Shown one piece after another: positions 1-64,000 of a stretch of DNA of 64,000 nucleotides. The position numbers and the translations under genes were made by a program. Source of the DNA: Chloroflexota bacterium (GTDB lineage Bacteria; Chloroflexota; Dehalococcoidia; SM23-28-2; RBG-16-64-32). Position 1 is the first letter of the stretch. The number at the start of each line of letters is the position of its first letter. Location of the stretch: positions 11,710 to 75,709 of the forward strand of contig DAINDD010000005.1 in NCBI GenBank assembly GCA_036732045.1, written 5' to 3'. The notes beneath the pieces are model-generated. The model ran no database searches and was not told the DNA's origin. It was given only the letters and a program-made list of their open reading frames with translations.

Positions 1-248
1 GGCACATGCGCATCCACGGACGGACAACGCACCTTGACGACGAAGGAGTGCTTGTTCTTGAAGGAATACAGATGGTAGACCGATTCCAGCTCCGTCAGGT
101 AGTCGACCCCGCTCTGGCAGCGCAGGTAGTCGAACGCGAGCCGCTGGTCCCGCAAGAGCGTCTCCATCACGCGCACGAATTCGTCACGCTGGACGGTGAC
201 AGTCTCGTCGAGGGGCGTCGCAGTGATGTCGAAGCGAACGCCGGGCAT
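1..248 (-). CDS. nuoC: NADH-quinone oxidoreductase subunit C (30 kDa subunit), 5' part; continues beyond window start
   Basis: Minus-strand translation from ATG at 248 gives MPGVRFDITATPLDETVTVQRDEFVRVMETLLRDQRLAFDYLRCQSGVDYLTELESVYHLYSF..., matching the NuoC motif (F.FL.DI.G.DYL...VVYHL.S). Lies immediately downstream of nuoB. Start may instead be the GTG at 320 overlapping the nuoB stop. Confidence 0.6.
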   Translation of the reverse strand, partial: MPGVRFDITATPLDETVTVQRDEFVRVMETLLRDQRLAFDYLRCQSGVDYLTELESVYHLYSFKNKHSFVVKVRCPSVDAHV

Positions 249-316
249 GATCTGCGCGAGCAGCGTCGCGATCGGCCCCGGTGCCGGCGGGGGCGTTTCC
301 TGGACAGCCTCCTGAG

Positions 317-937
317 TCACCTGGACCGGCCGATCTTGCCGCGCTCCTCCATGATTTTCTTCTGGAGCGCCAGGAAGGCGTCCATCAGCGCCTCCGGCCG
401 GGGCGGGCAGCCGGGGACGTAGACGTCAACGGGGATGATCTTGTCCACGCCCTGCAGTACGCGGTCGTAACGGGTGTAGGGACCGCCGTTGGTGGCACAG
501 GCGCCCATCGAGATCACCCACTTCGGGTTTGGCATCTGCTCGTAGAGGAGCTTGACCGCCGGGGCCATCTTCTTGGTGACGGTGCCGGAGACGATCATCA
601 CGTCTGACTGGCGCGGCGACGGCCACGGCACGATGCCGAAGCGGTCGAGGTCGTGGCGGGCCATGAACGTGGAGATCATCTCGATCGCGCAGCAGGCCAG
701 CCCGAAGGTCAGCGGCCAGAGCGATGACTTGCGGCCCCAGGCGATGATCCAGTCGGCGGGCATCTGCATGATGCCGGGCAGCAGCTGGCGGTAGATGGCT
801 GTGCCCTGCGAGGGATCGGCGGCGGTCGGCTCCAAGCTCTTGATGCGATGGCGCACCTCGGGCGCAACGACGTCTGAGATTGAAAGCTGCGGGTCGTCCT
901 GGACCTCGTAGACCTCGATCTTCTGGGGGTCAGGCAT
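317..937 (-). CDS. nuoB: NADH-quinone oxidoreductase subunit B (Fe-S, 20 kDa)
   Basis: 206 aa with GLACCAIEM...SPRQSD...CPPRPEAL motifs diagnostic of NuoB; follows nuoA. Confidence 0.9.
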
Positions 938-940
938 CGC

Positions 941-1366
941 TCACCTCCACCGCAGCACGCCCTTCTTCCAGGCGTAGAGTAGGCCGAACGTGAGGATGCC
1001 GATGAAGACAACCATCTCCCAGAACGCCGACTTGCCGATCGCGACGAAGCGGATCGCCCAAGGGAAGAGGAAGGCAGCCTCGATATCGAAGATTAGGAAG
1101 AGGATGGCGAACAGATAGTAGCGGAAGTGGACCTGGACGCGGCTGCGGCCGATGGTGAGCATACCGCATTCGTAGGTGATTCCCTTGGCTTCCGTCTTCT
1201 GGCGAGGCGAAAGGATGAGGTTGCCGACGAGGGCGGAGCCGACGAGCAGGAATCCGAGGATTGCGGAGAGGAAAACGGCGATGTAGTTGTTGAAAATGTC
1301 GCCGATCATGGGCGCGGCGTTCTTGTGCCAGCTAATTGTGCCATTTTCCACAAGCGATGCTAGCAC
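941..1366 (-). CDS. nuoA: NADH-quinone oxidoreductase subunit A
   Basis: 141 aa, three-TM small hydrophobic protein with the FDIE..FLFPW motif typical of NuoA/ND3. Confidence 0.85.
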   Translation of the reverse strand: MLASLVENGTISWHKNAAPMIGDIFNNYIAVFLSAILGFLLVGSALVGNLILSPRQKTEAKGITYECGMLTIGRSRVQVHFRYYLFAILFLIFDIEAAFLFPWAIRFVAIGKSAFWEMVVFIGILTFGLLYAWKKGVLRWR

Positions 1367-1558
1367 CGCGCCAATATAGTGTCGAGTAGCGTCAGGGCGT
1401 CGTTAGAGGCGAAGCACAGCGTGTAGCGCTGCGCCACCGTCGCGATGTGGAACGCACACCCGATCGGCGCCCTGAACCCATTTGGTTGAACCAACGGGGA
1501 GCATCGGCGCGATTTTAGGGGCGCAGCATGCGGCGCCCCTAAAGCATTCGTCGGCAGG

Positions 1559-4243
1559 TCAGGCCAGCTCGTCCAGCCGCTGTTCAAGCGCTGCCAGCCG
1601 CGATCGGGCTGATGCCAGCATCTCTTCCTGGCGCGCGACGACGTCTGCCGGCGCCTTCGAGAGGAATTCGGCGTTGCCGAGCTTCTGTTTGAGCCGGTTA
1701 ACCTCCGCTTGCGCTTCGTGCAACTGCTTGGCAGTGCGCTCCCGCTCGGCTTTAGGGTCGATGAGGCCCGCGAGAGGTAGCACGACCTGTGCATGCGAAA
1801 GAACCGCGGTAGCGACCTGGTCGGTTGGCGCTTCGTTGACGCCGGCGACGATGTGGAGCGGGCGGACGCGGGCGAGCGTTTCGACCAGCGGGCGAGCTGC
1901 TTCGAGGACGTCGCGGGAGCCGTCGCTGGCTACGTAGGCTTCGACGAAGCGGCCCGGGTCGACCTGGCGCTCGGCTCGTATGTTGCGGATGGCGCGCACG
2001 ACGTCGATCAAGAGTGCGGCGCGGCCGTCGGCTTCAGTGTCGGGCTCGCCCTCGCCGAGCGGATAGGCGGCGATGATCAGGGCTTCCTCCAGACCGTCGA
2101 CGTGGTCGCGGAGGTGCTGCCAAATGATCTCAGTGACGAAGGGCATGATGGGGTGCAGGAGACGCAGGCTGGACTGCAGGACGTAGGCCAGGACCGACAG
2201 AGGTGACTTGTCGCCGTCCTTCAGGCGCACCTTGGACATCTCCAGGTACCAGTCGCAGTACTCGCTCCAGAGGAAGTCGTAGAGCACGCGGCCGGCCTCG
2301 TTCAGCTGGAAATCGGTCAGCAGTTTGTTCACCTCGGTCGCCGTCGCTAGCGTGCGCGAGACGATCCAGCGGTCCTCCAGCGGCCAGTCCTTGCGCGCCG
2401 CCACTGAGCGCAGGATGTCGTCGCTGGGGAGGGTGACGCGCTCACCTTTCATGCTCTGGATGACGAAGCGGGAGGCGTTCCAGATCTTGTTCGCGAAGTT
2501 GCGCGCGGCCTCCAGCTTCTCACCGAAGAGGCGAAAGTCGTTGCCGGGCGTGCCGCTGGTGGCCAGGGTGTAGCGCACGGCGTCGGTGCCGTACTTCTCG
2601 GTGAGGCTTAGCGGGTCGACGACGTTGCCGCGGCTCTTCGTCATCTTGCGGCCCTGCGCATCGCGTATGAGACCGTGCAGGTAGACGTGGCGGAAGGGGA
2701 CATCGCCCATGTCGTACAGGCCGAGCATGATCATCCGCGCGACCCAGAAGAAGAGGATGTCGTACCCCGTCTCCAGCACGGACGTTGGGTACCAGTACTT
2801 GAGGTCGGGCGTCTCCTCCGGCCAGCCGAGCGTGGAGAACGGCCACAACCCGGACGAGAACCACGTATCGAGGACGTCGGGGTCCTGCTCGAGCTTTGCG
2901 GAGGCGCACTTCGGGCAGGTCGTTGGGTCGTCCACTGCTGCGAAGGCGTCGCCGTTGTCACAGTACCAGACGGGTATGCGGTGGCCCCACCAGAGCTGGC
3001 GGGAGATGCACCAGTCGCGGATGTTCTCCATCCAGCGCATGTACTCGTCTTTGAAACGGCGGGGAATCATCTGGATGCGACCATCCCGCACGGCTGCGAT
3101 CGCCTTCTCAGCGAGCGGCTTCGTATTCACGAACCACTGCTTGCTCGCCAATGGCTCGACTATCGTGTCGCAGCGCTCGCAGTGGCCGACGGAGAGCGTG
3201 TGGTCTTCGACGTGGTCCAGCAAGCCTAGCCGTTCGAGGTCTTTGACAATCAGCTCGCGCGTCTCAAAGCGGTCGAGGCCGTTGTAAGGGCCGGCCTCGG
3301 CGTTCATCGTGGCATCCGGGTTCATCGCAATGATGATCGGCAGGCCGTGGCGCGCGCCGATCTCGAAGTCGGTTGGGTCGTGGCCGGGCGTCACTTTGAC
3401 GGCGCCGGTGCCGAACTCGGCCTCCACAGCTTCGTCGGTGACGATCGGGATGTGTCGCTCGATGATCGGGAGCAGCGCCTCGCGGCCGATGATCGACTTC
3501 CAGCGTGGGTCGTCCGGGTTCACCGCCACGGCCACGTCGCCGACGATCGTCTCGGGGCGAGTGGTGGCGACGGTGACGTACTCCTCGGTCGGGTGACCGC
3601 CCTCGTCCAGCAGCGGGTAGCGGACGTACCAGAGGTGGCCCTGCGTCTCCTCGTGCTCGACCTCCAGATCGGAGATCGCGGTCATGCAGCGCGGGCACCA
3701 GTTGATGATACGCTCGCCCTTGTAGATCAGGCCGTCGTTGAAGAGACGCGTGAACGTCTCGCGGACCGCGCATTGCGGGCCGTCGTCCATCGTGAAGACT
3801 TCGCGGCTCCAGTCGCACGAAACGCCGAGGCGCATGTGCTGGAGGACGATGCGGGTGCGTATCTGGCCGACCCATTTCCAGACGCGCTCCACGAACTGCT
3901 CGCGGCCCAGGTCGAAGCGGCTCTGGCCTTCCTTGGCGATCTGCTTTTCGACGACGTTCTGCGTAGCGATGCCGGCGTGGTCGACGCCCGGCAGCCAGAG
4001 GGTCGGGTCGCCGAGCATGCGGTGCCAGCGGATCAGCGTGTCTTCGACGGTAGCCGTCAGCGCGTGGCCCAGGTGCAGCTCTCCGGTCACATTGGGTGGC
4101 GGCATGATGATGCAGAAGGGCTCGCGGCCCGGGCTTGGGCGCGGCTTGAAGAAGCCCTTGTCCATCCACATCTGGTAGAGAGCAGCCTCGACCGCGTGCG
4201 GGTCGTACGCCTTGGGCATGTCAGTGGTGGGCTTGTCAGCCAT
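1559..4243 (-). CDS. valS: valine--tRNA ligase
   Basis: Class I aaRS HLGH-type motif (HLGHALTATVED) and KMTKSRGN (KMSKS) motif, C-terminal coiled coil. Start refined to MADKPTTD (ATG at 4243) inside the longer listed ORF 1559..4330. Confidence 0.95.
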   Translation of the reverse strand: MADKPTTDMPKAYDPHAVEAALYQMWMDKGFFKPRPSPGREPFCIIMPPPNVTGELHLGHALTATVEDTLIRWHRMLGDPTLWLPGVDHAGIATQNVVEKQIAKEGQSRFDLGREQFVERVWKWVGQIRTRIVLQHMRLGVSCDWSREVFTMDDGPQCAVRETFTRLFNDGLIYKGERIINWCPRCMTAISDLEVEHEETQGHLWYVRYPLLDEGGHPTEEYVTVATTRPETIVGDVAVAVNPDDPRWKSIIGREALLPIIERHIPIVTDEAVEAEFGTGAVKVTPGHDPTDFEIGARHGLPIIIAMNPDATMNAEAGPYNGLDRFETRELIVKDLERLGLLDHVEDHTLSVGHCERCDTIVEPLASKQWFVNTKPLAEKAIAAVRDGRIQMIPRRFKDEYMRWMENIRDWCISRQLWWGHRIPVWYCDNGDAFAAVDDPTTCPKCASAKLEQDPDVLDTWFSSGLWPFSTLGWPEETPDLKYWYPTSVLETGYDILFFWVARMIMLGLYDMGDVPFRHVYLHGLIRDAQGRKMTKSRGNVVDPLSLTEKYGTDAVRYTLATSGTPGNDFRLFGEKLEAARNFANKIWNASRFVIQSMKGERVTLPSDDILRSVAARKDWPLEDRWIVSRTLATATEVNKLLTDFQLNEAGRVLYDFLWSEYCDWYLEMSKVRLKDGDKSPLSVLAYVLQSSLRLLHPIMPFVTEIIWQHLRDHVDGLEEALIIAAYPLGEGEPDTEADGRAALLIDVVRAIRNIRAERQVDPGRFVEAYVASDGSRDVLEAARPLVETLARVRPLHIVAGVNEAPTDQVATAVLSHAQVVLPLAGLIDPKAERERTAKQLHEAQAEVNRLKQKLGNAEFLSKAPADVVARQEEMLASARSRLAALEQRLDELA

Positions 4244-4440
4244 AGTAGGAAAAGGATAGCAGACGGCGTCTGTGTTCCAACATGTTGCCGGCATGATTAG
4301 TTTTCCCGAGGAATCTAGTCGTGCGATCATGCACTGCGAACGTACGTGCGAAGGATGAAATGACAGCTTCTACCACCTCTGAACGCTATCTGTAACAGCT
4401 GTGCCGCGAGTCCTTTCTACGGCTCTGGAGTTGGCCGCAC

Positions 4441-4992
4441 GTGTACAAAGACCAGAGGTCCGCGGGGGGCACGTCCGACGGGAAGGAGGTTTGTGATCTT
4501 CTGGCGGTGTTTGACCGTCATGTATTCATTTTCTCGGACAAGTACTGCGATTTTCCGAACACAGGTGACACAAGACTCGATTGGCGGAGATGGTACAGGC
4601 GCGCAGTTGTTTCTTCTGCGAAGCAGGTTCGTGGCGCAGAACGGTGGATAAAAGACCATCCCAGTAGGCTTTTCCTCGATCCTGCTTGCTCAATTCCGTT
4701 TCCACTTCTTCTGCCAAGTCCGTCCGAAGCAAAATATCATCGCATCGTTGTAGCGCACGGTGCTGGCTCGCGTTGTCAGCAGGAATTCGGTGGTTCCGGT
4801 AGCCTAATGATATCGCCTGACGTCGACGGCGCCGAAACGCCATTTACCATTGGATCGCTCCCCCCGCTCGACCAATACGTGCACGTAGTCGACGACTTTA
4901 CATTGGATGTGCTGTTGAAGACCGTAGACACGGTTGTCGATCTGGCGCAGTACTTTGAGCGTAAGGAGGAGCCGTTAGATCTGGCAAGCTGA
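4441..4992 (+). CDS. hypothetical protein (lower-GC islet)
   Basis: 183-aa ORF with GTG start. Its stop overlaps the ATG of the next ORF (TGATG), suggesting translational coupling. No recognisable motifs. Confidence 0.35.
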   Translation: MYKDQRSAGGTSDGKEVCDLLAVFDRHVFIFSDKYCDFPNTGDTRLDWRRWYRRAVVSSAKQVRGAERWIKDHPSRLFLDPACSIPFPLLLPSPSEAKYHRIVVAHGAGSRCQQEFGGSGSLMISPDVDGAETPFTIGSLPPLDQYVHVVDDFTLDVLLKTVDTVVDLAQYFERKEEPLDLAS

Positions 4993-5804
4993 TGATCGCC
5001 ACTGGCGAGGAAGATATTCTCGCGTATTACCTTCAGCACGTCGATGAAGCTGGCCGCCATTATTTCAATGTCCCTGAGCACGTGACGGGCATCTTCATCG
5101 ACGAGGGTCTCTGGGAGAGATTTCGTAGTCATCCTGATCGACTCGCGCAGATAGAAGCGGACAGCATCAGCTACGCCTGGGACGCGCTCATCGACGAATT
5201 CGCTAAGAACATCCTGGATGGAACCCAGCACTTCGCGACAAGCGCGTCTATTTCTGAGCAGGAAGTCGGGCTACGATTTATGGCCTCGGAAAACCGGACA
5301 CGACGCCGAGCGCTATCAAACTCTCTAATGACGGTTCTGGAGCGCGCCGACAAAGAATGGCGGGCCACTCGGATTATTCCACCATGGTCTTCGGGTGAGC
5401 CATACTACGTGCTGCTCTCCCTCCAACGGCCAGAGGACAAATCGGAGGAAGAATACCGCGAAGTGCGCAGGGGTCTCCTCGAGTCGTATTGCATGGTTGT
5501 TCGGTCCCAATACCCTGATGCCGAAGCGGTGGTAGGCATCGCATCTGAGCCGCTCAAATCGCACGGACGCTCGGAGGACTTGTTGTATCTAGACGGGACA
5601 CATTGGACCGATGAACTCCAAAGTGAAGCGCTACGGCTAAAGGACGAACTGGATATTTTGCGCGACCCCAAAATGTTCCGCGTATCCGTGTCGGAGTATC
5701 CCCAAGGGATGGACTCCAAACACGGACGGGATCGCAACAAGCCATGCCCGTGCGGCAGCGGACGGAAGCTGAAACGATGCCATGGATTGCGCCATCGGAA
5801 CTAG
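4992..5804 (+). CDS. SEC-C motif domain protein (YecA-like C-terminal zinc ribbon)
   Basis: 270 aa ending ...KPCPCGSGRKLKRCHG, the SEC-C metal-binding motif. GC content clearly lower than flanking valS and MBL genes. Confidence 0.6.
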   Translation: MIATGEEDILAYYLQHVDEAGRHYFNVPEHVTGIFIDEGLWERFRSHPDRLAQIEADSISYAWDALIDEFAKNILDGTQHFATSASISEQEVGLRFMASENRTRRRALSNSLMTVLERADKEWRATRIIPPWSSGEPYYVLLSLQRPEDKSEEEYREVRRGLLESYCMVVRSQYPDAEAVVGIASEPLKSHGRSEDLLYLDGTHWTDELQSEALRLKDELDILRDPKMFRVSVSEYPQGMDSKHGRDRNKPCPCGSGRKLKRCHGLRHRN

Positions 5805-5924
5805 TTAGCAGACGGCGTCCTCCTTCCACACACTCGTAATCTGTTCTCCTTGACCCGCGCAAATGCGCATGACAATCTGGTCACGTCGCCCGTCTGGAGG
5901 AGATTCCAGGAAGTTGCCCCGCTT

Positions 5925-6791
5925 ATGGGTCATTGGTTTCGTATCGGAGATTTCGAGCTGCTTGTCGTGTCTGATGGCGTCATCCGCCAGGACGCCGGGG
6001 CGACGTTCGGCCTCGTGCCGCGGGTAATGTGGGAGCCGTTTGTGACGGACATCGACGAGAAGTATCGCCTGGAGGTTGGGCTGAACTCGCTGATCATTCG
6101 GGGGTCCGGTAAGACGGCGCTCGTGGACACGGGCTGCGGGACGAAGACGAAGCGCGCGCCGGGCGCGATGGGAATCGAGAACGCGGGGGCACTGTTGCCC
6201 AACCTCCACAGGGAGGGTATTGCAGCGGAAGATGTCGACATTGTGATCAACTCGCACCTGCATTTCGATCACTGCGGGGGCAACACAGTCAACGACGGCG
6301 GCAGCGTGCGCCCGGCCTTCCCCCGCGCGCGCTACCTGATCCAGAAGGGCGAGTGGGACGCCGCCATGCACCCGAACGACCGCACGCGCGGCACGTACCT
6401 CCCCGAGAACTTTGAGCCGTTGGACGCCGCGAAACAGGTGGCGCTAATTGACGGCGATGCCGATGTCCTGCCCGGCGTGAGGATGACCCGCGCGCCGGGC
6501 CACACGAAGGACCACGTCGTAGTGGAGATCGAATCCGGCGGCGACTACGGCCTCTACATCGGCGAGTTGTCGCAGCATCCGGTGCAGCTGGAGCGGCTGG
6601 CCTGGATCAGCGCCTTCGATATTTTGCCTGTCGTCTCGCTGGAGACGAAGAAGCGCTTCGTCGAGAAGTCGCTGGAGAAGGACGCGACGCTGATCTCCGT
6701 CCACCACGAATACCCGGGCGTCGGGCGTCTGCAGATGGACGGTGGGAAGCGCAAGTGGCAGGCGCTAAACGAAAACGGAGCGGATGCATGA
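5925..6791 (+). CDS. MBL-fold metallo-hydrolase
   Basis: HLHFDHCGG (HxHxDH) zinc-binding motif plus later His/Asp residues. Start placed at MGHWFRIGD; the listed ORF begins at 5850. Confidence 0.8.
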   Translation: MGHWFRIGDFELLVVSDGVIRQDAGATFGLVPRVMWEPFVTDIDEKYRLEVGLNSLIIRGSGKTALVDTGCGTKTKRAPGAMGIENAGALLPNLHREGIAAEDVDIVINSHLHFDHCGGNTVNDGGSVRPAFPRARYLIQKGEWDAAMHPNDRTRGTYLPENFEPLDAAKQVALIDGDADVLPGVRMTRAPGHTKDHVVVEIESGGDYGLYIGELSQHPVQLERLAWISAFDILPVVSLETKKRFVEKSLEKDATLISVHHEYPGVGRLQMDGGKRKWQALNENGADA

Positions 6792-6900
6792 TCCGCTCCG
6801 TTTTCCGGCAGCCCAATTGGACTGTGCACGCTCCGACTAAGGTACCTTTAGCGTACAACAGTCCTCGTGAGATATCGCGGCTTGGGCGACCTTCTCGAGG

Positions 6901-6974
6901 TACCCCTGGTGGGACTCGAACCCACATCCTCACCTTAGTCGGAGGTGTGCTCTCTCCGATCGAGCTACCGGGGC
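6901..6974 (-). tRNA. tRNA-like gene, putative tRNA-Val(GAC) with non-canonical features (possible pseudo-tRNA)
   Basis: Minus-strand sequence GCCCCGG-TA-GCTC..GAGC-A-CACCT-CCGACTA-AGGTG-AGGAT-GTGGG-TTCGAGT-CCCAC-CAGGGGT-A. Perfect T-arm (GGTTCGAGTCC), D-arm and anticodon stem. The anticodon loop is CCGACUA (C33 and U37 instead of U33/R37) and the acceptor stem has a G6-A67 mismatch. The CCA tail is only partly encoded. Confidence 0.55.
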
Positions 6975-7019
6975 ACGGCAGGAGCCTACGAACTCGCGAG
7001 GCGGGGGCACAATAAGTAA

Positions 7020-8126
7020 GTGGCACACAACACCGGCACTCTCCTCCACACGCCACTGTACGAGGAGCACGTGCGGCTCGGAGCGCGGATGGTCCCCTTC
7101 GCGGGCTGGGAGATGCCCGTCCAGTACACCGGCGTAATCGAAGAGCACAACGCCGTCCGCGGGCGGGCCGGGATGTTCGACGTCTCGCACATGGGGCGCT
7201 TCGAAGTGGATGGCCCGGACGCCGGCCGGTTTCTGCGATACGTCTGTACCTGGGACATGACCCTCCTGGCGCCGGGGGAAGGCCACTACGCTGCGGCCTG
7301 CAATGAGCTCGGCGGCATCGTAGATGACGTCTACATTTTCTGCCTCGCGCCGGAACGCCACTTCATCGTCGTCAACGCCTCCAACGCGCCGAAGATGCGA
7401 GCGTGGATGCGCGAGCAGATCGGCGCCTCTAATGCGCGCTTGGTCGACCGACACGAGTCGACGGCAATGATCGCGGTGCAGGGGCCCGAGGCGCTCGGTC
7501 GGCTGGCGGGACTGCTCGGCGAGGCGTTCGTCGGCTCGATCAAGCCGCGGCGCTGCGCGGAGGTGGAGTGGCAGGGACAGACCCTGTTCGCCTCGCGCAC
7601 CGGATATACGGGCGAGGACGGGCTGGAGATTGTTGTCGAGGCGGCGGTTGCGCCCGAGCTGTGGCGAGCGCTGCTCGATTCCGGTGTCACGCCGGCCGGC
7701 CTTGGCGCCCGCGACACGCTGCGACTGGAAGCGGCGCTACTCTTGTACGGCAACGACATGGACGAGGAGACGAACCCGTTCGAGGTTGGCCTGGACTGGG
7801 TGTTGACGTTCGACGATGGGGCCGACTTCCTCGGGCGGACGGCGCTCCAGCATATCGAGAAGGCAGGCGCCGAGCGAACCTTGGTCTGCCTGCGCGCGCT
7901 GGACCGGGGCGTCATGCGCCACGGTTGCGTGGTCGTCCGCGAAGGCGAAGGCGTCGGCGTCGTGACCAGCGGTACGTTTTCGCCAACGCTGGGCGTGAGC
8001 ATCGGCATGGGGTTCGTCCCGTCGGCGCTTTCGGCCGAAGGCACCCGGCTGGACGTCGACGTGCGCGGCCGGATACTGCCGGTTGAGATCGTGCCGCGCC
8101 CGTTCTACAAGCGACCGAAACAATAG
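7020..8126 (+). CDS. gcvT: glycine cleavage system aminomethyltransferase T
   Basis: 368 aa, GTG start; N-terminus ...GARMVPFAGWEMPVQYTG...MFDVSHMGR typical of GcvT. First gene of the gcvT-H-PA-PB operon. Confidence 0.9.
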   Translation: MAHNTGTLLHTPLYEEHVRLGARMVPFAGWEMPVQYTGVIEEHNAVRGRAGMFDVSHMGRFEVDGPDAGRFLRYVCTWDMTLLAPGEGHYAAACNELGGIVDDVYIFCLAPERHFIVVNASNAPKMRAWMREQIGASNARLVDRHESTAMIAVQGPEALGRLAGLLGEAFVGSIKPRRCAEVEWQGQTLFASRTGYTGEDGLEIVVEAAVAPELWRALLDSGVTPAGLGARDTLRLEAALLLYGNDMDEETNPFEVGLDWVLTFDDGADFLGRTALQHIEKAGAERTLVCLRALDRGVMRHGCVVVREGEGVGVVTSGTFSPTLGVSIGMGFVPSALSAEGTRLDVDVRGRILPVEIVPRPFYKRPKQ

Positions 8127-8140
8127 TTAAGGAGACGAGC

Positions 8141-8530
8141 TTGGCCAGTCCTTCTGACCTGAAGTACACGAAGGAACACGAGTGGGTACGTATTGACGCC
8201 GATATCGGCACCGTAGGCATTACGGACTATGCACAGAACCAGCTGGGCGACATCGTCTTCGTCGACCTGCCGATGCCACGCACGCAAGTCGGCGCACTCC
8301 AGAAGTTCGGCGAGATCGAGTCGGTGAAGGCTGTCTCGGAACTGTTTTCGCCCGTCTCCGGCGAGGTGCTTGAGCGCAACGAGACGCTGGCCGACAACCC
8401 GCAGTGGGTGAACGACGACCCCTACGGCGACGGCTGGATGATCCGCGTGCGGCTCTCGGCCACTGGTGAGATCGACAAGCTGATGTCGGCCGAAGAGTAC
8501 GAGACGTTCCTGCAAACGGCGGATCACTGA
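8141..8530 (+). CDS. gcvH: glycine cleavage system H protein (lipoyl carrier)
   Basis: 129 aa with lipoyl-lysine motif ESVKAVSE; AAGGAG RBS upstream. Confidence 0.9.
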   Translation: MASPSDLKYTKEHEWVRIDADIGTVGITDYAQNQLGDIVFVDLPMPRTQVGALQKFGEIESVKAVSELFSPVSGEVLERNETLADNPQWVNDDPYGDGWMIRVRLSATGEIDKLMSAEEYETFLQTADH

Positions 8531-9846
8531 TGCCATCCAGCCCACACCCGTACATCCCGAACACCGACGCTGACCGGGAGCGGATGCTGAGCGCGATCGG
8601 GGTCGGCGGTGTGGACGAGCTGTTTACTGACATTCCGGCGGAGTTCCGGATCGACGGCCTCGCCCTTCCGCCGGCGCCGAGCGAACCGGACCTCTCGCGC
8701 GAGCTGTCGGACCTGGCGCATCGCAACCGGGTCGCCGGCAACGGCATCGCGTTCTTCCTCGGTGGCGGCGCTTACCGGCACTTTATCCCGAGCACGGTCT
8801 CACACATCGTCGGCCGCAGCGAGTACTACACCGCCTACACGCCGTACCAGCCCGAGATTAGCCAGGGAACACTGCAGACGATGTTCGAACTGCAGTCGAT
8901 GACATGCGAGCTGACGGGGATGGACGTGGCGAACGCGGGTATGTACGACGGGGCCAGCGCTCTCGCAGAGGCCTGTCTGATGGCCTGCCGCCTGACAGGT
9001 CGCAGCCACATCGCGGTACACCGGAGCGTGAACCCGGCCTATCTCGACGTTGTGCGCACATACGCCTTTGGACCGGAGCTGCAGATCGATGAAATTGATG
9101 CCGACGAGATGACCTCGGAGCACGCCTGTCTCGCCGTCCAGCAACCGGGGTTCCTCGGCGAACTGGAGGACGTTTGGGCGCTGGGAGAGGCCGCGCACGC
9201 GGCGGGGGCGCTGTACGTCGTCGCCGCGGACCCGATCTCGCTGGGCATGCTGGCGCCGCCGGGCGATTACGGCGGGGACATCGCCGTCGCGGAGGGCCAA
9301 AGTCTCGGCTGGGCACCGAACTATGGCGGCCCGTACATCGGTCTCTTCACCTGCAAGAGCGACTTTGTGAGACAGATGCCGGGCCGTATCGTCGGTCGCA
9401 CCACCGACCTCGATGGCCGCACGGCGTACGTCCTCACGCTGCAGACGCGCGAGCAGCACATCCGCCGCGAGCGAGCGACGTCCAACATCTGCACGAGCCA
9501 GCAACTGGTGGGGCTGGCGGCGACGGTCTACCTGGCGACGGTCGGCAAGCATGGCCTTCGCCTGGTCGCCGAGGCCTGCTACCACAAGGCGCACTACGCG
9601 GCACAGATCATCGATGCGCTGCCCGGCTATGCGGTCGAGGCGAGCCGGACGTTCTTCAAAGAGTTCGTCGTCCGCTGCCCGATGCCGCCGGCGGAGATCA
9701 ACCACCTCCTCCTCCAGCGAGACATCATCGGCGGTCTCGACGTCTCGGACCATGTCGGCAACGGCATGCTGCTCTGTGTAACGGAGATGAACAATCGCGA
9801 GGAGATCGAACGGTTACGGGACGCGCTGGCGGAGGTGGGACGATGA
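8530..9846 (+). CDS. gcvPA: glycine dehydrogenase (decarboxylating) subunit 1
   Basis: 438 aa, N-terminal half of split P protein; start overlaps the gcvH stop. Confidence 0.9.
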   Translation: MPSSPHPYIPNTDADRERMLSAIGVGGVDELFTDIPAEFRIDGLALPPAPSEPDLSRELSDLAHRNRVAGNGIAFFLGGGAYRHFIPSTVSHIVGRSEYYTAYTPYQPEISQGTLQTMFELQSMTCELTGMDVANAGMYDGASALAEACLMACRLTGRSHIAVHRSVNPAYLDVVRTYAFGPELQIDEIDADEMTSEHACLAVQQPGFLGELEDVWALGEAAHAAGALYVVAADPISLGMLAPPGDYGGDIAVAEGQSLGWAPNYGGPYIGLFTCKSDFVRQMPGRIVGRTTDLDGRTAYVLTLQTREQHIRRERATSNICTSQQLVGLAATVYLATVGKHGLRLVAEACYHKAHYAAQIIDALPGYAVEASRTFFKEFVVRCPMPPAEINHLLLQRDIIGGLDVSDHVGNGMLLCVTEMNNREEIERLRDALAEVGR

Positions 9847-11351
9847 CCATGACCGAAGACTTCGCCGGCCCTGGCCCGAACGCCGAACCGACAAGCGCAC
9901 TGCCCCGGGACGACGTCGGCGGGCGCCTGACGTTCGATCGTAGCAAGGCCGGGCGGATCGGTGTGATTCTGCCCGCGCTTGACGTGCCGGCGGCGGCGAT
10001 GCCGGAGTCCCGTCTTCTGCGGGAGGAACTGACGCTGCCAGAGATGGCGCAGAACGATGTGATTCGCTACTTCGTCGGGCTCAGCCGGCTCAACTACAGC
10101 ATCGACACCGGCCTCTACCCGCTCGGCTCCTGCACGATGAAGTACAACCCGAAAATCAACGAGGACATCGCGCGTCTGCCCGGCTTCGCGCAGGCGCACC
10201 CACAGCAACAGCCGGAGACCGTGCAGGGCGCGCTCGCGGTGCTGTTCGAGCTTCAGGAAACGCTGGCCGAGATCACCGGCATGGACGCGGTTGGACTGGC
10301 CCCGGCGGCGGGCGCGCAGGGTGAGCTGTCCGGGGTTCTGATGATCAAGGCCTACCACCTGGCGCGCGGCGAGACGGCCCGTACGAAGGTGCTCGTCCCG
10401 GACTCCGCGCATGGGACGAACCCGGCGACGGCGGCGATGGCCGGCTTCGACGTCGTCACCGTGCCCTCCGACGCCAGCGGCAACGCCGATATCGACTTCC
10501 TCGCGACGAATCTGGACGAGACGGTCGCGGCGATTATGTACACGCTGCCATCGACGCTGGGCATCTTCGACCCGCACATCGGCCGCATCGGCAGGCTCGT
10601 GCACGAACACGGCGCGCTGCTCTACGGTGATGGCGCCAACCAGAACGCCCTCCTCGGCCGCGCGCGCTTCGGCGACATGGGCTTTGACGTCGTCCACCTC
10701 AACCTGCACAAAACGTTCTCGACACCGCACGGCGGCGGAGGACCCGGCGCCGGCCCCGTTTGCGTGAAGTTGCCGCTCGCGCCCTACCTCCCGGCACCGA
10801 TCGTCCAGAAATACGGGGCGTCCTATAGCCTGGCCCGCCCGGAGAAGAGCATCGGCAAGACGATGGCCTTTCACGGCAACTTCGGCGTGCTTGTCCGGGC
10901 GCTCACGTACATCAAGTCGATGGGCGGCGACGGCCTCCGCGCGATCGCCGACAACGCCGTGATCAATGCCAACTACTTGCAAGCGCGCCTCCGCGAAGCC
11001 TACAAGCTCGCGGTCAACCGCACCTGCATGCATGAGGTCGTGCTCTCCGGCAGCCGCCAGAAGGGCCGTGGCGTGAAGACCTTGGACGTCGCCAAGCGTC
11101 TGATCGACTACGGCTTCCACCCGCCGACGATCTACTTCCCGCTGATCGTCGACGAAGCGATGATGATCGAGCCGACCGAGACGGAGGGTATCGAAGCGCT
11201 GGACGCCTTCTGCGAGGCGATGCTGGCGATCGACCGCGAGTCCCTGGAACAGCCGGAGATGGTGAAGGGCGCGCCGTACAACGCCCCGCTCCGCCGCTTG
11301 GACGAAGCGACGGCCGCGCGTAAGCCGGTCTTGCGGTGGACGCCCGGCTAA
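9843..11351 (+). CDS. gcvPB: glycine dehydrogenase (decarboxylating) subunit 2 (PLP-binding)
   Basis: Start MTMTEDFAG at ATG 9843 overlaps the gcvPA stop (ATGA). The listed ORF 9174..11351 is an upstream over-extension in the same frame. C-terminal PLP-fold half of P protein. Confidence 0.9.
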   Translation: MTMTEDFAGPGPNAEPTSALPRDDVGGRLTFDRSKAGRIGVILPALDVPAAAMPESRLLREELTLPEMAQNDVIRYFVGLSRLNYSIDTGLYPLGSCTMKYNPKINEDIARLPGFAQAHPQQQPETVQGALAVLFELQETLAEITGMDAVGLAPAAGAQGELSGVLMIKAYHLARGETARTKVLVPDSAHGTNPATAAMAGFDVVTVPSDASGNADIDFLATNLDETVAAIMYTLPSTLGIFDPHIGRIGRLVHEHGALLYGDGANQNALLGRARFGDMGFDVVHLNLHKTFSTPHGGGGPGAGPVCVKLPLAPYLPAPIVQKYGASYSLARPEKSIGKTMAFHGNFGVLVRALTYIKSMGGDGLRAIADNAVINANYLQARLREAYKLAVNRTCMHEVVLSGSRQKGRGVKTLDVAKRLIDYGFHPPTIYFPLIVDEAMMIEPTETEGIEALDAFCEAMLAIDRESLEQPEMVKGAPYNAPLRRLDEATAARKPVLRWTPG

Positions 11352-11567
11352 CGGCGTCCACGAACCACTGATCCTGAGGTTCTCGAAGGATGCGAGCGGG
11401 CGGGATGATGGCTCACAGCGGGATGTGGCGATAAGGCGGCCCTTGCGATAGCAGTCGTTCGACCTCTCCACCACGCAGATAAGAAGATGCACATCGCGCG
11501 AGGACATTCGCTTATCCGCTAATGTCCGTTGTGAGTCCCACGCGCCGCGCGGTAAAGTAGGCCCACT

Positions 11568-12767
11568 ATGACTACCGGGGAATCACTTGGCGAACTGGTT
11601 GTCCCGCAGCGCAACCTTCTCGGGCCCGGGCCTTCGAACGTGCACCCGCGGGTATACCGGGCGATGACCGCGCCGGTGATCGGCTACCTCGATCCCGTAT
11701 TCATCCAGCTGATCGACGACACGCAGCGGCCGCTCCGGACGATCTTCCGCACGGAGAACGACATGACGATGGCGATCTCCGGCACAGGAACCTGCGGAAT
11801 GGAAGCGGCGATCTACAACGTCGTCGAGCCGGGGGACAACGTCATCGTCTGCGTCAACGGCTTTTTCGGCACGCGTATGGCCGACATGGCGAAGCGCTGC
11901 GGCGCCAACGTCACCGTCGTCGAGGCCGAGTGGGGACGCATCATCGAGCCGAACCAGGTCCGCCAAGCACTGAAGTCTGCCGGCGGGCCGGTCAAGGTCG
12001 TAGCGATCGTCCACGGCGAGACGAGCACGGGCATCCTGCAGCCGCTGGAAGAGATATCGAAGATCGCGCACGAGCAAGGCGCGCTGGTCCTGGCCGATGC
12101 CGTCACGAGCCTCGCCGGTTGCGAGCTGTTGATCGACGAGTGGGGCATCGATGTCTGCTACTCCGGCACGCAGAAGTGCCTCTCAGCGCCGCCCGGAATG
12201 TCGCCGCTGACGATGAGCGCCGCGGCGATGGAGGTCGTCGAAAAGCGCGAGGAGCCGGTGCGCAGCTTCTACGTCGACATGGCGATGCTGGGCCGCTACT
12301 GGAGCGGCAGCGGCACGCGCATGTACCACCACACGCCGCCGATGACGATGCTCTACGCGCTGCGTGAGGGTCTGCGGATCGTGCAGGAGGAGGGGATGGA
12401 GGCGCGCATCTCCCGGCACAAGCGAAACGCAGCCGCGCTGGCTGCGGGCGTCGAGGCGATGGGCCTGTCGCTGCACGCGCAGGAAGGCTATCGACTGCCA
12501 CCGCTGACGACGGTGAGCGTACCCGATGGCGTCGACGAGCTGAAGCTGCGACAAAGCTTATTGTACGAGCACAACATCGAGATCGGCGGCGGCATCGGCG
12601 GGCTGCAGGGCAAGATCCTGCGCATCGGCCTGATGGGGTACGGCTCGACCGAGCCGAACGTGCTGAGCCTGCTCTTCGCCCTGGAGGACGGCTTCATCAA
12701 GCAAGGGCACAAGGTCGAGCGCGGCGCCGGAGTCTCCGCAGCCGTCCGCTCGTACGAGCAGCGCTGA
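11568..12767 (+). CDS. class V aminotransferase (alanine/serine--glyoxylate aminotransferase-like)
   Basis: 399 aa, AGXT-type fold; genomic association with the gcv operon. Confidence 0.8.
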   Translation: MTTGESLGELVVPQRNLLGPGPSNVHPRVYRAMTAPVIGYLDPVFIQLIDDTQRPLRTIFRTENDMTMAISGTGTCGMEAAIYNVVEPGDNVIVCVNGFFGTRMADMAKRCGANVTVVEAEWGRIIEPNQVRQALKSAGGPVKVVAIVHGETSTGILQPLEEISKIAHEQGALVLADAVTSLAGCELLIDEWGIDVCYSGTQKCLSAPPGMSPLTMSAAAMEVVEKREEPVRSFYVDMAMLGRYWSGSGTRMYHHTPPMTMLYALREGLRIVQEEGMEARISRHKRNAAALAAGVEAMGLSLHAQEGYRLPPLTTVSVPDGVDELKLRQSLLYEHNIEIGGGIGGLQGKILRIGLMGYGSTEPNVLSLLFALEDGFIKQGHKVERGAGVSAAVRSYEQR

Positions 12768-12875
12768 TAGGTTCGTTTGGCAGAAATCGTTTGACGTAGT
12801 GACACGGATCACATTCACGAACTAACTGAGCGCGTGCTAGAATGCGCGCGGAATTCATAGAAGGAGGGAACGGAT

Positions 12876-13349
12876 ATGGCAACTCGAGAAGAACTGATGG
12901 GTGGGTTCCAGTTCGTGCCGGCGCAGGCCAAGCGCGTGGCAGGGATGCTTGACGGCTTGAGCGAGTGGGACACCAAGCGGCCCGCCGGCTGGTGCCCGAA
13001 GGAGATGTTCACGCACGTGGCTGTCACCGCGGGCATGATCCCGATGGTGGGCGCCGGCATGGTTAGTGCGCCGCCCGAGGCCGACGTCGTCGCTGGCATG
13101 GACATCGCGGCGGTCAACCAGCAGGGCATCGACTCGATGGCAGCGATGGACACGAAGCAGGTCCTCGACGCGCTCTCGGCCAACTACGTCAAGCTGGGCG
13201 ATTGGGTCAAGGCCCTGTCGGACGAGCAACTCGAGAGCAAGCACACGTTCCTCGGAATGCCGATCACTGCGTCCGACCTGATCATGACGCTGTGCGTGAT
13301 GCACTCGATTCACCACCTCTACGAGGCGCCGCTGCCGGTCTCTGTCTAG
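12876..13349 (+). CDS. DinB/ClbS-like four-helix-bundle family protein (hypothetical)
   Basis: 157 aa; possible His motif HSIHHL near the C-terminus. Preceded by TAGAAT -10-like box and GAAGGAGGG RBS. Family assignment is tentative. Confidence 0.45.
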   Translation: MATREELMGGFQFVPAQAKRVAGMLDGLSEWDTKRPAGWCPKEMFTHVAVTAGMIPMVGAGMVSAPPEADVVAGMDIAAVNQQGIDSMAAMDTKQVLDALSANYVKLGDWVKALSDEQLESKHTFLGMPITASDLIMTLCVMHSIHHLYEAPLPVSV

Positions 13350-13754
13350 TTGCCCCAACTCGACGATAGACGAGTCCTCCTGCTCGGCGCGGAGACTGAC
13401 CTCGGGGCCGCCACGGCCACAATGCTGGCGAACGCTGGGGCCCGGCTGGCGCTCGTCTCGGCGAGCCGGGAGGCCGAGGCCGCGTTCGCGGTGCAGCGGC
13501 TGGCACGGCGGCTGAACGCGACCTCGCAGGCGATCGACGCGACGAACGAGGCGGCGGTGCGTGTGATGGTGCGCCAGGTCTCGAAGGAAATGGGCGGCAT
13601 CGACGCGGCCGTCTCCTGCGTTGCCGATGCGACGGCTCGTGAGCTCTTCGAGCGGCACGCCCGGCGGGAGATGAAGCGCACGGGCGAGGGCGTATACGTC
13701 GATGCGATAGAGACGCCGGACGTCGTCGCCGCGATTGCTGGCGAACGCGAGTAG
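13350..13754 (+). CDS. SDR-like N-terminal fragment (possibly degenerate)
   Basis: 134 aa with RVLLLGAETDLGAATATMLANAGARLALVS resembling an SDR Rossmann N-terminus but lacking the catalytic YxxxK. Start is TTG. May be non-functional. Confidence 0.3.
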   Translation: MPQLDDRRVLLLGAETDLGAATATMLANAGARLALVSASREAEAAFAVQRLARRLNATSQAIDATNEAAVRVMVRQVSKEMGGIDAAVSCVADATARELFERHARREMKRTGEGVYVDAIETPDVVAAIAGERE

Positions 13755-13787
13755 CTTGTAAGCTTGCCTCGCGCAAGATCCCCGTGG

Positions 13788-13831
13788 GTCAGGGCCCCAG
13801 CCCTGACGCCAGTCAAGGCTAGGGCCTTGAC
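13788..13831. promoter_or_regulatory. tandem hairpins / inverted repeats GTCAGGGC-ccca-GCCCTGAC and GTCAAGGC-tagg-GCCTTGAC upstream of the enoyl-CoA hydratase/SDR operon
   Basis: Two perfect 8-bp-stem palindromes 4 bp apart, ~40 bp upstream of the AGGAGG RBS at 13861. The same GTCAAGG/CCTTGAC core recurs at 32058..32108. Confidence 0.4.
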
Positions 13832-13871
13832 CTATCAGGTGGACGGACGGTGCGCCGCGAAGGAGGCCCGT

Positions 13872-14723
13872 ATGCCCTACGAGACGATTCTCTACGAGCC
13901 GGGCGACGGCGTCGCGCGGATCACGCTGAACCGCCCGGAGAAGCTGAACGCGATCTCCTGGCAGATGCAGGAAGAGCTGCAGCAGGCGCTCTGGCAGGCC
14001 GACCGCGACCCGGCCGTACACGCGGTAACGATCCGCGGCGCGGGAGGCTCGTTTTCCGCCGGCTACGACATCTCGCCGCCGCCGGGCGCAGGGGCCACGC
14101 ACGCCGCGTCCGGCCACACGATGGAGCGCGACGTCTGGTTCCTCGAGCAGGCCACGCGAATGCGGATGACGATCTGGGAGATGCACAAACCGGTGATCGC
14201 CGGCATCCACGGCCACTGCCTCGCGGGCGGCACGGACGTCGCGTTCTTGTGCGACATCGTCATCGCCGCCGACGACGCCAAGATCGGCTATCCGCCGGTG
14301 CGGGCGCTCGGCTCGCCGGTCAATCATATGTGGACGTACCTCGTCGGGCCGCAATGGGCCAAGCGGCTGCTGCTGACCGGCGACACGATTTCCGGGGCCG
14401 AAGCAGAACGCATCGGCCTCGTGCTGAAGGCGGTGCCGTCCGAGCGACTCGACGTTGAGCTGGACGATCTCGCGGGCCGGATGGCGCTGATCGACGTCGA
14501 TCTCTTGGCCGCGAACAAACGCATCGTGAACATGGCGCTGGAGCTGATGGGTGCGCAGACGATGCAACGGATGGCGACAGAGCGCGACGCGATCGCCCGG
14601 CAGGCGCCGATTGTACACGAGTTCTACGCGATGGCGAAGGAGAAAGGACTGAAGGCGGCGCTGGAGTGGCGCGACAACCGCTTCGGAGACGGTCGCGGCG
14701 CGAAGACGGGGGAAGAGGCGTAG
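13872..14723 (+). CDS. enoyl-CoA hydratase/isomerase family protein
   Basis: Crotonase fold (ARITLNRPEKLNAIS...GAGGSFSAGYDI). Start at ATG 13872 preceded by AAGGAGG RBS; the listed ORF starts further upstream. Confidence 0.85.
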   Translation: MPYETILYEPGDGVARITLNRPEKLNAISWQMQEELQQALWQADRDPAVHAVTIRGAGGSFSAGYDISPPPGAGATHAASGHTMERDVWFLEQATRMRMTIWEMHKPVIAGIHGHCLAGGTDVAFLCDIVIAADDAKIGYPPVRALGSPVNHMWTYLVGPQWAKRLLLTGDTISGAEAERIGLVLKAVPSERLDVELDDLAGRMALIDVDLLAANKRIVNMALELMGAQTMQRMATERDAIARQAPIVHEFYAMAKEKGLKAALEWRDNRFGDGRGAKTGEEA

Positions 14724-15536
14724 ATGGGCGTCCTCGACAAGCTCAGACTGGCTGGAAGAGTGGCGATCGTCACCGGCGCCGGGCGCGGGCTCGGGCGGGC
14801 GATGGTGCTTTCGCTGGCAGATGCGGGCGCGGACATCGTGGCCACGGCCCGGACGGAAGCGCAGGTGGAAGAGACGGCGGACCTCGTAAAGGCGCGCGGG
14901 CGAGCGTGCACCTGGGTGCGCTGCGACGTCACCGACTCAGCGTCTGTCGCGACGATGGTGCAGCGCACGCTCGATGCGCACGGGCGGATCGATATCCTGG
15001 TCAATAACGCGGGCGGCGCGACCGAGGGAATGGGCAACACGATCGACGACATTAGCGACAAGCAGTGGCGGATCGGCATCGATACGAATCTGACGGGCGC
15101 GGTCTACTGTTCGCGCGCGGCGATCCCGCACATGTTGGCGATAGGCGGCGGCAAGATCATCAATGTCACGTCCGGATTCGGGTTGCGCGCGGGGCGCAAC
15201 AACTACATGTATACCAGCGCCAAGGCCGGGCTCATCAACTTTACGCGTTCGCTGGCCCTTTCGTACACTGACCGCATACAGGCCAATCTCATTGCGCCGG
15301 GCTTCTTCCCGCACGGCGACCCACAAGCGATGGGCTTCACCGGCGGCGGCAAGTTCACCCCGATGGGACGCCTCGGCCGGGACGAAGAGTTGGGCCCGCT
15401 GTGCGTGTTCCTGGCCTCGGACATGACGTCGTACATGAACGGCCAGATCATCGTGCTGGACGGCGGCGGACTCGCCGGTGGGCACGCGCCGACCGGCTTC
15501 GCGCCGGTCGTGCCGCTGACGTGGGACATAGCCTGA
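14724..15536 (+). CDS. SDR family oxidoreductase
   Basis: AIVTGAGRGLGRAM glycine-rich motif, NNAG, YxxxK-type core. Confidence 0.85.
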   Translation: MGVLDKLRLAGRVAIVTGAGRGLGRAMVLSLADAGADIVATARTEAQVEETADLVKARGRACTWVRCDVTDSASVATMVQRTLDAHGRIDILVNNAGGATEGMGNTIDDISDKQWRIGIDTNLTGAVYCSRAAIPHMLAIGGGKIINVTSGFGLRAGRNNYMYTSAKAGLINFTRSLALSYTDRIQANLIAPGFFPHGDPQAMGFTGGGKFTPMGRLGRDEELGPLCVFLASDMTSYMNGQIIVLDGGGLAGGHAPTGFAPVVPLTWDIA

Positions 15537-16306
15537 TGGCGAGCGAGTTCTCGCTGGACGGCAAGGCCGCGCTCGTGATCGGCGCGTCGAACTCGATCGG
15601 GCGGGCGATTGCGGTCGCACTCGGCGAGGCGGGCGCGGACGTGGCCGTGGCGACGACAACGTTGGCGCGGGACGAGGAGGTGATCGCCAACTCCTGCTCC
15701 AACGAACTGTGGGCGCTCAACCGTAAGACGTTCGCGCAGGCGATTGACTCGTCCGACGAGCGCGATGTCGAGGCGCTGATCAGCCGTGCGGCGTCAGAGT
15801 TCGGCCGGCTCGACATCCTTGTGAACGCGCAGGACTTGCCGTTCGCTCAGCCCGCAGCCGAGATAGCATTCGCGGACTGGCGGCGCGTGATGGACGTGAA
15901 CCTCGGCGGTGTCTTCCTCGCCTCGCGCGCAGCTTCTTCTGTCATGCTCGCGCAGGGAAGCGGGCGGATCATCAACGTCGCGTCTGTGCTCGGCGAGCGT
16001 GGGATGGTCAACGGCGCTGCTTACTGCGTGGCGCAGGCGGGCGTGCTTAACCTGACCCGCGCGCTGGCGTTGGAATGGGCGCGGCACGGCATCAACGTGA
16101 ACGCGATCGGCGCGGGCTGGACCGAGGGGATGGGGATCATCGGCGGCGATGAGGGCCGCCAGAAGCTGGAACGCTACCTGCCGTACAAGCGCCTCGCGAA
16201 GCCTGAAGAGATCGCGGGCGCGGCGGTATACCTTGCGTCGGAGACGTCGGCGTATCTGACAGGCCAGGTGATCTGGATCGAAGGCGGCGCCCTGAGCCAC
16301 GTCTGA
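15536..16306 (+). CDS. SDR family oxidoreductase
   Basis: MASEFSLDGKAALVIGASNSIGRAIA...; ATG overlaps the stop of the previous SDR (TGATG). The listed ORF is over-extended upstream. Confidence 0.85.
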   Translation: MASEFSLDGKAALVIGASNSIGRAIAVALGEAGADVAVATTTLARDEEVIANSCSNELWALNRKTFAQAIDSSDERDVEALISRAASEFGRLDILVNAQDLPFAQPAAEIAFADWRRVMDVNLGGVFLASRAASSVMLAQGSGRIINVASVLGERGMVNGAAYCVAQAGVLNLTRALALEWARHGINVNAIGAGWTEGMGIIGGDEGRQKLERYLPYKRLAKPEEIAGAAVYLASETSAYLTGQVIWIEGGALSHV

Positions 16307-16339
16307 ACATTCCGCGCTCGTTCGATATACTGACCTCAC

Positions 16340-17479
16340 GTGAAGACGAAAGTTCCTGCCACCGAGCGCGCTGATCTCCGGCGCTACCAGGCCAATCTGG
16401 ATGACGAGATTGACGGCATCGCCATTTACCAAATGCTGGCGGCGGCCGAGAAAAACCCCGAACGCAAGCGCATCTTCTCGGAGCTCACAGAGGTCGAGGA
16501 GCGGCACGCCGACGTTTGGCGGAAGAAGCTGCGGGACAGCGGTGTTGCACCCCGCGAACACGGCCCGAGCCTGAAGATCCGCGCGATCGGCTTCGCTGCG
16601 CGGACGTTCGGTGTGCGCTCGGTCCTGCCCCTCGTTCGTAGCCTGGAAGCCGGTGCTTACGGTGCATACATGGCGCAGGACGAGGCGGCGCAGGCGATGG
16701 CGCCCGACGAGCGCGAACACCGGAAGACGATGTCGCGTCTGGAGCGCGGCGACCGAGAGCCCTCGGAGGCGATCCTTTCGCGGGAGCGCTGGCACCGCAC
16801 AGGCGGCGGCGGTGCGCTGCGGGCAACGATCTTCGGCGTGAGCGACGGGTTGACCTCCAACACAGCGCTGGTCATGGGCTTCGCCGGCGCGGCGACGAGC
16901 GGAAGCTTCGTGCTGCTGGCGGGCATCGCCGGCGTAATCGCTGGCGCATTCTCAATGGCGACCGGCGAGTATGTCTCGATGCGGGCTCAGCGCGAGCTGT
17001 TCGAGCGCCAGATTGAGCTCGAGCGCGCCGAGTTGCAGTCGGCGCCCGATGAAGAGATGCGAGAGCTTTCATTGATATACCAAGCGAAGGGCTTGCCAAA
17101 GAGCGAGGCCGACGCCACGGCCACGCGGTTGATGGAGAACCCGGACGTCGCTCTGAACACGCTCGTGCGGGAGGAGCTGGGCCTGGACCCCAGCGAGCTC
17201 GGGTCGCCGTGGGGAGCGGCGTCCGGTTCGTTCGTGGCCTTCGGACTCGGCGCGCTGCTGCCCGTGATTCCATTCTTCTTTGGCAGCGCCAGTGCGCCGT
17301 TCATCGCGGTGAGTGCGGCCCTGAGTGCCGTCGCTCTGTTCGCCGTGGGAGCCGGCGTTTCGTTGTTCACCGGCAAGAGCATGCTTTACAGCGGCGCGAG
17401 ACAGGTGGCGCTCGGCGCTGCTGCCGCGACCGTAACGTTCATCATCGGCCACATCATCGGCGTCTCAACCAACGTCTAG
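16340..17479 (+). CDS. VIT1/CCC1 family iron/manganese transporter with N-terminal ferritin-like (rubrerythrin-like) domain
   Basis: 379 aa, GTG start. N-terminal ~150 aa soluble domain with EE..H motifs, followed by GVSDGLTSNTALVMGFAGA and multiple TM segments typical of VIT/DUF125. Confidence 0.75.
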   Translation: MKTKVPATERADLRRYQANLDDEIDGIAIYQMLAAAEKNPERKRIFSELTEVEERHADVWRKKLRDSGVAPREHGPSLKIRAIGFAARTFGVRSVLPLVRSLEAGAYGAYMAQDEAAQAMAPDEREHRKTMSRLERGDREPSEAILSRERWHRTGGGGALRATIFGVSDGLTSNTALVMGFAGAATSGSFVLLAGIAGVIAGAFSMATGEYVSMRAQRELFERQIELERAELQSAPDEEMRELSLIYQAKGLPKSEADATATRLMENPDVALNTLVREELGLDPSELGSPWGAASGSFVAFGLGALLPVIPFFFGSASAPFIAVSAALSAVALFAVGAGVSLFTGKSMLYSGARQVALGAAAATVTFIIGHIIGVSTNV

Positions 17480-18115
17480 CGCCGCGATCTCATCGTCCGA
17501 CAAACCGAGCAGATCGCGCAGGACATAGGCGTTGTGCTCACCCGGCTCAGGCGCTGGCAGACGGATGTGCGCCGGCGATTCGCTCAAATGCCAGTGCGGG
17601 CCGGCAATCTCGATGGTCCCATTCCGTGTCGAGACCGGTTCCAGGGTCACGCCGTTCGACTCGCCGCGCGACGGCGAACCTCGTTGCGGAGCCGCGATGT
17701 CGATCCGGTCGCCTACGCCGGTGCGGCGTCTGTCCCATAGTGCGAGGCCGGCTGCTCCGGCCGCCGCGACGGCGGACATCACATCGTCGCTGGGCGGTAA
17801 CGACAGGACGATCAGGCGGTCGTTTCGCCGGCTCAGATCTTCGAATGTCAGGCCGAGGGCGCCCAGCGACTCGGCAACGACGATGTCGGACAGGTCAACG
17901 AGGCGCAGGATCGCGTCGCGGCCGGCCGGACTCGATACGTCGAGCGTGCAGCCGTACTTGTTGCAGTCCAGGCGTGCGTCCGCTCCCGCTCGCGTTGGCG
18001 GCTGGATGCGGATCACCTCCGCGCCCATGTCCCCAAGGAGACGCGCAGCGTACCGGCCGGCCCGGCCGGATGTCAAGTCCAGCACGCGCACGGCGAAGAG
18101 CGGCAGGCGGAACAT
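17465..18115 (-). CDS. CaiB/BaiF CoA-transferase family III-like protein, unusually short (217 aa)
   Basis: N-terminus VRVLDLTSGRAGRYAARLLGDMGAEVIRIQPP and NK..LD..SP.GR..LV...D.VV motif match family III CoA-transferases. The C-terminus keeps GEHN..VL..LG.SDDEIAAL, but ~180 aa of the central catalytic region are absent. Start at MFRLP (ATG 18115) overlaps the stop of the upstream GNAT gene. Confidence 0.55.
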   Translation of the reverse strand: MFRLPLFAVRVLDLTSGRAGRYAARLLGDMGAEVIRIQPPTRAGADARLDCNKYGCTLDVSSPAGRDAILRLVDLSDIVVAESLGALGLTFEDLSRRNDRLIVLSLPPSDDVMSAVAAAGAAGLALWDRRRTGVGDRIDIAAPQRGSPSRGESNGVTLEPVSTRNGTIEIAGPHWHLSESPAHIRLPAPEPGEHNAYVLRDLLGLSDDEIAALDVG

Positions 18116-18600
18116 CAGGCGATCCTCATCTCGTAGTCGAATACGCGGTAGGGTCCGATCATGCGCTCGCCGGTCAGCGTGAAGCCGTAACCTTCGTAAA
18201 GCTGGTGAGCGGCGGGCTGCCGTTTGGTCGTGTCGAGGATGACGCGGTCGTAGCCGGACTCGCGGCAGAACTCGACCGCCGTATCGAGCAGCGCCTTCGC
18301 CAGGCCGCGCCGCCGCCAGGCCTCGGTGACGCGCATTCGCCGCAGACGGCCCGTCTTCGCATCGACGCGGGCGATCGCCGCGATCGCGGCGAGGCCGTCC
18401 GGCGCTTCGATCACCCAGAAGTTGCAACCGGCGGAGAGGTACGTCTCGTCGATGCTGTGCAGGTCGTCCTCGTAGCCCTTCGCCGCGTCTCGGTACTCCA
18501 ATCCGGTCTGCTGCACGCCCTCCAAGTGCAGGCGCCAGACGTCGTCGTGGTCGCGAGCTTCGTAGCAGCGGATCCGCAGGGTCGGCGGCAGGCGGAGCAT
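18115..18600 (-). CDS. GNAT family N-acetyltransferase
   Basis: 161 aa; acetyl-CoA binding motif region RRMRVTEAWRRRGLAKALL (R/Q-x-x-G-x-G/A type). Confidence 0.75.
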   Translation of the reverse strand: MLRLPPTLRIRCYEARDHDDVWRLHLEGVQQTGLEYRDAAKGYEDDLHSIDETYLSAGCNFWVIEAPDGLAAIAAIARVDAKTGRLRRMRVTEAWRRRGLAKALLDTAVEFCRESGYDRVILDTTKRQPAAHQLYEGYGFTLTGERMIGPYRVFDYEMRIA

Positions 18601-18602
18601 CG

Positions 18603-19286
18603 CTAGATTACTCCCGCCGCGCGAAGCAGGGGAAGATCGGCCGCGCGCAGGCCCATCTCTTCGCAGAAGAACTGAGCATTGTGCTCGCCGAGAGCGGGGG
18701 CCGGCGCGTCTGTCCAGGCAACGGCGGACATCTGGAACGGCGCGCCCTCGTACGCGCCTTCACCAGACGGCAGGTGAAGCCCCAGGGCGACGGCCGAGGC
18801 GAGGCATTCCGGCGCGGCGATCTCGATGTGCTGGGGGATTTCGTGCGAGTCCGCGTTGTGCGCCGCGATCGCCGATGCCGCGAAAGCGTTGAGGCCGGCC
18901 GCGCACTCGGCGAGCGAGTCGCCGCTGCCCTGGATCGATGTCAGGATGATGCGGCGCTTGATCGCCTGCAGCTCCGCGAAGCCGAGCCCGAGCGCGTCTA
19001 TGGCACCCGGCGCGAAGCACTCGACGATCAGGTTCGCGCCTTCCACCATATCGCGGAAGAGCAGGTGGCCCGTCGCCGTGCGGATGTCCAGTGTGATGCT
19101 GCGCTTGCCGGCGGCAAGCCGGCTCCACGCTTCGTGAGGACGCAATGGGTTGCCCGCCGGCCGCTCGACGACGATGACGTCGGCGCCGTAGCCGGCAAAA
19201 AGCCTGGCACAGTATGCTCCGGCGATTCCGTCGGACAGGTCGAGCACCAGGAGATCGGCGAGCGTGGTCTCTGGTTCGTCAGGCAT
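18603..19286 (-). CDS. CaiB/BaiF CoA-transferase family III-like protein, unusually short (228 aa)
   Basis: LADLLVLDLSDGIAGAYCARLFAGYGADVIVVERPAG N-terminal motif and C-terminal ALGEHNAQFFCEEMGLRAADLPLLRAAGVI. Start refined to MPDEPETT (ATG 19286). Paralogous to 17465..18115. Confidence 0.55.
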   Translation of the reverse strand: MPDEPETTLADLLVLDLSDGIAGAYCARLFAGYGADVIVVERPAGNPLRPHEAWSRLAAGKRSITLDIRTATGHLLFRDMVEGANLIVECFAPGAIDALGLGFAELQAIKRRIILTSIQGSGDSLAECAAGLNAFAASAIAAHNADSHEIPQHIEIAAPECLASAVALGLHLPSGEGAYEGAPFQMSAVAWTDAPAPALGEHNAQFFCEEMGLRAADLPLLRAAGVI

Positions 19287-20037
19287 TGGCGTGCGATTGA
19301 CCTCCGTCAACGACGATCGTGGCGCCGGTGACCCACGAAGCCTTCGGCGAGCAGAGGAACACGACAACGGCCGCGACTTCCTCCGCTGTGCCGAAGCGGC
19401 CGAGCGGAATGTTCTGTTCAACGAAGCGGGCCATGCCTTCCGGGTCTTCCTGCTGGCGCCGGTACCAGGTCCCGGCAGGATGGCTGATCGAGCCGGGCGC
19501 GACGGTGTTGACACGGATGCCGTCCGGGGCGAAGGCCCGAGCCATCGCCTTGGCCTCGCTGATCAGTGCCGCCTTCATCGCGTTGTAGGAGGGCTGGCCG
19601 CCGGCCTCCTTGCCCCAGATCGACGACAGATGCACGATCGAGCCGCCGCCAGCCTCGCGCATCTGCGCCGCGACGAGCCGTGCCAGCCGCACCGCCGGTA
19701 GCAGCAGGACCTCGAACGATTGGCGCAACGCCTCGTCCTCGAAGCCCGGGGCCGAGAAATGGAGGCTCGTGACCAACGCGTCAACGCGTCCGAAGCGTTC
19801 GACAGCGGCGTCGACGAGACGTACACAGGCGGTCTCTTCCGTCAGGTCGGCGGCCACGGTCAGTACCTCTGCACCGGCAGCCTCCACCTCGCGTACAGCA
19901 TCGCGCAGTGTGGTCTCCTCGCGGGCGGCCATGACGACGCGGGCGCCCTCGCCGGCCAGCAACAGCGCGGCCGCCTTGCCGATCCCACGCGAGGCGCCGG
20001 CGACGATCACTACCTTTCCGCTGAGACCGAGATCCAT
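19279..20037 (-). CDS. SDR family oxidoreductase
   Basis: GKVVIVAGASRGIGKAAA glycine-rich motif. Confidence 0.85.
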   Translation of the reverse strand: MDLGLSGKVVIVAGASRGIGKAAALLLAGEGARVVMAAREETTLRDAVREVEAAGAEVLTVAADLTEETACVRLVDAAVERFGRVDALVTSLHFSAPGFEDEALRQSFEVLLLPAVRLARLVAAQMREAGGGSIVHLSSIWGKEAGGQPSYNAMKAALISEAKAMARAFAPDGIRVNTVAPGSISHPAGTWYRRQQEDPEGMARFVEQNIPLGRFGTAEEVAAVVVFLCSPKASWVTGATIVVDGGQSHANA

Positions 20038-20107
20038 CCTGACTCACATGCGCACAACGCGCACTATCGTAGCAAATCCTTCGGGAGCCTCAGGATCGGC
20101 CTGGGGA

Positions 20108-22030
20108 TTAGATGCGGTCGCCAACAGGGAGGCAACCGGTGGGCAGTGGTATCTGGTTGGCGCCCGATAGCTTGATCAGCACTACGAGCACGTCTCGCGC
20201 TGTGATGGAGCCGTCGCAGTCGGCGTCAAGAAACATGTGGTCGCCGATCGCCGCGCCGATGCTTGGGCAGTCGTCCGGGGCCGGGCCGCGTTCCCTGAGC
20301 GCCAGGTAGTCCAGAAACTGCATTACATCGGTCTCGGTCACATAGCCGTCGCAATTGATGTCGCCCTGCCTGGGCTGAGGCCCAGCCGTCGGTGTCGGGG
20401 TTGGCGTCGGGACCGGCGACGGCGTGGGAGTCGGTGAAGCTGTTGGCGTGATGACGGCATGGAGCAGATAGCAGGCGGAGAACTCGGAGCTGCTCTCAGG
20501 GTCGGAGGCGGACATCGTGAGATAGACGTCTCCGGTAAGTTCGACGTTGTAAAAATTGCGGTTGAAGGTGTCCGAGGCAATAGAGGCGTTGAAGCCCAGG
20601 CTGCCCAGGAAATACCTGCCTTCGCCGTAGCCGCTCGGATCGCAAGCGTCGTTCCAGAAGAAGAACATGTTGTAGTAGTGGCCGGGATAGGTGTCCAGCG
20701 TGCCAAAAATCGTTAGCGTCGAGCCGTCGTAAGTGGCACCGGCAATGACCGGATAGTTCATAAGCCGGTTCGGACCCGTCGCGCTGTTCCCGTCGGTGCC
20801 ACCGTCGGCGTCCGGGCAGGTCGCCGGGTTTGAACCGGGGACGCAGGGAGGGGTGCCGTAGTCGTTCGGGAGCACCTGGCCGTCATCGTAGATGTCCACG
20901 CCCAAGCCACCGTTAGAGTACGTGAAGTTTGGGTCGACGTAGTTGTCCGGGCCGGCCGAGGCGGCCAGACCGACGCCGGCCCATGTGTTGTAGGCGATCG
21001 TGTTCTCTTCGCCGACGCTGAAGGCGCCACCGATGGTGTTATCTGAGGCGTCTTGCGATAGGTAGACGCCGTCATGCCCGTTCGGCAGCGGCGTCTCGCC
21101 GTCTCCAGCTACGCCGATGTAGTTGCCCTTGACGTTCATGTGGGCGCCCCCCGAGGTGGATATGGCAATGCCGTTGGCGGCGTTGCCAGAGACGAGGTTG
21201 CCGCCGTTGGAAACGCTGCCGCCGATCGTGCTTCCTGATCCCATAACCGTCCCGCCACCTCCCTGCATGTCGATACCGCTGGCGCCGTTCGGGAGGGCCT
21301 GCAGCCCTGTGACGTCTGTGCCGATAAAGTTACCCTCGATGTCCGACGGGGTGCCGCCGGTGACAGAGATGCCAGCGCCGGTGTTAGCGGAGATCAGGTT
21401 GCGCTTCGCGGGCTCGCCGCCACCTATGGCGTTGCCTGGCTCGCTGCTGCGAAGCGAGATGCCGAGGCCGTTGGGGCCTGCCGTTACGCCGTCCGGCAAG
21501 ACGCCGATGTAGTTGCCCACGATCGTGGCACTCGTGGCGAACGTCGCCACCTTGATGCCGTAGTCCGCGAAGTTTACGAAGGAAATGCCTTCAACAGTGA
21601 GGTTGTCGCTGGAAAGCCAAAGTCCCCACCGGTTGCCGGAGGTTAACTTGTCGCCGTTAAGGACGATCTGGATGTTGGCGTTGCCGGGCTGCATCGCGGC
21701 GGCCGAATTGGGGTGGGCACCCGGCTGCGAATAACCGTCGATCGTCAGGGCGTTCTTCGAGATGATCGCGGGCAGTTCGCTTCCCGTTGGTTCGATAACG
21801 TGCTGGCCGGAGCCGAGGATGTTGAACTTAATCGTGTCGCCGGCCTGGGCCGCATTGATCGCCTCCCGGAGAGTGCAGTCCTGGGGAGTGCAGTTGCCGT
21901 CATCGTGATCATCGGCCGTCGTAACGACGACGTTACTGGCTGCGGCGTCCTGCCTGCTCGCGCCGCCGGCTACGGCGAGTGCGAGAACTACGATCAGCAA
22001 AGCGGTGGCGGGCGAGAAGGCGTTGCGCAT
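20108..22030 (-). CDS. secreted right-handed parallel beta-helix repeat protein with C-terminal dockerin-type domain
   Basis: Signal peptide, then conserved N-terminal CTLREAINAAQAGDTIKF motif and long Gly/Asn-rich beta-helix repeats. A PT-rich linker (TPTASPTPTPSPVPTPTPTPT) leads to two dockerin-like Ca-binding repeats (GDINCDGYVTETD ... DADCDGSITARD). Confidence 0.75.
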   Translation of the reverse strand: MRNAFSPATALLIVVLALAVAGGASRQDAAASNVVVTTADDHDDGNCTPQDCTLREAINAAQAGDTIKFNILGSGQHVIEPTGSELPAIISKNALTIDGYSQPGAHPNSAAAMQPGNANIQIVLNGDKLTSGNRWGLWLSSDNLTVEGISFVNFADYGIKVATFATSATIVGNYIGVLPDGVTAGPNGLGISLRSSEPGNAIGGGEPAKRNLISANTGAGISVTGGTPSDIEGNFIGTDVTGLQALPNGASGIDMQGGGGTVMGSGSTIGGSVSNGGNLVSGNAANGIAISTSGGAHMNVKGNYIGVAGDGETPLPNGHDGVYLSQDASDNTIGGAFSVGEENTIAYNTWAGVGLAASAGPDNYVDPNFTYSNGGLGVDIYDDGQVLPNDYGTPPCVPGSNPATCPDADGGTDGNSATGPNRLMNYPVIAGATYDGSTLTIFGTLDTYPGHYYNMFFFWNDACDPSGYGEGRYFLGSLGFNASIASDTFNRNFYNVELTGDVYLTMSASDPESSSEFSACYLLHAVITPTASPTPTPSPVPTPTPTPTAGPQPRQGDINCDGYVTETDVMQFLDYLALRERGPAPDDCPSIGAAIGDHMFLDADCDGSITARDVLVVLIKLSGANQIPLPTGCLPVGDRI

Positions 22031-22039
22031 TAGGTCGTC

Positions 22040-22500
22040 AAGCCCGGCGTCTGAACCAGGCGCCGACCCTGCAATTGAAGATACGCGACTGGCCCCTAAA
22101 GGTCACGCGTTACTGCTGGACGATAGTCACCGTATCGCCGACTTGAAACCAAAATCCCGCCGGAGTGGGCGTAAGTAGCACGGCAAAGATCAGGTCAGAC
22201 AAGGCGTCGGTAGGGTTGACCGGGCCGCCGCAATTGTTATCGCCCCACGACTGGATCGCGCCGTTTGCCAGCGCGGGATCGCCGACCGCTTGCTAAGTGC
22301 CGCCCGGAGAATTGTCGCGCCGACTCCCGCGATGGGTGAGGATGCGGCCGCGTCGTCGGCGGCAACGAGAGGTCGTCGCAGTTCAGGTCCCCCGGACGCG
22401 CTGCTGGCCGGTTGGCGTCGCGGTCGGAGAGGTCGGCGGTACTAGCCGAGAAACGCCGAGCGACGGTTGTACTTGAACGCGTCGACAGTCCGAAGAAGCG
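22040..22500 (-). pseudogene. decayed dockerin-like ORF fragments
   Basis: Minus-strand frames give PGDLNCDDL... and, after a frame change, WGDNNCGGPVNPTDALSDLIFAVLL...FQVGDTVTIVQQ*. These resemble dockerin repeats and the C-terminus of the neighbouring 640-aa protein, but are interrupted by stops and frameshifts. Confidence 0.3.
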
Positions 22501-22569
22501 CACGAGATCTGTCCTTGCTGGTTGGGGAATGAAGTTCGCGGGAATCCATCAGAAGGGCGGACCGCTTCG

Positions 22570-23352
22570 CTATTCCGGCGGGCGGATCGGCTGCGGCCGC
22601 TCGCCGGCGGAAAAACGCTGCAGCCAGGCCGGCATCGCGGGGTCACCAAGCGAACTGCGGGTCGCCTCGATCTCGTACCGCAGCCCTTCGTCGATTGGAA
22701 AATCGAACGAGGCCAGCGCGGCGAGGCGGTCGTTCCGCATCGCCGTCTGCGGATACGTCGAGAGGACGCCGGCGACCTCCAGCGCCCGGTCCAGCGCCTT
22801 GCCCGGCGGCACGACCTCCTGGACCAGCCCCATGCGCAGGGCTTGGCCCGCTTCGATTAGTGCGCCGGTGATGATCAGGTAGAGCGCATTGCCCATGCCG
22901 ACGATGCGCGGCAGCCGCTGGGTGCCGCCGTCGGCCAAGGGGACGCCCCAGCGCCGGTTGAGTACCCCAAACTGCGCCGTGCGGTCGGCGATGCGGAAGT
23001 CGCACCAGCTGGCGAGCTCGAGGCCGCCGGCCGTGCAGTAGCCGTTGACGGCGGCGATCGTGGGCTTCCCGACATCCGTGATACGGGAGATGCCCATCGG
23101 GCCGGACTCGCCCACGCCGGGCCGTTCGGTCACCGTGTTCAGCGCTTTCAGGTCAGCGCCGGCGCAGAAGGCCGTCTCGCCCGCTCCGGTGAGGATCATC
23201 ACGTCGAGCGCATCGTCGGCCTTGAACGCCTCTACGGCTTTGTGCAGCAGACTCGCCGTCTCGCCGTCCACGCAGTTGCGGACGGGCGCGCGGTTAATGG
23301 TGACGACGAAGGCTCGGCTACGTCGCTCGGCCAGGACTTTTGGTGCGTCCAC
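22570..23352 (-). CDS. enoyl-CoA hydratase/isomerase family protein
   Basis: 260 aa crotonase fold (VVTINRAPVRN...LTGAGETAFCAGADLKAL). Confidence 0.85.
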   Translation of the reverse strand: MDAPKVLAERRSRAFVVTINRAPVRNCVDGETASLLHKAVEAFKADDALDVMILTGAGETAFCAGADLKALNTVTERPGVGESGPMGISRITDVGKPTIAAVNGYCTAGGLELASWCDFRIADRTAQFGVLNRRWGVPLADGGTQRLPRIVGMGNALYLIITGALIEAGQALRMGLVQEVVPPGKALDRALEVAGVLSTYPQTAMRNDRLAALASFDFPIDEGLRYEIEATRSSLGDPAMPAWLQRFSAGERPQPIRPPE

Positions 23353-23355
23353 AGG

Positions 23356-23865
23356 CTAGCCCGTCGCGCTGACGATGTCGTTGACATGGCCAGCGACGTG
23401 CATGACCGCGACGTAATTGAAGACGGTGCCGAGCGGGCCACTGGTGCCGCCGGCGCTCGTTACTTCTTGCAGGAACAGATCGTCGTCAGCCGCTTCGACG
23501 GCGGCGATGGTGGTGGCGCGGTTCTTGCGGAAGATCTCGAGCAGCTCTTCGGCGCTGGTGTCGGCGTAGCGTTCGATCGAGCGGTCGTTGTAGGAGTTGA
23601 TGCCGCCGCTTGCTGTTCGGGTAGGCGGCGAGGAAGGCTTCTTCTCGGTCGGAGCATCGGCATTGCGCGCCACCTCAATCAGCTTCGGGTAGGTCCATTC
23701 GATTGCGGTGATGTGGGCGAGGATCTGGCGTCCGTTCCAGCCGTTTTCGTAGCGGCCTTCTTCGAAGCGCTCGGCGGGGAGGCGGCTGAGTTTGTCGATG
23801 GTGTCCTTCTCGCCCTGGCGGAGGGCGGCGAGGAACTGCGGCTTGGTGATCGTCTCAGGTGCCAT
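23356..23865 (-). CDS. DinB family protein
   Basis: 169 aa with ILAHITAIEW and MHVAGHVNDI His motifs typical of the DinB/YfiT four-helix bundle. Confidence 0.55.
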   Translation of the reverse strand: MAPETITKPQFLAALRQGEKDTIDKLSRLPAERFEEGRYENGWNGRQILAHITAIEWTYPKLIEVARNADAPTEKKPSSPPTRTASGGINSYNDRSIERYADTSAEELLEIFRKNRATTIAAVEAADDDLFLQEVTSAGGTSGPLGTVFNYVAVMHVAGHVNDIVSATG

Positions 23866-23982
23866 ACGGGCCTCCTATCTGACTCTTACGCGAACGTGAG
23901 AGTAGCGGGCAGCGGACGATACTGTCAAGGGGTTGAACGCTGTAAAGGGCGCGCCCCTACTGCGTTTCGTGAGGCCGCTGGT

Positions 23983-25002
23983 CTACGTCAGCTTCATCTC
24001 GCTGCTGTGGCCGGGGAACATGCGAGCGGTGGGGTCGATATGTGCCTTGCAGGCGTTGGCGGCGATGGCGGCGTGACCGAAGCCCGTCACGAGGAGATTG
24101 AGAGGGATGGAGCCCTGGACAGCGGCGATGTCGCCGGCCGCGAACACGCCCGGCAGCGTCGTCGCCATTAGCAGGTCGGTCTTGATGTGACGGTTGTCGA
24201 TCATCTCGAGCCCCCAGCCTTCGATCGCGCCGAGGTTCGCCTTGAAGCCGGTGCTGATCAGCACGATGTCGATGTCCAGCGTCCGCTCTTCGCCGCTGCG
24301 GTTGTCGTAGATCGTCGCCTGGGTCGGCGTCTGGCCGTCGCCGTCGATGCGCTTCAGCTCCCAGAAGGTCATTACGGGGATGTTCGTCATGGCCAGGGTC
24401 GCCATGCTGCCCTCGTGAGCACGGAACTGGTCGCGGCGGTGGATGATCGTGATGCTCTTTGCCCAGTCCTTCAGGTTGAGCGCCCAGTCGACGGCCGTGT
24501 CGCCGCCGCCGATGATCAGGATGCTTTTGTCACGGAAGGCCCGCTTGTCCTTCACGAAATAGTACACGCCTTGGTCGACATAATCGGCAACGCCCGGGCG
24601 ATCGAGCCGGTTGGGCTCGAAGGCGCCGATGCCGGCCGTGATGATGACGGAGCGCGTGAGGTGGGCGTCCGTCACGTTGCCGATGCGCCACACCTCCTCG
24701 CCTTCGAGTTGCTTGCGGGTCAGCGTCTCGATGCGCTGGCCCAGGACCATCGTCGGCTGGAAGAGGTGGATCTGCTCGATCAAGAGCTTGACGAGGTCCT
24801 TGGCCAGGACCTTTGGGTGGCCGGGCACGTCGTAGATGAACTTCTCCGGGTAGAGGACGGCCAGCTGCCCGCCGACTTCCGGCAGCGCTTCGATGATCTT
24901 CGTGCGCATCCCGCGCAGCCCAGCGTAGAAGGCAGCGAAGAGTCCGGTCGGGCCGCCGCCGATGATCGTCACGTCGTAAACTTCGGTCGTTTCGTCCGGC
25001 AT
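23983..25002 (-). CDS. ferredoxin--NADP+ reductase (thioredoxin-reductase-like FAD/NAD(P)-binding)
   Basis: 339 aa; VTIIGGGPTGLFAAFYAG FAD motif and second ILIIGGGDTAVDWAL NAD(P) motif. YumC-type FNR architecture without the TrxR CxxC. Confidence 0.8.
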   Translation of the reverse strand: MPDETTEVYDVTIIGGGPTGLFAAFYAGLRGMRTKIIEALPEVGGQLAVLYPEKFIYDVPGHPKVLAKDLVKLLIEQIHLFQPTMVLGQRIETLTRKQLEGEEVWRIGNVTDAHLTRSVIITAGIGAFEPNRLDRPGVADYVDQGVYYFVKDKRAFRDKSILIIGGGDTAVDWALNLKDWAKSITIIHRRDQFRAHEGSMATLAMTNIPVMTFWELKRIDGDGQTPTQATIYDNRSGEERTLDIDIVLISTGFKANLGAIEGWGLEMIDNRHIKTDLLMATTLPGVFAAGDIAAVQGSIPLNLLVTGFGHAAIAANACKAHIDPTARMFPGHSSEMKLT

Positions 25003-25098
25003 ACGTCACCTCACCCTCATATCGTACAGAGCCACGCGCTCAACGTCCCGTGTCGGCCGCGGCTTGACGGTTTCGCCGGTTCGGCGGAGCCTAGACGC

Positions 25099-25461
25099 AT
25101 GCCCGGCGAAAAAGTGGCATGGGACCTGGTGACGCGGACGGCGCCGCCCGTGCTGGCTGACTACGCCTTCGACTACATTGGCTACCGCAACGAAACCGGC
25201 GGTTTTCACCAGATCACGACGCCGTCCGGTGGCGTCGTAGTTATCCTCAACCTGGGCGACCCGTACCGCATCCAGAACGGCCTGGGGGCTGCCTCCGAGA
25301 ACTTCGATAGCTTTATCGCGGGCCTGAGCGATGTCCCCGGCTACGTCGAAGCGACAGGGCTCTCTGCCGGCGTCCAGGTGAACCTGACGCCGGTCGGCGC
25401 ACGGCTTGTACCGCCGCCCGCGAGCACGCGGGACGGTGGCACCACGCGCTCGACTGTATAG
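25099..25461 (+). CDS. hypothetical protein
   Basis: 120-aa frame (MPGEKVAWDLV...GFHQITTPSGGVVVILNLGDPYRIQ...) stays open across an otherwise intergenic stretch. Its TAG overlaps the GTG start of the downstream protease gene. Same frame as the spurious antisense ORF 24187..25461. Confidence 0.3.
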   Translation: MPGEKVAWDLVTRTAPPVLADYAFDYIGYRNETGGFHQITTPSGGVVVILNLGDPYRIQNGLGAASENFDSFIAGLSDVPGYVEATGLSAGVQVNLTPVGARLVPPPASTRDGGTTRSTV

Positions 25462-25826
25462 TGAGATCCATGGGAATCTTTAGCGTTCCAATATCCGTCG
25501 GCGACGAGACCGCCCAGCGATCCGAGGATATCGAGGCCATGGTGGATACCGGCGCCAGTAACACAACGCTGCCCGCCGAACTACTCGATCGCCTCGGCAT
25601 CCGGCCGCACCGGTCTGCGATCTTCGAGCTGGCCGAGGGGCGCGAGTTGGAGCTACCTATCGGGCGCGCCTGGGTGAGAGTCGATGGACAGCAGGAGTTC
25701 ACTCAAGTCGTCTTAGGTCCGCCGGGCAGAGGACCCCTTTTGGGCGCGATCACCCTTGAAGAGATGAACCTCGCGGTCGACCCGGTCGCCAAACGCCTCG
25801 TGCCCGTCCACCGATACCTGGCTTAG
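25461..25826 (+). CDS. retropepsin-like (clan AA) aspartic peptidase
   Basis: 121 aa with the VDTGAS catalytic Asp-Thr-Gly motif. Confidence 0.65.
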   Translation: MRSMGIFSVPISVGDETAQRSEDIEAMVDTGASNTTLPAELLDRLGIRPHRSAIFELAEGRELELPIGRAWVRVDGQQEFTQVVLGPPGRGPLLGAITLEEMNLAVDPVAKRLVPVHRYLA

Positions 25827-25836
25827 GCCGCCGCAC

Positions 25837-27393
25837 CTACAACCCTTCCATGTACTCCGCGATGGCGTCCAGGTGCACCTTCTGCACGGCGATCTCCGGC
25901 GCGTGCACGATCTCGTCGGCCGCCCAGACGATGACCGGCTTGCCCTCGCGCGTTACTCCGATGATGTTGTTCATTACGTTCATCAGGTTCTCGGTGATGC
26001 GCAGCGTGTTCGGCTTCACCGGCTCGGCGAGCTGGCCGTTGCGGATCACGTAGGAGTCGGCGACGACCGTACCGGTGAAGTCGCCGGCACGCATACCGTT
26101 GACCGGGTACGTATACCACAGCCGCCCGATGTAGACCCCGTTGCCGACGAGCTTGCAGACCGCGCTGGTGTCTGGTACGTCGCCGGGCAGCATCACGTTG
26201 GTCGGATGGATGCCGGGCTGGGCGTCGAAGTGACGTCCGCCACCGCGAGCGTAGCGGAACCCGTTGCGCGGGACGAACGCCTGCTTCCAGCCGTTGGGGT
26301 CGACGCCGAGCTTCTCCTTCGCGCCGGGGTCGCGCATGACGCGCTGCGACTCGTACCAGTTGGAGAGCAGGCCGACCAGCACGCCGTCCTTGATCAGCTC
26401 GGTGCGACCGGTCGGCAGGCCTTCGTCCGTGATCCCTTTCGAACCGACGAGCCCGCGAGCGGCACCGTCATCGACAATCGTCAGCTTGTCGGAGGCGACC
26501 TTCTGGCCGAGCTTGCCCATGAACGGCGAGGCCTGCGCGTAGAAGGTGCCGGCGTCCAGCCCGGGCATCAGGATGTAATGCAGGATCTCCATCACCGCCT
26601 CGCGGCCGAAGACGACGTTGTAGTCGCCCGTAGGCAGCCGCACGCCACCAACGCCGGCGATCGCGTTGTGCGCCGCCTCGCGCCCGGCTTCGTCGGTCAG
26701 GCCGGCCAGCGTCGTCGTGGCCGCGTAGCCCGACCCCTTGGCGCCCTCGCGCTCCACCATCGAGGTGATGAACGACATCACGAGCGTCGATTCGTCGGCC
26801 TGCACCTGCGGCATTGCCGCCGAGCAGATCGCCATGCGCTCCTGGATTATCGTCACGTCGCCGCCGATGATCAGGCCGAGCTCCGGCATCCTCTCCGGCC
26901 GCTCGACGAGCGTGGTCAGCGTCTCGGACGTCTCGAAGACGCGCAGGCCGCCGGCTAGGACACGCCAGCCGGTCTCGGACAGCGCTTCATCCTTGATGTC
27001 CATGATCTGCTGGTCGGCGTAGTCCGTCAGCGTGCGCTTTTCGCCGGTGGGCCGCGCGAGCGAGACGAACTCCGGGTCGTCCGATGCGCCCTGCCGCGCT
27101 TTGGCCAGCGCCGAGCGGACGCCGTCGAGGCTGATGTCGGAGGTTTCGGACCCGAAGCCGATGCGCCTCGCGTCGCCGACTCCTCCGAAGATGGCCTGCA
27201 CGCCGATCCCGTAGTTGACGACGGACTTCGGCTCCTCGACACCGTTGCAGGGGATGTGCGAGGTGTAGTTCAGCCGCGCCAGCAAGATGCCGTTGGAGGA
27301 TGCGTAGACCTCCGCCTCCTCGACGTCGTCTTGCTGCTTGAGGTATGCGAGGCCCGCTTCGACGGCGCGCTCGAGGTCATTCGTGGTGATCAT
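25837..27393 (-). CDS. TldD/PmbA family metallopeptidase
   Basis: 518 aa; TldD/PmbA N- and C-terminal domains. Confidence 0.85.
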   Translation of the reverse strand: MITTNDLERAVEAGLAYLKQQDDVEEAEVYASSNGILLARLNYTSHIPCNGVEEPKSVVNYGIGVQAIFGGVGDARRIGFGSETSDISLDGVRSALAKARQGASDDPEFVSLARPTGEKRTLTDYADQQIMDIKDEALSETGWRVLAGGLRVFETSETLTTLVERPERMPELGLIIGGDVTIIQERMAICSAAMPQVQADESTLVMSFITSMVEREGAKGSGYAATTTLAGLTDEAGREAAHNAIAGVGGVRLPTGDYNVVFGREAVMEILHYILMPGLDAGTFYAQASPFMGKLGQKVASDKLTIVDDGAARGLVGSKGITDEGLPTGRTELIKDGVLVGLLSNWYESQRVMRDPGAKEKLGVDPNGWKQAFVPRNGFRYARGGGRHFDAQPGIHPTNVMLPGDVPDTSAVCKLVGNGVYIGRLWYTYPVNGMRAGDFTGTVVADSYVIRNGQLAEPVKPNTLRITENLMNVMNNIIGVTREGKPVIVWAADEIVHAPEIAVQKVHLDAIAEYMEGL

Positions 27394-27411
27394 GTGTTGT
27401 CTCCTCAGATC

Positions 27412-27675
27412 CTAAGGAACCCGCCCGGTAACTGTTAGCTGGTAGGTTCCATCAGTTTTCCGTGGCCTCAATCGATATGCCGTGATACCGATCTCCTCCC
27501 AGTCCTGGGCAGCGACAAGAAGGAGACGCGCAAGGTGAACAGGTTGATCTTTCGACAATCCGATACCCACCGTCTTGAGGTTGGTGACAGTCCTCCGCGT
27601 CGCCTCGGTAGGATAGACGCTCAGGCACCTCGCATTAATGTCGAGCCTAACTTGGGCAGTTGACTTTAGAGGCAT
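27412..27675 (-). CDS. small hypothetical protein (87 aa)
   Basis: ATG preceded by strong AGGAGGG RBS (tacAGGAGGGtccatATG). Lies in a ~320-bp lower-GC spacer between the aldolase/SDR gene and TldD paralog 1. Translation: MPLKSTAQVRLDINARCLSVYPTEATRRTVTNLKTVGIGLSKDQPVHLARLLLVAAQDWEEIGITAYRLRPRKTDGTYQLTVTGRVP. The listed ORF extends to a GTG at 27738; my hand count of line 27661 disagreed with the ORF track by one base, so I used the track frame. Confidence 0.4.
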   Translation of the reverse strand: MPLKSTAQVRLDINARCLSVYPTEATRRTVTNLKTVGIGLSKDQPVHLARLLLVAAQDWEEIGITAYRLRPRKTDGTYQLTVTGRVP

Positions 27676-27712
27676 ATGGACCCTCCTGTATTCAAGAATG
27701 GTACTCCACGCT

Positions 27713-29767
27713 TCATCGCGGCATCCCCTCTGCCCCACCCCCGACCGTGATCACACACCCCGACGTGAACGCCGAGCGGTCGGAGGCCAGCCAGAGGGCG
27801 GCTTCGGCGACGGCTTCGGCGGGGACGGTGGCAGTGCGGAAGATGCTGCGTTCGGCGTAACGGGCGAGGATCTCGGCCTCCGTCTTGCCAGACTGCAGGG
27901 CGCGCTCCTGGACGAGCGCCCGGAAGAGCGGCGTGTCGACGGCGTCGGCGTTGATGTAGTTCGCCGTGATGCCGTGGCGCGAGAGCTCGTTGGCGACGTT
28001 GCGGACGTAGTGGACGAGCGCGGCCTTGGACGCGCCGTAGGCCGCAGCGCCCTCACCCGGCGCGAAGGCGGCCTTTGAGGCGTTGTAGATCAGCCGGCCG
28101 CCCTGCCCCTGCGCGAGCATGACCTGCGAAGCTGCGCGGGTGGCGGCGACTGCGCCCTGGTAGTGGACGCGCAGCTGCTCCTGCACCTCGGCATCGGGCA
28201 TCGCCGAGACGGGGTGCAGCTCGGGCGGGACGCCGGGCGAGTAGAACAGCACGTCGACGCCGCCGAAGTGGACGATTGCGTCGCGAAAGGCGTGCTCGAT
28301 GGCTGTGGGGTCGGCAGCGTTGGCAGCGAGCGCAAGGGCCCGCTCCGGCGTCGCGGCGTTGCTCTCCTCGGCGACCTGCTGCGCGCGCCCGAGATCGAGG
28401 TCGACTACGGCGACGTGCGCTCCTTCCGCTGCGAAACGAATCGCCGTCGCGCGGCCGATCCCGCTGGCGCCGCCGATGATCACGGCGATCTTGCCCTCGA
28501 GGTCGCGGCGGGTTTTCGCGCCCTCGTTGATCTTGCGGCGCTCCAGCGGCCAGTACTCCATCTCGCATGCGTCGGCCTCCGATAGCGATTCGAAACGCTC
28601 GACCGCCTCGGCGCCGGTCATCGCGTCCATCGTGGCGCGGTAGCAGTCGCCGGCTTTGAGCGCGTTGCGAAGGTCTTTCCCGGCGTAGAACGCGCCGACG
28701 CCCGGGACGGCGATGACCTTCAGCCAATCGGCTATGAGCGCGCGCTGGCCGTGGGCGACGGCGTAGCGGAGGTAGTCGTCGTGCGCGGCGCGAATGGCGG
28801 TGCGGACGGCGTCCGCTGCCCCGCTCCCGGTCAGGCTGAAGCCTGACCCCCCTAAGGTGAGAGGGCGGCGGCCGGCGCGCATGATGTGCTCCGGAGTCAT
28901 AACGCCGCGTTGGGCGATTTCGGGGAAGCGCTCGGCGGCGATGTGGTCACGGGTCTGCGGCGAGTCATCGAAGGCGAGGACGGTGCGCCAGCCTAGGGTC
29001 GCGAGCTCGCCGCGGAGGATCGGAGCGATGGCGGCGGCGGACGCACGGCGCTCGTCGTCGGCGAGGTCGGGTGTGGCGCGCGGGCCGAAGATCTGCTTGT
29101 CCTTGTGCTGTTCGGCGACGTACTTCTCGGCGCGGCTGATGATCGAGGTGAGATTCGAGTAGCACTCCTTGGCCGTGGCACCCCAGACGGCGAGGCCATG
29201 CTTCTCCATGACGAGCGCGATCGCGCCATCGGGCAACCCGGCGCCGTACTTCTCGGCCATACGCTTGGCCAGCGGGAAGCCGGGGCGCACGTACTCCAGG
29301 AACGCGGTGTCTTTGCCCAACAACCGCTCGACGTGCGAACGGGCGGACGGTGTGTTGGTGAGCGAGAGGGTGGCGACGTCGTGCGTGTGGGCGACGAACT
29401 TGCGCGGGATCAGCGAGTGCAGCGGCGTCTCGACGCTGGGCAGTGGGTCGGAATCGCGGAGCATGCAGGCGCGCATCAGGCGCATCATCTCTTCGTCGGA
29501 CATCGAGTCGCGCTCGCGGAGGATGGCGAGGCGGTCGAGATAGAGGTGAGTGAAGCCGCCGGGCCCGATCGTTCGCAGGTCGGTGCCGCTGCCCTTGACG
29601 GCGAGCGCTTGCACGCGGCAGCCGAAGACGTCGTCCGTCTCGAGTTTGACGCTTGTGTTGCCGCCTCCCGGCTGGACCAGCGCAAGGTCCTGCCCGATGA
29701 GGTTCGAAAGGTGGACGAGCTGCGAGATGTCGTCGCTTCCGGCTTTGGCGTCGTTCCAGGGCAGCAT
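27713..29767 (-). CDS. bifunctional class II aldolase (rhamnulose-1-phosphate aldolase-like) / short-chain dehydrogenase
   Basis: 684 aa. N-terminal class II aldolase/adducin domain, C-terminal SDR (GKIAVIIGGASGIGRATA). Start overlaps the stop of the upstream methyltransferase gene. Confidence 0.85.
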   Translation of the reverse strand: MLPWNDAKAGSDDISQLVHLSNLIGQDLALVQPGGGNTSVKLETDDVFGCRVQALAVKGSGTDLRTIGPGGFTHLYLDRLAILRERDSMSDEEMMRLMRACMLRDSDPLPSVETPLHSLIPRKFVAHTHDVATLSLTNTPSARSHVERLLGKDTAFLEYVRPGFPLAKRMAEKYGAGLPDGAIALVMEKHGLAVWGATAKECYSNLTSIISRAEKYVAEQHKDKQIFGPRATPDLADDERRASAAAIAPILRGELATLGWRTVLAFDDSPQTRDHIAAERFPEIAQRGVMTPEHIMRAGRRPLTLGGSGFSLTGSGAADAVRTAIRAAHDDYLRYAVAHGQRALIADWLKVIAVPGVGAFYAGKDLRNALKAGDCYRATMDAMTGAEAVERFESLSEADACEMEYWPLERRKINEGAKTRRDLEGKIAVIIGGASGIGRATAIRFAAEGAHVAVVDLDLGRAQQVAEESNAATPERALALAANAADPTAIEHAFRDAIVHFGGVDVLFYSPGVPPELHPVSAMPDAEVQEQLRVHYQGAVAATRAASQVMLAQGQGGRLIYNASKAAFAPGEGAAAYGASKAALVHYVRNVANELSRHGITANYINADAVDTPLFRALVQERALQSGKTEAEILARYAERSIFRTATVPAEAVAEAALWLASDRSAFTSGCVITVGGGAEGMPR

Positions 29768-30435
29768 CAGGCCTTTCGCCCCCAGACGAGGCAGCCGCGT
29801 TTGGTGATCGTGACCGGCGTCTCGATGTTGTCGGCAAGTGCCGGATCGGCTAAGCGCTGGGTAAGGTATTCGCGAACTGAATCGCGGTCCGGCAGCGTGA
29901 ACATCGGCGCGTCCCAGGCTTCGACTTCGATCTCGGCGAACACTGCGCCGACGATGGCCGGCGCCTCTTCGGCGTCGAAGGTGGTCGGCTCGCTCGACGG
30001 CTCGACTTCGGGCGAATCGTCGCGCCGGCTGGTGCTGGCGACGAAAAGCCCACCCCGCCGCAACACGCGGTATGCCTCGCGGATCACGACCAGTGGGTCT
30101 TCGATGTGGTACAGCATCCAGAGCGCCGCCACCGCACCAGCCGAGTCGTCGCGTACTGGCAGGAGTTGAGCGTCTGCCATGACGACGGGCTGCGTCGAGC
30201 GCGAGACCTGAGAGGGCGAGAGGTCGATGCCGAGATAGCGCACGTCCGATCCGAGCAAGTCGCCGAGGCGTCCGTGACCGGAGCCCACGTCAATGACAGG
30301 TGACAAACCTTCGGCGACAATACGGGCCGCAACGAACTCGTGCACATCACCGGCGGCGCGGGCCTCAGCGGGCCGTCTTATCCAGCGTTCAGGGTTGGTG
30401 TCGTAGTCGCATGGTAGGGCAGGCGGACGGCTCAT
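29767..30435 (-). CDS. class I SAM-dependent methyltransferase
   Basis: VIDVGSGHGRLGDLLGS (motif I) ... LRRGGLFVAST; overlaps both neighbouring genes (operonic). Confidence 0.75.
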   Translation of the reverse strand: MSRPPALPCDYDTNPERWIRRPAEARAAGDVHEFVAARIVAEGLSPVIDVGSGHGRLGDLLGSDVRYLGIDLSPSQVSRSTQPVVMADAQLLPVRDDSAGAVAALWMLYHIEDPLVVIREAYRVLRRGGLFVASTSRRDDSPEVEPSSEPTTFDAEEAPAIVGAVFAEIEVEAWDAPMFTLPDRDSVREYLTQRLADPALADNIETPVTITKRGCLVWGRKA

Positions 30436-31997
30436 TTGCCGGTCAGACGGGCGCGAGAGCGCATCGTCGGGCCGCCGTTGCCCATGCGCTTGGTCTGCAT
30501 CGGCTGGCCCTTGCCGCAGTTGGGGATCGCGAAAAGGCGGAAGTCGTTGCCGACGGCGTCCACGTTCATGAAGTAGTCGCGGCTGTCACTGGTCAAGCCG
30601 CCGTCGCGGAACATCTCGCCGATTTCGCCGTTCTTGATCTCGTACACCTTCATCGCCGTGATGCGGAAGTTCTCCCGAGACTCCGCGATCGACGGGATAC
30701 GGTGGCCGACGACGTAATAGCCGTCCTTCACCTCGCGGATGATCTCGCCGGGGTCGCGGTCGCCGGGCGCGAAGGCCGTGTTCGACATGCGGATCAGCGG
30801 CACGAAGGAGGCGTCGGTCGCCTTGTAGTGGCCGTTCGGCTCCGCCTCGGTGATGGCGGCGGTCTGGCGGCTGTTCGAGAAGCCGTTGAAGATGCCTTTG
30901 TCGAAGTGGTAGATGCGGTGGGCGGGTGTCCCCTCGTCGTCGTACATGTAGTGGCCGAAGCCGTCTATGGTCGGGTCGCTGAAGGCGGTGACGAGGTCGG
31001 AGCCGATGCGCTTGCCGAGCTGGTTGTCCTTGAGGTCGCGCAGGAACCAGGAGCGGCCGGCGTACCCCGTCTCGAACTTGAGAGCGCGGTCGAGCTCGGT
31101 CGGGTGGCCGACGATTTCATGGCTTACGAGCGCGTTGTAGTGCGGGTCGGTGACGACGACGACTTCCTTGTCCGTGGCCTTCAGTGGCTTGCAGGCGCAG
31201 AGCGCAACGGTGTCGCGGGCAAGGGTCATCGAGAAGTCCATCAGGCTGTCGAAGTGGATGTACTCGTCGTCGGCGCCATGGGTGATCAGCTCCCAGCCGC
31301 GCTGGTGTCCTGTGAAGTCGTACAGCTCCTGGTAACCCTCGCCGGAAGATGCGATTACGAAGCACGTGCCCTCGCTAATCGCGCGGGTCTGCTGGATATT
31401 GGCGCCTTCCGAACTTACGAAGAGCTGTCGCTCCAGCTGCGTGGACGCCGAAATGTAGTTGTAGGCGACGGCCGAATCGAGGCCCTTCACGCGCTCCGAG
31501 ACGTCGCGGACGTAGTGCGACACGTCGTCGAGCGGTACGTCGCGCGGGTCAGTCTCATGGCGCGCGTCGACGGTGTCCTGCCGCACATCGATCGGGGCCA
31601 GGGACGTGTCGTAGAGGGCGCTGCCGAGAACCGCGAAGCGGCTGCGGATGCCGTCCTTGGAGCGGCCGTTGGCGATGGCGCGCGCGTAGGCGTGGTCGAG
31701 TGCTTCGCGGAGGCGCTCGTTGAGGCGCGGGAGGTCGGCGGTGCCGACGAGCTCACCGAAATAGCCGGGCGCCGCGAAGTGCTCGCCGGCCAGGACGCGC
31801 ACGCCGAAGGCGAACCCGTAGTCCTCGCCGGCGAACTTGTCCATGCCGTTCTCGGAGACGGCTCCCTTGCCCTCGCTGATCTCAATCCGCACGTCCGCGT
31901 AGCGGCAAAAGCGCTTGCCGCGGGCGTACTGCGCGACCAGGTCGAAGACGGCGTCCCTGATATCGGGGATGACGTCGATGCTTACCTTCTCGGGCAC
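30432..31997 (-). CDS. TldD/PmbA family metallopeptidase (second paralog)
   Basis: 521 aa with TldD/PmbA domain (…GRSWFLRDLKDNQLGKRIGSDLVTAFSDPTIDGFGHYMYDDEG...). Confidence 0.85.
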   Translation of the reverse strand: MPEKVSIDVIPDIRDAVFDLVAQYARGKRFCRYADVRIEISEGKGAVSENGMDKFAGEDYGFAFGVRVLAGEHFAAPGYFGELVGTADLPRLNERLREALDHAYARAIANGRSKDGIRSRFAVLGSALYDTSLAPIDVRQDTVDARHETDPRDVPLDDVSHYVRDVSERVKGLDSAVAYNYISASTQLERQLFVSSEGANIQQTRAISEGTCFVIASSGEGYQELYDFTGHQRGWELITHGADDEYIHFDSLMDFSMTLARDTVALCACKPLKATDKEVVVVTDPHYNALVSHEIVGHPTELDRALKFETGYAGRSWFLRDLKDNQLGKRIGSDLVTAFSDPTIDGFGHYMYDDEGTPAHRIYHFDKGIFNGFSNSRQTAAITEAEPNGHYKATDASFVPLIRMSNTAFAPGDRDPGEIIREVKDGYYVVGHRIPSIAESRENFRITAMKVYEIKNGEIGEMFRDGGLTSDSRDYFMNVDAVGNDFRLFAIPNCGKGQPMQTKRMGNGGPTMRSRARLTGK

Positions 31998-32057
31998 GTG
32001 GTCCCTCCGATTGACAGGAGTCGTGAGGCAGAGGCGGTGCGGCTTCAGCGATTGTCT

Positions 32058-32108
32058 GGTGAGCGAGGGTCAAGGGTCAAGCGCGCCCTTGACCCCTGAC
32101 CGCTCACG
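32058..32108. promoter_or_regulatory. extended imperfect palindrome GTGAGCGAGGGTCAAGGGTCAAG-cgcgc-CCTTGACCCCTGACCGCTCAC between divergent TldD/PmbA and dcd genes
   Basis: ~50-bp inverted repeat centred on CGCGC, sharing the GTCAAGG/CCTTGAC and CCCTGAC cores with the 13.8-kb hairpins. Confidence 0.4.
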
Positions 32109-32123
32109 CCTGACGCTTAGACA

Positions 32124-32705
32124 GTGAGCGTTCTCAGCGACCGCAGCATCAAGAAGGCGCTGGCAGCCGGCCGTCTTGGCATTGAACCGCTGGACGAGCA
32201 GGCGATCCAGCCGGCCTCCGTGGACCTGCGGCTGGACAGCGTCTTTCGCGTCTTCCGGACGACGAGCCGGCCTTACGTGGACGTCGCACAGGATGTGGAC
32301 GACCTGACCGAGCTCGTCGAGATATCGCCCGAGGAGCCGTTCGTGATCCACCCGGGCAGCTTCTGTCTGGGCTCCACGTTGGAGACGATCACGATTCCGA
32401 ATGACATCGTGGCGCGGGTGGACGGCAAGTCCTCGCTCGGGCGGCTGGGACTGCTCGTGCACGCGACGGCGGGCTACGTCGACCCTGGTTGGACGGGCAA
32501 GCTGACGCTGGAGCTGTCGAACCAGTCGCAGATGCCGATCGCGCTGTACTACGGGATGCGGATCGCGCAGATCAGCTTCATCGAGCTGACGACGGCAGTC
32601 GACCGGCCGTACGGCAGCGAGGAGCTTGGCTCCAAGTACCAGGGCCAGACGGGCCCGACGCCGTCGCGGATCTCGCGCGAGTTCTTCCGCAAAGACCAGA
32701 TGTGA
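32124..32705 (+). CDS. dcd: dCTP deaminase
   Basis: 193 aa; MSVLSDRSIKKALAAGRLGIEPLDEQAIQPASVDLRL N-terminus typical of Dcd/dUTPase superfamily. Confidence 0.9.
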   Translation: MSVLSDRSIKKALAAGRLGIEPLDEQAIQPASVDLRLDSVFRVFRTTSRPYVDVAQDVDDLTELVEISPEEPFVIHPGSFCLGSTLETITIPNDIVARVDGKSSLGRLGLLVHATAGYVDPGWTGKLTLELSNQSQMPIALYYGMRIAQISFIELTTAVDRPYGSEELGSKYQGQTGPTPSRISREFFRKDQM

Positions 32706-32780
32706 CTGGCTGGACAACTTGGGGCGTGGGCGCTACTATCCCGACGCAGCGCACGGCATTTCGTTTTTTGGAGGTGATCG

Positions 32781-33365
32781 ATGACAGCGTATCCGGTGAC
32801 ATTCGATGTCGCGAAGCCGGAGAAATTCCAGCGGCCCGCAGTATTCATCCGCCTGATCGGCTACTTCATCCTGGGCATCGTTAACTGGCTCGTCATCGTC
32901 TTGCTTCCGGTCTACGCCGCTTTGCGGATATCCTCGAAGGGAGCCGACCGCTTTCTGCAAGAGGACGGGGAGAAGATCAAAGGTTGGCTGCGTTCATACA
33001 TCGGCCTTTACGCGTATGTGATGGTCACGACCGACGTGTTCGATGGCGTCGGCGACCCCTCATTCCGCTTCGACGTGACGCCTCAGGGTAAGCCAACAGT
33101 TGGGTCGGCGCTGCTGCGCTGGATCACGATCATTCCGAGCCTACTGATTCTCGGCGCGCTGGCGTCGGTGGGCTATGTCATCTGGATCATCGCCTCGGTC
33201 ATGATCCTGATCCAGGAGGACTACCCCGCCGGACTTTACGACTTTCAGTGCGGCGTCGTGCGCTGGGCGGCGAGGCTGGCCGTGTATCACGCCTCGCTTG
33301 TTCAGGAGTACCCGCCGTTCGCCTTCGACATGGGCGCCGAGGCGCAGTTGACGAACCCGGCATAG
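32781..33365 (+). CDS. DUF4389-like integral membrane protein
   Basis: 194 aa, two hydrophobic pairs of TM helices. Resembles DUF4389 small membrane proteins; assignment from memory. Confidence 0.5.
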   Translation: MTAYPVTFDVAKPEKFQRPAVFIRLIGYFILGIVNWLVIVLLPVYAALRISSKGADRFLQEDGEKIKGWLRSYIGLYAYVMVTTDVFDGVGDPSFRFDVTPQGKPTVGSALLRWITIIPSLLILGALASVGYVIWIIASVMILIQEDYPAGLYDFQCGVVRWAARLAVYHASLVQEYPPFAFDMGAEAQLTNPA

Positions 33366-33374
33366 CCGACCGCG

Positions 33375-34601
33375 CTAAGTCAGCAGATCGCCGGTGGCGC
33401 TGGCCGTCTTGCCGGTTTCCTGATAGGCCGCGATCAGGTTCTTGGCGATCGTTTGCATGTGCACTTCGTCGGCGCCGTCCACCAGACGGGCGGAGCGGGC
33501 GTTGCGCATCATCCCCTCCAGCGGCGTGTCCGTGGAGTAGCCGAGCGCGCCGTGCACCTGGATGGCGCGGTCGATGACCCGCCAGAGCGTGTTGGCGACG
33601 TGCACCTTGGCCATGGAGACTTCTTGCTTAAACGGCAGCTTGTTCTCGATCTTGTACGCGGCGTGCAGCACCATCAGCTTGGCGGTGTACAGCTCGATCG
33701 CAGACTCCGCCATCATCCACTGGATCGACTGCTTTTCGGCGAGCAGGGAGCCGTGCGCGTAGCGCTTCAGCGCGCGGTCGACGAGCATCTCCAGCGCGAT
33801 CTCTGCGTTGCCGATCCAACGCATGCAGTGGGCCAGCCGCGCCGGGCCGAGGCGGTACTGGCCGAGGAGGTGTCCCTCGCCGCGGCCGCCGAGCATGTTG
33901 CCGTTCGGTACGCGTAGGTCGGTGATCCTGATCTCGCAGTGGTTGCCGCGGCCGTGCATCGTGTCGATGTCCCTGACGATCTCGAAGCCTTCTGACGGCA
34001 GGTCGACGAGGAAGGCGGAGTTGCGGGCCTGCGGCGGGTCGGCGTCGGGGTCCGTGCAGGCGATGAGGATGGCGAACTGCGCACCCTTGGCACCGGAGAT
34101 GAACCACTTGTGGCCGTTGATCACCCAGTCGTCGCCGTCTTTGACCGCGCGCGTCTGGATCAGTGTTGGGTCAGAGCCCGCGACCTCCGGCTCCGTCATC
34201 GCGAAGCAGGAGCGCGACCGTCCCTCGGCCAGCGGGCGCAGGTAGCGCTCCTTCTGGTCGTCGGTGGCCCAGTGCAGGAGGGTGTGCATGTTGCCTTCGT
34301 CCGGGGCCTGTGCATTGATGGCGAATGGACCGATCCCTGTGCGCCCCGCTTCGGCCGATACGAAGGCCATGCCAACGGGCCCCAGGTCCATGCCGTCCCA
34401 CTCCTTAGGCAGGTGCGGATTCCAGAGGCCCTGAGCCTTCGCCTTCTGGCGCAGTTCGAAGATGCTGCGGACGTAGGCGCCGCGGTCGGCCTCTTCTTCC
34501 TTCAGCTTCTGTTCGACAGGGCGGACTTCGTTGTCCATGAACGCGCGGACGCGCAGGCGGACCTCTTCGAGGTCTGGGGCCAGTTGGAAATCGATAGGCA
34601 T
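33375..34601 (-). CDS. acyl-CoA dehydrogenase family protein (ACAD10/11-like)
   Basis: Start refined to MPIDFQLAPD (ATG 34601). C-terminal ...MHVANTLWRVIDRAIQVHGALGYSTDTPLEGMMRNARSARLVDGADEVH typical ACAD helix. Confidence 0.85.
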   Translation of the reverse strand: MPIDFQLAPDLEEVRLRVRAFMDNEVRPVEQKLKEEEADRGAYVRSIFELRQKAKAQGLWNPHLPKEWDGMDLGPVGMAFVSAEAGRTGIGPFAINAQAPDEGNMHTLLHWATDDQKERYLRPLAEGRSRSCFAMTEPEVAGSDPTLIQTRAVKDGDDWVINGHKWFISGAKGAQFAILIACTDPDADPPQARNSAFLVDLPSEGFEIVRDIDTMHGRGNHCEIRITDLRVPNGNMLGGRGEGHLLGQYRLGPARLAHCMRWIGNAEIALEMLVDRALKRYAHGSLLAEKQSIQWMMAESAIELYTAKLMVLHAAYKIENKLPFKQEVSMAKVHVANTLWRVIDRAIQVHGALGYSTDTPLEGMMRNARSARLVDGADEVHMQTIAKNLIAAYQETGKTASATGDLLT

Positions 34602-34719
34602 GGGGACGACCTTTCTTCGTTGTGCTTCGTGGGGCCGATTGTAGTGGGCTTGCGGTAGAATGTCACGGCGGACGGGGAGGAAGAGGGGCGCGGGAAGAAG
34701 GAAGGACGAATCGCAAACG

Positions 34720-35772
34720 ATGACTACAACCGACAGCCCGCCCGGAATCGACCTGCAGGCACTGGTGCCGTGGATGAGCGAACACGTCGCCGCAGTGAAG
34801 TCACTTTCGGCGAAGGTCGTCGGGCACGGGCGCTCCAACATCACCTATCGCATCGAGGCCGAGGACGAGCGCTCCTGGGTGCTGCGCCGCCCGCCGCTCT
34901 CGCACGTGCAGGCGACGGCGCACGACATGGGGCGCGAGTTCCGCATCCTCTCGGCGCTGGAGCCGACGGGCTTCCCGGCGCCGCAGCCCTACGCGCTCTG
35001 CACCGACGATTCCGTGATCGGTGCAAAGTTCTATATTATGGAGTACGTGGATGGATTTATCGCCGTGGATGCTGCCGAAGTCGGGCGGCGGTTCGATGAA
35101 GACGCCCGGCGTAAAATCGGCGAAGAGCTGGTCGATGTGCTGGTGCGCTTGCACACGTTCAAGCCGGACGAGATCGGCCTCTCAGACTTCGGGAAGCCGC
35201 AGGGCTACCTCGAGCGGCAAGTGCGGCGTTTCGCCGAGCAGCTAGAGCAGATCCGCTACCGGGAGACGCCGGAGCTGGACGAGCTGGCGCGGCGCCTCGG
35301 CCAGTCGATTCCACCAGAGCGTACGGCAGGCATCGTGCACGGCGATTACCGGCTCGACAATGCGATCTTAAACGACGAAGGTCACCTGATCGCGGTGCTG
35401 GACTGGGAGATGTGTACGCTCGGTGACTCGCTCGCCGATCTCGGGCTGTTGCGGATGTACTGGGGCCGGCCGACGAGCTCACAGATCGCGATCGGGAGCG
35501 TCGGTGTGATGTCGCTGCCAGGCTTCCCGACGTGGGAGGAGGCCGCGGCGCGCTACGAGGAGAAGAGCGACGTCAGCCTGGCCAACCTGGACTTCTACAC
35601 GGTGCTGGCGCATTTCAAGCTGGGCGTGATCCTGGAGAACATGTACAAGCGCTTTCTCGGTGGCGGCACCGTTGGGGCCGGATTCGAGATGATCGGCCAG
35701 CAGGCAGTGCTACTGGGCAGGAACGGGCTGGAAGTGGCCAACGCTTCGCCGATCGCATCGCTGCGAGGCTGA
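34720..35772 (+). CDS. phosphotransferase (APH/choline-kinase-like) family protein
   Basis: HGDYRLDNAIL catalytic loop and DWEMCTLGD motif. Divergent from the ACAD gene (split ACAD10/11 architecture). Confidence 0.8.
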   Translation: MTTTDSPPGIDLQALVPWMSEHVAAVKSLSAKVVGHGRSNITYRIEAEDERSWVLRRPPLSHVQATAHDMGREFRILSALEPTGFPAPQPYALCTDDSVIGAKFYIMEYVDGFIAVDAAEVGRRFDEDARRKIGEELVDVLVRLHTFKPDEIGLSDFGKPQGYLERQVRRFAEQLEQIRYRETPELDELARRLGQSIPPERTAGIVHGDYRLDNAILNDEGHLIAVLDWEMCTLGDSLADLGLLRMYWGRPTSSQIAIGSVGVMSLPGFPTWEEAAARYEEKSDVSLANLDFYTVLAHFKLGVILENMYKRFLGGGTVGAGFEMIGQQAVLLGRNGLEVANASPIASLRG

Positions 35773-35846
35773 AGTGCCAACGGCACAACCCTCGATTCAG
35801 GTTCCGGGCGGATTCTTGGTCGTCGAGACGTTTGATCGTCTATATC

Positions 35847-36455
35847 GTGACTTCGGGAAGCCCTGGGGATGGACCCGAGCCGTTCTACGGAATTCCGCGA
35901 GTGGGTGTCGGGCCAGAGGGTGCGCTCAATCGCTACCGAGGAATTGATCGGGATCCACTCGAACCCTTTTCTGACGAGGAAGTTGCAATGCTCGATTGCC
36001 TCGTGGCGCCGAGGATTGAGTACGAAGCCCAACGACGTCTCGCCGAACTTGAAGAAGCTGGACGTACCGACGACGATTTCATCTTCCATGAAGAAGACGG
36101 GCACGCTGTCTACGCGCTGTTCACGTGCCCTGCTGACTATGAGCTGATCTGGGTTCGCGACTCGACGGTGGATATTGAGGAACCGGATGGATGGCTACCC
36201 TTGGGCTTTGAGCCAACTTGGTTTACCGGCGATCACTTCTCCGCGATAGGCGATTGTCTGTTCCTTCCTCGGTGGCATGGGCCCGATAAGGATGGCACGC
36301 TGTTTAGGCGTAACTTCGAGTCCCTCAATGCGAACGGCCTGTGTGAGACCGCAGACGAGGCCCGCGAATACCTGGCGTATTACCGATCGCTTGATTGGAC
36401 CGAGGACGGGCAATACGTGATGGCAGAGGTGAGAGGGCCGACCATCAAAAGCTAG
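35847..36455 (+). CDS. hypothetical protein (lower-GC patch)
   Basis: Open frame with plausible protein-like composition (…DDFIFHEEDGHAVYALFTCPADYELIWVRDSTVDIEEPDGWLPLGFEPTWFTGDHFSAIGDCLF…). Start ambiguous: GTG 35847 or ATG 35988. A competing 92-aa ORF (35869..36147) lies in another frame. Confidence 0.35.
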   Translation: MTSGSPGDGPEPFYGIPRVGVGPEGALNRYRGIDRDPLEPFSDEEVAMLDCLVAPRIEYEAQRRLAELEEAGRTDDDFIFHEEDGHAVYALFTCPADYELIWVRDSTVDIEEPDGWLPLGFEPTWFTGDHFSAIGDCLFLPRWHGPDKDGTLFRRNFESLNANGLCETADEAREYLAYYRSLDWTEDGQYVMAEVRGPTIKS

Positions 36456-36555
36456 TGTTGGGACCGCGTCGCTTCGGGGGTAGCGCTGAAGCGCTGATCA
36501 GCTCCTGTTGATTGAGCAGACGGCGAGGGCGAGCAGTCGCATAGGTAACCCCTGG

Positions 36556-37359
36556 TTACTGGCTCTGGGCTGGGTCCTGGCGCTGGAAGCGCATCGGCGC
36601 TTCGACGATGCGCGGTGGGCGGCCATAGGTAACGGCCATCGCGACACCGTTCAGCGATTCGTTGCTCACTAGCTCGAGGACGGCTTCGGCGATCGTTTGC
36701 GGCGCGATCAGCGGCAGGTTCTTGAGGAACGCCTCGCGCTGGGCCAGATCAGCCTCCGTCAGGTTGCGGTCGGCCATGCGCACCATCGGCGTGTCGACGA
36801 CGCCCGGGCAGACGCAGTTCACGCGGATCTTCGCCTCGGCTTGCAGGTAGCCCAGAGAGCGCGTGAAGCCGACGACGCCGTGCTTGGCGGCCGCGTAGAT
36901 TGGGTCGGGCAAGTAGCCTATCAGCCCGGCGATCGAGGCCGTGTTGACGACGACGCCTCCGCCGTGCCGCTTGAGCGCAGGCACGGCGGCCTGCGTCCCG
37001 GCGATCACGGCCCAGAGGTCGATGAACAGCGTCCGCTCCCAATCTTCGATCCGAGCGTCGGGGAAGATCGGCCGCGGGGTGCCGACGCCAGCGTTGTTGT
37101 GGATGATGTCGAGTCCGCCGTATATCTTCTCGGCGTGGGCGACCATCGCGTCGAGTTCTCCGCGATCGCGCACATCCACGTGGCTGAACGAGGCCTTGCC
37201 GCCGGCGCCTTCGATCTGCGAGACGGTCTCGCGTCCGCCGTCTTCGTTCACATCGGCGACGACGACGCATGCGCCCGCCGTAGCGAGAGCGATGGCGGTA
37301 GCGCGGCCTATGCCGGAGCCGGCGCCGGTAACGATGGCTACTTTGTCTTTGGGGTCCAT
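36556..37359 (-). CDS. SDR family oxidoreductase
   Basis: MDPKDKVAIVTGAGSGIGRATA; start at ATG 37359 with GGAGAA RBS. The listed ORF is over-extended to 37812. Confidence 0.85.
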   Translation of the reverse strand: MDPKDKVAIVTGAGSGIGRATAIALATAGACVVVADVNEDGGRETVSQIEGAGGKASFSHVDVRDRGELDAMVAHAEKIYGGLDIIHNNAGVGTPRPIFPDARIEDWERTLFIDLWAVIAGTQAAVPALKRHGGGVVVNTASIAGLIGYLPDPIYAAAKHGVVGFTRSLGYLQAEAKIRVNCVCPGVVDTPMVRMADRNLTEADLAQREAFLKNLPLIAPQTIAEAVLELVSNESLNGVAMAVTYGRPPRIVEAPMRFQRQDPAQSQ

Positions 37360-37460
37360 ACGGTTCTCCTTCGCCGAGTAGTCTAGCAGGCGGGTAGGCG
37401 CATGTGGAAAGGTTGCTAACTGCCCCCTTGGCACGCCTATAATCCGTCCGCTAGTAGCCC

Positions 37461-38435
37461 ATGATTCGCCCTCGATCGTTTGCGCTTGTTGTCGTCTTGC
37501 TGGTCTCGCTGGGCGTCTTCTATGCCCTCTTCGGCTGGCCACTCGGTGGTAGCGACTCAACCGGCAAGCAGGCGGCGGCCGTCGAGGACGCGACCCGGGC
37601 ACCTGTGCAGGCCGCGCCGGTGCCGACGGCCGATCCCTCGCCGGCAGCGAGCGATGGCTGCGCGCCGCCGTCGGACCCGTCCTTTCTCTCGGCGAATCAG
37701 ATCGTTGCCTACTACGGAAGTCCGTATGCGGCACAGCTCGGCATCCTCGGGCAGCACATGCCGGACGAGCTGGCCTCGATGCTGAAGGACCAGGCGGCCA
37801 GACTCGACGCACTCAACGGCTTTCGGGGCGTGCAGCCGGCCTTCGACATCATCTACGAGACAGCGCAGTCATCTCCAGGCAACGAAGGTCTGTACCTGCA
37901 GTACGTGGACAACGAGACCATGAAGCAGTACACCGACCTCGCCTGCAAAGACCATTTCTTCGTCTTCCTCGACCTGCAGATCGGGCGCAGCAATGTGGCA
38001 ACGGAGGTGAACAAAGTGCTGCCGCTCCTGCGCGGCTCGAACGTGCACGTCGCGCTCGACCCTGAGTTCACGATGCAGGAAGGCGAGGTGCCCGGCCAGA
38101 CGATCGGACACATGGACGCGAGTCAGATCAACGCGGCCCAGCAGATCATGGAGAACTTCGTGGAGCAAAACGGCCTGCCAGACAAGATCCTGGTCGTGCA
38201 CGAGTTCGACGCTCCCATGATCACGAACCCGGACCAGATCCAGAGCTTTCCGCACGTGCAGCTGGTGATCGATATGGACGGCTTCGGCCCGAAGGAAACG
38301 AAGATCAAGAAGTTCGGTTGGTACGCTCAGCCGGCGCAACACTCCGGCATCAAGATCTTCTTCCACCAGGACGACCCGGTGATGACAGAGCAAGAGGTGG
38401 AAGCGCTGAACCCAAACCTAATCATTTATCAGTAG
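37461..38435 (+). CDS. membrane-anchored extracytoplasmic hypothetical protein
   Basis: N-terminal signal anchor (FALVVVLLVSLGVFYALFGW), Pro/Ala-rich linker, then a ~250-aa domain of unknown function. Confidence 0.55.
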   Translation: MIRPRSFALVVVLLVSLGVFYALFGWPLGGSDSTGKQAAAVEDATRAPVQAAPVPTADPSPAASDGCAPPSDPSFLSANQIVAYYGSPYAAQLGILGQHMPDELASMLKDQAARLDALNGFRGVQPAFDIIYETAQSSPGNEGLYLQYVDNETMKQYTDLACKDHFFVFLDLQIGRSNVATEVNKVLPLLRGSNVHVALDPEFTMQEGEVPGQTIGHMDASQINAAQQIMENFVEQNGLPDKILVVHEFDAPMITNPDQIQSFPHVQLVIDMDGFGPKETKIKKFGWYAQPAQHSGIKIFFHQDDPVMTEQEVEALNPNLIIYQ

Positions 38436-39140
38436 CGCCGGGTCCTCCGCCGGGTCGCGTCTCGAGAACCAGGGCGGCAGCTCCTTTGCATAAAGTGCGA
38501 TGCCGACGATTGTGTAGACCATCAGGGTGGCAACAACGGTGACGGCCCCGCCCGAGCGCAGATTGTCGCCGAGAAATGCCAGAATCACGCTCGATAGTGC
38601 CGTGCCCGTGGTGGTGAGGGCAAGGAACGTCTGGTACTTCATCTTTGAGAGCCCGGCGGCGTAGCTAATGAGATCAAAGTTGATGCTCGGCAGCAGCCAG
38701 GTCAGGAAGACCATCACTGGGGTGACTCGCGTTGCCGTCCAGCGGATCTCCCGCGCGGAATGCAGGTCGAAGATGCGCTCGATGACGTGTCGTCCGTCGC
38801 GCCTCGCGATCGTGAAGTTTGCCGATGCCGCCACGGTGACGGAGGTGATTGCGAAAACGCTGCCAATCGTAACCCCGAAGATGAACCCGGCTGCGACCGA
38901 CAGCATAAACTCGGGAAAGAACGGCGAAAGTGTGCTTACCAGAAACAGCAGCGCCAGTAGCATCGCGGCCCAGACGAGGTGATGCCGGAGCGCCACGTGG
39001 ATTCCGTTGAGAGCCTGTTTTCCATCGTCGTTCGACACGATGATCATGAGGAGTCCGAGCACCGCCACGGACACGAGGAGCTTCGTGACGATGGGGTGAT
39101 AGATGAAGTAACGCCTTCGGATCGTGGATGGCGGCGGCAA
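38418..39140 (-). CDS. TVP38/TMEM64 (DedA-related) family membrane protein
   Basis: 240 aa, multi-TM with SNARE-associated Golgi protein-like pattern. Confidence 0.7.
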   Translation of the reverse strand: MPPPSTIRRRYFIYHPIVTKLLVSVAVLGLLMIIVSNDDGKQALNGIHVALRHHLVWAAMLLALLFLVSTLSPFFPEFMLSVAAGFIFGVTIGSVFAITSVTVAASANFTIARRDGRHVIERIFDLHSAREIRWTATRVTPVMVFLTWLLPSINFDLISYAAGLSKMKYQTFLALTTTGTALSSVILAFLGDNLRSGGAVTVVATLMVYTIVGIALYAKELPPWFSRRDPAEDPALLIND

Positions 39141-39576
39141 GCGCGTCCTCTCAGCTAAAACAAATGGAGGAGCCTGTGACAGACTCCTCCGTTTGACGCC
39201 ATATGAATTTCAGTGCCGCGGCGATTGTATCACGTCGGGCCTTCTCCTCTGGCCGGGCGGAAAAGTTAACGCTTCAGGCGCGGATCGGGCTGATTGTTAT
39301 AAAACTGCAACCGAATCCGGTGTTCACTTTTTTCGGTAAGACAGGTTATTCTTAGCCCTCTCAGAGGGGAACCAAAAGGAGCAGCGAAGGTGTCGCCCCA
39401 CCAATCGTCCCGCACTCGCGCTCAAAGCCGAAGGCCGGCGCGCCCCGCCGAGTTCAGGCAGACCAAGCCACTGACCGCTCGGGCCGACTATCAGCTTGAC
39501 CGAATGAGTTGGATGCGCATCCAGCGCGACTACTTTAGCCCCTACGCCTGTCGCCAATAGAGTTGCCGGCAGGCAC

Positions 39577-39612
39577 CGGCACTGAGACAAAGCCCGCCAC
39601 CCTGCCGGCGGG
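39577..39612 (+). terminator. GC-rich hairpin followed by U-rich tract (intrinsic-terminator-like), 45 bp upstream of the acyl-CoA synthetase start
   Basis: AAAGCCCGCC-accctgcc-GGCGGGCTTT followed by CTGCTTAT. An alternative pairing GCCGGCAGG (39565-39573) with CCTGCCGGC (39591-39599) would compete with the terminator stem. Confidence 0.3.
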
Positions 39613-39656
39613 CTTTCTGCTTATAATCCCTTCATCACACTCGGGAGGACGGATCG

Positions 39657-41234
39657 ATGGAAGTCCCGCTGCTAGTAAACGATTTTCTGCGTAGGGCGGC
39701 GAAGCTCTACCCGGAGAAGATCGCGATCGTGGACGGCGCACGGCGCTTCACCTACCGCGAGTACCAACAGCGCGTTAACCAACTCGGCCACGCGCTTCTA
39801 TCGCTGGGGATCGAGCCGGGCGACCGCGTCTGCATCCTGAGCCCGAACTCTCACTTCTTCCTCGAGGCGTACTACGGCGTCACGCAGATCGGCGCGATCC
39901 TTGTGCCGCTGAACTACCGCCTGACCGCCGCCGACCATGAGTACATCATCAATCACGCCGGCGTGAAGGCCGTGCTTGTCGATCACGAGTACACCGCGCT
40001 CGTGGACGGGATCAGGCCGCAGCTGCGGTCCGTCGAACACTGGATCGTCGGAGGCGACGACATCGAAGCGCCAGCCGGCTGGCGCTCCTGGGAGCAGCTG
40101 ATCGGGGAGTGCCCGGCAACCCCAACGCGACCCGTTGAGCAGGACGAGAACGATGTCACTTCGATCAACTACACGTCCGGCACCACCGCGCGTCCCAAGG
40201 GCGTAATGCTGACGCATCGCAACTGCTACATCAACGCCTACAACTTCATCGCGCATCTGGAGATCCGTCACGACGACGTCGAGCTGTGGACGCTGCCGAT
40301 GTTCCACGCCAACGGCTGGGGCGGGCCGTTCGCGCTGACAGCGATGGGCGCGACACACGTCGTCTTGCGCGCAGTGCAAGCGGACGACATCCACCGTCTG
40401 ATTGAGGAGGAGGGCGTCACGTTCGGCTGCATGGCGCCGGCCGTCCTCAGCACTATCCTCAACTACGAGAAGCACGCCCAGCACAACTTCCGCACCCGGC
40501 CGCGGTTCGTCGTCGCCGGTGCGCCGCCGCCGGCCGCCTTCATCAAGCGGCTGGAGGAAGAGCTGGGCTGGCAGTTCCTCCAAATCTACGGCCTGACCGA
40601 GACAGCGCCTATCCTCACCGTGTCCACCCCGGACTACTACACCGCGCCGGACGACTACGCCCGCCGCGCCCGCGCCGGTGTAGAGGCGATCGGCGTCGAC
40701 GTGCAGGTGCTGGACGACGCCGGGAAGCCGGGGCCGCAGGACAACACGACGATCGGCGAGGTCTGCGCGCGGTCGAACGTCGTTCTGAAGGGCTATTGGA
40801 AGCAGCCGGAGGAGACGGCCGCCACAATCTACGACGGCTACTTTCACAGCGGCGACCTGGCGGTCTGGGACGAGCATGGCAACATCCATATCGTCGACCG
40901 CAAGAAGGACGTCATCATCTCCGGCGGCGAGAACATAAGCTCACCCGAGATCGAGGATGCGCTCTACAAGCACCCCGCCGTGCTGGAGTGCGCCGTGATC
41001 GGCGTGCCGAGCGAGAAATGGGGCGAGACACCGAAGGCGCTGATCGTCCTGCGAGCAGGTGCGACTGCCGATGAGGAAGAGATCATCGTCTTCACCCGGG
41101 AACACCTGGCCCACTTCAAATGCCCGACGTCGGTCGAGTTCGTGGAGTCGCTACCACGAACGGCGACGGGCAAGCTGCAGAAGTACGTGATCCGCGAGGC
41201 TTACTGGCAAGGAGTCGAGCGCCGCGTCGGCTGA
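39657..41234 (+). CDS. AMP-dependent acyl-CoA synthetase/ligase
   Basis: 525 aa; TSGTTARPKGV AMP-binding motif, GDLAVWDEHGNIHIVDRKKDVIISGGENI. Confidence 0.9.
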   Translation: MEVPLLVNDFLRRAAKLYPEKIAIVDGARRFTYREYQQRVNQLGHALLSLGIEPGDRVCILSPNSHFFLEAYYGVTQIGAILVPLNYRLTAADHEYIINHAGVKAVLVDHEYTALVDGIRPQLRSVEHWIVGGDDIEAPAGWRSWEQLIGECPATPTRPVEQDENDVTSINYTSGTTARPKGVMLTHRNCYINAYNFIAHLEIRHDDVELWTLPMFHANGWGGPFALTAMGATHVVLRAVQADDIHRLIEEEGVTFGCMAPAVLSTILNYEKHAQHNFRTRPRFVVAGAPPPAAFIKRLEEELGWQFLQIYGLTETAPILTVSTPDYYTAPDDYARRARAGVEAIGVDVQVLDDAGKPGPQDNTTIGEVCARSNVVLKGYWKQPEETAATIYDGYFHSGDLAVWDEHGNIHIVDRKKDVIISGGENISSPEIEDALYKHPAVLECAVIGVPSEKWGETPKALIVLRAGATADEEEIIVFTREHLAHFKCPTSVEFVESLPRTATGKLQKYVIREAYWQGVERRVG

Positions 41235-41240
41235 GCTGCC

Positions 41241-42011
41241 TCACTGATCGGTAGTGATGCCACCGTCGACCGGGATCACGGCCCCGGTCAGGTATGCGCC
41301 CGCGCGCGATGACAGGTAGATCGCCGCACCGGCCATGTCCTCCGGCCGGCCGACCCGCCCGAGCGGACACTGACCGACAATCGCGTCCCCGAAGCGCTGC
41401 AGTGTCTCGTGCATCATCTTGCTTTCGAACGGCCCAGGCGCGATCGCGTTCACCGTAATCCGCTCCGCCGCGAACTTGCGGGACAAAACGCGCGTCATGT
41501 GCAGCACAGCCGCCTTGCTCGCCGAGTAGGCGTACGTGTCGAGGAAAGGCGCCTTGATGCCGTCGATCGAGCCGATGTTGATTACGCGCGCCGGGTCGTC
41601 GTCGCTGGCAGCCTTGCGCAGCAGTTGACGCAGGAAGCGAGTCAGGTGGAAGACGCCCTTCACGTTGAGCGCGAACACGCGGTCGAAAGCTGCGTCCGGG
41701 TACTCATCGAGAGGAGCGCCCCAGTTGTTGCCGGCGTTGTTTACCAGGATGTGCAGCCGCTCCTCTCGCTTGCCGATCTCGTCCGCGAGCTCCCTGCAGC
41801 CGGCCTCGGTACTGAGGTCGGCGGGGATTGCGATGCAGGTCCCGGACTTCGACAAGTCCTTGGCAACGCCCTCGATGACGTCCGCTTTGCGAGAGGAGAC
41901 GTAGGTCTTCGCGCCGGCCTCGACGAACCCCTGGGCGATCATGAGGCCGATGCCCTGCCCGCCGCCTGTAACGACGGCCACTTTGTCCCGAACGGAGAAG
42001 AGGTCTTGCAT
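41241..42011 (-). CDS. SDR family oxidoreductase
   Basis: MQDLFSVRDKVAVVTGGGQGIGLMIA; start refined to ATG 42011. Confidence 0.85.
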   Translation of the reverse strand: MQDLFSVRDKVAVVTGGGQGIGLMIAQGFVEAGAKTYVSSRKADVIEGVAKDLSKSGTCIAIPADLSTEAGCRELADEIGKREERLHILVNNAGNNWGAPLDEYPDAAFDRVFALNVKGVFHLTRFLRQLLRKAASDDDPARVINIGSIDGIKAPFLDTYAYSASKAAVLHMTRVLSRKFAAERITVNAIAPGPFESKMMHETLQRFGDAIVGQCPLGRVGRPEDMAGAAIYLSSRAGAYLTGAVIPVDGGITTDQ

Positions 42012-42031
42012 AGTCGGTCCTTTCTGGCGCT

Positions 42032-43462
42032 TCAATCGTCTGCGATGAAGACTGTCTTGTATTCGGAGTAGTCGACCAGCGCGGCCGTCCCGTGCTCGCG
42101 GCCGATGCCGGACTGCTTGACGCCGCCGAACGGCGCCTCGATGTGCACGGAGCTCGATGAGTTGATCGAGAGCACACCGGTCTCGACGCTGCGAGCCACC
42201 CGCAACGCTCGCCCGACATCGCGCGTCCAGATTGAGCCGGAGAGGCCGTAGATCGAGTCGTTGGCCAGCCGGACGGCCTCATCCTCGCCCTCGAAGGCGA
42301 CGATTGCGACGACCGGGCCGAAGATCTCCTCGCGCATGATGCGCATCTCCGGCCGCACGTCCACGAAGACGGTCGGCGTCAGGTAGTTCCCCGGCGAGTC
42401 GGGCCGCTCGCCTCCGCAGACTCGCCGCGCACCCTCCGACTCACCGATCGCGACGTAGGCCTCGACCTTCTCGCGGTGTTCGGGCGTGATCAGCGGGCCG
42501 ACCTCCGTCGACTCATCCGCGGTGTCGCCGATGCGGAGTGACTTGGCGCGGGCGGCGAAGCGCTCGACGAACTCGTCGAAGACCGCGCGCTCGACCAGCA
42601 CGCGGCTGCGAGCGCAGCAGTCCTGGCCGGCGTTATCGTAGACTGCCCAGACGGACGACTCGACGCACTTCTCCAGTTCGGCGTCGGCGAAGACGATCGA
42701 CGCCGACTTGCCGCCGAGCTCCAGCGAGACGCGCTTGATGGCCGCGCCGGCTGCTTGCATGATGTGCGCGCCGACTTCTGTGGACCCGGTGAACGATATC
42801 TTGCGCACGAGCGGGTGCTGGATCAGCGCCTCGCCAGCCTCCGAGCCCTTGCCCGGCACGATGTTGAGGACGCCCGGCGGCAGGCCTGCCTCTGTGGCGA
42901 GCTCAGCCATAGCCAGCGCGGTGAGCGGTGTCACCTCCGCCGGCTTGACGACGACGGAGTTGCCGATCGCCAACGCCGGCGCGACTTTCCAGGAGAGGAT
43001 CGCCATCGGGAAGTTCCACGGTGTGATCGCCGCACAGACACCGATCGGCTCGCGGAAGGTGAGGAGGGTGCCAGCGGCCTGGCAGGGCACGGTCTCGCCG
43101 CCGAACTTGTCGACGGCGCCCGCGTAGTAGTCGAAGCTCGCCGCGACCGCGCCGATCTCCCCGCGCGCGGCGCTGATGGGCTTGCCCGCGTTCTGCGACT
43201 CCAACTGCGCGAGCCGCTCCGTGTCGCGCCGGACGAGATCAGCGATGCGGCGTAGCACGTCTCGCCGTTCACGGACGGGCGCGCGACGCCAGACGCCGGC
43301 CTGGTAACGCTCGTGCGCCAGCGCGACTGCGCCATCAACGTCAGCGGCCGAGGCCCGCGCGACCCGCGCGATCTCGCTGCCGTTGGCCGGGTTGCGGACC
43401 GAGGTCTCGCTGCCGCCGGACTCGACGTGCCCGCCGCCGATGTAGAGGCCGTGGGTGGTCAC
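42032..43462 (-). CDS. aldehyde dehydrogenase family protein
   Basis: 476 aa; ELGGKSA and catalytic Cys region GQDCCA. Confidence 0.9.
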   Translation of the reverse strand: MTTHGLYIGGGHVESGGSETSVRNPANGSEIARVARASAADVDGAVALAHERYQAGVWRRAPVRERRDVLRRIADLVRRDTERLAQLESQNAGKPISAARGEIGAVAASFDYYAGAVDKFGGETVPCQAAGTLLTFREPIGVCAAITPWNFPMAILSWKVAPALAIGNSVVVKPAEVTPLTALAMAELATEAGLPPGVLNIVPGKGSEAGEALIQHPLVRKISFTGSTEVGAHIMQAAGAAIKRVSLELGGKSASIVFADAELEKCVESSVWAVYDNAGQDCCARSRVLVERAVFDEFVERFAARAKSLRIGDTADESTEVGPLITPEHREKVEAYVAIGESEGARRVCGGERPDSPGNYLTPTVFVDVRPEMRIMREEIFGPVVAIVAFEGEDEAVRLANDSIYGLSGSIWTRDVGRALRVARSVETGVLSINSSSSVHIEAPFGGVKQSGIGREHGTAALVDYSEYKTVFIADD

Positions 43463-43875
43463 GCCGTGCCGCCTCCCGTGCGAAGGACCTGCTCTGTCTC
43501 CTTGTGTACCTGGAGCACCTTGGCATAACCGTCTTCCATCTGTTTAACGATCGACTTCACCGTTGATCGCTTCGATATTGCGTAGAACCCTGACATCGTC
43601 CACGGCCTTTCCATCATCACGTGCTTAGCAAGATCGTTCAGACGGTCTAGCAGCGCGAAATGTGTCGAGCAACGCTCGTTCCATGCTTCTAGAACCAAGG
43701 TCAGAGCCGGGACCGCTCTGTCGCGATCTAGATCTATCCCTTCGCGATAATCGGCCTCGGTTGGTTGCCGTATTTGGAAATCACATTCCTTTGCTTCCAA
43801 GGTGACGTTAGACAGCGCCATCATGCCCCAGTCCAAGACGACCCTATCGCCAAGCAATTCTTGAATGGGCAGCAA
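43459..43875 (-). CDS. hypothetical protein (lower-GC patch)
   Basis: 138 aa; stop overlaps the ALDH start; no recognisable motifs. Confidence 0.4.
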   Translation of the reverse strand: MLPIQELLGDRVVLDWGMMALSNVTLEAKECDFQIRQPTEADYREGIDLDRDRAVPALTLVLEAWNERCSTHFALLDRLNDLAKHVMMERPWTMSGFYAISKRSTVKSIVKQMEDGYAKVLQVHKETEQVLRTGGGTA

Positions 43876-44221
43876 AACAATCTATCGGTAGGGACTCGAA
43901 CTGAGAGCCGAGAAATTCCGGAATCTGCTTTGGCGCAAGCACGCTATCGTGCGCGATTTGTCTTACAGTTCGAATCATGAAACTAGCTATTTGGTAATTC
44001 TGCAGGTGGACACTGAGCAGAATGCTAAGTGAGTCGTGAAACTTCTGAATTCCGTCTGTCAAGAACCGTTGAGTAGCCAGCTCCGACTGCCTTTGTTGGC
44101 GATATACCCATAGACCCAGGAGTACGGCGATCATCGGGCCGAGCAAAATAGCACCGGCAGCAAGAAGGTCTGCATCAATTCCGAACAGCGACCGTGTCGG
44201 CAGATCGGTTTGCGGATTCAT
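43844..44221 (-). CDS. hypothetical membrane protein (lower-GC patch)
   Basis: 125 aa with one N-terminal TM (LLAAGAILLGPMIAVLLGLWVY); overlaps the upstream SDR stop. Confidence 0.4.
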   Translation of the reverse strand: MNPQTDLPTRSLFGIDADLLAAGAILLGPMIAVLLGLWVYRQQRQSELATQRFLTDGIQKFHDSLSILLSVHLQNYQIASFMIRTVRQIAHDSVLAPKQIPEFLGSQFESLPIDCFAAHSRIAWR

Positions 44222-44994
44222 TCCGGCGTCACGTAAGCGGCCGTGATGCCGCCGTCGATGATGAACTGCGCGCCGGTCATGAACGACGACTCGTCCGAGG
44301 CGAGGTAGAGCGCGGCCTTCGCGATCTCCTTCGCCTCTCCGAAGCGGCCGATCGGGATGTGTACGAGGCGACGCTGCAGCTTCTCCTCCGTGTTGAGGAA
44401 CTTCATCAGCAGCTCGGTCTTTAGCGGGCCCGGACAGAGCGCGTTGATGCGAATGTTCTCGCGGGCGTGGACGATCGCCAGCTCGCGCGTCATCGAGAGG
44501 ACTGCGCCCTTGGAGGCGGTGTAGGCGACCTGCGCCGTCGCCGAGCCCATTACGGCGACGATGGAGGCGGTGTTGATGATCGAGCCGCCGCCGGCGCGAC
44601 GGATGGCGGGGATGCCGTACTTGCAGCCGAGGAAGACGCCCTTGGCGTTGATCTCCATCGTCAGGTCCCAGACGGCCTCCGTGGTGTTCGTGGCCTCGTC
44701 GTCGTCGGAATGCATGATGCCGGCGTTGTTGAACAGCACGTGGAGCTTGCCGTACTCCGACTCTGCGAAGTCGATCATCGCCTTGCAGTCCTCGGCCTTG
44801 GTGACGTCGGCGTGGAAGGCTGTCGCCTTGCCGTCGGCCCGCTCGACCATGACGACGGTCTGGCGAGCGGTGTTCTCGTCCAGGTCAACGGCGACCACCT
44901 CGGCACCCTCCGTCGCGAAGAGAATGGCGCTTTCCCGGCCGATGCCGCTGCCGGCGCCGGTGATCAGCGCGACTTTTCCGTCCAATCGTCCCAT
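44218..44994 (-). CDS. SDR family oxidoreductase
   Basis: GKVALITGAGSGIGRESA. Confidence 0.85.
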   Translation of the reverse strand: MGRLDGKVALITGAGSGIGRESAILFATEGAEVVAVDLDENTARQTVVMVERADGKATAFHADVTKAEDCKAMIDFAESEYGKLHVLFNNAGIMHSDDDEATNTTEAVWDLTMEINAKGVFLGCKYGIPAIRRAGGGSIINTASIVAVMGSATAQVAYTASKGAVLSMTRELAIVHARENIRINALCPGPLKTELLMKFLNTEEKLQRRLVHIPIGRFGEAKEIAKAALYLASDESSFMTGAQFIIDGGITAAYVTPE

Positions 44995-45085
44995 GTGTCC
45001 TCCGGTCGTTCGATTCCCGCCGCCGTAGCCGAGGCTTTCCGGCCTCGGTCCTGGCCTGGAGAGGCCCGGTTACGGGAATGGCGGC

Positions 45086-46480
45086 CTATATCCTCTCGAA
45101 GTAGCGCCAGCGCTCCCAGTCCGTGACGGCGCGGTCGTAGGAGGCCTGCTCGTCGTGGAAAAAGTGGGCGTAGTGCTCCTGCACGTCCCCGCCGAATGCC
45201 TGCCGCACGAAATCGCTCGACTCGAACAGCGCGAGCGCGTCGCGCAGGGTGGCCGGCACGCGCGGGAGGCCGGCCGCCTCGTAGACGTCGCCGACGAAGA
45301 CGGGTGGCGGCTCGATCTTCTTCGCGATGCCGTCGAGGCCGGCGGCCAGCACGGCGGCGTAGGCGAGGTACGGATTGCAGTCGGCGCCGGGGATGCGGCA
45401 CTCGATGCGGAGCGACTTTCCCTCGCCGACGACGCGGAAGCCGGCGGTGCGATTGTCGTAGCTCCAGGCGATGCCGGTTGGCGCCCAGGAGCCGGGCAGG
45501 TAGCGCTTGTAGGAGTTGATCGTCGGGGCGAAGAAGACCATTAGCTCCGGCGCGTGGGCCATCCAGCCGCCGAGGAACCAGCGGAAGTCGTCCGAGCATT
45601 GCACCGGCCCGAACGCCTGCGAGCCCGGGAAGACACTGTCGTCGCCGCGCCAGAGACTCAGGTGCACATGGCAGCTGGAGCCCGCCTGGTCCGCGAACGG
45701 CTTGGCCATGAACGTGATGCTACAGCCCAGGCCCTCCGCGATCTCCTTCATGCCCAGCTTCATCACGGAGTGCCGGTCGGCCATCGTCAGGACGCCGGCG
45801 TAGCGGATGTTCATCTCGTGCTGGCCGCGGCCCCACTCGCCTTTCGAGTTCTCGACGGGGATGCCTGACGCGGCGAGGTGGCGGCGGACTGCGCCGTTGT
45901 AGCGCTCCTCGCGGGTGCCCTGGAGGAGGTGGTAATCCTCGACGTACCAGCCGGCGGGAGTAAGGTCGTCGTAGCGCTTCGCCGCCGCGGCTTTGTACGT
46001 GTCGTCGAAGAGGTAGTACTCCAGCTCCGAGGCCGCTTTCGCCGTGTAGCCCTCCTCCGTCGCGCAGTCGAGCTGCCGGCGCAAGATCGAGCGCGGGGCG
46101 ACGGTGACGAGCTCGTGCGTCATTGTATCGTGCAAGTCACAGAGGACAAACGCCGTGCGGTCCAGCCAGGAGACCGTGCGCAATGTCGAGAGGTCGGGTG
46201 CCATGTGGAAGTCGCCGTAGCCCTGCTCCCAGCTGGCGTAGCGGTAGCCGGGAACCGGGTTCATCTCCATGTCCACCGTCAGCAGGTAGTCGCAGGCATG
46301 AGAGCCTGTCGCGTGCACCTCATCGACGAAGAAGCCGGCGTCGAACCGCTTTCCGTGCAGGCGGCCGTAGTGGTCCGTGAAGGCGACGACGACCGTATCG
46401 ACGGCGCCGCTCTCCACCTGGGCGCGCAACTCTTCGAGCGTCAGCATTCCACGTGTCATGGGATGCTCCCGATTATCCAC
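45086..46480 (-). CDS. glutamine synthetase family protein (GlnA3/PuuA-like gamma-glutamyl ligase)
   Basis: 464 aa with GS catalytic domain motifs (…KPFADQAGSSCHVHLSLW…). Confidence 0.85.
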   Translation of the reverse strand: MDNREHPMTRGMLTLEELRAQVESGAVDTVVVAFTDHYGRLHGKRFDAGFFVDEVHATGSHACDYLLTVDMEMNPVPGYRYASWEQGYGDFHMAPDLSTLRTVSWLDRTAFVLCDLHDTMTHELVTVAPRSILRRQLDCATEEGYTAKAASELEYYLFDDTYKAAAAKRYDDLTPAGWYVEDYHLLQGTREERYNGAVRRHLAASGIPVENSKGEWGRGQHEMNIRYAGVLTMADRHSVMKLGMKEIAEGLGCSITFMAKPFADQAGSSCHVHLSLWRGDDSVFPGSQAFGPVQCSDDFRWFLGGWMAHAPELMVFFAPTINSYKRYLPGSWAPTGIAWSYDNRTAGFRVVGEGKSLRIECRIPGADCNPYLAYAAVLAAGLDGIAKKIEPPPVFVGDVYEAAGLPRVPATLRDALALFESSDFVRQAFGGDVQEHYAHFFHDEQASYDRAVTDWERWRYFERI

Positions 46481-46534
46481 AAACGGGGCGCGCGCGGGAA
46501 GCTCGCAGCAGACGGAAGAGCGTTCTCGGGCGCG

Positions 46535-47323
46535 TCAATAGGAGCGGCACACCGGCCATGGGGAGAGCGCGTCCCCGGCGGTCAGGGCTGGTAAGTACTC
46601 TTGCTGGTAGGCGACCGTAGCGTTCGTCAGGGGATCGTCCCAACCAGGGAACTGGTAGCTGATCTGGAACAGGCCCCAGTAGCCCGCCGGGTTGACTGAG
46701 GCCGGGTTCAATCCTGATTCGCATGCAGCTATCCGTACCATTTGATCGCAGGGCCAGGACAGCGAGCAGATCGCGGCGACCACGTCGCTGGATGCCGGCG
46801 GCACGTACGGCGTGGCAGCCGGCGGTGGCGCAGCAGTGATCGCCGCCGGAGTGGGTTGCGCGACCGGCACGACGTCTGAGGCAGGGTCCGGTAGTGGAAG
46901 TTCAGTGGCCGGAGCGGGTGGGAGCGCGAAAGCGGCTGCCGGCACCGGGATCGACAGCACCTGGCCGATCTGCAGGAAGTCGTCGACGCTGACTCCGTTC
47001 GCGGCGGCGATGTCGAAGGGCGTTACGCCGAACCAACCGGCGAGCTCTAACAGCGTCTCTCCGGGGCGGACTTCCATAGTCGGCAGTGGTTCTGGCGTGG
47101 GCGTCGGCAACGGGCTCGGCGTTGGCTGGGCTGTCGGAGGGACGGTGGTCTCGGCTTGAGGCAACTCAAGGTTACGCAGCGACTCAGCGCGGTGCGGGGA
47201 GAGGGCGGCGGTCGTGAGCGCGGCCGCAACCAGGGTCTGGGGCGAATCATGCCCGCCGTCCTGCTTTGCCGGAGCTGACAGAGCGGGAACGATCAGCACG
47301 GCTGCCAGCGCGAGGCAAATCAC
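46535..47323 (-). CDS. secreted LysM domain protein with Rpf-like transglycosylase-like C-terminal domain
   Basis: GTG start, signal peptide, PT-rich region, LysM (RPGETLLELAGWFGVTPFDIAAANGVSVDDFLQIGQVLSIP), and C-terminal ACESGLNP...GYWGLFQI resembling the Rpf/transglycosylase-like motif. Confidence 0.7.
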   Translation of the reverse strand: MICLALAAVLIVPALSAPAKQDGGHDSPQTLVAAALTTAALSPHRAESLRNLELPQAETTVPPTAQPTPSPLPTPTPEPLPTMEVRPGETLLELAGWFGVTPFDIAAANGVSVDDFLQIGQVLSIPVPAAAFALPPAPATELPLPDPASDVVPVAQPTPAAITAAPPPAATPYVPPASSDVVAAICSLSWPCDQMVRIAACESGLNPASVNPAGYWGLFQISYQFPGWDDPLTNATVAYQQEYLPALTAGDALSPWPVCRSY

Positions 47324-47453
47324 GAGTACGTGTCTAACTATCAGTCATTCCCCCCTGCTATTCCGTGGAGTCCTGTACGTCCCGCTGCGGAAGCCCAGCG
47401 CTCGGACGCAGGCACCGGGAACAAGTCTGCCAGCATTGGCCGAGTTTGACAAA

Positions 47454-47496
47454 TCGCTAACGGCGAACGGGAGCGGGGGCGAATTAGCGTTGCCTC
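47454..47496 (+). repeat. direct repeat copy A (left boundary of lower-GC insert)
   Basis: TCGCTAACGGCGAACGGGAGCGGGGGCGAATTAGCGTTGCCTC; ~93% identical to copy B at 50441..50481. Confidence 0.7.
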
Positions 47497-47872
47497 GTCG
47501 ATCCGTTAGGATGATGGTAAGTGCGCCGGGAGAGGCGGAAGGGAAAGTGAGTAAAACTGGGATTTCGTTTGGTAATTTCGTGTTTTTAGGAGTACGGAGT
47601 AATTCCGGAAGTAGACCGTATGGCGACGTCGATTTATATCTGGAAGGCGAGGATGGTCTTCAGCGCTTGACCGATTATAATTGCACTTTTGTGCTCAAAA
47701 GCTGGAGATTATGTTTAGTGAATTCCTGCTTGCCAGCGCGTCACCCAGTGCTTCTTGACGTTCCGTTATGGTGGCCCGATTGTAGGGGCCTCAATCGCCC
47801 TTCGCCAAGGTTGCACCAACTCTTCGCAAAGGTAGAATCAACAAGCCGGACACCACGTTTCGAGGGGGAACT

Positions 47873-50118
47873 ATGACCATTACTGTTTTCAAACAAGCCA
47901 ACTACGACGTCAATGGCCTCGTGACGTTGATCGGAATGGGGCAAATCGGACTTCCCGACATCCAGCGACCGTTCGTCTGGAACAACATCAAGGTCCGGGA
48001 TCTGTTCGATTCGATGTACAAGGGTTATCCGGTCGGCTATCTGCTCCTTTGGCAGAACGCGCTCACGGAGGACGCGAAGCAAATCGGTGTGGACGAAAGA
48101 CAGCGCGTGCCCAGCCTTTTGATCGTGGACGGGCAACAGCGCTTGACTTCGCTCTACGCGGTGGTGAGGGGAATCAAAGTCCTCCGCGAGAACTTCACGG
48201 CGGAGCAGATTGGCATCGCGTTCAACCCGCTTCTCGAGAAGTTTGAGGTAGTCGACGCCGCTATTCGGCGAGACAAGTCGTACATCCCCAACATCTCTGC
48301 TGCGTGGAGTCCGAAACCGGGCCTAGTTCCTTTCGTCAACGAGTACATCGCAGCGCTGAAGGCGACACGCGAAGTTTCCGAGGAAGATGAGCAGCGGATC
48401 AATGACTCCATCACCCGCCTTCACGGGCTGCAAAACTTCCCGTTCACTGCGCTCGAATTGGCATCCAATATCAGCGAAGAGGACGTGGCGGATGTATTCG
48501 TCCGCATCAACAGCAAAGGGACTCCGCTCAACCAGGCGGACTTCCTGCTTACTTTGATGTCAGTGTTCTGGGATGAAGGCCGGGCGGGGCTTGAAACATT
48601 CTGCCGGCAAGCGAAAGCGCCCGGCACGGGACCGTCGCCTTACACGCACTTCGTTACTCCTGCACCCGACCAGCTACTCCGCGTGGCTGTCTCGTTGGGG
48701 TTCAAGCGCGCGCGACTAAGCAATGTGTACTCGATCCTTCGCGGCAAGGATCTCGAAACCGGAGAGTTCACGGCTGAGAGACGGGACCAGCAGTTTGCAG
48801 TGCTGAAACAAGCGCAGACGCGGGTCCTAAATCTGACGTACTGGCACGACTTCTTCAAGGCGATCATGCTATCGGGACACCGGAGTTCAAAAACGATCAG
48901 CTCGCAAACGGGGTTGATCTACGCTTACGCGTTTTATCTGATAGGACGATGCGAGTACGGCGTGGAAGAGCACCGGCTCCGGCGAGCGATCGCACGCTGG
49001 TTCTTCATGTCGAGCTTGACGGCGCGATACTCGAGTTCGCCAGAGTCCGCGATGGAATTTGATCTGGCGCGCTTGCGGGAAGTGAAGGACGCCGAAGCAT
49101 TCGTCCGGGCCCTCGACCGCGTGTGCGACGAATCTCTTACCAGCGACTTCTGGTCGATCACGCTGCCAAACGAATTGGCGACCTCGTCTCCAAGGAGCCC
49201 GTCGCTGTTCGCGTTCTACGCAGCGTTAGTGCTGCTGGACGCTAAAGTGCTCTTCTCACCCTCAAAGTTAGTGACCTGTTGGACCCCGCTTTGCATGGCA
49301 ACCGCGCAGCGATCGAGCGTCACCACCTGTTCCCGAAGGGATACCTCAAGAGCATCGGCATAACCGAGCTTCGCGAGACCAACCAGATTGCCAACTTCGC
49401 ACTCGTAGAGTGGGGGGACAACGCCGACGTGTCGGATAGGGCACCGGCGGACTACCTACCCGAGTACCGCGACAAACTTGGCCCGAAAGAGCTTCAAAAG
49501 ATGTACGGCTGGCATGGGCTTCCCGACGGTTGGGAAACCATGGCGTACCCGGACTTTCTGATGAGGCGCCGTGACCTTATCGCCGGGATCATCAAGGAAG
49601 GTTTCGCGCGGCTTAGCGGAGAAGTACCAACAGACGGTCAAATTATTCTAAGCCTGGACGAGATTGTCGGGAACGGTGAAACAAGTCGCGTGGAGTTCAA
49701 GGCGACTCTCCGGACAAATCTGCACACCCAACAAATCGACCCTAAGATGGAACTGGCAACCTTGAAAACCCTGGCTGCCTTTCTGAACACTAGCGGGGGA
49801 ACCTTGATTATCGGTGTGTCCGACCACGGTGCCCCCCTTGGGCTAAACGCTGACGGATTTCAAAACGAGGACAAGATGCAACTGCATCTGGCAAACCTAA
49901 TCAACGGCCGGATCGGGCCCCACTACATGATGTACATGCATCCGCGATTCGAGGACTATCAAGGCAAACGAGTAATCGCAGTGGAATGTTCGCCAAGTAA
50001 GTCGGCCGTATTCGTCAAGGATGGCAACGCAGACCGGTTCTACATTCGCACCGGTGTTTCGACTTCTGAACTGACTAACGCCCAAACGCAAGAGTTCATC
50101 AAGCAACGGTTCAGCTAG
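47873..50118 (+). pseudogene. GmrSD-like type IV restriction-family protein (DUF262 + DUF1524) fused to C-terminal AlbA_2/Schlafen-like domain; disrupted by a frameshift near 49245-49280
   Basis: N-terminal DUF262/ParB-like DGQQR motif (LLIVDGQQRLTSLYAV). After the frame change, DUF1524 His-Me finger motifs (AAIERHHLFPKGYL ... NQIANFALVEWGDNADVS), then AlbA_2 motifs (GETSRVEFKATL ... LAAFLNTSGGTLIIGVSD ... RFYIRTGVSTSEL). Listed as two ORFs (47873..49363 frame 2; 49279..50118 frame 1). Confidence 0.7.
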
Positions 50119-50392
50119 CGCGGCAGACATCGATCAGAATGATATGAGCTAGGTCAATCGTGGAACCGCGAAGCGCCTGTCGCTGCTAGTCCGCCGTCGA
50201 GCAAACGTCCAGGCCGGGTCCCTCTTCGACTCGGCTACCCTCCGGGGTGGGCAAGCAGGGCTGGCGCCCTACCCCACCAAAGGGCGCGGGAACCGCGCGA
50301 CGCGGCCAGGGCGCTGCGAGCCGGAGTGCGGCAAGCCAGCGCGCCTACCAGCCGCCGGAGCGCTAGGGGCGCTGAGCGTCGGTCATCGAGCG

Positions 50393-50440
50393 CACGGTGC
50401 TGATCGCCACCCACGACGACTCCATCGCCCGCCAGGCAGT
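50393..50440 (+). other. duplicated 3'-end fragment of the ABC ATPase gene (copy of 52671..52718)
   Basis: GCACGGTGCTGATCGCCACCCACGACGACTCCATCGCCCGCCAGGCAG matches the authentic gene end (…RTVLIATHDDSIARQA…) with 2 mismatches, then diverges directly into repeat copy B. Confidence 0.7.
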
Positions 50441-50481
50441 CGCCAACGGCGAACGGGAGCGGGCGAATTAGCGTCGCCTCA
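50441..50481 (+). repeat. direct repeat copy B (right boundary of lower-GC insert)
   Basis: TCGCCAACGGCGAACGGGAGCGGGCGAATTAGCGTCGCCTC. Confidence 0.7.
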
Positions 50482-50562
50482 CCCCTCTCTAACGTTCTCT
50501 TAAGCTGCGCCTCCTAGCCTGTCATCAGCCCCATACTCTACGAGGAGAGGTGCCATATAGAT

Positions 50563-52029
50563 ATGAGAACGATGAAACGCAGCGTTAGAGCGCTGATCCG
50601 AAGTCCCTTGCGTGCGGCGCTGATGGTGGGCGTCCTCGCCGTCAGCATCGGGCTGGCACTGATCATGATCACGGTGAACGGTGCTTTCGCGCAGCGCCTG
50701 GACGACGTGCGGGCCCAGGTCGGCACGGAGATCACGGTACGGCCGGCGGGCAGCTTCGGCGGCGGCTTCTTCGGCGGCGACAATGGCGGCGGCGCAAGCC
50801 CCACGGCAACCCCCGCGCCCGGCAGCAGCACCGCCGCGACAGCGGATCCGATCATCACGGATGCCGACCTGCAACAGTTGACCACCATCCCGCACGTGGC
50901 GAGCATCACTCGCGTGATCACGACGCGGTACAGCGGCACCAACCTCGTGTCCGGCATTACTTTTGGCGGAGGAGCGAACGCGACACCGCGGCCGGGTCGG
51001 GGCAACGGCGGCGGCGGCCGTGGCGGCATCCTGGTGACGGGTACGGACGACCCGAACACGCTGGCGTCAGTCGGTGTGCAGGACGTCACGCTGTCCTCCG
51101 GTCGCTCTTTCACGGCCGCCGATGAGGGGACCGACGTTGCGGTCGTCGGGCAGACGCTGGCCACGGCGAACAACTTGAGCGTCGGCAGCACGTTCGTCCT
51201 CGATCCAACGAGCACGACGACAACCAGCACCACGACGAACAGCACTACCGCCGCGACAACGTCCGGCACCACGATGACGGTGATCGGCATCTACACAACC
51301 GGCACGCAGTTCGGCGACAACTCAATGGCGCTGCCGATCGACACAGCTCGCACCATCTTTAGCCGGTCGAACGAGGTTGACCAGGCGATCGTCAAGGCCG
51401 ACAGCGTCGACAACGTCGACGCTGTCAGCACGGCGATCAAGTCCAGCCTTGGCACCGACAAGGCTGACGTCACGACCGCGCTGTCCACATTCTCCACGAT
51501 CAGCTCGCCGCTCTCCGATGCGCAGAGCAGCAGCCAGATCGGGATGATCGTAGCGCTAATCGCGTCCGCAGCGATCATCCTCTTCTCGATCGGGCTTGTG
51601 GCACGGCAGCGGGTCCGCGAGATCGGGATCATGAAGGCGGTCGGCGCTTCCAGCTGGAACGTGATCGGTCAGTTCGGGATCGAAACGGGCATCATGAGCA
51701 TCGGCGCCGCACTTCTGGGTGCTTTGGCAACGTTCCCGCTCGCGCAGACCGTCGCCAACGGGCTCGTTTCCAGCCCTTCGACGGCTGTTGGAGGCCGCGG
51801 CGGCGCGGCCGCCGGAGTGGCGGGTCGCGGCGGCGGAAGATTCTTCGCGGCGGCCGGAAACGCAGCGGGCGGAGCGAACGGTCTGCTCGGCAGCGTCAAC
51901 GTTGCGGTTTCGCCGGAGGTCTTCCTTTACGCGCTGGCGATTGCTGTCGGCCTCGCGCTGGTTGCGACAATCGTGCCTGTCTGGTATGTCGGTCGCGTGC
52001 GGCCAGCGGAGGTGCTGCGCCATGAGTGA
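50563..52029 (+). CDS. ABC transporter permease, MacB/FtsX family
   Basis: 488 aa; N-terminal TM, large Thr/Gly-rich periplasmic domain, C-terminal FtsX 3-TM bundle (IGIMKAVGASSWNVIGQF). Confidence 0.8.
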   Translation: MRTMKRSVRALIRSPLRAALMVGVLAVSIGLALIMITVNGAFAQRLDDVRAQVGTEITVRPAGSFGGGFFGGDNGGGASPTATPAPGSSTAATADPIITDADLQQLTTIPHVASITRVITTRYSGTNLVSGITFGGGANATPRPGRGNGGGGRGGILVTGTDDPNTLASVGVQDVTLSSGRSFTAADEGTDVAVVGQTLATANNLSVGSTFVLDPTSTTTTSTTTNSTTAATTSGTTMTVIGIYTTGTQFGDNSMALPIDTARTIFSRSNEVDQAIVKADSVDNVDAVSTAIKSSLGTDKADVTTALSTFSTISSPLSDAQSSSQIGMIVALIASAAIILFSIGLVARQRVREIGIMKAVGASSWNVIGQFGIETGIMSIGAALLGALATFPLAQTVANGLVSSPSTAVGGRGGAAAGVAGRGGGRFFAAAGNAAGGANGLLGSVNVAVSPEVFLYALAIAVGLALVATIVPVWYVGRVRPAEVLRHE

Positions 52030-52768
52030 TCAGATTACGAACGAAGTAACCGCAGGCCCGCCGACGGTCAACGGCACGACCTTCACGGCGGTGGTCGAGA
52101 ACCTGAAGAAACACTTCAAGAGCGGGCCCGCCGAAGTGCCGGCGGTGGACGGCGTCAGCTTCAAGCTCCCGGCGGGCGAACTGATCGTCCTGCGCGGGCC
52201 CAGCGGCTGTGGCAAGAGCACGCTGCTCAACTTGCTCGGCGCGCTGGACAAGCCGGACTCTGGCACGGTGATGGTGGGTGGGGTCGACGTGGGCAAGCTC
52301 AGCGGCGGCGCGGAGGTGGACTATCGCAGGCGGAAGGTTGGCTTCGTGTTCCAGATGTTCAACCTGATGCCGCAGCTCTCGGCCCTCGAAAACGTAATGC
52401 TGCCGCTGGAGCTGGCCGGCGGCAAGTCCACGAAAACGATGCGCGCGCGCGCCGAGGCACTTCTCGGCCGGGTCGGGCTGGCAACGGACCGCTGGGTCAG
52501 GCGCCCGGCGAAGCTGTCCGGCGGCGAGCAGCAGCGTGTCGCCATAGCCCGCGCGCTGGCCAACGATTGCCCGCTGATTCTGGCCGACGAGCCGACGGCG
52601 AACCTGGACTCGAAGACCGGTGCTGTGATCGTGGAGCTGTTGCGAAGCCTGGCGGCCGAGAACCGCACGGTGCTGATCGCCACTCACGATGACTCCATCG
52701 CCCGCCAGGCAGATGAGGTGATGGACATGCGGGACGGCCGCTTCGTGGGGGCGGGCGCGCCGGTATAG
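52022..52768 (+). CDS. ABC transporter ATP-binding protein (MacB/LolD-type)
   Basis: Start MSDQITNEV (ATG 52022) overlaps the permease stop; Walker [10 protein letters not shown], signature [15 protein letters not shown], Walker B LILADEPT. Confidence 0.9.
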   Translation: MSDQITNEVTAGPPTVNGTTFTAVVENLKKHFKSGPAEVPAVDGVSFKLPAGELIVLRGPSGCGKSTLLNLLGALDKPDSGTVMVGGVDVGKLSGGAEVDYRRRKVGFVFQMFNLMPQLSALENVMLPLELAGGKSTKTMRARAEALLGRVGLATDRWVRRPAKLSGGEQQRVAIARALANDCPLILADEPTANLDSKTGAVIVELLRSLAAENRTVLIATHDDSIARQADEVMDMRDGRFVGAGAPV

Positions 52769-52929
52769 ACGAATCTCACAATCGAACGAATCACCGGTGT
52801 TTCCGCCGGCGATTCCTGTTTCGCACCGGCGAGTATTGTCGGGTGCCAAAATTGCATCCGTCATGTTCCGCATCATGAGGCCAATCGTGCGCATTCATAG
52901 TGTAAGCCACCAAGGGCTGGCCCACCGAC

Positions 52930-53250
52930 GATCCGTCCAGTCGCTAACAATCCGAGGCCAATGACTGTCCCGTTTGCAGGCGTCAGTTGCAGCGGGCGAT
53001 GGGGCCGCGCGCGATTATAGTGCTCGACGTACTCCCGCAGCACTGCCCGCAGATGGTGCTCGTTAAGTGATGATCAGGAGGTCCAAACACTCTCTGCGCA
53101 GTGTGCCGACGACGCACTCGCCGATGGCGTTCGCCTTCGGCGAGTGCACGGGGTGAGGATTGTCTCGATGCCGATCTGAGCGGCCCGTGGATGAAATTGC
53201 CCTCATAGCACAGACTCAAGTTTCAGACTCAGACGTAATTTTGGCACCCA
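52930..53250 (-). pseudogene. decayed IS (DDE integrase-core, IS481/IS3-like) transposase remnant
   Basis: Minus-strand frames give ...[58 protein letters not shown]. This resembles the conserved rve C-terminus (…P.sNG..ER…L.RE…Y…YN..RPH..L…P) but is broken by in-frame stops and frame changes. Recognition is from memory of family consensus. Confidence 0.45.
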
Positions 53251-53450
53251 CAGGCTCTCGAACTGCTTTACCACGGCGGCGAGGTTCGTGTGACCTTTGG
53301 CATCTCTTCCCAGCGCATGATCCCGCTCCCTTGCGCCGCGCGTCCAATGGGTGTGAGGTGCGCGTGACGCGGCTGTTGACCGGACTGTGACGCTTGGAAA
53401 GAGTCCTCTTAACTAGTATCTTTTTGCCGGGCCAACTGACCGTGTACGGG

Positions 53451-53527
53451 TTTGGTCGGGGCGCTCGGATTCGAACCGAGGACCTCCTGAACCCCATTCA
53501 GGTGCGCTACCGGGCTACGCCACGCCC
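53451..53527 (-). tRNA. tRNA-Pro (anticodon GGG)
   Basis: CGGGGCG-TG-GCGT..GCGC-A-CCTGA-ATGGGGT-TCAGG-AGGTC-CTCGG-TTCGAAT-CCGAG-CGCCCCG-A-CCA. Canonical cloverleaf, U33, G37, encoded CCA. Confidence 0.85.
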
Positions 53528-53601
53528 CGACCGGAGGACTCGGATATCGTACCACGCCCGGAAATCGGTCGGCCAGCAGATCGGGTCGGCTGCGCGCGCG
53601 G

Positions 53602-54429
53602 CTAGTACGTGTGAGAAAGGGCGATGATGACGACGCCGGCCACGGCGACGAGGGCGAACTCGCTGGCCGTCTTGTGGCTGAGGCGGCGCGCCAGGTAGTT
53701 ATGCATGAGGCCCGTCATCAGGTAGAAGGCCAGCAGCAGAAAGACGGCGGCGGCGCGTTCGTCCAGCGGCAGGAAGTGGGCCGTCCAGGCAGCCTCGCCC
53801 AGCAGGACGCCGATCGCCAGCGAATAGAGGATCGTCCGCGTCGAGTCCATGCCTTCTTCGCGCAGGACTTCGATCGCCAGCAGAACGCTGACGATGCCGG
53901 CGGCGAACGACGCGGTGAAGAGGCTGAGGTCGAAGTCGTAGATCGTCGCGAAAAAGAGGAAGGCTATTACGTAGGTCGCGCCGTTTAGGATCAGGCGAGT
54001 CAGCTGGTAATTCGGCGACGTGCGGTCGACGGACTCGTACTCGGCGCGGAGGATTGCCCAGAAGGGAACGACGGAGAGCAGGCCCGCGGCCGCCGACCAG
54101 TATCCGCTGGCCATCTCGTTGAGGAATATGCCGACACTCAGCATGAAAAGCACTGGCACAAACAGGTAGAGTGCGGTGTCGTCCAAGCGCTCGAAAGCGG
54201 CGTCGGGGTGGTGGCGGACGATAGCGTCGGTGCCAAACGCAGCTAGCGCAGTAAGGAGAAGGAGGAGCCAGTTCTGAGTGGGCTGTACGGTCAGGTAGAG
54301 GGTGAGGCCCAACGCAAGCACGACGGCCAGGACATGGATCCTGTCCAGCCGGTTCGAAATCTCCCCCAGAGTAAGCGGCGTCCGCTGCGCGATTCGCGCC
54401 TCAGCGCGGACCCGGGTGAATTGCTTCAC
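53602..54429 (-). CDS. polytopic membrane protein of unknown function
   Basis: 275 aa with ~7 predicted hydrophobic helices; no catalytic motif recognised. Confidence 0.6.
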   Translation of the reverse strand: MKQFTRVRAEARIAQRTPLTLGEISNRLDRIHVLAVVLALGLTLYLTVQPTQNWLLLLLTALAAFGTDAIVRHHPDAAFERLDDTALYLFVPVLFMLSVGIFLNEMASGYWSAAAGLLSVVPFWAILRAEYESVDRTSPNYQLTRLILNGATYVIAFLFFATIYDFDLSLFTASFAAGIVSVLLAIEVLREEGMDSTRTILYSLAIGVLLGEAAWTAHFLPLDERAAAVFLLLAFYLMTGLMHNYLARRLSHKTASEFALVAVAGVVIIALSHTY

Positions 54430-54523
54430 GGGGAAACAGGCTAACCGTGTCCCGGAAGGCTGTCAACCGCTCGATATCCGATTACGATACCTGCGGGCGT
54501 GAGCATTTGTGAGATTGTGATCC

Positions 54524-57500
54524 CTACGTCCCCTGACCGGCCGAGCCCGCCGCGACCGGCTCGTCAGCGGCTTTGGCGTTTGCCACCTGCTCCAAACTAC
54601 GTCTTAACCTCTCGCGCCAGCCCTCCGTCAGTTCCACTCGCAGCGAATGGCGGGTCAGCTGGACGCCGCGCGGCACCGCGCCCTCCAGCACATCGAGAGG
54701 CAGCGCTTCGCCCTCGCGCATGCGGATGACGGCGGCGCCGTCATCCGTCGTGATCGACTGCACGCCGATAAGCCTGGCCATAGCACGCAAAACGACGACG
54801 TACATCAGGTTGCGCGCCACGGGCGGCGGTTCGCCGAGCCGGTCGACCATCTCCTGGCCGATGTCCGCGACGGCCTCTGGATCGGCGGCGGCGCTCAGGC
54901 GCTGGTAGAGGGCGAGGCGGGTGTTCAGGTCCGGGACGTAGGACGTGGGCAAGTGCGCCGAGATCGGCAGGTCGATCGTCACGCCCGGCCCTTCGCTCTC
55001 GGGCGCTGGCGTCTCACCCCGCATCAGCGCGCGGTAGCGCTCGACGGCGTTGGCCAGCAGCTTCACGTAGAGGTCGAAGCCGATCGCCGACATGTAGCCG
55101 GACTGCTCGCCGCCCAGGAGGTTGCCGGCCCCACGGATCTCCAGGTCGCGCAGGGCAATCTGGAACCCTGCGCCCAGCTCCGTCGCCTCGAAGATCGTCT
55201 GCAGGCGCATGCGTGCGGTGTCGGTGAGGCGACCCTTCTTCTCGTGCAGGAGGTAAGCGTAGGCGCGGTTCGCCCCGCGCCCGACGCGGCCGCGGAGCTG
55301 GTAGAGCTGCGCGAGGCCCAGCTTGTCAGCCTGGTTGATGATGATCGTGTTCACGTTCGGGATGTCGAGGCCGGACTCGATGATCGTCGTGCAGACGAGC
55401 ACGTCGAGCTTGCCCTGCGTGAACTCGTCCATCGCCCGGGCCAGCATGTGCTCGTCCATCTGGCCGTGGCCGATCCCGATCTGCGCGTCGGGCACGATGT
55501 CCCGCACCTTGCTCGCGATGAGGTCGATGTTGTGCACGCGGTTATGCACGAAGTAGACCTGGCCGCCGCGCTCCAGCTCGCGGACGATCGCGTCGCGGAC
55601 GGTGCGTTCTTCGAACTCCGACACGTAGGTCTTGATCGGCAGGCGCTCTTCCGGCGGCGTCTCCATCGTCGACATGTCGCGAATGCCGCCCAGTGACATG
55701 TAAAGCGTGCGCGGGATCGGTGTCGCGGAAAGCGTAAGCACGTCGACCTCGCGGCGCATGTGCTTGAGGAACTCCTTGTGCGCGACGCCGAAGCGCTGCT
55801 CTTCGTCGATGACGACGAGGCCGAGCTCCTTGAAGCGGATGTCCTTCTGCAGCAGGCGGTGCGTGCCGATGATGATGTCGATTCCGCCCGTCGCCAGGTT
55901 TTCGACGATCTGCTTCTGCTCCGTGTCGCTGCGGAAGCGGGAGATGACGTCGACGCGCGCCGGAAAAGCGCCCAGACGCTCGCGAAAGGTGTTGTAGTGC
56001 TGCTGAGCGAGGACGGTCGTTGGTACGAGGATGGCGACCTGCTTGCCGTCCATCACGGCCTTGAACGCGGCGCGGATGGCGACCTCGGTCTTACCGTAGC
56101 CGACGTCTCCGCAGACGAGCCGGTCCATCGGCCGCGGCGTTTCCATGTCCCGCTTGACAGCGCTGATCGCGGCCAGCTGGTCCGGCGTCTCGACGTACGG
56201 GAACGAGCCTTCGAGCTCGGCCTGCCAGGCGGTGTCCGGGGGGTAGGCGTAGCCGGGCATAGCCTCGCGGGCGGCATATAGTGCGAGCAGGTCTTTGGCG
56301 AGTTGCTGCACGGCCTTGCGCACGCGCTGCTTGGCGCGCTGCCACTCGCCGCTGCTGAGCCTGGTCGGCGAGGGCGCGCGGTCGGATGGGCCGATGTAGC
56401 GGCTGACGCGGTCGAGCTGGTCGGTCGGGACGAAGAGGCGGTCGCCTTCGGCGTAGTGAAGCTCCAGGTACTCGCGCTCGTGCCCGTCGACGGTGCGCTG
56501 GATGAGGCCGTGGAACCTGGCGATGCCGTGGTCGATGTGTACTACGTATGTGCCCGGGACAAGCTCGGCGAGGAAAGCTTCGCGGTTGACCTGCTGGCGC
56601 GGCGCGGTCCGGCGCTGCTTGATGAAGCCGAACACCTCAGCGTCGGCCAGCAGCGTGAGCGACGTGTCGCAGGCCAGCCTCCAGCCTTCGGATAGCGAGC
56701 CGTGGACAAGCGAGAGCAGCGGCGGCTCGGCCGGCAAGTGCGCCAGCACGGCGACCGGCTGGCCCTGCTCCTCGAACAGCTCGGAGAGACGGTCCGCCTG
56801 CTGCGAGACGATCACTGTGCGGTGTCCGGCGGCCAGCCCAGCGATCGCCTCGTCGACGAGCTTGCGGAGCTGTCCGCCGTACGCCGGCGCGGCCGAGAAG
56901 GGCAGCGGCACGACCTTCGTCTCGCCTTCCATCGCCCACCGCGCGAGGGTAAGCACTCGTGACGCCTTCTCGATGCAGGCCGACAGGGCGGGCCAGTCCT
57001 CGATGGGCTGCGGCAGCCCGCGCGGGATCTCGCCCTGCCCTTCCAGCTCCGCGCGGCTGGTGACCGCATCCTCCTGCGCTTCGTCGACGGCCGCCTGCAG
57101 GTCGCTCATCTCGTCGACGATGAGCAGGCCACCGGCGGGCAGGTGGTCGAGCAGCGTGGCCGGCGCGAGGAACGGCACGTAGAAGTCGCGATTGGGGAAG
57201 GCGAGGTCGCTCTGCAAATACGCGACGTCCTCCTCGAACCGCGCCCGCACCTCGTCCGAGACCTGCTTGTAGTTGAGCCCGGCGAGCAGCTCCAGAGCCG
57301 GCTGCGCGCTGGCGAGCGCGATCTCCTGCGCCGGGCCGATCTGCAATTCGTCGACCGTCTGGATCGTGCGCTGCGTGGCCGTCGAGAAGTGGCGCAGGCT
57401 CTCGATCTCGTCGCCGAAGAACTCGATCCGCAGCGGGTCGTCCGCGGTCGGAGGGAAGACATCGACGATACCGCCGCGCCGGCTGAACTCGCCCGTCAGT

Positions 57501-58027
57501 TGCACGATCGGCGCACTCACGTAGCCGAGCCGGTCGAGCGCGACGATCAAATCTTCCATGTCCAGCGTCTGTCCCGTCGTTAGCGTCTGCACCGCGCCGC
57601 GCACGTCGGCCGGGGCCAGCGTCCGTTGCGCCACGGCGTGCGCAGAGGCGACAACCACGCACGGCTCTCCGGCGTCCAGCGCAGAGAGTACAGACAGCCG
57701 CTCCCGCACAGTCTCCGGGTCGGGCGAGAGCCGCTCAAAGGGGAGCACGTCTCGCTCAGGGAACAGGAGAACGCGTCGGCCCTCGCCGAGCCAGGCGGCC
57801 AGCTCCTCAGCGAGCAGTTGCGCCCGGGAGCCGCGCCCGGTCACAACAACCGCCGGCCCGGTCTCCGCCGAAAGGAGTGCGGCGAGCGCGGCGGGCTTCG
57901 CGGCGTCAGCCAGCCCGGCGATCTCGTGCGATGTCGCGGCAGAGAGGCGTTCGCGCAACTCGCGGAAGCCGGGCGCTTGTTCGATTGTCGGGAGCAGGCC
58001 CGAAATGTCCATCTTCCTCACAGACAA
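54524..58027 (-). CDS. mfd: transcription-repair coupling factor
   Basis: 1167 aa; UvrB-homology N-terminus, RNAP-interacting domain, SF2 helicase motifs (GDVGYGKTEVA, DEEQRFGV) and TRCF C-terminal domain. Confidence 0.95.
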   Translation of the reverse strand: MSVRKMDISGLLPTIEQAPGFRELRERLSAATSHEIAGLADAAKPAALAALLSAETGPAVVVTGRGSRAQLLAEELAAWLGEGRRVLLFPERDVLPFERLSPDPETVRERLSVLSALDAGEPCVVVASAHAVAQRTLAPADVRGAVQTLTTGQTLDMEDLIVALDRLGYVSAPIVQLTGEFSRRGGIVDVFPPTADDPLRIEFFGDEIESLRHFSTATQRTIQTVDELQIGPAQEIALASAQPALELLAGLNYKQVSDEVRARFEEDVAYLQSDLAFPNRDFYVPFLAPATLLDHLPAGGLLIVDEMSDLQAAVDEAQEDAVTSRAELEGQGEIPRGLPQPIEDWPALSACIEKASRVLTLARWAMEGETKVVPLPFSAAPAYGGQLRKLVDEAIAGLAAGHRTVIVSQQADRLSELFEEQGQPVAVLAHLPAEPPLLSLVHGSLSEGWRLACDTSLTLLADAEVFGFIKQRRTAPRQQVNREAFLAELVPGTYVVHIDHGIARFHGLIQRTVDGHEREYLELHYAEGDRLFVPTDQLDRVSRYIGPSDRAPSPTRLSSGEWQRAKQRVRKAVQQLAKDLLALYAAREAMPGYAYPPDTAWQAELEGSFPYVETPDQLAAISAVKRDMETPRPMDRLVCGDVGYGKTEVAIRAAFKAVMDGKQVAILVPTTVLAQQHYNTFRERLGAFPARVDVISRFRSDTEQKQIVENLATGGIDIIIGTHRLLQKDIRFKELGLVVIDEEQRFGVAHKEFLKHMRREVDVLTLSATPIPRTLYMSLGGIRDMSTMETPPEERLPIKTYVSEFEERTVRDAIVRELERGGQVYFVHNRVHNIDLIASKVRDIVPDAQIGIGHGQMDEHMLARAMDEFTQGKLDVLVCTTIIESGLDIPNVNTIIINQADKLGLAQLYQLRGRVGRGANRAYAYLLHEKKGRLTDTARMRLQTIFEATELGAGFQIALRDLEIRGAGNLLGGEQSGYMSAIGFDLYVKLLANAVERYRALMRGETPAPESEGPGVTIDLPISAHLPTSYVPDLNTRLALYQRLSAAADPEAVADIGQEMVDRLGEPPPVARNLMYVVVLRAMARLIGVQSITTDDGAAVIRMREGEALPLDVLEGAVPRGVQLTRHSLRVELTEGWRERLRRSLEQVANAKAADEPVAAGSAGQGT

Positions 58028-58318
58028 CGCTTCAAGGGGCCCCGCGCTTGTCGGGGCCCCTGCTATTCGGCTGGTTCTATCTTAGCAGGCTCAGTCGCCC
58101 ATCAGCAGCGCGCGCCAGCCACCGCAGCGCCGCGTCACCTCGCGCAGGTAGAACCCGAACGCCGGTCACCAGATCAGGTCGTTGGTGATGATCGTCCATC
58201 CGAACGCGCTCGGCAGCTTATCACTCGCGATCGCCCAAACGAAGCCGATTGGCCCGAGAATCTTACCTAGGAACCCGATCGCAATGATGTGCCGGTGCGC
58301 CGCCGGTCGCCGCGCCGC

Positions 58319-58573
58319 TCACCAGTAGGCCGGCGCGTAGACCAGCACGAACATCCCGACCACCTGCCAGAGCGGCGTGTAGTTGGGCCGGTCGATACCC
58401 AGGGCATCGAAGAGGGCGTGCGGGAAGATCATGTTGATGGCACCCCACGCCAGGTTATACAGCGCCGCGGCGTAGAACCACGGCTTGTAGGCGTTGAACG
58501 CTTCGTCAGAGCAGCCGGTGTCGGAGGTCATTCCTCGCCCCGATCGCTCGGAACTTTGCGAACAGTCCTTCAT
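58319..58573 (-). CDS. small membrane protein, N-terminal part of a reading frame interrupted by an in-frame TGA
   Basis: 84-aa ORF ending ...LVYAPAYW*. The same frame continues for 50 more codons (AARRPAAHRHIIAIGFLGKILGPIGFVWAIASDKLPSAFGWTIITNDLIW*) down to 58166. Confidence 0.45.
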   Translation of the reverse strand: MKDCSQSSERSGRGMTSDTGCSDEAFNAYKPWFYAAALYNLAWGAINMIFPHALFDALGIDRPNYTPLWQVVGMFVLVYAPAYW

Positions 58574-59165
58574 ACCCGAAGAACTCTCCGAGGAGCGGGC
58601 TCTTCACGGTCAACCCCATGCGAATTCCGTTGACTATCTCCGGGTCAACGAACTGGCTAGCGATTACGCTGCCTGTAAGAACGCCAGGAATCTGCAGGGT
58701 TACAGACGCGAACTGGAACCGCCACTGTGAGGCCTCTATCACGAACGTCCCGGGCGCTTCGAAACGAACGGTCCATATGAGTTCCAAACAACTTCCGGGC
58801 CCAAATCGCTCGACCACCGCGGCCAACTGTTCATCGTATGCCAGCTGTCCCACAAACCTGCGGCGACGGGGAAAGCGGAACTCGCGATCCCAGACCTGGA
58901 TGGTTCTGCCGTTCCGATTGGATGCGCGGATCGTCATCGTCACCGGAACGTGATCACCGGTCTCCGGAAAAAGCGTATTGACGTGCGAAAGGAGCCAGAG
59001 AGCCGGCGTGATCCACTTCGGTCGATGCCAGACTCGCAACATCTCTCCCTCGACGAGGACAAGGCACTTGTCCTCAGCCCGTAGCAGCAGTTGATCAGCG
59101 AACTGCTGCGGGAGTTCGTCGACCTGGGTGGCGAGTAGCTGTGAAAACGGACCATCGGATCGCAC
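58506..59165 (-). CDS. hypothetical protein (possibly DUF4166 family)
   Basis: 219 aa; no catalytic motif. Family assignment from memory is tentative. Overlaps the downstream small ORF by 68 nt, so the start may be internal. Confidence 0.5.
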   Translation of the reverse strand: MRSDGPFSQLLATQVDELPQQFADQLLLRAEDKCLVLVEGEMLRVWHRPKWITPALWLLSHVNTLFPETGDHVPVTMTIRASNRNGRTIQVWDREFRFPRRRRFVGQLAYDEQLAAVVERFGPGSCLELIWTVRFEAPGTFVIEASQWRFQFASVTLQIPGVLTGSVIASQFVDPEIVNGIRMGLTVKSPLLGEFFGYEGLFAKFRAIGARNDLRHRLL

Positions 59166-59169
59166 AGCG

Positions 59170-59757
59170 TCACCCGTTATAGTGGTTCATCGCCGCCTCA
59201 ACTCCCTCGGCCAGCATCAGCTCGACTGCCTGGGCCGCGCGGCTGACGGCGTCCTGGAGCGTCTTCGCCTGCTGGCCACCGGGGTCGCCCAACACGTAAT
59301 CGCCGACGACCTCCGGCTCCCAGGAGGGCTCGCCTTCCACGTGCGGCCGGCCGATGCCGACGCGGATGCGTGGGAAGTCACGGCTGCCGAGGCTGGCAAT
59401 GATCGACTTCAGCCCCTTGTAGCCGCCGTCACCGCCCTCCGCACGAATGCGAATGCGCCCCGCCGGCAGGTCGAGCTCGTCGTGGATCACCACAAGGTGT
59501 TGCGGGTCGATCTTGAAGCGGCGCATCGCTGGCACGACCGCTTCGCCGCTCTTGTTAACGTAGGTCCGCGGCTTCAGCAGCACGACCGGCGTCGGCCCGA
59601 TGCGTCCCTCACCGATGGCGGCCAGCGTCTTCGCCTTGAGGTTGATGCCGTGCAGCCGGGCGAGGCGGTTGACGCACCAGTAACCGACGTTATGGCGGTT
59701 GTGGGCGTACTCCGAGCCGGGGTTCCCGAGCCCTGCGATCAGCCAGCGGTCAGACAC
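59170..59757 (-). CDS. pth: peptidyl-tRNA hydrolase
   Basis: LIAGLGNPGSEYAHNRHNVG N-terminus and catalytic His region typical of Pth. Confidence 0.9.
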   Translation of the reverse strand: MSDRWLIAGLGNPGSEYAHNRHNVGYWCVNRLARLHGINLKAKTLAAIGEGRIGPTPVVLLKPRTYVNKSGEAVVPAMRRFKIDPQHLVVIHDELDLPAGRIRIRAEGGDGGYKGLKSIIASLGSRDFPRIRVGIGRPHVEGEPSWEPEVVGDYVLGDPGGQQAKTLQDAVSRAAQAVELMLAEGVEAAMNHYNG

Positions 59758-59977
59758 GCCCGCAATTCTAGCAGGGTGCTAGTAGAGCGAATCTTGTCCC
59801 TTCCTCTCCCCATTTTGAAAGTAGAACAAATCTGGGGGACACCCCCAGACCCCCGGCAGAGAGGCTTCGCCCCTCTGCACTTCCCATATTCGGCGCGAAT
59901 ATACCGATCCGTACTACGGGCCATGCCAACGCCTCAACCCCCCAAGCGGCGCGAATCGCCGAATCTTCGTCGCTGCG

Positions 59978-61087
59978 CTAGGGCGACGCAGTGGCGGACG
60001 GCGAAGCGGGCGTGGAGGATTGTGAAGCCGGCGTGGCGGTCGGCGAGGTCACGGGTGGGATGAAGTCGTCCGTGAAGACGCTGGAGATGTCCGTGATCGC
60101 ATGAGGGATAGCGCCGTATTGCACCAGGTAATCGTGGAGCGCCTGCCACTGCTCTCGCGTCTGGTAGCCGATGCCGCCGGACTGGGCGGCGGCCGTCTTG
60201 GCCATGGCGAGCTCCGTATCCAGCATGTAGCGCTGATGGGCGCGGTCTGCCTCCGGCGCATACTTCAGGACGATATCGATCGCTTCGTCGCGGTGCTGGT
60301 CGGCGTAGGCGATCCCCTGCAGCGCCGCCTTCACGAACCTCCGCACGACATCTGGGTTCTGCTGCACGTAGTCCTGCGTCGCGACGTAGGTCAGCCCGAG
60401 CGTGGGCGCGCCGTCGTCGGCCGCGGTGAAGAGCTTCGTCGGGTAGCCCAGGCGGCTCAGCGTGTCAGGCTCGTTGGCCAGGAACACCGGGTAGATGTCG
60501 ACCTGGCCTTGAGTCAGCACCTGCGGGTCGTAGCCGGTTCGTACCTCGCTGATGGAGGAGCGGTTGATGTGGTTCGCCGCAAGGATCGCCAGGTAGTCGG
60601 GCGCTACCGTGTCGCCCTTGTAGCCTGCCGTCTTGCCCACCCAGTCGGCCGGCGTCTGGATGCCGGAGTTTGCCAGCACAGCGAACCCCTGTTGCCCCGT
60701 CTGCCCGATCAGCGCGACCGAAACAAGCGGCAGCGATGGGTCGCCGGCGCGGTGATTCAGGACCTCGCCCGCGTCTGCGGTGGAGAACTGTACGGTGCCA
60801 GAGGCCAGAAGAGGAAAGTTGTCGCCGGGCGTCGTCACGTGCTGGATATCGACGTTCAGACCCTCGGCGGCGAAGAACCCTTTGTCCTTGGCGACGTAGG
60901 CGCCCACGAACGGCAGGTCGGCCTGGGGCTTGAAGCCGGCCATGAACGTTACGCTGACCGGAGCAGGGGTCGGCGTGGTGCTCTGCGCGTTGTCATCGCC
61001 GCCGCAAGCCGCGATCAGGATCGCGCCGGCCATCACGAAAGCGAGGGCAAGAAGTCCGCGTCGCTGTGTCCACGTTGCAAGGTCCAT
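59978..61087 (-). CDS. ABC transporter substrate-binding lipoprotein (NitT/TauT, SsuA/NMT1-like)
   Basis: Lipobox LIAACGG; NMT1/THI5-like periplasmic fold; PT-rich C-terminal tail. Confidence 0.8.
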   Translation of the reverse strand: MDLATWTQRRGLLALAFVMAGAILIAACGGDDNAQSTTPTPAPVSVTFMAGFKPQADLPFVGAYVAKDKGFFAAEGLNVDIQHVTTPGDNFPLLASGTVQFSTADAGEVLNHRAGDPSLPLVSVALIGQTGQQGFAVLANSGIQTPADWVGKTAGYKGDTVAPDYLAILAANHINRSSISEVRTGYDPQVLTQGQVDIYPVFLANEPDTLSRLGYPTKLFTAADDGAPTLGLTYVATQDYVQQNPDVVRRFVKAALQGIAYADQHRDEAIDIVLKYAPEADRAHQRYMLDTELAMAKTAAAQSGGIGYQTREQWQALHDYLVQYGAIPHAITDISSVFTDDFIPPVTSPTATPASQSSTPASPSATASP

Positions 61088-61105
61088 GTTCCGAGTTCCT
61101 CTCCG

Positions 61106-61885
61106 CTAGCTCGCGCTTCGCACGGAATCGTGCCAGAAGAGCAGACGGCGCTCTGCCAGCGAAAGGGCGATGTTGATCGCGATGCCGGTAAAGGCCAGCA
61201 CGGCGATAGCCACAAAGAGGTCAGGCGTGCGCAAGTTCAGCCACGACGAGTACACGACATAACCGAGCCCGTGCGTGCCAGTGAACCATTCGGCAACGAC
61301 GGCGCCGATCAACGCCAGGGGGTAGGCGACCCGCAGCGCACTGAGGACGTACGGCAGCGAGCTCGGGACGCGCAGCTTCCAGAACACCTGCCAAGGCGAA
61401 GCCGAGATCGAGCGGAAAAACTCGAGCGCGGCGGGATCGACGTCGCGGAATCCGATCATCGCGCTAACCAGCATCGGGAAGAAGCAGAGGAGGGCGGCGA
61501 CGATGATCTTGGGCTCCTCCCCAAACCCAAAGATGATGACGAGCACAGGCGTGATCGCCACCACCGGCGTCACCTTGGCCGCAATGGCCAGCGGGAAAAG
61601 CGCGCGCTCCAGCGGCCGCGAGTGCGCCATCACGACGGCCAACGCGATCGCCACCGCGGAGCCGGCAAGCAGGCCGAGCGTCGCCTCGTACAGGGTGTAG
61701 GCGCCTTCCTGCGAGAAGAACCACGGGCGCTCGTAGAAGCGCGCGGCGATGCGGTGCGGCGCCGGCACGACGATCACCGATACGTCTCGCCAGGCGATGT
61801 AAGCCTCCCACGCGCCGATGAGGATGGCGAGGGCTACGAGGGGCGGCAGAACCTGGCCGGCAAGGGCGCGAAGGAGCCTCTTCAT
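61106..61885 (-). CDS. ABC transporter permease (NitT/TauT family)
   Basis: 259 aa, 6 TM, binding-protein-dependent transport system inner membrane component. Confidence 0.85.
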   Translation of the reverse strand: MKRLLRALAGQVLPPLVALAILIGAWEAYIAWRDVSVIVVPAPHRIAARFYERPWFFSQEGAYTLYEATLGLLAGSAVAIALAVVMAHSRPLERALFPLAIAAKVTPVVAITPVLVIIFGFGEEPKIIVAALLCFFPMLVSAMIGFRDVDPAALEFFRSISASPWQVFWKLRVPSSLPYVLSALRVAYPLALIGAVVAEWFTGTHGLGYVVYSSWLNLRTPDLFVAIAVLAFTGIAINIALSLAERRLLFWHDSVRSAS

Positions 61886-62670
61886 GCCGCCTCTCGTAGC
61901 AGCCCACGCAGATAGTCAGAGTAGTCCAGGAAGGCCGGGCTGCGTTCGATTTCTTGCGTCCTCGGGCGCGCGAGCTCGACGTCGAGGTCAGCGACGATTC
62001 GGCCGGGCCGTCCGGAGAGGACGACTACGCGGTCGGAGAGGACGAGCGCTTCGGCGATGGAGTGTGTCACGAAGATGACAGTCTTGCGGCCGGCCGAATC
62101 GGTAGCCGCGCGGAGCCTCAGGAGCTCGTAACGCATCGCTGAGCGCGTGATCTCGTCCAGCGCGCCAAACGGTTCGTCCATCAGCAGCAGCGACGGATCG
62201 AAGGCCAGCGCCCGCGCGATGGCTACGCGCTGCTGCATGCCGCCCGAGAGTTGGTGTGGGTAGTAGTCGCGGAAGCCAGCAAGGCCGATGAGATCGAGGA
62301 GGGCTTCCGGGTCTGGGAGCGCGCGCGTCCGGCGGATACCGTCTATCTCCAGCGGCAGCCGCACGTTGGCGAGGACGTTGCGCCAGGGGAGCAGCGCCGG
62401 GTCCTGGAAGACGAAGCCGATCTCCCGCTTTCGCTGCGCTCGTTCGGGCGGCTCCTCGCGGATCAGCGCCGTTCCTGCGGACGGACGCAGGAGCCCGCCG
62501 GCGATTCGCAGCAGCGTAGACTTCCCGCAGCCGCTGGGCCCGATTATCGAGAGGAACTGGCCGGCGGGCACACTGAAGGACACGCCTTGCAGCGCGGTCA
62601 AGGGAGACTGCCCGTCGCTGAAGACGTGCGTAAGACTATTTAGAGAGACGTGGTACTGTGCTACGGCCAT
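61882..62670 (-). CDS. ABC transporter ATP-binding protein (SsuB/TauB-like)
   Basis: Start [10 protein letters not shown] (ATG 62670); Walker [37 protein letters not shown]. Confidence 0.9.
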
Positions 62671-62963
62671 CCCTCGCGAGATATCGGGACGTCGTCCCGG
62701 TGCGATATCGATCGCGGGGGTGCGGTCCGCCTCAGGCGGATGGCCAAGACCCGTGTGCCGGAGACGCACCCCGCGCCACTATTCCGGCGAGTCGCCCGCT
62801 GATTGTACGCGCAGGCGGCCCGCGCGAGCAACTCTGCTATCGCGTGGCCATCGCTAAACGATATACTGGCGCTCGCGCCGCGAGAGCATTTGAGCCTTGA
62901 GAGCAAGGGCATACGCGGCGCCATCGCTGCCAACGAACGATTTATCCCGGGAGTACGTAAACA

Positions 62964-63614
62964 GTGGCACGTATAGCATTTATCGGCGGCACCGGCCCCG
63001 AGGGGCTCGGCCTCGCCATGCGGTTTGTGAAGTCGGGCAACGCCGTGTTCATCGGCTCGCGGACAGAAGAGCGGGCGGCGGAGGCTGTCGCGCAGGTGCA
63101 GGCGGCGCTCCCCGAAGGCGAGGTATACGGCGGCTTCAACATAGAAGGCGCCGAGAAGGCGGAGTTCGTCTTCGTCACGGTGCCGGCGGACGCGCACCAC
63201 GACATCCTCGTCGAACTGGCGGAGGCGATCGGAGACAAGATCGTCGTCGATTGCGTCGTGCCGATGGTGATCGACAAGGACGGCCCGCGGCCGGCGCCGC
63301 CGCAAGCAGGCTCGGCGGCGGAGGAGGCACGAGACCTCTTGCCCAAGGCGAAGGTCGTCAGCGGCTTCCACCACGTGGACGGCAAGCAGCTTCAGAAGCT
63401 CGACCGGCCGATGCAAGGCGACGTACTTGTCTGCGGCGACCACAAGACCGCCAAGAAGAAAGTGATGGGTCTCGTCGAAGAGATCCAGTACATGCGCGCG
63501 CTGGACGGCGGCTCCCTCGTCAACTCCCGCATCACGGAGGCGATGACCGCGCTGCTGATCACGATCAACAAACAGTACAAGGCGCATTCCGGCATCAGCA
63601 TTACGGGCGTCTGA
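62964..63614 (+). CDS. npdG: NADPH-dependent F420 reductase
   Basis: GTG start; MARIAFIGGTGPEGLGLAMRF dinucleotide motif typical of Npd/FNO family. Confidence 0.75.
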   Translation: MARIAFIGGTGPEGLGLAMRFVKSGNAVFIGSRTEERAAEAVAQVQAALPEGEVYGGFNIEGAEKAEFVFVTVPADAHHDILVELAEAIGDKIVVDCVVPMVIDKDGPRPAPPQAGSAAEEARDLLPKAKVVSGFHHVDGKQLQKLDRPMQGDVLVCGDHKTAKKKVMGLVEEIQYMRALDGGSLVNSRITEAMTALLITINKQYKAHSGISITGV

Positions 63615-63659
63615 GGAACCGGGGACTCGGAAACAAGGAACTCGGCCGGCGCTGATCTC

Positions 63660-64000
63660 ATGACGAAGGAAATCCGGATCGTGCCTCTGTCCGGCATCCC
63701 TGAAGTCCGCGCGGGTGACGACGTTGCGAGGATGATCGTCGAGGCGGCGGGCACGGACCCGGGCATTCGCGCCGGCGATATCGTGGTCGTCACGCAGAAG
63801 ATCGTCTCGAAGTCCGAGGGACGGGTCGTTCGGCTGGACGGCGTCTCGCCGTCAGCAGAGGCGGAGCGCCTGGCGGAGGCGACGGAGAAGGACGCTCGGC
63901 TCGTCGAACTGATCCTCCGGGAGAGCGCCGGCATCGTTCGGCAACGCGGCCCGGTCCTGATCACCGAGACGCGGCACGGCTTCGTCTGCGCCAACGCCGG
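63660..64000 (+). CDS. cofE: coenzyme F420-0:L-glutamate ligase, 5' part (continues past window end)
   Basis: MTKEIRIVPLSGIPEVRAGDDVARMIVEAAG...VVVTQKIVSKSEGR matches the CofE N-terminus. Confidence 0.75.
   Translation, partial: MTKEIRIVPLSGIPEVRAGDDVARMIVEAAGTDPGIRAGDIVVVTQKIVSKSEGRVVRLDGVSPSAEAERLAEATEKDARLVELILRESAGIVRQRGPVLITETRHGFVCANA

What the first reader, a model, noticed from the sequence alone, without database searches (positions are those of the whole stretch)
50385..50445. Duplicated 3' terminal fragment of the ABC ATPase gene abutting the right-hand repeat
48 nt at 50393-50440 match the end of the MacB/LolD-type ATPase gene 2.2 kb downstream (52671-52718) with 2 mismatches. 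The sequence then switches directly into repeat copy B instead of the authentic last codons. This is the footprint expected when an element integrates into, or recombines with, the 3' end of a gene and carries a copy of the target with it. It ties the insert to the neighbouring ABC operon.
Basis: seen in the sequence. Interest (0 to 1): 0.5.

Follow-up and report, generated by a model that had tools for sequence, protein, structure and literature searches.

The report
ABC-gene scar beside a defence islet
A 49-base copy of an internal piece of the neighbouring ABC-transporter ATPase gene is a real but apparently functionless rearrangement scar at the right edge of a 3-kb, recombinase-free anti-phage gene islet; the islet sits in the transporter's upstream spacer and seems to be gained or lost by recombination between two 51-base repeats.

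Summary
That is 47/49 identity, and both differences are synonymous. It is not a generic ABC motif. The fragment (F) is 49/49 identical to the orthologous ATPase of a 90%-identical relative, and at best 24/49 to the other ABC ATPase in the window.

F covers codons 215-230 of 248, so it is not the gene's terminus. Its last base abuts the first base of repeat B.

Repeats A and B are two copies of a 51-nt stretch (R) of the spacer upstream of the permease. Six relatives carry a single R and no insert (empty sites).

F|R is therefore a head-to-tail junction of the 2,273-bp segment R...F (spacer, permease, most of the ATPase). This implies that the segment was once duplicated in tandem or circularised. 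Its interior is now occupied by low-GC cargo, a frameshifted GmrSD-like gene.

No recombinase, terminal inverted repeats or tRNA were found in the islet. No relative has R following an ATPase gene.

The closest empty sites carry an R that reads A-left/B-right, which fits a crossover inside R. Another lineage shares the left junction but carries different cargo.

Verdict: an ordinary scar marking an integrase-less defence islet.

The parts
46535..47323 (-). LysM-domain protein gene, the left neighbour of the islet. It is present in close relatives. In the more distant L018, L019 and L021 it is absent from this position, where GlnA directly abuts the permease.
   Evidence: Pfam LysM; relatives
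47324..47453 (.). Native spacer, left part (IGa), ending in 'TTTGACAAA'. It is contiguous with R in all empty-site relatives.
47454..47506 (+). Repeat A (R_A), the left copy of the 51-nt spacer segment R. It is 53 nt here because of a GG insertion. The first 43 nt are about 91% identical to R_B. The last 10 nt have diverged in this genome but are still R-like in L043.
47507..47610 (+). Conserved left end of the islet (E_L, 46% GC). It is shared at about 85% identity with lineage L043, whose sequence diverges completely from 47611 onward. It ends in the palindrome TTCCGGAA (47603-47610).
47611..50118 (+). Low-GC cargo (51-56% GC). It is one GmrSD-like (DUF262 + AlbA_2) gene split by a frameshift near 49270 into ORFs 47873-49363 and 49279-50118. 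Full-length homologues are about 750 aa.
   Evidence: Pfam GmrSD_N and SLFN_AlbA_2; PADLOC HEC-05; homologues and tblastn; the same ORFs in 13 contigs; GC
50119..50390 (.). X, a 272-nt GC-rich (69.5%) non-coding stretch of unknown origin. It shows no homology to the ATPase gene, the operon, or any fetched relative.
50391..50439 (+). F, the 49-nt copy of ATPase codons 215-230. It has sharp edges on both sides and carries the ancestral ACC/GAC states.
50440..50490 (+). Repeat B (R_B), the right copy of R, contiguous with the native spacer and the operon.
50491..50562 (+). Native spacer, right part (IGb). It contains the motif TAACGTTCTCTTAAG, found exactly in the close relatives and in similar form in more distant ones, and the ribosome-binding site of the permease gene.
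50563..52029 (+). FtsX-type ABC permease gene.
   Evidence: Pfam FtsX; orthologues
52022..52768 (+). ABC ATPase gene (MacB/LolD-like). Positions 52664-52712 are the source-equivalent of F, and here they carry the derived synonymous states ACT/GAT.
   Evidence: Pfam ABC_tran

Best explanation
F is a molecular fossil with no evident present function. R (51 nt of the spacer upstream of the permease) and F (49 nt near the 3' end of the ATPase gene) are the first and last bases of a normally contiguous 2,273-bp segment: spacer, permease and most of the ATPase (50440-52712).

In this genome the end of F is joined directly to the start of R (50439|50440). That head-to-tail junction can only arise if the segment was once duplicated in tandem, or equivalently excised as a circle and re-inserted by a crossover in R.

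Of the upstream copy only its two ends survive, R_A and F. Its interior has been replaced by horizontally acquired DNA: a conserved 104-nt left end, a low-GC GmrSD-like defence gene that is now frameshifted, and a 272-nt GC-rich stretch.

The result is a 3-kb islet without a recombinase, bracketed by 51-nt direct repeats. The repeat copy that stays attached to the operon keeps the operon's native upstream region intact.

The islet is lost or gained by a single crossover between or within the R copies, and its cargo can differ between lineages.

Shown here: the junction geometry, the empty sites, the orthologue-specific origin of F, the absence of mobility genes, and the mosaic R alleles. Inferred: the order of events (duplication, then replacement), and that the crossover is ordinary homologous recombination.
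For: (1) Geometry. F ends at 50439 and R_B starts at 50440. F equals 52664-52712 and R_B is the start of the same collinear unit, so both repeats have the same 2,273-nt register.

(2) Empty sites. L066, L071, L072, L074 and L075 have LysM, then IGa, one R, IGb, then the permease. The spacer is 254 nt in L066, which equals the window's spacer minus the insert. L068 also has one R.

(3) F is specific to this clade's orthologue. It is 49/49 identical to L066, and GAC is present in every relative that could be aligned at that codon. F therefore keeps the ancestral states, and the live gene acquired two synonymous changes.

(4) No mobility machinery was found. Pfam, PADLOC and NCBIfam hits in the insert are only GmrSD_N and AlbA_2. 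There are no terminal inverted repeats, no tRNA and no Rfam hit. No recombinase was found among the genes examined on the left (about 10 kb) or right (about 11 kb).

(5) Reciprocal mosaic. R_A = T5...T37, G44. R_B = C5...C37, A44. The two closest empty sites (L075, L071) = T5...C37, A44, which is what one crossover between R_A and R_B would leave. Outgroups = C5...T37.

(6) L043 shares the R|E_L junction and G44 but has different sequence after 47610, so the scaffold is older than the present cargo.

(7) L011 is an islet-bearing haplotype identical to the window from 47419 to 50792, but it carries alleles matching L071/L075 (L071 only on the right side) outside that range, plus three private differences on the left. 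This indicates homologous exchange around the islet.

(8) Cargo GC is 51-56% against 66-67% in the flanking genes.
Against: No relative with a full tandem duplication was found. Nor was any found with the cargo replacing the operon and F continuing into the ATPase tail; only about 10 related loci could be examined.

Junctions J1 (R|E_L), J2 (X|F) and J3 (F|R) show no microhomology. The enzymology of the original joins is therefore unknown.

F shows 0/49 changes from the ancestral allele. The neighbouring R_A and E_L have diverged by about 10-15% from L043, so F may be younger than the left junction, for example brought in with a cargo swap.

The mosaic argument rests on two SNPs and a G-run. 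It cannot tell the direction (loss in L071/L075, or gain in the window lineage).

A one-step complex event would leave the same three junctions.
Confidence: 0.55

Rival explanations
1. The islet is, or was, a site-specific integrative element. R_A and R_B are attL and attR. The integrase has been lost, as in a cis-mobilizable element, or acts in trans from elsewhere in the genome. F was picked up by imprecise excision from an earlier arrangement in which the element had replaced the operon and sat next to the ATPase tail. F now lies in the attP arm.
For: The insert has flanking direct repeats of 51 nt, and relatives have precise empty sites with one copy. The same left junction is used with different cargo in L043. 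The R mosaic equally fits integration of a circle with R = C5...T37, G44 into a chromosome with R = T5...C37, A44. That reading would also explain why F carries a non-resident allele. CIMEs, meaning att-flanked elements that have lost their integration genes, are a documented class (PMC5704250).
Against: No recombinase gene or remnant was found in the 2.9-kb insert or in the roughly 10 kb examined on each side. X has no Pfam-detectable coding remnant. The R copies differ at several positions, unlike a freshly used core site. Fifty-one nucleotides of homology is enough for RecA-type recombination (own knowledge), so no dedicated enzyme is required. The target is not a gene 3' end or a tRNA.
Confidence: 0.2
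2. A single complex insertion event. Foreign DNA was joined into a break in the spacer by end-joining or by replication template-switching. The repair copied two short stretches from nearby templates as filler before resuming: 49 nt from the ATPase gene and 51 nt of the spacer.
For: There are three novel junctions within 3 kb, and both extra pieces are short (49 and 51 nt). Both come from within 2.3 kb and are in direct orientation. No intermediate genotype was found among the relatives.
Against: There is no microhomology at the J2 or J3 switch points (sequence). The exact abutment of the end of F with the start of R then has to be a coincidence of two independent template jumps. L043 shows the left junction to be older than the present cargo, so the structure was not made in one step together with this cargo.
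Confidence: 0.15
3. F has a present function. One possibility is that it forms part of an antisense or decoy RNA that pairs with the ATPase mRNA. Another is that F forms part of a regulatory site retained by selection.
For: F is unchanged (0/49) from the ancestral allele while neighbouring non-coding DNA has diverged. An ORF-free minus-strand transcript across 50235-50414 cannot be excluded.
Against: No promoter-like or terminator-like site lies near F on either strand, and there is no Rfam hit. F is in sense orientation relative to the operon. With 49 nt the lack of change is only weakly unusual: my estimate is P about 0.04-0.08 under neutral divergence.
Confidence: 0.05
4. Chance, or convergent similarity of a conserved ABC H-loop motif.
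For: The segment encodes the conserved H-loop (TVLIATHD).
Against: None of 100 shuffles reproduced the match. Identity holds at synonymous sites and decays with phylogenetic distance. The other ABC ATPase gene of the window matches at only 24/49.
Confidence: 0.01

Closest known systems
Chromosomal defence hotspots or islets between conserved core genes (e.g. the core defence hotspots of Pseudomonas aeruginosa, PMC10250203)
   Same: Variable, low-GC anti-phage cargo sits at a fixed position between conserved genes. There are no obvious mobile-element genes. Empty and differently filled versions exist in relatives. Transfer through homologous flanks was proposed for those hotspots and is suggested here by the mosaic contig L011 and the R alleles.
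   Different: This islet is very small, with a single gene that is now a pseudogene. It is bracketed by a 51-nt duplication of the spacer and carries a 49-nt piece of a neighbouring gene, features not described as part of those hotspots. The host is an uncultured Chloroflexota lineage.
Tandem-duplication (head-to-tail) novel-join points and their decay products (established bacterial genetics; own knowledge)
   Same: The 3'-most base of a segment is joined to its 5'-most base in direct orientation. The two ends of one copy are retained.
   Different: The interior of one copy has been replaced by foreign DNA rather than simply deleted. No intact duplication has been observed in any relative.
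Cis-mobilizable elements (CIMEs): att-flanked remnants of ICEs or IMEs without integrase (PMC5704250)
   Same: Direct repeats flank a short element that lacks integration genes. Relatives have a precise empty site.
   Different: There is no evidence that the repeats are recombinase core sites. No ICE or IME remnants are present, and no accretion partner was seen. The site is a promoter-proximal spacer, not the 3' end of a gene or tRNA.
GmrSD-family type IV restriction enzymes (DUF262/GmrSD_N proteins; the PADLOC HEC-05 and SspE/BrxU-like N-domain group)
   Same: The cargo ORF hits Pfam GmrSD_N (E = 1.5e-29) and PADLOC HEC-05 models. Homologues are single about 750-aa proteins spread across many phyla.
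   Different: The C-terminal part carries an AlbA_2 (Schlafen-type) domain. The GmrSD_C/DUF1524 domain was not reported by Pfam. The gene is frameshifted in all 13 contigs that carry it.

Membership tests
Site-specific integrative element targeting the 3' end of a gene | Tyrosine or serine recombinase gene inside or adjacent to the element | tested here: not met
   Pfam, PADLOC and NCBIfam scans of the insert ORFs return only GmrSD_N and AlbA_2. No recombinase is present among the genes examined on the left (about 10 kb) or the right (about 11 kb).
Site-specific integrative element targeting the 3' end of a gene | Direct repeats (attL/attR) flanking the element, with a single copy (attB) in empty sites | tested here: met
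   R_A is at 47454-47506 and R_B at 50440-50490. A single R is present in L066, L068, L071, L072, L074 and L075.
Site-specific integrative element targeting the 3' end of a gene | attB lies in the 3' end of the target gene, and the element supplies a replacement 3' end | tested here: not met
   The empty sites place the insertion in the spacer upstream of the permease. F covers codons 215-230 of 248 and lacks the last 18 codons and the stop. R never follows an ATPase gene in the relatives examined.
Cis-mobilizable element (CIME) | att-flanked, without integration or transfer genes, derived from a decayed ICE or IME and mobilisable by a cognate integrase | tested here: inconclusive
   The form fits: it is repeat-flanked and has no integrase. 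No ICE or IME remnant was detected. The rest of the genome could not be searched for a cognate integrase.
IS element or transposon | Transposase, terminal inverted repeats, short (2-14 bp) target-site duplication | tested here: not met
   No transposase is present. No terminal inverted repeats join the two ends. The duplication is 51 nt.
Relic of a tandem duplication or circle junction | Head-to-tail join of the last and first bases of a segment that is collinear in the parent, in the same orientation | tested here: met
   50439|50440 joins the equivalent of 52712 to the equivalent of 50440. Both repeats share the 2,273-nt register.
Relic of a tandem duplication or circle junction | Intermediate with two complete copies (or a circular copy) observable in relatives or reads | tested here: not met
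   None of the related loci L066-L075 or L018-L026 has two copies. Raw reads could not be examined.
Defence hotspot or islet | Same chromosomal position holding different cargo, or none, in related genomes, with defence-gene content | tested here: met
   The window carries a GmrSD-like gene. L043 has different sequence after the shared left end, but its content is unidentified. Six relatives have empty sites.
GmrSD type IV restriction enzyme | N-terminal DUF262/GmrSD_N domain | tested here: met
   PF03235, E = 1.5e-29, 104 bits.
GmrSD type IV restriction enzyme | C-terminal DUF1524/GmrSD_C His-Me nuclease domain in one intact polypeptide | tested here: not met
   Pfam reports only AlbA_2 in the second ORF. 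An 'ERHHLFP...N' motif is visible by eye only. The reading frame is broken near 49270 relative to about 750-aa homologues.

The most novel reading that the evidence does not exclude
The R-bounded islet is a member of an undescribed kind of recombinase-free, circle-forming cassette. F-R would be the circle (attP-like) junction. The conserved 104-nt left end, with its TTCCGGAA palindrome at the exact point where cargo diverges between lineages, would be a cassette-exchange site. A host or trans-acting recombinase would move defence cargo in and out of the promoter region of a housekeeping transporter operon.
Probability: 0.1. Interest if true: 0.6.

Novelty: new member of a known kind. Interest (0 to 1): 0.3.

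Why it matters
The fragment has no likely function. Together with the empty sites, however, it gives an unusually legible record of how a small defence islet without mobility genes was built and is exchanged in an uncultured Chloroflexota population. The record comprises a head-to-tail duplication or circle junction of a housekeeping operon segment, replacement of that segment's interior by foreign cargo, and loss or gain through 51-nt repeats and flanking homology. This is a concrete natural example for the open question of how integrase-less defence hotspots form and move. It also serves as a caution: a gene fragment next to a direct repeat is not by itself evidence of site-specific integration into that gene.

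Tried and rejected
- Generic ABC motif. Rejected by the shuffle test, the graded identity to orthologues and the comparison with the second ATPase gene.
- Further decayed remnants of the permease or ATPase inside the insert. None were found by blastn (word size 7), tblastx, in-register identity at offset 2273, or Smith-Waterman alignment against shuffles.
- Homology between the A and B sides beyond the repeat. None exists in the window (P about 0.5 against shuffles). L043 retains only 10 further R-like bases.
- tRNA or structured RNA in the islet. None found; the only tRNA nearby is tRNA-Pro at 53453-53529.
- Recombinase, transposase and terminal inverted repeats. None found.
- Promoter and terminator scan around F. 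Nothing lies near F, and there is nothing on the plus strand upstream of the operon.
- Metagenome scan for the 19-nt repeat core. Of 39 hits, 38 were chance matches and only L043 was related.
- Viral-contig scans for E_L and for F. These gave nothing and one chance hit respectively.
- Identity of the L043 cargo and of X. No Pfam, PADLOC or NCBIfam hit.
- The 18-mer at 48402-48419 inside the cargo gene matches the ATPase at 17/18 (chance expectation about 0.01). I considered it as a converted patch or recombination microhomology. I rejected the patch idea because it encodes a motif conserved across the protein family (I-x-x-S-I-T-R-L). It remains a coincidence.
- A k-mer reading of the Logan contigs that end at 47580 as a branch at 47611. 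I dropped it because a k=31 branch at 47611 would end contigs at 47610.
- Close relatives of the cargo gene that might show whether F travels with it. The nearest full-length homologue is only 74% identical, so this was not informative.

Full report
**1. The observation**

The window contains a 49-nt direct repeat, at 50391-50439 and 52664-52712, with 47/49 identity. A search allowing up to 3 mismatches finds only these two places. None of 100 dinucleotide-preserving shuffles gave two matches.

The downstream copy lies in an ABC ATPase gene at 52022-52768 (Pfam ABC_tran). This gene overlaps the stop codon of an FtsX-type permease gene at 50563-52029. The repeated piece covers codons 215-230 of 248 (RTVLIATHDDSIARQA, the H-loop region). 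It ends 56 nt before the stop codon, so it is an internal piece and not the terminus. The two mismatches are synonymous third positions: ACC against ACT, and GAC against GAT. I call the upstream copy F.

**2. F is not a generic motif**

F is 49/49 identical to the orthologous gene of relative L066, and 47/47 identical over the aligned stretch in L072. Both relatives are about 90-91% identical to the window across the operon. Identity drops to about 90% (L073), 87% (L018), 85% (L021) and 81% (L019). Against the second ABC ATPase gene of the window (61882-62769, minus strand) the best ungapped identity is 24/49.

Every relative that could be aligned at that codon has GAC. L066 and L072 have ACC. 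F therefore carries the ancestral states, and the window's live gene has two derived synonymous changes.

**3. Anatomy of the surroundings**

Between the LysM gene (46535-47323, minus strand) and the permease gene the order of features is as follows.
- IGa (47324-47453), the left part of the native spacer.
- R_A (47454-47506), repeat A.
- E_L (47507-47610, 46% GC), a conserved left end.
- Cargo (47611-50118, 51-56% GC).
- X (50119-50390, 69.5% GC, non-coding, no homology found).
- F (50391-50439).
- R_B (50440-50490), repeat B.
- IGb (50491-50562), the right part of the native spacer.

The cargo is one gene of the DUF262/GmrSD_N + AlbA_2 family (Pfam, and PADLOC HEC-05). It is split by a frameshift near 49270 into ORFs of 496 and 279 aa, whereas homologues are single proteins of about 750 aa. 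The same split is present in 13 independently assembled contigs, so it is not a sequencing error of this window.

The insert contains no integrase or transposase, no terminal inverted repeats, no tRNA and no Rfam family. The genes examined on each side, about 10 kb to the left and about 11 kb to the right, include no recombinase.

**4. Empty sites**

Related Chloroflexota loci were fetched through the permease and LysM proteins.

Five of these have LysM, IGa, one copy of R, IGb and the permease, with no insert:
- L071 (about 93-94% nt identity)
- L075 (93.6%)
- L072, L066 and L074 (about 90%)

The spacer is 254 nt in L066, which equals the window's spacer minus the insert. L068 also has a single R, but it has lost the operon from the ribosome-binding site onward.

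The insert therefore sits in the spacer upstream of the operon. It lies exactly 5' of the motif TAACGTTCTCTTAAG, which is exact in the close relatives and similar in more distant ones. The insert is bracketed by a duplication of the 51 nt that precede that point.

In more distant relatives (L018, L019, L021) GlnA abuts the permease directly. The LysM homologue of L018's genome lies elsewhere on the same 1.6-Mb contig.

In none of the relatives where the ATPase 3' end and its downstream DNA are available (L066/L067, L072) does R follow the ATPase gene.

**5. What the F|R junction means**

In the parent arrangement, R is the first 51 nt and F the last 49 nt of one collinear segment, 50440-52712 (2,273 nt). 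In the window the last base of F is joined to the first base of R. This is a head-to-tail junction. It is produced only by a tandem duplication of that segment, or by its circularisation followed by re-insertion through R.

Of the upstream copy only the two ends remain. Everything between them has been replaced by E_L, the cargo and X. F has sharp edges on both sides. Upstream of it there is no residual similarity to the ATPase gene, either in register or with gaps. Beyond R_A there is no significant similarity to IGb or the permease. None of the three novel junctions shows microhomology (sequence).

This single junction explains two things together: why a piece of the ATPase gene is present at all, and why it abuts the repeat exactly. 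The att-site and filler models have to treat that abutment as coincidence.

**6. Evidence on how the islet moves**

(a) Contig L043 comes from a lineage about 88-90% identical to the window. It has IGa, one R copy, the same R|E_L junction and E_L (85% identity). From window position 47611 onward it carries unrelated sequence with no family hit. The scaffold is therefore older than the present cargo, and cargo differs between lineages. The divergence point coincides with the palindrome TTCCGGAA.

(b) The R alleles are:
- R_A = TCGCT...GGGGG...GCGTTGCCTCG
- R_B = TCGCC...GGG...GCGTCGCCTCA
- L075 and L071, the two closest empty sites = TCG(C/G)T...GGGG...GCGTCGCCTCA, which is A-like on the left and B-like on the right
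- Outgroups and the L043 copy = C5/T37
- L043 shares G44 with R_A

This reciprocal pattern is what one crossover inside R produces. The crossover could have deleted the islet from an ancestor of L071/L075. Alternatively it could have inserted a circle with an outgroup-type R into a chromosome of the L075 type. The direction cannot be decided, and the argument rests on two SNPs and a G-run.

(c) L011 is an islet-bearing contig identical to the window from 47419 to 50792. Outside that range it carries alleles matching L071/L075 on the left (plus three private differences) and L071 on the right. It is a mosaic consistent with homologous exchange around the islet. An assembly artefact cannot be fully excluded.

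(d) Island-free L075 and the island-bearing contigs come from consecutively numbered ENA analysis accessions (ERZ272486xx), presumably one study.

**7. Timing caveat**

F shows 0/49 changes from the ancestral allele. R_A and E_L have diverged by about 10-15% from L043. F may therefore be younger than the left junction, for instance brought in together with the current cargo from a lineage whose ATPase had the ACC/GAC allele.

An alternative history fits the alleles equally well:
1. The operon is replaced by cargo in a donor lineage.
2. The segment R-E_L-cargo-X-F is excised illegitimately as a circle.
3. The circle integrates through R into a genome with an intact operon.

This history has the same three junctions. 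It shares the essential point that F|R is a circle or tandem junction and that R is the recombination site.

**8. Comparison with known systems**

In function and organisation the structure resembles chromosomal defence hotspots. These have variable cargo between conserved genes, no mobile-element hallmarks, and transfer proposed to occur through flanking homology (PMC10250203).

In form it resembles a cis-mobilizable element: att-flanked and without an integrase (PMC5704250). Nothing shows, however, that R is a recombinase core site. The defining features of a 3'-end-targeting integrative element were tested and not met: a recombinase, an attB in a gene's 3' end, and a restored gene end.

The cargo belongs to the DUF262/GmrSD_N group but is frameshifted. 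Pfam reports no DUF1524 domain for it.

**9. Verdict**

F is best read as a functionless scar of a head-to-tail duplication or circle junction, at the edge of a recombinase-free defence islet that is gained and lost through 51-nt repeats (confidence about 0.55). It is a new example of known kinds of event, of modest interest (0.3).

Noticed in passing
window 49261-49321 (ORFs 47873-49363 and 49279-50118): The GmrSD_N + AlbA_2 defence gene is split by a frameshift relative to about 750-aa homologues. The identical split ORF is present in 13 contigs from different samples. It is therefore a fixed pseudogene or possibly a recoded gene, not a sequencing error.
   Followed up: partly
window 48402-48419: An 18-mer inside the cargo gene matches the ATPase gene (52689-52706) at 17/18. 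The chance expectation is about 0.01 per window. It encodes a motif conserved in the protein family (I-x-x-S-I-T-R-L), so it is native to the cargo. The coincidence, and whether it ever served as microhomology, remains unexplained.
   Followed up: yes
window 47593-47620 (TTCCGGAA at 47603-47610): A palindrome lies exactly where the window and contig L043 stop being homologous, at the boundary between the conserved 104-nt left end and the variable cargo. It may be a recombination site or a coincidence.
   Followed up: no
L011 (ena:ERZ27248665:k119_107185), equivalent to window 47355-50830: This islet-bearing contig is identical to the window in 47419-50792. Outside that range it carries alleles matching L071/L075 on the left (plus three private differences) and L071 on the right. 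It is either a natural recombinant around the islet or an assembly chimera.
   Followed up: partly
L068 1200-1800 (jgi Ga0683344_0042340): This relative keeps LysM, IGa, R and IGb up to the ribosome-binding site ('gcgaggag'). The whole ABC operon is then missing and the sequence leads to a Usp gene. This is an independent rearrangement at the same spot.
   Followed up: partly
L073 1-960 (jgi Ga0534154_0027060): This relative has a permease 92% identical to the window's, but homology starts only 2 nt before the start codon. Upstream is an ORF with a weak, sub-threshold Dockerin_1 hit (E = 0.0024, below the Pfam cutoff) and a spacer that keeps only a TAACGTCGCCTTAAG-like motif. The left neighbour of the operon is variable.
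   Followed up: partly
window 50491-50505; L018 9927-9945; L066 9805-9819: The motif TAACGTTCTCTTAAG (containing the palindrome CTTAAG) upstream of the permease is exact in the close relatives and similar in several more distant ones. It is likely an operator or promoter element of the ABC operon. The islet is inserted immediately 5' of it.
   Followed up: partly
window 50700-51090 and 51790-51880: Most metagenome contigs of this population break inside the permease gene, in its Gly/Thr-rich low-complexity part. This suggests strain-level length variation or assembly difficulty there.
   Followed up: no
window 52769-54429; L066 6738-7531; L072 9738-13010; L073 3109-4284: The DNA downstream of the ATPase gene also differs between relatives. 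The window has tRNA-Pro and DUF5656. L066 has LDcluster4. L072 has TSP_3/NHL proteins. L073 has a gene pair with a weak MqsA_antitoxin hit and a DUF4258 hit. The operon is therefore flanked by variable regions on both sides.
   Followed up: no
L016 and L017 (Logan SRR1586279, SRR1586276), ending at window 47580: Two independent assemblies both stop at 47580, which is 30 nt before the point where cargo diverges in L043. The cause is unknown.
   Followed up: no
window 46481-47323 versus L018 9848-10000: Relative to more distant relatives (L018, L019, L021), the LysM gene itself is an insertion between GlnA and the ABC operon. The 63%-identical LysM homologue of L018's genome lies about 400 kb away on the same contig (locus L069).
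   Followed up: partly
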